DNA of 29,460 bases from Tolypothrix carrinoi HA7290-LM1 (GTDB lineage Bacteria > Cyanobacteriota > Cyanobacteriia > Cyanobacteriales > Nostocaceae), in contig JAHHIK010000099.1 in assembly GCA_019358935.1 (NCBI GenBank), forward strand, positions 1 through 29,460. Reading direction: 5' to 3'. Positions 1-29,460 of the stretch are shown piece after piece (position 1 is the stretch's first letter; every line of letters begins with the position of its first letter). The translations under genes were made by a program, and so were the position numbers. The notes under the pieces were generated by a model. The model searched no databases. It was not told where the DNA came from and saw only the letters and a program-made list of their open reading frames with translations.

Positions 1-161
1 GAATACTGGTAACAACGGCATCGGCACGTTGGCGCTACGCACCAACGCCACTTTGTTGTACGCGATCGCATGAATTGAGTGATCACAAGCCGTATCAATC
101 GATAACCCGCAACTTGGGTTAGTAGTTTACTAAGCTTCACAACTTTTGAAAAAGATTCCAT
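1..161 (-). CDS. Possible N-terminal part of a CDS running off the window edge (MESFSKVVKLSKLL...)
   Basis: ATG at 161-159 with GAGG about 10 nt upstream, and the frame stays open to position 1. No recognisable motif. Confidence 0.3.
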   Translation of the reverse strand, partial: MESFSKVVKLSKLLTQVAGYRLIRLVITQFMRSRTTKWRWCVAPTCRCRCYQY

Positions 162-268
162 AATGACTGCACCTCACAATTTGTCAGTATAAATTCATAA
201 GTCAACGCATCCTCCCAGCCCCAAATCATCTAACCTAGAAATAGCACTCTTAAGTGGTAGATAAACTT

Positions 269-991
269 ATGGAACAACTTTTGATCAATAATGATGATTA
301 CTACGTACCAGATGCTAACCAGCTAGTCACTGAAGACGATACGCCTGTGGACAATTTTGGCTCTGCTAAACAACAACGTCTTTCAGTCGGTTCTCTTTAC
401 AGTTCTCGACAAAATCAAACTTTTTTAGCGGCTGCTAATGTTGGCATTTATCATACAGACGGTGAGCCTCCCATTGTACCCGATATTTTCCTCAGCTTAG
501 ATGTACAAGTGCCTCAAAATTGGTGGGAAAAGCAAAATCGTTGCTACATGGTTTGGCGTTTTGGTAAACCCCCAGAAGTTGCAATTGAAATTGTCTCAAA
601 TAAAGAAGGTGATGAATTAGGGAGAAAACTAGAAATTTATGAACACATGCGGGTGAGTTACTACATTGTATATGACCCCACTCAGCAATTAGGACAACCG
701 CTACGCATTTATGAACTTAGAGGAAGGCGTTATTTTGAAACTACAGAAACTTGGTTAGAACAAGTTGGTTTAGGTTTGACTCTCTGGGAAGGAGAATTTG
801 AAGGTAGACAAGATATTTGGTTGCGTTGGTGTTACAAAGATGGGAATATTTTGCTAACTGGTGATGAACGCGCTTTTGAAGCTGAACAACGTGCTTCCGA
901 AGCTGAACAACGTGTTTCCGAAGCTGAACAACGTGCCCAATTACTAGCAGAAAGGCTGCGGGCTATGGGCGTAGATCCAAATAGCCTTTAG
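269..991 (+). CDS. Uma2 family (PD-(D/E)xK) endonuclease-like protein
   Basis: Motifs TEDDTPVDN, PIVPDIFLS, PPEVAIEIVS and YYIVYDP, plus the typical C-terminal EAEQRA repeats and LRAMGVDP tail. ATG at 269 preferred over GTG at 254. Confidence 0.92.
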   Translation: MEQLLINNDDYYVPDANQLVTEDDTPVDNFGSAKQQRLSVGSLYSSRQNQTFLAAANVGIYHTDGEPPIVPDIFLSLDVQVPQNWWEKQNRCYMVWRFGKPPEVAIEIVSNKEGDELGRKLEIYEHMRVSYYIVYDPTQQLGQPLRIYELRGRRYFETTETWLEQVGLGLTLWEGEFEGRQDIWLRWCYKDGNILLTGDERAFEAEQRASEAEQRVSEAEQRAQLLAERLRAMGVDPNSL

Positions 992-1109
992 AGACATTAC
1001 AAAGGCAGTTTACAAGCTTTTTCACCAACTTCCATTTGAGATGCTGGTAAAATTTATCTGTTTATATTTAAGGATAGGTCTAATAGATACCACCTCTATT
1101 ACTTCAACC

Positions 1110-1250
1110 TAATTAATAATTATTAATTCATAATTCATAATTAAAAAGGGTTTGTACCCGATGCCTCCTATAAGCATTTTTGTTTCAGGTGAGGTTGAAA
1201 TCCCGATTTGAAACATAATTATGAATTATAAATTATGAATTATGAATTTT
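1110..1250. repeat. Inverted heptameric STRR arms (TTCATAA / TTATGAA) flanking a ~70-bp core
   Basis: attcataattcataatt on the left and aattatgaattataaattatgaattatgaatt on the right. Confidence 0.6.
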
Positions 1251-1316
1251 TAAGAGGCTCAACTGGTATCGATCGCTTATATTTTTGTACTTCAGCCCGT
1301 TCTACTTTTTGAAACT

Positions 1317-1355
1317 AAAAAAATAGGGTAATGGAAAGTACCAAAATTACCCTAT
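1317..1355 (-). terminator. Rho-independent terminator of ftsH3
   Basis: Stem ATAGGGTAAT (1323-1332) / ATTACCCTAT (1346-1355), followed on the minus strand by a T-run. Confidence 0.7.
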
Positions 1356-1384
1356 CAAAAGTTATGAATTGTTAATTAACTCGT

Positions 1385-1413
1385 GTACAGACGTTCCAGT
1401 GGAACGTCTCTAC
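1385..1413. repeat. REP-like palindrome (GTAGAGACG family)
   Basis: gtacagacgttccagtggaacgtctctac. Related copies near 10366, 23165 and 26140. Confidence 0.75.
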
Positions 1414-1417
1414 TGAA

Positions 1418-3256
1418 TTACGCAAACGCGGCGGTTTTCACATCGTTGTTTGCGAGGATTTCTTGCAACTCATCAGCATCCACAGTTTCCTTATCAACCA
1501 GCATTTGCGCGATGAGGTCGAGAATGTGGCGGTTGCTAACTAAAACATCTTTAGCACGTTGATAAGCTACATCCACAAGTTTGCGGACTTCTTCATCAAC
1601 TGCGGCAGCGGTTTCTTCCGAGAAATCGCGCTCTGACATGATATCCCGACCGAGGAACATATTACCTTGCTGACGACCAAGGGCAACTGGACCCAAGCGA
1701 TCGCTCATGCCAAATCGTGTTATCATTTGCCGAGCAACACGCGCTACCTGTTGTAAGTCGTTAGAAGCACCTGTAGTTACTTCCTCTTCACCAAAGATAA
1801 TTTCTTCAGCAATCCGACCACCCAAAGCTACAGCCATCTGATTTTCCAGATAAGCGCGGCTGTATAAACCAGTGTCCATCCGGTCTTCGCTGGGGGTAAA
1901 CCAAGTTAAACCACCTGCACGACCGCGAGGAATAATGCTAATTTTTTGCACTGGGTCATAATCTGGCATCAAAGCACCAACTAAAGCGTGACCGGCTTCG
2001 TGATACGCTACCAATGTCTTGCGCTTTTCGCTCATTACTCGGTCTTTTTTCTCTGGACCAGCCAACACGCGGTCGATCGCGTCGTTGATTTCGTCCATTG
2101 AAATTTCCGTCAAATTGCGTCGTGCTGCCAAAATTGCTGCTTCATTCAACAAGTTCGACAAATCCGCACCGGTGAAACCAGGAGTACGACGAGCAATTTT
2201 ATCCAAGTCCACATCCTTTGCCAAAGTTTTGCCACGAGCATGAACTTTGAGAATTTCGCTACGTCCGCCGTAATCAGGACGATCCACCACAACTTGGCGG
2301 TCAAAGCGACCCGGACGCAACAATGCTGCATCCAATACATCCGGACGGTTGGTAGCAGCAATAATGATAATGCCGGTGTTGCCCTCAAAGCCGTCCATTT
2401 CGGTCAGCAACTGGTTGAGGGTTTGTTCGCGCTCATCGTTACCACCGCCTAAACCCGCACCCCGTTGACGACCTACAGCGTCAATTTCATCGATGAAGAC
2501 GATACACGGAGCATTAGATTTAGCTTGCTCGAACAAGTCACGCACGCGGGAAGCACCTACACCCACGAACATTTCTACGAACTCGGAACCAGAGATGGAG
2601 AAGAAGGGAACACCCGCTTCCCCGGCTACAGCACGAGCTAGTAAAGTTTTACCTGTACCGGGAGGACCAACTAGCAGCACACCTTTAGGAATTTTTGCAC
2701 CAACGGCGGTAAAGCGATCGGCGTTTTTGAGAAAGTCTACAACTTCGTTTAATTCCAGCTTCGCTTGGTCGATACCCGCAACATCACCAAAAGTTACTTG
2801 GGTTTGTGGCTCCATTTGCACTCTGGCTTTAGACTTACCAAAGTTCATCGCTTGGCTACCCGGACCATTTTGGGCACGACGCAGCAAAAAGAATAAGCCA
2901 ACTAAAAGCAATACTGGGAAAAATAAGCTGCTGAGTGCCTTAAACCAAAATCCTTCATCGGTTTGCGGCAAAACAGAAATATCAACGTTTTTTGCGGTGA
3001 GAGTGTTAATCAGGTCTGGATCGTTGACCAAGGTGACTATAAACTGGGTTCCTTGATTCGACTTCACAAGAGCCGTAGACCGATCTGCACTTAAACTGAC
3101 TTTTGCAACGTTATTATTTTCAACTTCTTGAATAAACTGACTGTAACGCCATGTTTCTCTGCTTTGGGGTTGTTTGTCAAAGAATGCTGTTCCTAAAGCT
3201 ATGACAACAATAAAAAGCAGCGCGTACAGCCCCGCATTTCTCCATCTTTTATTCAC
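1418..3256 (-). CDS. ftsH3: ATP-dependent zinc metalloprotease FtsH3
   Basis: Two TM segments, Walker A GPPGTGKT, Walker [14 protein letters not shown] zinc motif. The N-terminus [12 protein letters not shown] is typical of cyanobacterial FtsH3. Confidence 0.96.
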
Positions 3257-3284
3257 GCTCGGTCAATCCTCCAATATTTTTTGT

Positions 3285-3340
3285 GCGTTAGCTTCCAGCC
3301 GGCGCTTTGCGCCATCGCGTAGCGTCTCTGTTAAGAGAGG
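3285..3340. repeat. SDR-type insert in a HIP1 site plus an adjacent SDR-like segment
   Basis: GCG|ttagcttccagccggcgctttgcgcc|ATCGC (26-nt insert, 3288-3313), followed by gcgtagcgtctc...gagag. Confidence 0.6.
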
Positions 3341-3393
3341 GCATTATAAGAATTATGTTAACTTATCTTAAGGTATATCAGATTTCCGCACCC

Positions 3394-4179
3394 TCATGCT
3401 AGAAAAAGTTCCCGCAATTGCTGAAAAATCGGATGCCTGGGATCATATTCTAGCTTTCCTGTCGGCTGAATGACGGTGTGGATGGGGATAAGTTCGACTA
3501 CGCAATTACTGTAAGCGATCGCCTCAAATTTTTTGACTAACTCTGGCGTCCAAGGTTCCTCTCTCACCACTTGCTGCTGAGTGTGAAGGTAATTTATCAA
3601 TTGCTTACGCATAATTCCTGGCAAAATTCCCTCTGTTGGAGGTGTCCACCAACAGCCATCAAGCCATCCCCAAAGATTGCCGGTACTCGTTTCTAACCAA
3701 TTTCCCGCTTTTGAAACTAAAATTGCTTCTTGAGCATTCAACTTTTGAGCGCTATTTTTTGCCAACCAAGCACTCAGGTAATTTCCAGTTTTGTGAATCG
3801 CAAGACTGCGATAATATTCCGCTATGGAAAGGACGCAAACAATACCATTTTTTTGCTTATAAGTCAAATCCGGGATTAATAATCTGCCAGTTATCCACTC
3901 TCGTCCATCAGGAAAGACAGTAATTCTGAGAATGGGGAAGTGTGCCATGATAACTTCTGCACCTTGACGCAGACGCTTCCAGTCTGGTTGCTGCCAACCG
4001 AAAGTTTGTAAACTAAATTTTAGGCGATCGCAATGTGACACCCAATTAGTTAAACTACTATCCAGCTTGTCATAAACCCGCAGCGTAGTAAAAACCGTCG
4101 CTCCATAAAGTAACCCCGGATCGTCAATTGCTAACTCCAAGGTTTGAGACTCAATTAATTTGCCGTTATACCAAAACAA
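3394..4179 (-). CDS. Aminotransferase class IV (PLP fold IV; PabC/IlvE-like)
   Basis: Motifs DPGLLYGATVFTTLR, HKTGNYL, ETSTGNL and GILPGIMR. Confidence 0.9.
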   Translation of the reverse strand: MFWYNGKLIESQTLELAIDDPGLLYGATVFTTLRVYDKLDSSLTNWVSHCDRLKFSLQTFGWQQPDWKRLRQGAEVIMAHFPILRITVFPDGREWITGRLLIPDLTYKQKNGIVCVLSIAEYYRSLAIHKTGNYLSAWLAKNSAQKLNAQEAILVSKAGNWLETSTGNLWGWLDGCWWTPPTEGILPGIMRKQLINYLHTQQQVVREEPWTPELVKKFEAIAYSNCVVELIPIHTVIQPTGKLEYDPRHPIFQQLRELFLA

Positions 4180-4186
4180 AGCAAGT

Positions 4187-4498
4187 GTTAGTAGTTAGAG
4201 GTTAGTAGTTAGTAGTTAGTAGTTAGTAGTTAGTAGTTATTAGTTCATATTAGCAACTAATAATTAACACCAATTCTCTATAAATATACTCTTAACAAGC
4301 CCGCGTAGGCGGAGAGAAGTTTGAGCGGAGGTTTCCTCCGATCAAAGCTTCGGAGCTTCGTTCGTTTAGCCCCAGGCTTCCAGCCTGAGGGCGAATAAAA
4401 CGCAACATCACAGATAATTAGTATAACCACCAACCACCAACAACCAACCACCAACCACCAACCACTAACAACTAACCACTAACAACCAACCACCAACA
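4187..4498. repeat. STRR tracts (TTAGTAG)n and (ACCACCA/ACCAACA)n flanking a composite dispersed repeat
   Basis: Heptamer arrays at about 4187-4245 and 4426-4498. The central 4298-4393 segment has hairpins, including cggaggtttcctccg. Confidence 0.75.
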
Positions 4499-4503
4499 AA
4501 TCT

Positions 4504-5283
4504 TCAATCTTTCTTCGGAAACTTAATTTGATTTCCTTGAGGAGTACTGATTACCTTTCCTCCCAAAGTTTCGATTTTTCCAATTGCTATTTTACGGGTT
4601 TTATCATCAACATGATTATTTAAAACCATTGCCCATGAAGCAATTTGAGCATGTTTGCTATCAGGATTCTGACTGAGAAAATCAGCAGTTTTTTGAGAAA
4701 TAGTTATAACTTGTTTACTTTCTTCATCTGAATAGTTATTCGCCCAGTTTGCCGCTGTTTCAAAAGATTGTCTTGCGGCTGGAGAATTGCCTAAAAATAA
4801 TAACTCATCAATTCCTTTATAACGCCACACATAATAAGATTTTTCCGGAACCCAAGGAGATAGTGACTTTAAACTTTTCTCCATTAATGCAACAGACCTT
4901 TTTGGCATAGCAGCATACATAGAAGTACTAGTAGAAAGACCAATATAAGCTGTTAAAAATCGCGGATCGTTTCCCAAAATGACTTCAAAATATTCTGGAC
5001 TGAGGCTGTAACCTGTTTTTTCGCGAATTTCATCATCACCAAAGTATTGCAAAAAATCGAGATATACCCAATCGGCAATTAAGTTTTTATATCCGAAACT
5101 GGGCATATTTTTCAGAAACATAAGACGTAATTTTTCGGATTTAATTTCTCTTTCTATTTTTAAAGATGCAATATTGCTACTGTTCTGTTTTTGCAGTCGC
5201 GTAAATTGGATTAATCCAACTCCGAAGATACACAAAACAATTAGAAAAAAAGTAGTCACACTTTGACGAGATAAAGAGAACAT
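4504..5283 (-). CDS. Conserved membrane-anchored hypothetical protein (TPR-like helical)
   Basis: N-terminal TM segment, motifs NLIADWVYLDFLQYFGD and DPRF, 259-aa ORF. Confidence 0.75.
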   Translation of the reverse strand: MFSLSRQSVTTFFLIVLCIFGVGLIQFTRLQKQNSSNIASLKIEREIKSEKLRLMFLKNMPSFGYKNLIADWVYLDFLQYFGDDEIREKTGYSLSPEYFEVILGNDPRFLTAYIGLSTSTSMYAAMPKRSVALMEKSLKSLSPWVPEKSYYVWRYKGIDELLFLGNSPAARQSFETAANWANNYSDEESKQVITISQKTADFLSQNPDSKHAQIASWAMVLNNHVDDKTRKIAIGKIETLGGKVISTPQGNQIKFPKKD

Positions 5284-5479
5284 TCTGGTTGTTGAAAAAT
5301 AATCAAACTACAGATATATAGTTCCCAGAAATACAACTTAAATAACACGTTCTGTGTTAAAAATTTTATTTACGCCAGAGAATGTTCACTTATTTACTTA
5401 GGAGCCTTGATTAAAGATAATTGAGATGGCGTTTCCAAACAACAGACAGATGTAGATGCATCAACCAAAAGCTCAAGAG

Positions 5480-5760
5480 AGAAAAGTGGTTCTTTGCCCA
5501 TTGGCAGAAATACAGTACCCATGAGAACTGTACTACCGATTTTGAGCGATCGCCCTGTTATGGTACTGTTGGTTCTAAGGTTGAATCCAATCCAAAGTGC
5601 AAGCAGTGAGATAAGAATAGCGATCGCTCCACCTAGCAGCCATTGCCACCGTTCTGGTAATTTAGCTTGGCTTGACACGGTAAGGCTAAGTCGAGTGTAG
5701 TATAAGCCGTGAGCATGGCGATCGCCACCCAGAGCAAGACGCTTGCGAATGAAGATATCA
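5480..5760 (-). pseudogene. Degenerate MHYT-domain membrane sensor fragment
   Basis: One frame reads VLLWVAIAMLTAYTTLDLA, then shifts to VSSQAKLPERWQWLLGGAIA|ILISLLALWIGFNLR...KIGSTVLMG. These are MHYT-like TM segments, but the MH[FY] motifs are missing. Confidence 0.6.
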
Positions 5761-6013
5761 GTTGCTTGCCGGATATTGTAGACCAAGACACCCAAACGCA
5801 AGCAACGCCCAAATTATGCTTATTTTCCCATCCAAAGCAATGCAGGGGTAAAGCAAAGATTTGACAGTAACTTTCATGCTTATTTTTTTCTACCCCTTTT
5901 GGTCAGATTGTCTAGATGTTTTGAAAAACTACCTCGCTAGGCTGAGGGATTACTTCTGACAATTATTAAAATTTTTAAATAGTTATTAATTTATCTTGAT
6001 TTTTGGTCAGACC

Positions 6014-6661
6014 ATGAAAAAGAGTAACAGCATTTTAGCAAAAGTATTGTTCAGTGCAATTAGTGTAGGCAGTCTTGTTGCTCTGTCTGCCTGTAACAAC
6101 CAGCCGGTTGCCGAAAATCCAACAGTTCCTCCCGCTACAGAAACTCAGACAACCCTTGCCCCCACAACACCGGAAACTTCAGCAACTACCGTTCCTTCTG
6201 CCTCACCAACACCCGCAGGCACAACTGCAAACCAAAATTTGGGAGAATTGGCACAGACAGCAGCCAGTCAGGGTTCATTTACAACTTTAACAAAGGCAGT
6301 ACAAGCCGCAGGCTTAACTGAACAACTGACTGGGAAAGGACCTTACACAGTATTTGCACCTACTGATGCTGCTTTTGCCGCATTACCAAAAGGTACTGTA
6401 GACAAACTCCTCAAGCCAGAAAACAAATCAAAATTAGTCAAGCTTTTGGGATATCATGTTGTACCCGGGCAAGTCACCTCTAGCCAGCTAACATCTGGAC
6501 AAGTCAAAACAGTAGAGGGTACTCCTGTGACAGTAAAAGTTGATAGTGCCAGCAACTCAGTCACAGTCAACGGTGCTAAAGTCGTTCAGGCTGACATTCC
6601 CGCTAGCAATGGCATTGTGCATGTAGTTGACAAAGTAATTGTGCCACCCAATTTTAAGTAA
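6014..6661 (+). CDS. Fasciclin (FAS1) domain lipoprotein
   Basis: Lipobox LSAC, a P/T-rich linker, and FAS1 motifs GPYTVFAPTDAAF and NGIVHVVDKVI. ATG at 6014. Confidence 0.93.
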   Translation: MKKSNSILAKVLFSAISVGSLVALSACNNQPVAENPTVPPATETQTTLAPTTPETSATTVPSASPTPAGTTANQNLGELAQTAASQGSFTTLTKAVQAAGLTEQLTGKGPYTVFAPTDAAFAALPKGTVDKLLKPENKSKLVKLLGYHVVPGQVTSSQLTSGQVKTVEGTPVTVKVDSASNSVTVNGAKVVQADIPASNGIVHVVDKVIVPPNFK

Positions 6662-6705
6662 GTCTTAAGCACCGTCAGCGCAAATATACTTAACCCAACT
6701 AAATA

Positions 6706-6746
6706 ACCCCCTGTTTACGCTTCGCAGCAATAACTGGGGGCTTTTT
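6706..6746 (+). terminator. Probable terminator after the fasciclin gene
   Basis: CCCCCTGTT...AACTGGGGG imperfect stem followed by CTTTTT. Confidence 0.5.
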
Positions 6747-8236
6747 CGTGCTTTAGTTTTAAAAGAAGTACACAAAAATTTGGTTTGAGAAAAATTCTTA
6801 TTAAATAGTTTTACTAACGCACTTTACTTAATTGCTATATTTAACCATTTAAATGTCATTTACCCTGCCAGTTGAACTTTTGAAGCTGAAAAATAAGGCA
6901 AGCAGAAAGATAAACTTATTCATAAAAAGGATTTTTTGTCAAGTTTTCTCGTCAAAAATTACTAATTTTCCGTAGTTTGGTTAAATTTAGTGCAAGTTAG
7001 GTAGCCCTACTACTGAGGCTCTAATAAGAGCGATGGAAGTAGTCTAAAGTTTAGTAGTCGCAGCTGCACCAAAACATCTACTCCAACTAACGCGCTCTAC
7101 CTTCATCTGACCCTAGTCCTTGCTCTTGGCTCAAATTTCTGGCTTTTAAGCGTGAACAGCAGCTTGTGAAAAACTTGCTAATATCTTCATGTGCTGTAGC
7201 ACAAGTGACAATTTCCCATAAATGTCATGCAGTTTTGACGCTTTGTAGGCTAATATCTATAATCTTATGTGTCAAATCTTTTGTGAATTGATTAAAATAT
7301 CGTTGTATACAATAAGAACAGTTTGTCAAGTTTCATAAGGCTGAAATCTCACTTCTTGCGCTAAGGTGTGATTAAGACCGAATTGAGAAAGCGCTGATTC
7401 TGCCCAATACCTTAACTCCTCAGTTTAGGTGATTGGAAAAAAGCCAGTTGAGTGCTTGAATATGAGCAACACAACTGTTCAGTTCGGAAACTAATGCAAG
7501 TGGGTAAGCTTAATCAATCATAAAAACAACAAGCTTGATGAAGCACTCATAGCATCTCAACTGTTTAGCTTTAAGGCGATGTCTAGTTTACGCAAATTAT
7601 CACTCAGTAAGATATGAAGTAAATGTAAAAAGGGCTGCACTCAAACATCTAAACTGAGTTAACATTAAATGCACGGTTTCTAAGTAGCTAATGTTTTACA
7701 TCATACTTAGAAATTAGAGAAAGGCAAGTATACCTCAGTTTGAATGTAATGATAATGCCACTGTAAATCCCAAAAAGATTTGGCAAAATTTAAGGGTATA
7801 ATTACTTTTTTCAATACTTTTTAGGTGGAACAGGCTCAACTTTACTTAAAGACTTCATTGTAATTACACAAAAAGAGTGCAATTTCTGTGAAACAGGCTA
7901 CAATCGGAACAGTCTTTACATAAACATCTCCCAACAGTCATATTAGTTTTATATGGAGTGGTGAGTTTTTTAAGAAGATGAGTCTTTTTTAGACCAGTTA
8001 GTCAAAAGTGATGTGTAACAGCAACACTTATGGCGTTTAGTTTCATCATCAGAAGTCGGTTGAAACGGCGGCTTCGCACTTAAGCTAGAAATACCTCCCT
8101 TGGGAGGCGTAAAGATTCCGGAAATATTAGTGGCTTTCTTTAAGCCCTGTATTTTCGCTTGTCAAAAAGCTCATTTATAAGAGCAGTAAAAACATCTTTC
8201 CTGAATTGATTCTGCAAGGAGCATGAGGAACGCGGC

Positions 8237-9406
8237 ATGAACCAGGCTAACAACGTACTCGAAAGCATTTATCAGCCTGACCTAGAAATAATGAATCAGC
8301 CTGAGCTCGAGTTAGAAGAACTCTTAATCGAGGATGAAGAGGACTTGCTTATTAACGATGAAGGCGACGATGAATTTTTAGAGCCTCAGTCTGATGAGGA
8401 CGACGCAAAGTCTGGGAAAGCCGCTAAATCGCGTCGCCGGACCCAAAGCAAGAAAAAGCATTATACCGAAGATTCGATTCGGCTTTACTTGCAAGAAATT
8501 GGTCGTATTCGCCTTCTTCGGGCAGATGAAGAAATTGAATTGGCACGAAAGATTGCCGACTTACTGGAATTAGAAAGAGCACGCGAAAAACTTTTAGATC
8601 AGTTGGATCGCGATCCGAAGGACAGCGAATGGGCAGAAGCAGTGCAACTGCCGCTACCAGCATTTCGTTATCGCCTACATGTCGGTCGCAGGGCGAAAGA
8701 TAAGATGGTGCAATCTAACCTGCGCTTAGTAGTTTCAATTGCCAAGAAGTATATGAATCGTGGCTTGTCCTTCCAAGACTTAATTCAGGAAGGTAGCCTA
8801 GGTTTGATTCGCGCTGCCGAAAAGTTTGACCACGAAAAAGGTTATAAGTTTTCTACATACGCTACGTGGTGGATTCGTCAAGCAATTACTCGTGCGATCG
8901 CCGATCAATCTCGCACTATCCGACTTCCGGTTCATCTTTACGAAACCATCTCTCGGATTAAGAAAACCACCAAGCTGCTTTCTCAAGAAATGGGTCGCAA
9001 ACCCACTGAAGAAGAAATCGCTACTCGTATGGAAATGACCATCGAGAAGCTGCGGTTTATTGCCAAATCTGCACAACTGCCGATTTCTTTAGAAACGCCT
9101 ATTGGCAAAGAAGAAGATTCCCGACTCGGCGATTTTATTGAGTCAGATGGCGAAACCCCAGAAGACCAAGTTTCCAAAAATCTTCTGCGCGAAGACCTAG
9201 AAAAAGTCCTCGACAGTCTTAGCCCCCGCGAACGCGATGTTCTCAGACTGCGCTACGGTTTAGATGACGGTCGCATGAAGACACTTGAGGAAATTGGACA
9301 AATTTTCAACGTCACCCGCGAACGGATTCGTCAAATTGAGGCGAAGGCACTCCGCAAGTTACGCCACCCAAATCGCAACAGCGTTCTTAAAGAGTATATC
9401 AGGTAA
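8237..9406 (+). CDS. sigA: Principal RNA polymerase sigma factor SigA/RpoD
   Basis: MNQANNVL start, [36 protein letters not shown], and region 4 [17 protein letters not shown] upstream. Confidence 0.97.
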
Positions 9407-9408
9407 GA

Positions 9409-9447
9409 GCGTGGAAGCGTGGAAGCGTGGAAGCGTGGAAGCGTGGA
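9409..9447 (+). repeat. Octamer tandem repeat (GCGTGGAA) x5
   Basis: Read directly from the sequence. Confidence 0.9.
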
Positions 9448-9458
9448 TAACTGTTGAA

Positions 9459-9705
9459 CGCCAGATGCCTCAAGTCGGGAAACCCTTTCGGCAGTCGCTC
9501 ATGGGGGGAACCCCCAAGACCGCGCTGCCTCACCACAGCACTGGCTCCTGTTAACTCTTCGGCTTGGCTCGTTCCTCGCTAACGCTGCGCTATCGCTACC
9601 GCTTCTCCTTGCAAAGACGCTTTGCGTTTACGAAGTGTGCCCGCAGGGCTTTACGCTAACGCCACTTACGCGGCTGTTGGCACCGCAATTGATCGCAGTG
9701 GCTCA
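9459..9705. repeat. Cluster of nested small dispersed repeats (SDR-like)
   Basis: cgccagatgcctcaagtcgggaaaccc[cggcag...ccccaagaccgcgctgcct]...cactggctcc, then further cgctaacgc-type modules. Related copies at 15084 and 17073. Confidence 0.75.
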
Positions 9706-9757
9706 CCAACAACTATCAATTATCAACTAACTACTAACAACCAACAACCATTAACCT

Positions 9758-9797
9758 AAAAAACCTGGAAGTGAATTAACACTCCCAGGTTTTTTTT
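9758..9797. terminator. Bidirectional terminator between the convergent sigA and hli genes
   Basis: AAAAAA-CCTGGAAGTG-loop-CACTCCCAGG-TTTTTTTT. Confidence 0.85.
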
Positions 9798-9822
9798 ATT
9801 AAGATATTTATCGTTTTAAATA

Positions 9823-10002
9823 TTACAGGATGCCCCAGAAGTGCAGGAAACCTTCACCAGAGAATATCTCAATTAAAGCGGCGGCTAAAAAGCCAATCAT
9901 TGCCAAGCGACCGTTCCAAATTTCTGCTTGTGGGGTGAAACCCCAACGCCAAGCATTGCGATCGTCCATTACGGGGGCGGAAACTTTTGTTGTGTTTTGC
10001 AT
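9823..10002 (-). CDS. hli: High-light-inducible protein (Hli/SCP, single-helix CAB family)
   Basis: WGFTPQAEIWNGRLAMIGF signature. ATG at 10002, with an alternative GTG at 10011. Confidence 0.95.
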   Translation of the reverse strand: MQNTTKVSAPVMDDRNAWRWGFTPQAEIWNGRLAMIGFLAAALIEIFSGEGFLHFWGIL

Positions 10003-10032
10003 GGTTGGCACTCCAAAGTGGATTTACGAAAC

Positions 10033-10060
10033 TTTGTTACTCTATGTAAACTAATATAAC
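10033..10060 (-). promoter_or_regulatory. HLR1 (RpaB-binding) direct repeats upstream of hli
   Basis: Minus strand reads GTTATATT-AG-TTTACATA-GA-GTAACAAA against the consensus (G/T)TTACA(T/A)(T/A)-N2 repeat. Confidence 0.75.
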
Positions 10061-10365
10061 AATCTTTTTCTAAGATGCAACATAATATTTCAAATATTGT
10101 GATATTTTATTGACTTTGATAGCGATCGCTGATATTGAGAACAGACTAAGAAATCCACTTGAACGTGAATTTTTAAGGCTGAGGTTACAAAGCGTTTCAG
10201 TTTTGCTTTGTCACAACTAATTAGATTTATTGAGATATTATTTCAATTAGTATATCTGTTATGGTGTCAGATATTAAGACTTTTTTACCTAATCTTTGAT
10301 GTTCTGTGTGAATGCCGCTGTACACAGTCCTTTGAAGTATTAGTAATAATTAGCATTTAACGACA

Positions 10366-10395
10366 GAAGAGACGTTCGATCCAGAACGTCTCTAC
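10366..10395. repeat. REP-like palindrome (GTAGAGACG family)
   Basis: gaagagacgttcgatccagaacgtctctac. Confidence 0.65.
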
Positions 10396-10577
10396 TAGTG
10401 AGGTAAGTTTTGTGGATTGAAAGATTAAATTTTGTCAGAAAAATTAAAAGCGCAAAAATTTCTAGTTGGTTTCAGCTTTAATATCGCCAACTTCAAGCAG
10501 GAATTTGAAGCGCAGTTAAACTAGCGTTTCTAAATCCTCTCTTAGTTGGCTTGCCTTTAGAATGAACATCGCCCTGC

Positions 10578-13097
10578 TTAAGAATACACTTGGGCAATGG
10601 TGATGATTTTTTCATCGCGGTTAAGCTGGAGAACGCTTTCACCGGTAGCATCTCTGCCTAACAAAGGCACTGTTTCTACACTAAGACGCACTACCCGCTC
10701 TCGATTTGTTACCAGCGCTACTTCAGAAGAAGCGATCGCCATTACCATACCAGCTAGGTTGTCAGTTTTACTTTTAAACTTCAGCGCTTGCGTACCCAAA
10801 TCGCCGCGATTAGCTAGTTTGAAATCTTTCACTGGTATTCGTTTGGCATATCCTTCTTGAGTAACCAACAACAAATTACAATCCTTGGCAAATGTTACAC
10901 AGCCGACCATTTGCTGATGTTTCAACAGCCGTAATGCTTGCAACCCGACAGCAGTACGACCCATAATCGCTAATTGTTCATCATTTACCGGAAACCGCAA
11001 CAATCGCCCACCGGAACTGGCAACAATTAGATGTTCTCCAGGAGTAGTGAATTGGCTAAATAACAATTCATCATCGTCTTTTAGCTTTAAAATTGTAATT
11101 CCGCGACGAGTCAGGTTAGTAAATTCCCCTAGGGAAAGGCGCTTAATTCGTGCCTGCTTTGTCAAAAGAATCATTTGCGAGGTTTCGGCGTTTTCTGGCA
11201 GTACAAAGCGGTTGATAACAGCTTCTTGAGAGCCTTGAGCGGTACTACTGAGCATGGTTATCAGCGGTTTTCCCCGTGGAGAACGTCCAGTAGTTGGGGG
11301 AATATCTCCTACGTTCACAGGGTAGACTTTACCACCACTAGTTAACACCATTAACTCTTTGTCTGTATCAGTCACTGCTGTTTGGATAATGAAGTCATTA
11401 TCTGACAAACCGTTGTCAGCTTTCGGCTTTTTAGCTGATGGCTGAGTACGGCGCACATACCCCCGCTGGCTAAACTCTAAAACAACTTCTTCTACAGGTT
11501 CTTCGGATTTTGGATTTTCGATTTTGGATTTTAAATTTTCCTCTTTGTCTCCTTGTCTCCTTGTCTGGTTGTCTTCTTGCCCCTTTGTCTGGGTATCAAG
11601 AGCCAAAAGTTTGGTACGACGAGCATCGCTGTACTTGCGCTTGAGAGTACGCAAGTCTTTTTTCAGCGCTTTGAGTAACTCTTTTCTGTCGTTAAGCAAC
11701 CGTTGTAATAATTCAATTTCCTCAGCTAATTGCTCAAACTCCCGCTGTAAGTTTTGCTGTTCTAAACTGGTGAGACGCCGCAACGGCATAGCTAAAATCG
11801 CATCTGCTTGGACTTCAGTCAAATCGAGCAGGCTACACAGATCGATTTTTGCGCTAGCACCATCAGCCGCTTGCCGCAAAATCTCAATTACATCATCTAA
11901 GTTAGATAGTGCTTTGAGCAAGCCTTCAAGCAAATGTAGGCGATTTTGTGCTTTTTCTAACTCGTGGGTGTAACGCCGATTAAGAGTCTGTTCGCGGAAA
12001 CTTAAAAATTCCTGCAACAAATGACGCAAACTAAGCTGGCGAGGTTGTCCATCAACGATCGCTAAAAGAATTGCCCCAAAATTAGTTTGCAGAGCGGTTT
12101 GGTGATATAAATGCCCAAGAACATCTTGGGGATTAGTATCGCGTTTGAGTTCAATGACGACGCGCATACCTTCGCGATCGCTTTCATCCCGCAGATCGGA
12201 AATTCCTTGCAAGCGACCTTGATTGACTAATTCCGCTACTTTCTCAATCCAAGCTGCCTTATTCACTTGATAAGGCAATTCCGTAATGATAATTGCTGTT
12301 CGCCGTTTGCTACCCCTAACAGGTGCAATTTCCTCTATTTGGGCAACTCCTCGCAGCACAATACCACCCTTACCTGTGCTGTATGCCTCGCGAATGCCAG
12401 CATCACCAATGATTTCCCCACCGGTGGGAAAATCTGGACCCGGAATTAGCTGAAATAATTTTTCATCACTTAGATCGGGATTGTCGATTAAGGCAATTAA
12501 CCCATCAACTACTTCCCCTAAGTTGTGCGGTGGAATATTTGTTGCCATCCCTACGGCAATACCCGCACAGCCATTTAGCAACAAGAACGGCAACTGCGCT
12601 GGTAACACTGTTGGTTCTTGCTGGGAATTATCGAAGTTACCGATAAATTCCACCGTTTCTTCACCAATTTCTGTCAGCATTCCCTCATGGCTAATGGCTG
12701 CAAGGCGCGTTTCTGTGTAGCGCATCGCTGCGGGTGGGTCGTTATCCACACTGCCAAAGTTGCCATGTCCTGCCAATAACGGATACCGACTAGAAAAATC
12801 CTGCACCAACCGAACCAAAGCGTCATAAACCGATTGGTCGCCGTGGGGATGATATTTACCCAGTACGTCTCCGACTACACGAGCGCACTTACGATAGGGT
12901 CTGTCAGGGGTTAAACCGAGTTCGTGCATCGCATACAAAATGCGCCGATGCACTGGTTTTAAGCCATCACGCACGTCTGGTAACGCCCGCCCGACAATCA
13001 CACTCATGGCATATTCAAGGTAAGACCGTTGCATCTCCGTGTGCAGGGCTGTGGTGATTACCTGTCCCGTTGGGAGAAGATTTAACTGTTTTGCCAT
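10578..13097 (-). CDS. gyrA: Type IIA topoisomerase subunit A (GyrA paralogue, ParC-like, no evident GyrA-box)
   Basis: Motifs [22 protein letters not shown] and AAMRYTE (catalytic Tyr), plus beta-pinwheel repeats. Likely start MAKQLNLL at 13097. Confidence 0.9.
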
Positions 13098-13326
13098 GAG
13101 TTTTTTCCCTGAATTTTCACTACACAAAAATCTCTATAAATGAACACAGCAGCAACCACAGCATAACGGATGAAATGAAATCAAACACAAAATCTTGACA
13201 CTCATAAGGCAAAAATCAGTAGTATTATCGGTCATACGACGGAGATACACATTGATTTTTTTAAACTAGACAGACAACTGTTTTGTTCGACGTGGTAAGT
13301 TCCCTCACCCTATAAGTTAAATTCTC

Positions 13327-13731
13327 ATGAAAACTGTTTTGATTGTCGAAGACGATCTGATTAATGCTCGTGTTTTTTCCAAAATTTTGACCAAGCGCGG
13401 TGGCTTGGAGGTGAAACATACTGAAAATGTGGAAGAGGTAATGAAAATTGCCTCTTCCGGTGAAGCAGACATTATTTTGATGGATGTTTCTCTCTCAAGA
13501 AGTGTTTACCAAGGTAAGTCTGTTGATGGTATCAAGATTACACAAATGTTGAAATCAGATCCACAAACAGCAAATTTACCTGTTATTTTGGTAACGGCAC
13601 ACGCGATGGAAGGCGATCGCGAGAACTTTCTCAAGCAAAGCGGTGCTGATGGTTACATCTCTAAACCAGTTGTTGACCATCAACAGTTTGTTGATCAAAT
13701 CATCGCACTGCTACCCAAACAAGACAATTGA
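13327..13731 (+). CDS. Single-domain response regulator (CheY/DivK-like)
   Basis: Motifs VLIVEDD, IILMDV, VTAHAM and YISKP. Confidence 0.93.
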   Translation: MKTVLIVEDDLINARVFSKILTKRGGLEVKHTENVEEVMKIASSGEADIILMDVSLSRSVYQGKSVDGIKITQMLKSDPQTANLPVILVTAHAMEGDRENFLKQSGADGYISKPVVDHQQFVDQIIALLPKQDN

Positions 13732-13748
13732 CAATTTATTTAGTAACT

Positions 13749-13773
13749 GTCGCCCGTCAATATGTTGGGCGAC
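13749..13773 (+). terminator. Hairpin after the response regulator
   Basis: GTCGCCC...GGGCGAC followed by a T-rich tract. Confidence 0.5.
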
Positions 13774-13829
13774 TGTTTACTTTTCACACTTTAGTATATA
13801 TGTACTGTTAAATGGTGCTTTTAAGCAAG

Positions 13830-14002
13830 GGGGGATTGGGAGTGGAGGAGTGGGGGAGTGGGGGAGTGGGGAAGTGGGGGCGTGGGGGAAGGTGAGGGAG
13901 ATAAGGAATAAATTCTTTTTTGTCCTCCTTGTCCTCCTTGTCCTCCTTGTCCCCCCCTCTCCTTGTCCCCCCCTCTCCTTGTCCCCCCCTCTCCCCCTCC
14001 TC
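13830..14002. repeat. STRR-like purine/pyrimidine tracts (GGGGAGTG)n and (CTTGTCCTC)n
   Basis: Read directly from the sequence. Confidence 0.85.
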
Positions 14003-14881
14003 TTATTGCGGCTGTCTATTGACTGACGGGGTTTGCTTTGGCTGGCGGGCAGCTTGAATGCGAGGTAATTCGAGGAATTTCTTCGTATCAGCGATCAAGC
14101 GATCGCCCCAGAGATTCTCCTTCAGGAAAGTCAAATCACCATAGCGCTCGTCGATTCGCATTGCAGCTTCTCCCATTGCCAAACCAGAAGCGCGATCGCC
14201 TTTAGTATACAGTGCCACTGCCAATGCTAATAAAGGTTCTGCGGCTTGTTTTTCTAGGGCAACTGCCGTTTGCCATTGCTTGATTGCGCCGGGGATATTG
14301 CCCTGTTCGTAGTTAATTAACCCGACGTTGTTAATCGCGGGCCAGAATTTTTTGTCAGCGGCTACTGCTTTATTGTATTGGGCGATCGCTTCTGGAAATC
14401 TACTCAGCTTATAGTAGGCATTCCCTAAATCAAACAATCCCTCTGAGTCATTGGGTTTTAACTTCAAACCCGCTTGATAATACTCAGCCGCAGCTTGGTA
14501 CTTTTGCTGCTGAAAATTAGCTGAACCCAAAGCAAACTGAACGTCAGCATTCTTCGGGTTGAGAGATTGTGCCTTATTTAAAGCAGCGATCGCTGTATCC
14601 AACTGCTTGTTTTGCAAATACAAGCCACCTAAGAGAAACCATACTTTATCATTCTTAGGAGCGAGTTGAGATGCCAACTTTGCTCGTGGTAAAGCCATTT
14701 CCATCTGTTGAAACTGCGCTAGTTGAGCCGCTTCTTGCGCCAGACTCAACCCCTGCTGCTCCAATTTAGATGTATCAAGTTGCAGTGTATGAGGAATCAA
14801 TGCCTGTGCATGAGCTTTATAAGGCAAACTCCAGAAACTACAGGCAATTAAAAGCGAAATTAATCGAACTAATTTGGGCAC
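14003..14881 (-). CDS. Secreted TPR-repeat protein
   Basis: Signal peptide ending AHA-Q, with multiple TPR motifs (e.g. LFDLGNAYYKLSRFPEAIAQYNKA). Confidence 0.9.
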   Translation of the reverse strand: MPKLVRLISLLIACSFWSLPYKAHAQALIPHTLQLDTSKLEQQGLSLAQEAAQLAQFQQMEMALPRAKLASQLAPKNDKVWFLLGGLYLQNKQLDTAIAALNKAQSLNPKNADVQFALGSANFQQQKYQAAAEYYQAGLKLKPNDSEGLFDLGNAYYKLSRFPEAIAQYNKAVAADKKFWPAINNVGLINYEQGNIPGAIKQWQTAVALEKQAAEPLLALAVALYTKGDRASGLAMGEAAMRIDERYGDLTFLKENLWGDRLIADTKKFLELPRIQAARQPKQTPSVNRQPQ

Positions 14882-14967
14882 ACTAACGCCTCTTAACCAT
14901 AAATCTAAAGATTCTTTCAGCTAGCTTAAACGATCTAAGCTCTGAGCGACAGCTAAATTTTGGATTA

Positions 14968-15180
14968 GGGCATTGGGCATTGGTAATTGGGCATTGGGCA
15001 TTGGGCATTGGGCATTGGGCATTGGGCATTGGGAAAAAAGAATTATTTGCCTTTCCTGTACTCCCCCTTGTCTCCCTTGTCCACGCCAGATGCTTCAAGT
15101 CTTTTGACCGAACGCACTGGCTCCCCTTGTCTCCCTTGTCTCCCTTGTCTCCTTGTCCCCCAGTCCCCATGCCCCAGTCT
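14968..15180. repeat. STRR (GGGCATT)n, (CCCTTGTCT)n and an SDR copy at 15084-15124
   Basis: Read directly: cgccagatgcttcaagtc...cgcactggctcc. Confidence 0.85.
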
Positions 15181-15460
15181 CCAGACTGATTACTCATGAC
15201 TAAAGTCACCCGTTCAGGTGAAGTGATTTGTAAGTACATAAGGTTACTATGATAAAAAACTTAAGTTAATGTAAATTATCTTTTATCTGACGAAATCACG
15301 GAATCTCGATTTGCCGCACCACAGACAATTAATCTTGCCTAAGACAAAGAGCTGAAAATTACCGTTATACAACTTTTGATTGGTAACTTCCTCAAGTTGT
15401 TGAAGCGCTTATCAACCGCCAAAGAAAGCATCAATTTTTACAGGCTGCTATACACTCCTT

Positions 15461-16918
15461 ATGCAAATAGAAGTCCCCGTATTTGGTAAAGTAAAGAATC
15501 CATTCCGCTGGCTGATTGGGCTGATGGCTGCTGGTGTGGTGGTTGTTGGCGCAACGACGACATACACCTTTGTAAATCAGGGTACACGCAAAGAGGATAT
15601 TACGCAACTAACTGTGCCAGTGGAAGCGAAAAACGTCACTTTGCGGATTACGACTAGTGGTAAGGTTGTACCAGTTCAAAGCGTGAATATTAGCCCGAAA
15701 AATCCGGGAACCTTAAAACAATTGTATGTTGAGCAAGGCGATCGCGTCCAAGCAGGACAAATTCTTGCCCGGATGGATAGTGCAGACATTGAAGCAAGAA
15801 TCCTGCAATTTCGCGCTTCTTTAGCTCAATCTCAGGCTCAGTTAGCCGAAGCACAAGCCGGAAGTCGTCCTCAAGAAATCGATCAATCGAAAGCGCGTTT
15901 ATCACAAGCCCAAGCGCAATTAGCCCAAGCACAAGCGGGAAATCGTCCTCAAGAAATTGCTCAAGCTCAAGCTTTGGTAGATGCAGCTCAAGCAAAGGCG
16001 AATTACAGCAGCGAACAAGTCAAGCGTTACCAATATTTATATCAGCAGGGAGCAGTTCAAAAACAAGAATTAGATCAATTTATCAGCGAAGATAAAAGCG
16101 CGAAAGCGAACTTGCTTGAAGCACAAAAGCGATTATCGCTGCAACAAGCTGGTAGCCGTTCTGAAGAAATCGCTCAACGCAAAGCCGCAGTAGAAGAAGC
16201 AAAAGCGCAGTTGCGGTTGTTGGAAAATGGCACCCGTCCGGAAGTAATTAATCAGCGTAAAGCAGGTGTGGCATCAGCGCAGGCTCAATTGAAGGCGGAG
16301 CAAGTTAATTTAGAAGAAACGATTATCCGCGCACCTTTTGCGGGAATTGTCACCCAGAAGTATGCTAACATCGGCGCGTTTGTCACCCCAACAACTTCTG
16401 CCTCAAGTAGTGCCTCAGCAACTTCTAGTTCAATTGTCGCTGTCGCACGCGGTTTAGAAGTGCTAGCGCAAGTCCCAGAAGCTGATATCGGCAGAATTAA
16501 ACAGGGACAATCAGTGGAAATTGTCGCCGATGCTTATCCAGATCAAGTTTTTAAAGGACGTGTACGCCTAATTTCTCCAGAAGCAGTAGTAGAACAAGGT
16601 GTAACATCCTTTCAAATACGAGTTGCATTGGATACGGGCGCAGATAAATTGCGTTCTGGCTTAAATGTCGATTTGACGTTTTTAGGCGATCGCTTGTCAA
16701 ATGCTCTCGTATTACCGACAGTGGCAATTGTTACCGAAAAAGGTCAAACCGGTGTGTTAATCCCAGACGCGAAAAATAAACCCCAGTTTCGCGCAGTCAC
16801 AATCGGTTCGCAAATCAAAGACCAAACTCAGATTTTAGAGGGAGTTAAAGCAGGCGATCGCGTCTTTATTAACCCTCCGAAAGAATACAAAATCGAACAA
16901 AAGAGGGGGAATGGGTAA
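15461..16918 (+). CDS. Efflux periplasmic adaptor (MacA/HlyD family)
   Basis: N-terminal TM, lipoyl halves LYVEQGDRVQAGQ and IRAPFAGIV, and a long coiled coil. Confidence 0.93.
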   Translation: MQIEVPVFGKVKNPFRWLIGLMAAGVVVVGATTTYTFVNQGTRKEDITQLTVPVEAKNVTLRITTSGKVVPVQSVNISPKNPGTLKQLYVEQGDRVQAGQILARMDSADIEARILQFRASLAQSQAQLAEAQAGSRPQEIDQSKARLSQAQAQLAQAQAGNRPQEIAQAQALVDAAQAKANYSSEQVKRYQYLYQQGAVQKQELDQFISEDKSAKANLLEAQKRLSLQQAGSRSEEIAQRKAAVEEAKAQLRLLENGTRPEVINQRKAGVASAQAQLKAEQVNLEETIIRAPFAGIVTQKYANIGAFVTPTTSASSSASATSSSIVAVARGLEVLAQVPEADIGRIKQGQSVEIVADAYPDQVFKGRVRLISPEAVVEQGVTSFQIRVALDTGADKLRSGLNVDLTFLGDRLSNALVLPTVAIVTEKGQTGVLIPDAKNKPQFRAVTIGSQIKDQTQILEGVKAGDRVFINPPKEYKIEQKRGNG

Positions 16919-17197
16919 TGGGTAATGGGTAATTGGGAATGGGGAATGGGGCATGGGGACAAGGAGGACAAGGAGGACAAGGAGGACAAGGAGGACGACT
17001 TGGGGACAATTTGTTTGTATTACCAATTACCAATTAGCACATTCCCAATGCCCATTGCCCATTGCCCATTGACGGCAGATGCTCCACTTGGGGAGCCACC
17101 CCCGTGGGCGGGTTTCCCGACTTGAGGGGAGTGGCGTGAGACCCCAAGACCGCACTGCCTCCCCAATGCCCATTGCCCAATTCCCAATTCCTAATTC
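16907..17197. repeat. STRR tracts with a nested SDR element (17073-17164)
   Basis: (ATGGGTA/ATGGGGA)n, (GGACAAGGA)n, (CCCATTG)n and cggcagatgctcc...ccccaagaccgcactgcct. Confidence 0.8.
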
Positions 17198-17199
17198 TC

Positions 17200-18417
17200 A
17201 TGAACATTCTCGAAAGTGTCAAAATGGCAGGGACAACTCTGCTGTCAAATAAGTTACGTAGTGTCTTGACAATGTTAGGTATTGTCATCGGTAACGCCTC
17301 GGTAATTGCGATGATTGGCATCGGGCAAGGTGGACAGAAGTTCGTTAATAAAGAGCTCGAGTCGTTGGGACCGAACGTGTTATTTGTAATTCCCGGTAAT
17401 CAAGAAACTCAGCGCATTTCCAATGAATTGCCAAAAACTCTAATTTTAGAAGATGCAGAAGCGATCGCTTCTCAAGTCCCAACTGTAGCAGCTGTGACGG
17501 CGGAGTTAAACAGCAGGCAGGTGGTAACTTACCGCAACCGCAACACCGATGTCAACATTATCGGTACGACTCCTTCGTTTTTGGTGGTGCGCGATTTTGA
17601 AACGGCTTTAGGACGGTTTTTCACCGACATAGACATGAAGCGCAGCAACCAAGTTGTTGTGTTGGGTGCTGATTTGGCAGAAAAACTCTTTGGTAATGCT
17701 AACCCCATCGGGCAGCAAATGCGAATCAAAAATGCCAGCTTTCAAGTAATTGGAGTGCTAGCAGCTAAAGGTTCGAGTGTAGGTGCAGATTACGATGAAG
17801 CAGCATTAACACCCGTCACCACCTCAGCAAATCGCTTGGTGGGGAAGACTTCTCCTTATGGATTGGAGGTAACTTATATCGTCGCTTCAGCGAAGAATTC
17901 AGACAGTGTAGATGCAGCAGAGTTTCAAATTACTAACTTGCTGCGACTGCGACACAAAATAATTAACGAAGATGATTTTACCATCCGCGCTCAAAAGGAT
18001 GCACTGCAAACCGTCGGTCAAATTACTGGTGCGTTAACAATTATGCTAGCAGCGATCTCCAGCATTTCCTTAGTCGTCGGTGGTATTGGCATCATGAATA
18101 TTATGCTTGTTTCCGTCACCGAACGCACTCAAGAAATCGGATTGCGAAAAGCGATCGGCGCAACTCAACAAGATATCCTGCTACAGTTCATGATTGAGGC
18201 AGTAATTCTCTCAGCCGCTGGTGGCTTAATTGGCACTGGAATTGGTATCGGTGGCATTATGCTAGTAGGTGCGCTGACTCCTTTAGAAGCGTCAATTTCT
18301 CCGGTAGCGATCGCTCTTGCCGTTGGCGTTTCTGGTGGTATCGGTTTATTCTTTGGTGTTGTCCCCGCACGTCGCGCTGCTAAACTCGATCCGATTGTCG
18401 CGCTACGTAGTGCTTAG
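17200..18417 (+). CDS. ABC transporter permease (MacB/FtsX family)
   Basis: Motifs NKLRSVLTMLGIVIG, GGIGIMNIMLVSVTERTQEIGLRKAIGA and PARRAAKLDPI. ATG at 17200. Confidence 0.95.
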   Translation: MNILESVKMAGTTLLSNKLRSVLTMLGIVIGNASVIAMIGIGQGGQKFVNKELESLGPNVLFVIPGNQETQRISNELPKTLILEDAEAIASQVPTVAAVTAELNSRQVVTYRNRNTDVNIIGTTPSFLVVRDFETALGRFFTDIDMKRSNQVVVLGADLAEKLFGNANPIGQQMRIKNASFQVIGVLAAKGSSVGADYDEAALTPVTTSANRLVGKTSPYGLEVTYIVASAKNSDSVDAAEFQITNLLRLRHKIINEDDFTIRAQKDALQTVGQITGALTIMLAAISSISLVVGGIGIMNIMLVSVTERTQEIGLRKAIGATQQDILLQFMIEAVILSAAGGLIGTGIGIGGIMLVGALTPLEASISPVAIALAVGVSGGIGLFFGVVPARRAAKLDPIVALRSA

Positions 18418-18467
18418 GCTAATGGCAAGATGGAGAGATTGGCAGACAAAGGTAAATTTGGAAATTT

Positions 18468-18729
18468 GAAGTTTCGTGTTCTGAACTCGAAGTTCCGTGT
18501 TCTGAACTCGAAGTTTCATGTTCTGAACTCGAAGTTTCAGCCTTTGAACTCGAAGTTTCAGCCTTTGAACTCGAAGTTTCAGCCTTTGAACTCGAAGTTT
18601 CGTGTTCTGAACTCGAAGTTTCAGCCTTTGAACTCGAAGTTTCGTGTTCTGAACTCGAAGTTTCAGCCTTTGAACACCAACTTTCGTCCTCTGAACTCGA
18701 AGTTTCAGCCTTTGAACTCGAAGTTTCGT
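18468..18729. repeat. 21-bp tandem array, 12 units plus a partial 13th
   Basis: Unit GAAGTTTC-[GTGTTC/AGCCTT/ATGTTC/GTCCTC]-TGAACTC, with no unique spacers. Confidence 0.95.
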
Positions 18730-18754
18730 CACACAAAGAACTTAAATTAGGCTC

Positions 18755-18803
18755 GTAGTAAGCAATGCGCGTGCTTAAAATAAGCGCGAACAGCGCTTAC
18801 TAC
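18755..18803. repeat. GTAG-bounded REP-like inverted repeat
   Basis: gtagtaagc...gcttactac. Confidence 0.6.
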
Positions 18804-18847
18804 AGATTTATATTCACGCTTTAACCTTAACTTTTAAGAAAATCCTT

Positions 18848-19603
18848 ATGGCAAATACTCTTTCAATTACCGATTCCCGTATTCCCAATCCCACTCCTAA
18901 AAGTGCGATTATTCGGATTGAGAATGTCTTTAAAATTTATGGTACTGGCGAAACAGAAGTCAAAGCGCTCAACGATGTCAACCTGATTATAGAACAGGGC
19001 GAATATTGTTCGATTATGGGACCTTCTGGTTCTGGTAAATCCACGGCAATGAATATTATCGGTTGTTTGGATCGCCCGACATCAGGACATTATTATTTAG
19101 ATAACGTTGATGTAGCACAAGTAGATGATGGCGCTTTGGCACATATTCGTAACAAAAAGTTAGGGTTTGTGTTTCAACAATTCCACCTATTACCTCAACT
19201 ATCGGCATTAGAAAATGTAATTTTGCCGATGGTGTATGCGGGTGTGAGTAACAGTGAAAGACGCGATCGCGCAACAGAAGCACTGAAGAGAGTAGGCTTA
19301 GAAAAGCGTCTCCACAACAAACCAACTCAACTATCAGGAGGACAACAACAAAGAGTAGCGATCGCCCGCGCCATTGTCAACCGTCCCGTCGTCCTCTTGG
19401 CTGATGAACCCACCGGCGCACTTGATTCTCGCACAACCCAAGAAGTATTAGATATCTTCAGCGAACTTAACGCTAGTGGTATCACCGTTGTTATGGTAAC
19501 TCATGAGCCAGAAGTTGCCCGCCAAACTCAACGCATAGTTTGGTTTCGTGATGGTCAAGTCGTACACTCCAACATGACACCATCCGACTTAACTCATATG
19601 TAG
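18848..19603 (+). CDS. ABC transporter ATP-binding protein (LolD/MacB type)
   Basis: Motifs [33 protein letters not shown] and VTH. Confidence 0.96.
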
Positions 19604-19653
19604 TCAGCACAAAGCGTGTTTAATAAAATAGGCGCAATTTACGCCTACCACTA

Positions 19654-19791
19654 AGGGACTTCCAATTAAAAAATATCCAATTTGTAGGGTGCGTTAGCGT
19701 GCGAGAGTACGGCACCGCGATAGATGAATAAATACGGTGCGTTACACTTTGTTAACGCACCCTACAAGTATCGGATAATTTAGTTTTTGGA
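19654..19791. mobile_element. REPIN/MITE-like composite inverted repeat
   Basis: TTGTAGGGTGCGTTA (19682-19696) / TAACGCACCCTACAA (19753-19767) inside outer imperfect IRs tccaattaaaaaatatcc / ggataatttagtttttgga. Confidence 0.65.
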
Positions 19792-19814
19792 TTTACTTGC
19801 GTAAGTTCTATTAA

Positions 19815-20345
19815 TTAAAGACTTGACGTTTTACCAGTTTGTGCTTGCGTTTCAATTGGCTTCACATCGGTGTAGCCCATTTCACCGACAATTGTCCGGA
19901 ATATTGACATTTGCTCTTCAAAATCAAGCCCTTCTGTTTGGGAAACCAAATTATTAATTGGCTCACTTGCTTTGTAATTTTCTGGCATCCCAATTATTTT
20001 TTTCTCATCCATACCAATTGCCCAAGCATACCAAACTAATAGCTGATTATTTTCTTTTAACGCGCCATAAATCCGAGAATATTCTGTGTCTTGACGATTC
20101 ACAAGTTCCCGCATAATGTTTAATTGCTGCTCATCAGACAATTCATAAAAATCTGCTAGCAGCTTCGGTGCTAGTTCTGGTTCCGCAGCAGCCGGTGCAG
20201 CAGGAGTAACTGAACTACCCATTTTTTTATAAACCAAATAAAACCAAACTAATTTGGCATCAGTATCGAGCTTATTAAACGCCTCTACCAGTTTGTGAGT
20301 TCTATCGCCTAATGCTTGTTCCGCTTTATTGTCACTTGCAGTCAT
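19815..20345 (-). CDS. Helical carotenoid protein (OCP N-terminal domain-only protein)
   Basis: Motifs D.KLVWFY...MGSSVTPAAPAAA, EQQLNIMRELV, SRIYGAL, and Q.S.FR..V..MG. No C-terminal NTF2 domain. Confidence 0.88.
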   Translation of the reverse strand: MTASDNKAEQALGDRTHKLVEAFNKLDTDAKLVWFYLVYKKMGSSVTPAAPAAAEPELAPKLLADFYELSDEQQLNIMRELVNRQDTEYSRIYGALKENNQLLVWYAWAIGMDEKKIIGMPENYKASEPINNLVSQTEGLDFEEQMSIFRTIVGEMGYTDVKPIETQAQTGKTSSL

Positions 20346-20592
20346 AATTTATCTCCCAGGTTATTTAATCGAATTCAATCTGCGTCAAAAAGTTCAAAGT
20401 AATACTTGTTTAACTGTTGACTATTAACGACTTTGTTATCGACCTCCAAGAGAAAGAGTTTTATAAATTAAATATCGAAACTTTTATCTATCTTTCAATA
20501 GAGGTAAAAATCTATCTATAGATGCCAAGAACATGAGACATCACTTTGTTACGATTACCTCATAAATAGAAAAATTACTTAAGGGGTTAGTT

Positions 20593-20967
20593 ATGCCTGA
20601 TGAAGTGAAGCCCAATGTAGGGGAAGCTCCCACCCAAGACGCACAATTAGCTGCTGAAAACATCGCTAGTGGTGAAGAAAAAGCGCCAACAGTCGATGCG
20701 GAAGCTGATTACAAAGCCGCACAGGAATTAAGCGTCAGTGATGTTGACCGCACAGGTCAAGGTGAAGCAGCTGCCAAAGCTGCAACTGCACCTGAGTTAG
20801 AGGTGCCGAAACAACAAGAAACAAAAACGCAAGCACAGCCAACTGGTAATCCCGATGAATATATGAGTATGGCAAAGGATGTTGGCGATTCCGGAAATGA
20901 AGGTGTAAGCAATGTGAGTGACGACCTAGTAGAAGAAGCTTTGGAAAAGGGTGAATCGGGAAATTAA
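20593..20967 (+). CDS. Acidic hydrophilic hypothetical protein
   Basis: 124-aa E/D/A-rich ORF with RBS AAGGGG, divergent from the HCP gene. Confidence 0.8.
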   Translation: MPDEVKPNVGEAPTQDAQLAAENIASGEEKAPTVDAEADYKAAQELSVSDVDRTGQGEAAAKAATAPELEVPKQQETKTQAQPTGNPDEYMSMAKDVGDSGNEGVSNVSDDLVEEALEKGESGN

Positions 20968-21034
20968 GTTTTTTTAACTGGTAATTGGGAACGCGGTAAT
21001 GGGTAATAAGTTCTATCTAATTACCAAATTACGA

Positions 21035-21670
21035 TTAGCAATTTTTTATCACTTCTAGCAGTTGACTTGGTTGGTAAATCAAAAAATTAGGATTTTGCTT
21101 GCTTAATACTTCCTGTGAATTGAAACCCCAAGTCACTGCAATCACTTTAATATTTGCTTTTTTGGATGCTTCTATATCTCTGGTTTCATCGCCGACATAA
21201 ATAACTTCTTGAGGTTTTAGTTGTTTTTGTCTTAAGACGTTATTAATTATGGTTGTTTTGCCAAAAATTGTCACTCCGGAGTAGATAAACTCAAATAAAC
21301 TGTCTAAATCGTTTATTTGCAGGAAGTCTCCGACATTATCTTTAGAATTAGAGGTGATAATTCCTAGCCTATTTCCATCATTTTGAAGTTCTATTAATGC
21401 TTCTTTAATTCCGGGAATTGGTTTAAACTCGTGTATTTTATTTTTTAATTCTGATTTAACTTTTTTGACTAAAAAAGGTATCTTGAAAACCGAGATACCT
21501 GAGTACTTAATAATTTCTCTAGAAGTAAAATTCCTCAGAAGCGCAAGTTCCTCCGGAGTAATTTGTATATAACCAAATTCTTGGGCTAAACGATTAGCAA
21601 TACTTACTAGAGCATCTACTGTATCGGCAATTGTGCCATCAAAATCAAAAATAATTACTTTCTGGGTCAT
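21035..21670 (-). CDS. HAD-IA family hydrolase (phosphoglycolate phosphatase-like)
   Basis: Motifs FDFDGT, IITSN and YVGDETRDI. Confidence 0.93.
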   Translation of the reverse strand: MTQKVIIFDFDGTIADTVDALVSIANRLAQEFGYIQITPEELALLRNFTSREIIKYSGISVFKIPFLVKKVKSELKNKIHEFKPIPGIKEALIELQNDGNRLGIITSNSKDNVGDFLQINDLDSLFEFIYSGVTIFGKTTIINNVLRQKQLKPQEVIYVGDETRDIEASKKANIKVIAVTWGFNSQEVLSKQNPNFLIYQPSQLLEVIKNC

Positions 21671-21787
21671 CTGAAGTATAAAATATAAATTCTGAAGAGA
21701 AAAGTATGAAATTATTCATGCTTTCTTGAAGCTAGTATGTGTATATTTTTTCATGCTTTAACCTTTACCTTAGCTTGCTCAAATCCG

Positions 21788-22738
21788 CTATGCATCTAGT
21801 TTGTTGTCTAGATTAGCACGGGCATTTCTTCGTAACATTTCTGGTTTAATTCGCCTGAATGCGGATGCCGGAAATTGTCTATCCCACTCCTCATTTGAGA
21901 TTTTGGCTAATTCTATCAGCTTGGGCGCAAGATTCCCAGAGTAAGGTTGAAACTCTGCCACATCGGTTGTGCGAGCAAAACGCTGATTCCAAGGACAAAC
22001 ATCTTGGCAGATATCGCAACCAGCAACCCAGCCTTGTAAATGAGGTGTAATTGTAAGAGGCAATTTTTCCGCCCGATTTTCAATTGTATGATAAGCTATA
22101 CAACGATTGGCATCTATTACAAACTCCTGAGTAATTGCACCGGTAGGACAAGCGTCAAGACAACGAGTACAAGTACCGCAGTGTTGTGTATGCGGGCGAT
22201 CGCTCTTCAATTCCAGATTGGTCAACACTTCTCCCAAAAATACCCAAGAGCCATATTCCCTAGTTATTACATTACCATTTTTCGCAATCCAGCCAATTCC
22301 GGCTTGTTGTGCCCAGACTTTATCTTGCACTGGTCCTGTGTCTGCATAACTAAGCGCTTGAATACCAACTCCTTGTTCCTGCAACCAGGTAGTCAGCAGC
22401 TTGAGTTTTTTGTGCATGACTTTGTGATAATCTCGTCCCCAGCCATAACGCGACATTTTCGCGTATTCTTCACCTTCGGGACGTTGATGTGGTGTGTAAT
22501 AATTTAGAGCGACACAAATAAGCGATCGCACTTCTGGCATTATTAACCGAATATCCTGACGCTTCTGTGAAGCCATCCATTCCATATCCGCGTGATAACC
22601 CAGTTCTAACCATGCTTGCAATCGCTGCGCGTGTGTAGTATCCAGCTTATCTACAGATGCAATTCCAACTTTGTGAAACCCTAATTCTAAGGCTTTTTCC
22701 TTTACCACACTGCTGCTGGTTGCGGGAAACTGATTCAT
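21788..22738 (-). CDS. queG: tRNA epoxyqueuosine(34) reductase
   Basis: Motifs SRYGWGRDYH, DTGPV, CGTCTRCLDACPTGA and GCDICQDVCPWN. Confidence 0.96.
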   Translation of the reverse strand: MNQFPATSSSVVKEKALELGFHKVGIASVDKLDTTHAQRLQAWLELGYHADMEWMASQKRQDIRLIMPEVRSLICVALNYYTPHQRPEGEEYAKMSRYGWGRDYHKVMHKKLKLLTTWLQEQGVGIQALSYADTGPVQDKVWAQQAGIGWIAKNGNVITREYGSWVFLGEVLTNLELKSDRPHTQHCGTCTRCLDACPTGAITQEFVIDANRCIAYHTIENRAEKLPLTITPHLQGWVAGCDICQDVCPWNQRFARTTDVAEFQPYSGNLAPKLIELAKISNEEWDRQFPASAFRRIKPEMLRRNARANLDNKLDA

Positions 22739-22823
22739 TTTTCTTATCTAAATTTGCCCAGTGAGCGGGATTTCTATTTTACCTGATGCAGTTATCTGAA
22801 GGATGAAGTATGAAGAAGAATGT

Positions 22824-23161
22824 CAGTAGATCACAAAGTTTTTTCAGAAGTGCGATCGCCAACTCTTCAGAAGGCGAACACAAGTACTAAGAGCCATTTA
22901 TTTATAAATAAAACTTATAACTTGCTGTTTGGTTAAGAAAAGATGAAATTATCAGTATTGTAAATAACGTAGTGGCTAACATAAATTGACTTTTTCATTA
23001 AAAACACCAGTTCTGACAGACTCAGAAACCTTAGATGAAGTTATTGATTATTTGATAGAAAACATTTCTATTCAAACCCAAGGAGCTTTTGAGCCAAAAA
23101 GTCTATTTGAAATTTTGATAGCCTGGCGATCGCACTTCTGGAAAAAATTTGTGATCTACTG
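22824..23161 (+). mobile_element. 338-bp MITE: internally deleted ISH3-family element
   Basis: TIRs CAGTAGATCACAAAGTTTTTTCAGAAGTGCGATCGCCA / TGGCGATCGCACTTCTGGAAAAAATTTGTGATCTACTG, and a 5-bp TSD AATGT (22819-22823 and 23162-23166). The internal mini-ORF 22986-23162 resembles an ISH3 transposase N-terminus. Confidence 0.85.
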
Positions 23162-23164
23162 AAT

Positions 23165-23191
23165 GTAGAGACGTAGCAGTGCTACGTCTCT
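23165..23191. repeat. REP-like palindrome (GTAGAGACG family)
   Basis: gtagagacgtagcagtgctacgtctcta. Confidence 0.8.
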
Positions 23192-23230
23192 AAGGGTTTT
23201 GGATAACGCATATTTAAAAAAGAGCGTTAG

Positions 23231-23482
23231 GTACTTCAACACGATATTTAAGTACTTCAACACGATATTTAAGTACTTCAACACGATATTTAAGTACTTC
23301 AACACGATATTCGGGTACTTCAACACGATATTTAAGTACTTCAACACGATATTTAAGTACTTCAACACGATATTTAAGTACTTCAACACGATATTTAAGT
23401 ACTTCAACACGATATTTGGGTACTTCAACACGATATTTGGGTACTTCAACACGATATTTGGGTACTTCAACACGATATTTAA
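23231..23482. repeat. 21-bp tandem array, 12 units
   Basis: Unit GTACTTCAACACGATATT followed by TAA (x8), CGG (x1) or TGG (x3). Confidence 0.96.
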
Positions 23483-23685
23483 AGGCTTAAGAACAAGAAA
23501 TAAAATTTTTTATACTTTGAATTCTAGAGATTCCAAGTGAAATTAGGGAATAAATATCAGATTTCACCGTAAACTTCACTTCAGTTTTGGTGGTTTTTAC
23601 TCAGGGAAAGAGGAATGGCAAATGGCTAAAGTGGAACCACAAGTCTGTACTAATTTCCACACGAGTTTTTGTAGGAGAGGCATTC

Positions 23686-24129
23686 ATGGCACGACTGAAA
23701 CGCAGTTCTATGGTATTGGATAAGGCAACGCTACGGATATCGGGGATGCGATCGATTAGCGAAACGCTTGAGTTTGGCGATGGCTTGAGTTTAGCGGAGT
23801 ATGAAAGGCGGATTCAAACCTTGCAAATGAAGCTATCGAGCTACAACACGATGCTTTCCACGCTGGATGAAGCGGTGGGGCAGATTGAATTGCTAGAGCA
23901 GGAGTTGAGAAGCTACTCGGAAAAAATGTTGATGAGTGTGGCAACGCGCTATGGCAAGAACAGTTTGCAGTATATGCAGGCAGGGGGTAAACCACGCAAG
24001 AGTAGTAAGCGACCCGTGGGGAATACTGTACTGACGACTGCACCAACGACGACGATTGCAGCAGTGATGACACTGAATACAGAGAACGCAACGCCAAATG
24101 TCGAGGGCACGAAGGCGTTGGTAAAATGA
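23686..24129 (+). CDS. Uncharacterised basic/helical protein (YGxxSxxYxxAGG motif)
   Basis: Strong RBS AGGAGAGG before ATG 23686. 147 aa, reading MARLKRSS..., a coiled-coil middle, then RYGKNSLQYMQAGGKPRK. Confidence 0.85.
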   Translation: MARLKRSSMVLDKATLRISGMRSISETLEFGDGLSLAEYERRIQTLQMKLSSYNTMLSTLDEAVGQIELLEQELRSYSEKMLMSVATRYGKNSLQYMQAGGKPRKSSKRPVGNTVLTTAPTTTIAAVMTLNTENATPNVEGTKALVK

Positions 24130-24184
24130 ACTACCTAGGCACTCCGCAAATAAAATCGCTCCGCTCATCTGACCGTAATTACGG

Positions 24185-24862
24185 TCAAGCAATTGAATCA
24201 GGATCTACACCAAGCGCCCTCAACCTTTGGGCTAATATCTCGGCGCGTTGTTGAGCTTGTTTTGCTTGTTCTTCTGGTGTTAACAATCTTTTTCCATGCT
24301 CGTCATACCAATATAACCACTCCCGCGTAATACTTTGATAAGTTCCCGTTTCCATACCAATTCCCAAATTAACCTCTGGTAGCCATACGGGATTGCTATC
24401 TTGTAATTGATATACGCCATCTACTAACTTGTAAACTTCAAAACGTGGCTTGCGGCGGCGAGTGGGATTGTAGACTACATAATACAAAACTCCTAGCTTT
24501 GCATACTCGTCTTTTTTGGTTGTGTACTCTCCACGATAACTTTGAGAAACTACTTCCAGCACAAATATGGGAACTTGCTCTTCTTCCCAAATTGCATAAC
24601 TCAGACGGAGGTTTTCATCAAAAAACCGCTCAACTCCCAAACTCAAAAATCCATCTGGTACTATTGGGGGTAGATTGGGGTCGTAATATACTCCCATATC
24701 AACGCCAAAAAACCAATCCATTCTATCTGCCCAAGCCATAGCTAATATGGCTTCCAGCAAATTTGGCATTAAATGTTGCAGTTGATTATCCACAGGAGTA
24801 TCGTCCGAGTCGGGCAGTTCCTCAGAAGAGGGCAAGCAAGCTAATGGATCGTACTTTAACAT
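24185..24862 (-). CDS. Uma2 family endonuclease-like protein
   Basis: Motifs LPDSDDTPVDN, PIVPDGFLSLG, VLEVVS, YYVVYNP and LRALGVDP. Confidence 0.93.
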   Translation of the reverse strand: MLKYDPLACLPSSEELPDSDDTPVDNQLQHLMPNLLEAILAMAWADRMDWFFGVDMGVYYDPNLPPIVPDGFLSLGVERFFDENLRLSYAIWEEEQVPIFVLEVVSQSYRGEYTTKKDEYAKLGVLYYVVYNPTRRRKPRFEVYKLVDGVYQLQDSNPVWLPEVNLGIGMETGTYQSITREWLYWYDEHGKRLLTPEEQAKQAQQRAEILAQRLRALGVDPDSIA

Positions 24863-25026
24863 GATGGATTTGACAGTTATCTTCTAATTTCAGATCGTAA
24901 ACGTAAGTTTGTGGTTGTTGTCAGATTTGCGGTGCAGCAGTTTCTCTTGTTTTGCCTTTTACCTGACTCCGCAACTGTGGCACAATAAAAAGCGGTAATA
25001 AGAAAAGTATTGATAAGGTAATAAGC

Positions 25027-26142
25027 GTGAGTCCTACAGCTCAAACCACGGCTAGTACGCGTCGGGTAGTGTTTCCGTTTACGGCAATTGTCGGTCAGGA
25101 AGAAATGAAACTGTCGCTGCTGTTAAATGTGATTGACCCGAAAATTGGTGGTGTAATGATTATGGGCGATCGCGGCACCGGCAAATCCACAACCATCCGA
25201 GCGCTGGCTGATTTGTTGCCAGAAATTCCCGTGGTTGCCAATGACCCCTTCAATAGTGACCCCAGCGACCCTGATATCATGAGCGATGAAGTTCGCGCTT
25301 TACTAGAACAAGGAGCAGAAATTCCTGTAGTTCAGAAAAAAGTCATCATGGTAGACTTGCCTCTAGGAGCTACAGAAGACCGGGTTTGCGGTACTATCGA
25401 TATTGAAAAGGCTTTATCTGAAGGTGTAAAAGCCTTTGAACCGGGACTTTTAGCAAAAGCTAACCGGGGTATTCTTTATGTGGATGAAGTCAATTTGCTC
25501 GATGACCACTTGGTAGACGTGCTACTAGATTCTGCCGCTAGCGGGTGGAACACCGTAGAACGTGAAGGTATTTCTATTAGACATCCGGCGCGTTTTGTGC
25601 TAGTAGGTTCGGGAAACCCTGAAGAAGGTGAATTACGTCCTCAATTGCTTGACCGTTTTGGAATGCACGCCGAAATCCACACCGTAAAAGAACCCGCTTT
25701 GCGAGTGGAAATCGTCGAGCAAAGAGCAGAATTTGACCAAAATCCACTAGAATTTGTTGATAAAAACCAAACTAGTCAAGAAGCACTACAAGAGAAAATT
25801 GTCAATGCTCAGAAGCTTTTACCTTCAGTGAAAATTGATTATGACTTGCGGGTGAAGATTTCCGAAGTTTGTTCGCAACTTGATGTAGATGGCTTGCGTG
25901 GTGACATTGTAACCAACCGTGCCGCGAAAGCGATCGCTGCATTTGAAGGACGCACCGAAGTAACAATTGATGATATCCGTCGCGTAATTACTCTATGTCT
26001 GCGTCACCGACTGCGGAAAGACCCTTTAGAATCGATTGATTCTGGCTACAAAGTCGAAAAAACCTTTAGCCGCGTCTTTGGTGTAGAGGTAACAGAAGAT
26101 ACTACACAAGCAAACGGGAGTCAAAAATCAGGAGTTAGGTAG
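25027..26142 (+). CDS. chlI: Magnesium chelatase ATPase subunit I
   Basis: Motifs [33 protein letters not shown] and [17 protein letters not shown]. Confidence 0.97.
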
Positions 26143-26218
26143 AGACGTTCCGTCGGAACGTCTGTACGAAAGTTAGGAGTTATTATTTGTCCCCAGTCCC
26201 CAGTCCCCAGTCCCCAGT
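26140..26218. repeat. REP-like palindrome (overlapping the chlI stop) and STRR (CCCCAGT)n
   Basis: gtagagacgttccgtcggaacgtctgtac, then tccccagtccccagtccccagtccccagt. Confidence 0.8.
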
Positions 26219-26252
26219 GATGAGATTTTGGCGTTTTTGGTTTCAGACTTTT

Positions 26253-26516
26253 GTGATATCTAGTCAATACAATCCACCTCGGTTTGTAGAGCTATTGATG
26301 TTGATGCTGGCGATCGCTATGCTAGCAATTGCGACTGTTATACCCGACAGACCTTTTTTGGTACTGGGTTTGAGTTTAGTAGTTGGAGCGTCTATTTCCA
26401 TCTTAGTGCGAGAAGCGATCGCTCCCTCACCCCAAACGCGAATCACTCAAATTACAGCACTGCTATTGCTCATCATCAGCATATATGGCTTTGCCGACAT
26501 CATCAAAACGCTTTAG
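26253..26516 (+). CDS. Small membrane protein (about 3 TM segments)
   Basis: Hydrophobic ORF PPRFVELLMLMLAIAML... Start uncertain (GTG 26253 or ATG 26220). Confidence 0.7.
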   Translation: MISSQYNPPRFVELLMLMLAIAMLAIATVIPDRPFLVLGLSLVVGASISILVREAIAPSPQTRITQITALLLLIISIYGFADIIKTL

Positions 26517-26755
26517 TGGATAGTGGAAGCGTTGATAGTGGATAGTGGGTAGTGGGTAGTTGATAGTGGGTAGTTGTTAGTTGATAGTTGATAGTGGGTA
26601 GTTGTTAGTTGATAGTTGATAGTGGGTAGTCGATAGTCGATAGTCGATAGTCGATAGTCGATAGTCGATAACTGTTGACTGTTAACCGTCAACCAACAAC
26701 TATCAACCAACAACGAACAACGAACAACCAACAACTATCAACCAACAACCAACAA
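26515..26755. repeat. Inverted STRR tracts (GATAGTG/GATAGTC)n and (CAACCAA)n
   Basis: Read directly from the sequence. Confidence 0.85.
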
Positions 26756-27844
26756 TCACCACCCCTGCATTTCCACTAATTCCATACACAATTCGTTAAT
26801 TTCCTCTAAGTCAGGTTTATGTGGCAAAGTTGATTCTTGATAAACACTTTCCATTTTAGCTACTAAATCTTCTGCCATTTTCATTACCTGCTCATAAGAA
26901 TACTCACCATTGAGAATTGCTCTTAAATCTTCCGCATCACCAGCAATTCGTCTATCTACAATCACTTCTCCTGTACGTAATATCTCTACTCCACTACGTA
27001 GCAAGCGAATGCAGTGCATCCCATGTTTGAGGTCAAAACCTGACTTTTTTTCCATTTCAGCTCTAGCGGGATTTCTATTTTCCTGCCAGGATAAGTAAGC
27101 TTTCCATTCTCTTAAAGCAACTTGGTAACTTTGACTTTTTTGAAGCAAGCGAATAAAATCTTTGCGGCTATTTGTTAAGTTTTGTGTATAATCTAAAGTC
27201 TCATCCGGTAAAGTATATTGTTTCAGCACTCCTTTGAAGTCGATATCAGCCGTCAATAACTGATATAATTGTTCGGCTTCTTCTAAAAACTCGATTCTTC
27301 CTCTAATTAAGAGATAAAGATACTCCAAAAAGGCGTTTAACTCATCTTTGCTGAGAGTTGCTTCTTCTTCTATGCCAAAATCAGATGGTAGTGGTTTATT
27401 TTGCGGTGGATGTAACAACCACTTGCGATGACTTTCCATTTTTTTGATTTGAGCAAAAGCGTAACCAGAATAAGTATGCTTGACCTTTTTGCTCAAAAAT
27501 AGCTGTTTGTGGTTAATTAAATGCTGTCCTACGTTCGTTAATACAGGATATTCATTCAACCACAGCAATTCTAAAACGTTGGGATTTGCTCCCGATAGTA
27601 ACTGAATGATTTTTCTTAATTCGTAGATAACGGTGTCTTTGTTTTGATCTAAAAACGGAAAGATTCCTGGTTCATCCCAACCACTATCTTTTTGTTCAAT
27701 GCGGTCAAAGCCTAAATAATATCTTTTGGATGCAATAAATACCCCACGATAATCATAGTCTGAACTCGGACGATTTAAACCATAGCCGTGGCTACCAGCC
27801 AAACCTACAAAAATCGCTCTTTGTTCAACTTCGATTCTTTTCAT
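26756..27844 (-). CDS. DNA polymerase beta superfamily nucleotidyltransferase (RlaP/YcgL-like)
   Basis: GSHGYGL...SDYDYRG signature, plus ANPNVLELL, YSGYA and GFDLKHGMHCIRLL. Confidence 0.85.
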   Translation of the reverse strand: MKRIEVEQRAIFVGLAGSHGYGLNRPSSDYDYRGVFIASKRYYLGFDRIEQKDSGWDEPGIFPFLDQNKDTVIYELRKIIQLLSGANPNVLELLWLNEYPVLTNVGQHLINHKQLFLSKKVKHTYSGYAFAQIKKMESHRKWLLHPPQNKPLPSDFGIEEEATLSKDELNAFLEYLYLLIRGRIEFLEEAEQLYQLLTADIDFKGVLKQYTLPDETLDYTQNLTNSRKDFIRLLQKSQSYQVALREWKAYLSWQENRNPARAEMEKKSGFDLKHGMHCIRLLRSGVEILRTGEVIVDRRIAGDAEDLRAILNGEYSYEQVMKMAEDLVAKMESVYQESTLPHKPDLEEINELCMELVEMQGW

Positions 27845-27860
27845 AGTGACTTAAATAAAT

Positions 27861-27952
27861 AGAACTTAGGCAAAAATTCTCTCTCTTCCTCATTTCTCTG
27901 TGAACTCTGTGTCTCTGTGGTTCGTTTATTCCAACATATGAGCGTAAGTCCT
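27861..27952. mobile_element. Short MITE-like element with AGGACTTACGC-type ends
   Basis: agaacttaggca ... gcgtaagtcct around a (CTCTGTG)-repeat core. Confidence 0.5.
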
Positions 27953-28129
27953 GTAAAATACAGCCATCCTAACTCATGAGTTTTCAGAGTGGGATAAAAA
28001 AACTGAGCAACGGTTAATGCTGCTCAGAATTTATGGTGTTGTTCTGTGTCTTTAATAGCTACACACTCAAAAATGAAGATTTCGGCAAGCAAGTTAAATT
28101 AATAGAGATTTGCTCTGTTGAAATTTTTC

Positions 28130-28158
28130 TTGACTTAACTATAGTGTATAGATATAAT
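28130..28158 (+). promoter_or_regulatory. Sigma70-type promoter of rplU-rpmA
   Basis: TTGACT (28130-28135), 17-bp spacer, TATAAT (28153-28158). Confidence 0.8.
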
Positions 28159-28290
28159 GATAAATTGGCTGTCTAATTCCTGCTCGGATCAGGTAGATAT
28201 ACAGCAAAAGCTGGATTCATGCGGTTTATCGCTACTCCACAAGAGATGAAAGCCAGCTACCTGTACGGCATCTTCAAGGATAATTATTCC

Positions 28291-28692
28291 ATGACTTACG
28301 CAATCATTGAAACTGGCGGCAAGCAACTAAGAGTTGAACCAGGTCGCTTTTACGATATTGAACTACTTCATCTCGAAGCGGAAGAGAAAGTTACTATAGA
28401 TGCAGTGTTGCTAGTGCAGCACGATGGTGAAGTTACTATTGGACAGCCGTTAGTGACGGGGGCAACTGTAGAAGGAACAGTGGTGCGAAATTTTCGCGAT
28501 CGCAAAGTTCTAGTCTACAAGATGAAGCCGAAAAAGAAAACCCGCAAAAAGCGCGGACATCGGCAAGAAGTCACTAGGCTGATGATTGATTCTATCAACT
28601 TGAACGGTTCGGTATTTACTGCTCCAGTTGCTGCAACCGCTGAAACTCAAGAAGAAGAAGCAACACCGGTTGAAGCAACTGTTGTTGAATAA
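28291..28692 (+). CDS. rplU: 50S ribosomal protein L21
   Basis: [15 protein letters not shown] and [20 protein letters not shown] upstream. Confidence 0.97.
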
Positions 28693-28700
28693 TATATAAG

Positions 28701-28821
28701 GGAATTGGGCATTGGGCATTGGGCATTGGGCATTGGGCATTGGGCATTGGTAATTCGGAAAGCGTTTTTTCCATTCCCCATTCCCCATTACCCATTACCC
28801 ATTCCCCATTCCCCATTCCCC
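28701..28821. repeat. STRR tracts (GGGCATT)n / (CCCCATT)n between rplU and rpmA
   Basis: Read directly from the sequence. Confidence 0.9.
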
Positions 28822-28839
28822 ACTACAAAAGAGGAAATT

Positions 28840-29106
28840 ATGGCTCATAAGAAAGGAACAGGTAGTACACGTAACGGACGTGACTCTAATGCTCAACGTC
28901 TAGGTGTAAAGCGTTTCGGTAGTGAAACTGTCCGGGCTGGTAACATTCTAGTACGTCAGCGCGGCAGGAAATTTCACCCAGGTAACAACGTTGGTATCGG
29001 TAGCGATGACACTTTGTTTGCTTTAATTGATGGCGTGGTAACGTTTGAGAGAAAGGGCAAAACCCGCAAAAAAGTCAGCGTTTACGCAGCTGCTGAAGCT
29101 AGTTAA
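28840..29106 (+). CDS. rpmA: 50S ribosomal protein L27
   Basis: [31 protein letters not shown] upstream. Confidence 0.98.
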
Positions 29107-29114
29107 GGTTAATA

Positions 29115-29147
29115 TTCGTAGTGAGCGCTGTACTCGCTCATTACGAA
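29115..29147. terminator. GTAG-type hairpin after rpmA (REP-like, possibly a terminator)
   Basis: ttcgtagtgagcg...cgctcattacgaa. Confidence 0.55.
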
Positions 29148-29335
29148 AAGCTCATCAATTGTTTGTCTAAGTTGATGAGATAATCTTTTCCATAAGAATT
29201 ATTTTCCAAATTGGCGATGAGATGATCTGGCAAGTCTTGGCTAATTTCTTCGCTACATGAACCCGCTGCAAGTGCGATGTCTAGCGACAAGCTGCTTCGC
29301 ATCTACGCTCCCACTGTATCTACATCTCCTGTAAA
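29141..29335 (-). pseudogene. C-terminal remnant of an ADP-ribosylglycohydrolase family gene
   Basis: FTGDVDTVGA[27-nt insert starting TAG]IALAAGSCSEEISQDLPDHLIANLENNSYGKDYLINLDKQLMSFS*, containing the GDxDT motif. Confidence 0.7.
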
Positions 29336-29460
29336 GGGGAGTAATCTAAACGCCATAGACCGTAACAAGTCGTAGCAATACGGACTCCCCCAGACCACTC
29401 CTTAAGCAAGAGTAGCTGTTATCTCTAAGCGTTAAAGTTCGTACCTTGGGGTGTCGAGCA
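29336..29460 (+). ncRNA. Probable 5' part of a HEARO/omega RNA of an IscB/IsrB-type (IS200/IS605 superfamily) element, truncated by the window edge
   Basis: Terminal stem GGGGAGT...ACTCCCC followed by CAGAC, then GTAGCTGTT and GTTAAAGTTCGTACCTTGGGGTG. It starts exactly where the hydrolase frame breaks. Confidence 0.55.

Follow-up and report, generated by a model that had tools for sequence, protein, structure and literature searches.

The window analysed here, contig C99 of the 8.0-Mb genome of Tolypothrix carrinoi HA7290-LM1 (29,460 nucleotides), carries a tandem array of twelve 21-bp units followed by a leader and a gene for a small basic protein. The features of the locus are as follows.

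18468–18730, no strand: 21-bp array of another family (26 copies in the genome, the largest family), with no linked gene found
22824–23161, no strand: 338-bp element ending in 38–39-bp terminal inverted repeats, with a 5-bp target duplication; a recent insertion unrelated to the module
23165–23192, no strand: GTAG-tagged, REP-like palindrome; part of the host queG upstream region, not of the module
23231–23482, no strand: tandem array of twelve 21-bp units, non-coding; proposed binding platform (unit listing, subfamily consensus, dyad and coding tests)
23483–23685, plus strand: AT-rich leader from array to gene
23537–23567: leader inverted repeat; not a module part
23600–23632, plus strand: promoter-like pair, a CTCAG box (23600–23604) and an extended −10-like TGGCTAAAGT (23623–23632), 22 nt apart; candidate gene promoter, downstream of the array
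23673–23680, plus strand: ribosome-binding site AGGAG/GAGG
23686–24129, plus strand: gene for a 147-residue basic helical protein of an undescribed family (ORF, structure model, conservation and dN/dS)
24171–24186: downstream palindrome; not a module part

Array, leader and gene at the queG–Uma2 site

A preliminary description of this DNA had reported twelve units with 18 invariant bases and a three-base slot, and both our unit listing and Tandem Repeats Finder (12.2 copies, 95% match, score 442) bore this out. The units are contiguous, and the slot reads TAA in eight of them, TGG in three and CGG in one. A whole-genome scan at up to two mismatches found the unit core nowhere else in the genome. 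The 147-residue ORF with its ribosome-binding site was likewise recovered, running from the ATG at 23686 to 24129 behind an AGGAG at 23673–23677. Its GC content (0.495) exceeds that of queG (0.445), the Uma2 gene (0.425) and the genome as a whole (0.423), in line with the reported contrast to its flanks, and Pfam confirmed both flanking genes.

The leader separating array from ATG is 203 bases long in the window (median 181 nt at 143 loci), and it has no stable fold (z +1.3) and no terminator-like site. Its promoter-like pattern matches 35 of 49 leaders of the subfamily, 33 of them in register, and is probably the promoter of the gene, in which case the array itself does not overlap the promoter. 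Because this conserved element sits between array and gene, the array probably lies upstream of the transcript. By eye, the leaders of loci L028–L031 and L091–L094 hold a TTGACA or TTGACT and a −10-like hexamer 19 bases apart. A 19-base promoter spacing is typical where DNA distortion is needed.

The three palindromes that had been counted into the module are present in the sequence, but comparison with relatives removed them from it. The GTAG palindrome pattern has 362 matches on both strands of the genome, and in five of the seven relatives shown (G202, G204, G206, G208 and G210) it stands upstream of queG without an adjoining module; it resembles the GTAG repeats described for cyanobacteria in PMC3733652. 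Among 45 close homologues, the leader hairpin pattern occurs in 11 and the downstream palindrome in none. Since the GTAG palindrome is independent and the two smaller hairpins are not kept, the unit consists of array, leader and gene. Two further features of the window had been absent from the preliminary description, namely the gene-less array at 18468–18730 and the 338-bp element. The latter is a single copy in the genome, is missing from the corresponding site in G201 and holds a 58-residue ORF remnant, which we take to resemble a piece of an ISH3-family transposase. Elsewhere in the window, short tandem repeats of 7, 8 and 9 bp lie at 4187–4499, 11500–11592, 13838–14003, 14968–15161, 16906–17197, 26189–26755 and 28700–28822, as is ordinary for heterocyst-forming cyanobacteria, and a 362-residue ORF occupies 26756–27844 on the minus strand, presumably a predicted nucleotidyltransferase judging by its motif.

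The block was suspected to be accessory, and it is indeed absent at the queG–Uma2 site of two relatives of the same genus: G204 runs from queG to Uma2 with the GTAG palindrome and without array or gene, and G209 lacks both. The interval is a variable hotspot, nearly empty in these two genomes, filled with about 5 kb of other genes in G208 and with 14 kb in G206. The G206 block (L232, G206:C14:2871500–2888000) contains PIN, LRR and XisH/XisI genes and the module, together with what we assume to be a Thg1-like pair. An XisH/XisI pair stands upstream of the module in six relatives, and the sequence upstream of the array varies between relatives. Filled and empty sites differ by replacement, with no target duplication. 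We considered autonomous mobility of the module; given the 14-kb block and the XisH/XisI pairs, insertion and deletion around an older island fit equally well.

Gene-linked and gene-less arrays

At 50% identity the protein family forms 776 clusters. Of 201 cyanobacterial genomes, 17 contain it, 13 with strong results of 4–17 matches each; in the host's taxonomic family it is present in 54 of 151 genomes, with 1–20 matches each. One named homologue comes from Dinghuibacter, and one Atlas cluster is mostly Thermodesulfobacteriota. Matches were seen in 2 of 72,556 plasmids and 0 of 50,697 phages, and viral contigs gave no family match; the family is chromosomal. The 112 nearest genes around 61 loci differ from locus to locus, even between close homologues, and no partner is conserved. 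A single IS605 gene was among them, none being conserved.

At 143 of 151 homologue loci an array with a 20–21-bp period lies upstream of the gene, compared with 1 of 98 downstream controls scored alike; the loci are related rather than independent, and the association holds in 20 protein subfamilies. They were drawn from GTDB genomes, metagenomes and genome searches, leaving out three duplicates, fragments or weak matches (profile score below 90) and loci with less than 500 nt upstream. Five of the eight loci scored as array-less do show weaker periodicity, seen by eye or as a signal below threshold. Of 18 loci of distant metagenome homologues with sufficient flank, 12 had 21, 42 or 63 as their best upstream period. 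The source genome itself tells the same: it has ten paralogues, nine of them close and the tenth in a distant subfamily (E 3e-5; a profile comparison of that subfamily gave 86%, limited to the C-terminal 38 columns). A clear array precedes nine of the ten genes and a short, degenerate one the remaining gene, against a base rate of 1.1% (62 of 5485 ORFs with such an array within 500 nt upstream). The enrichment of 21-bp arrays beside homologues that had been anticipated is thus real, and array and gene, earlier proposed to be one functional unit, are one unit.

What is kept across these loci is not the unit sequence. Arrays are about 220 nt long (median 221), and their length and period persist where units are only 50–70% alike; a few arrays lie 0.9–1.1 kb away from the gene. 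Within one genome, units differ completely between subfamilies, some being GC-rich, and those of the ten paralogues are all different except for one related pair. As had been suggested, the unit diverges along with the protein: unit similarity is about 0.50 below 45% protein identity and 0.93 above 85% (Mantel rho 0.68 over 85 loci, six poorly delimited ones dropped), a co-divergence that physical linkage alone predicts. No residue-to-base code was visible across subfamilies, the N-terminal arms and tails being nearly alike despite unrelated units.

The consensus unit of the window's 47-locus subfamily contains an imperfect palindrome, TT[TG]RR-GTAC-YYCAA, with a seven-base second half-unit, and its dyad symmetry is significant (p = 0.012); that of the window array taken alone is not (p = 0.16). 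Symmetry at p < 0.05 was found in 37 of 91 single arrays and in the consensuses of 12 of 20 subfamilies, the other eight being not significant. Hence the kept feature of the arrays is their period together with a two-fold symmetric consensus. A distant second subfamily of highly conserved proteins of about 124 residues (L119 at G000:C70:18429–18800, minus strand; L106–L117; L274–L278) has arrays with a palindrome, AWTGYA-N6-TRCAWT, that is common across genera, and offers the best test case for sequence-specific binding.

Arrays of this kind also occur without a gene. Among long periods, 21 is the most frequent in the source genome. Its non-heptamer arrays of 21-bp period number 129, in families of 26, 21, 14, 10, 6 and fewer copies, and 107 of these arrays appear to be non-coding. 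Some 100 arrays without a gene lie dispersed between genes in either orientation and outnumber the family genes about tenfold. Five array families contain a gene-linked array of the source genome, a sixth matches the degenerate array of a paralogue and one of a relative, and three more match gene-linked arrays of other genomes; two orphans hold a piece of a gene leader. Orphans with the window's own unit occur in G204, G206 and G208. No master gene was found for orphan families 0 and 2 or for the largest orphan family, to which the array at 18468–18730 belongs. This largest family is present in 48 of the 151 host-family genomes, 43 of which also have the main gene family and three more the distant subfamily, a tally of two lists that is confounded by kinship; in G324 and G246 neither query found a family gene. 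At the site of 18468–18730, the insert is missing altogether from one relative, and a second relative has exactly 210 bp less.

The tenfold excess and the two genomes with orphans but no gene found indicate that arrays can persist without the protein, and the number of gene-less arrays together with the exact 210-bp difference indicates that they expand and contract easily. Several orphans among those on G000:C102, C114, C167, C17, C2, C36, C38, C68 and C121 lie between common short inverted ends, AGTACAGC ... GCTGTACT, like a miniature element with a captured array. At L237 (G208:C379), an orphan of the window's family and about 100 further bases are enclosed in a direct repeat of about 33 bp. 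In several other genomes, arrays of the largest orphan family adjoin the ends of repeat-protein genes that resemble TPR proteins on a reading of their sequence.

Conservation and predicted structure of the protein

The gene is under purifying selection. In 12 of 14 measurable pairs dN/dS lay between 0.07 and 0.37, and the two higher values (0.71 and 0.75) came from pairs with dS below 0.07; four saturated pairs, of 18 in all, were left out. Two metatranscriptome runs shared 4–6% of words with the homologous locus L064, and their contigs cover the flanking repeats and the neighbouring gene only.

AlphaFold2 modelled the monomer with a mean pLDDT of 87.6. The predicted layout comprises an ordered basic N-terminal arm, a helix over residues 9–24, a beta-hairpin and a 54-residue helix (36–89), followed by a short YG-x-x-S helix, an AGG motif, a basic tail and a variable, low-confidence C-terminus. 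Two copies were modelled as an antiparallel homodimer centred near residue 58, with a score of 0.65 against 0.00 for the best control; the runs shared 100% of contacts at a pLDDT of at least 87, and the score mark is reached by 20 of 30 proteins solved as one-chain pairs and by 1 of 23 single-chain proteins. Modelled contacts 70–46, 74–42 and 77–39 define the antiparallel register, from which the rod would be about 91 Å long, compared with 71 Å for 21 bp. The model thus supports, short of showing, an antiparallel homodimer. Conserved basic positions are found in the arm (3, 5 and 6), in helix 1 (13, 17 and 22), at the rod ends (80, 88 and 91) and in the tail (103–109), and the median net charge of family proteins is +5.

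Querying Pfam and NCBIfam with the window protein and 143 members gave nothing above cut-off. PHROGs and PADLOC returned scattered weak coiled-coil matches and no assignment; the best PADLOC matches concerned one or two of 20 members at E of at least 0.001, and no defence family was common to the members. The best hit of a PDB sequence search had an E value of 0.06, Rfam gave nothing near its gathering score, no Atlas neighbour of the protein carries a name, and Foldseek found no match at E ≤ 0.001 in the PDB and viral sets. The best VIA-align result (Z 6.7, rmsd 2.7, 85 aligned) placed ESCRT-III-like proteins and designed helical hairpins tied in one band, a likeness we regard as generic, so that from these models neither kinship nor a new fold follows. 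Longer fused forms of the protein, whose absence is weak evidence, were not found.

Proposed mechanism and its alternatives

The preliminary description had offered three roles for the array: a phased binding platform for the protein, a transcribed repeat RNA and a periodic peptide. The data favour the first, with binding putative. In our judgement, the array is probably bound cooperatively by the dimers, which would control their own promoter. The locus would be a two-part, stand-alone chromosomal module: a non-coding array of about ten two-fold symmetric 21-bp units, followed by the promoter and gene of a small basic protein. That protein is predicted to form an antiparallel coiled-coil dimer, a rod about 90 Å long that is lined with basic residues. 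One dimer would occupy each unit, and neighbouring dimers would overlap end to end to form a short filament on one face of the DNA. The 21 bp correspond to two turns (71 Å), and the two dyads 10.5 bp apart would match the dimer axis and the dimer–dimer junction. Such a filament may set expression of the gene, with the array buffering free protein, and low specificity per site combined with cooperativity would allow joint drift of each paralogue and its unit. Gene-less arrays would be copies that outlive their gene and perhaps serve as extra binding sites. Where a symmetric basic rod is encoded next to a symmetric array whose period is two turns, a cooperative filament is the simplest reading. 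As the rod exceeds one unit in length, this reading has to assume overlap or oblique binding.

Small dimers that act on phased tandem repeats have precedents. Type II and III partition adaptors (ParR/parC, TubR/tubC) are thought to polymerise on such repeats upstream of their own gene. The module differs from them in that none of the 112 nearest neighbours of 61 loci is a ParA/ParM/TubZ-type NTPase, no ribbon-helix-helix (RHH) or winged-helix fold is apparent in the model, and many paralogues have private repeats. Fold searches for adaptor folds (RHH, winged helix, ParB HTH) gave generic helical matches alone, absence from such lists being insufficient to exclude a family. The working model is borrowed from the alpha-helical KfrA of the IncU plasmid RA3, which regulates its own gene and binds five direct repeats at the promoter (PMC7783346). 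Both proteins are alpha-helical, dimerise (here by prediction) and are encoded beside a repetitive DNA site. KfrA, as characterised in that source, has an N-terminal HTH, 9-nt repeats over the promoter, the partners KfrC, KorB and IncC and a plasmid or phage context. In contrast, the module shows no HTH in the model or the domain search, has about ten dyad units of 21 bp upstream of its promoter and no conserved partner, and is chromosomal.

The gene-less arrays have parallels of their own. One gene-linked master with many dispersed copies recalls the GTAG REPs and their RAYT transposases (PMC3733652); however, the GTAG palindrome is independent of the module and the protein has no transposase match. 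Features of REP/RAYT systems or MITEs sought at the module, bounding terminal repeats or a target duplication at filled and empty sites and a conserved transposase neighbour, were not found. Spacer-less intergenic arrays of short units are also formed by the BrickBuilt minisatellite-MITE of Porphyromonas gingivalis, which is described as having 23-nt units, a leader, a tail and inverted ends, with no linked gene family named (PMC4596501). Most orphans here lack common ends, and their units trace to gene-linked arrays.

A different purpose for the same binding step is improbable in our estimate: the array would be a DNA sink that restrains a harmful protein, whose release on chromosome degradation or module loss would cause addiction or abortive infection. 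Its attraction lies in the scattered, patchy, multi-copy distribution (54 of 151 genomes, 1–20 matches) and in neighbours that include Uma2 nucleases (8 of 112, with 114 such genes in the source genome) as well as PIN, HepT, XisH and restriction domains; for HU-HIG proteins, such a pattern has been interpreted as a role in conflict (PMC5499826). However, the model has no evident catalytic or membrane motif, fragments and broken copies of the gene exist, no defence family is common to the members, and Uma2- and PIN-type neighbours are common at variable sites in such genomes.

We consider it also improbable that host proteins read the array as a cis-regulatory or structural DNA element, or that it acts through intrinsic curvature, with the protein doing something else. 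In favour, phased A/T dinucleotides are among the best conserved positions of the window-subfamily unit. On the other side, units that are unrelated between subfamilies argue against one shared host factor, some units are GC-rich, only 1.1% of genes in the source genome have such an array upstream, and the protein is modelled as basic and two-fold symmetric like the array.

It is highly improbable that transcription of the array yields a repeat RNA by which the protein is bound or neutralised. Tandem repeats, short leader and small gene do follow one another as in type III toxin–antitoxin loci (ToxIN, CptIN, TenpIN; PMC3401426), and symmetric arrays fold below mononucleotide shuffles (window array z −1.9). 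However, the units are 21 bp long, as against 31–46 nt for the ToxI repeats aligned in that source, no terminator-like site separates array and gene, the promoter-like element is downstream of the array, and the sequence upstream of it varies. Pairing within a unit is no better than across units (mean difference −0.05, 52 tests), shuffling unit order leaves the folding energy almost unchanged, and the centroid structure of the window array is empty. No hairpin compensation was seen within units, and a structured repeat RNA is not supported. A Pfam search of 143 members gave no ToxN-, CptN- or TenpN-type endoribonuclease, and the model is a helical hairpin rod.

Already largely refuted, and least credible to us, is that the repeats code for a peptide partner with a 7-residue period or represent neutral DNA made by slippage. 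Two repeat ORFs (113 and 105 residues) do run across the window array, and an open frame exists in most homogenised arrays (sense in 65 of 83, antisense in 63), which a single repeated 21-mer would be expected to give. The gene-less arrays and the 210-bp difference would suit neutrality. Against the peptide, codon-phased conservation is absent from all 26 degenerate arrays, stops close all six frames in seven of them, and the best period of 12 of 143 arrays (20, 40, 41, 62 or 83) is not a multiple of 3. Against neutrality, side, length and period stay fixed across homologues as distant as about 35–45% identity, which neutral repeats cannot account for. The array is therefore neither a peptide gene nor a hairpin RNA.

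The module lacks the tested defining features of type III toxin–antitoxin, KfrA, partition and REP/MITE systems. A literature search over titles and abstract openings of openly accessible articles found no published description of the family or its arrays. Elhai et al. in 2008 reportedly treated small dispersed repeats of Nostoc and could mention 21-bp arrays. We rate the family and its arrangement as new; its likely working principle has known analogues.

Returning to cooperative binding of dimers along the array, its weakest step is the wider role, for which a local DNA-coating, nucleoid-type function in the accessory genome is the most likely. A bolder and rather doubtful extension, for which we see some chance, is that these proteins are a widespread, undescribed class of DNA-binding rods that read length and phase without an HTH. 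Each of up to about twenty paralogues would co-evolve with a private 21-bp address, and about 100 dispersed arrays would be additional ones. On this view the family might serve to organise, pair or silence sites on the large chromosomes of cyanobacteria, and arrays in the bound state might favour being copied themselves.

The family is notable in that 776 clusters have no Pfam, NCBIfam, PHROG, PADLOC or PDB assignment, yet a candidate binding site stands beside nearly every gene. Because natural protein–DNA pairs with different units exist, specificity can be tested by swapping them. If binding is true, the family would represent a new DNA-binding architecture, the antiparallel coiled-coil rod, and a possible source of orthogonal regulator–operator pairs, and the origin of a major class of intergenic repeats in such genomes would be explained.
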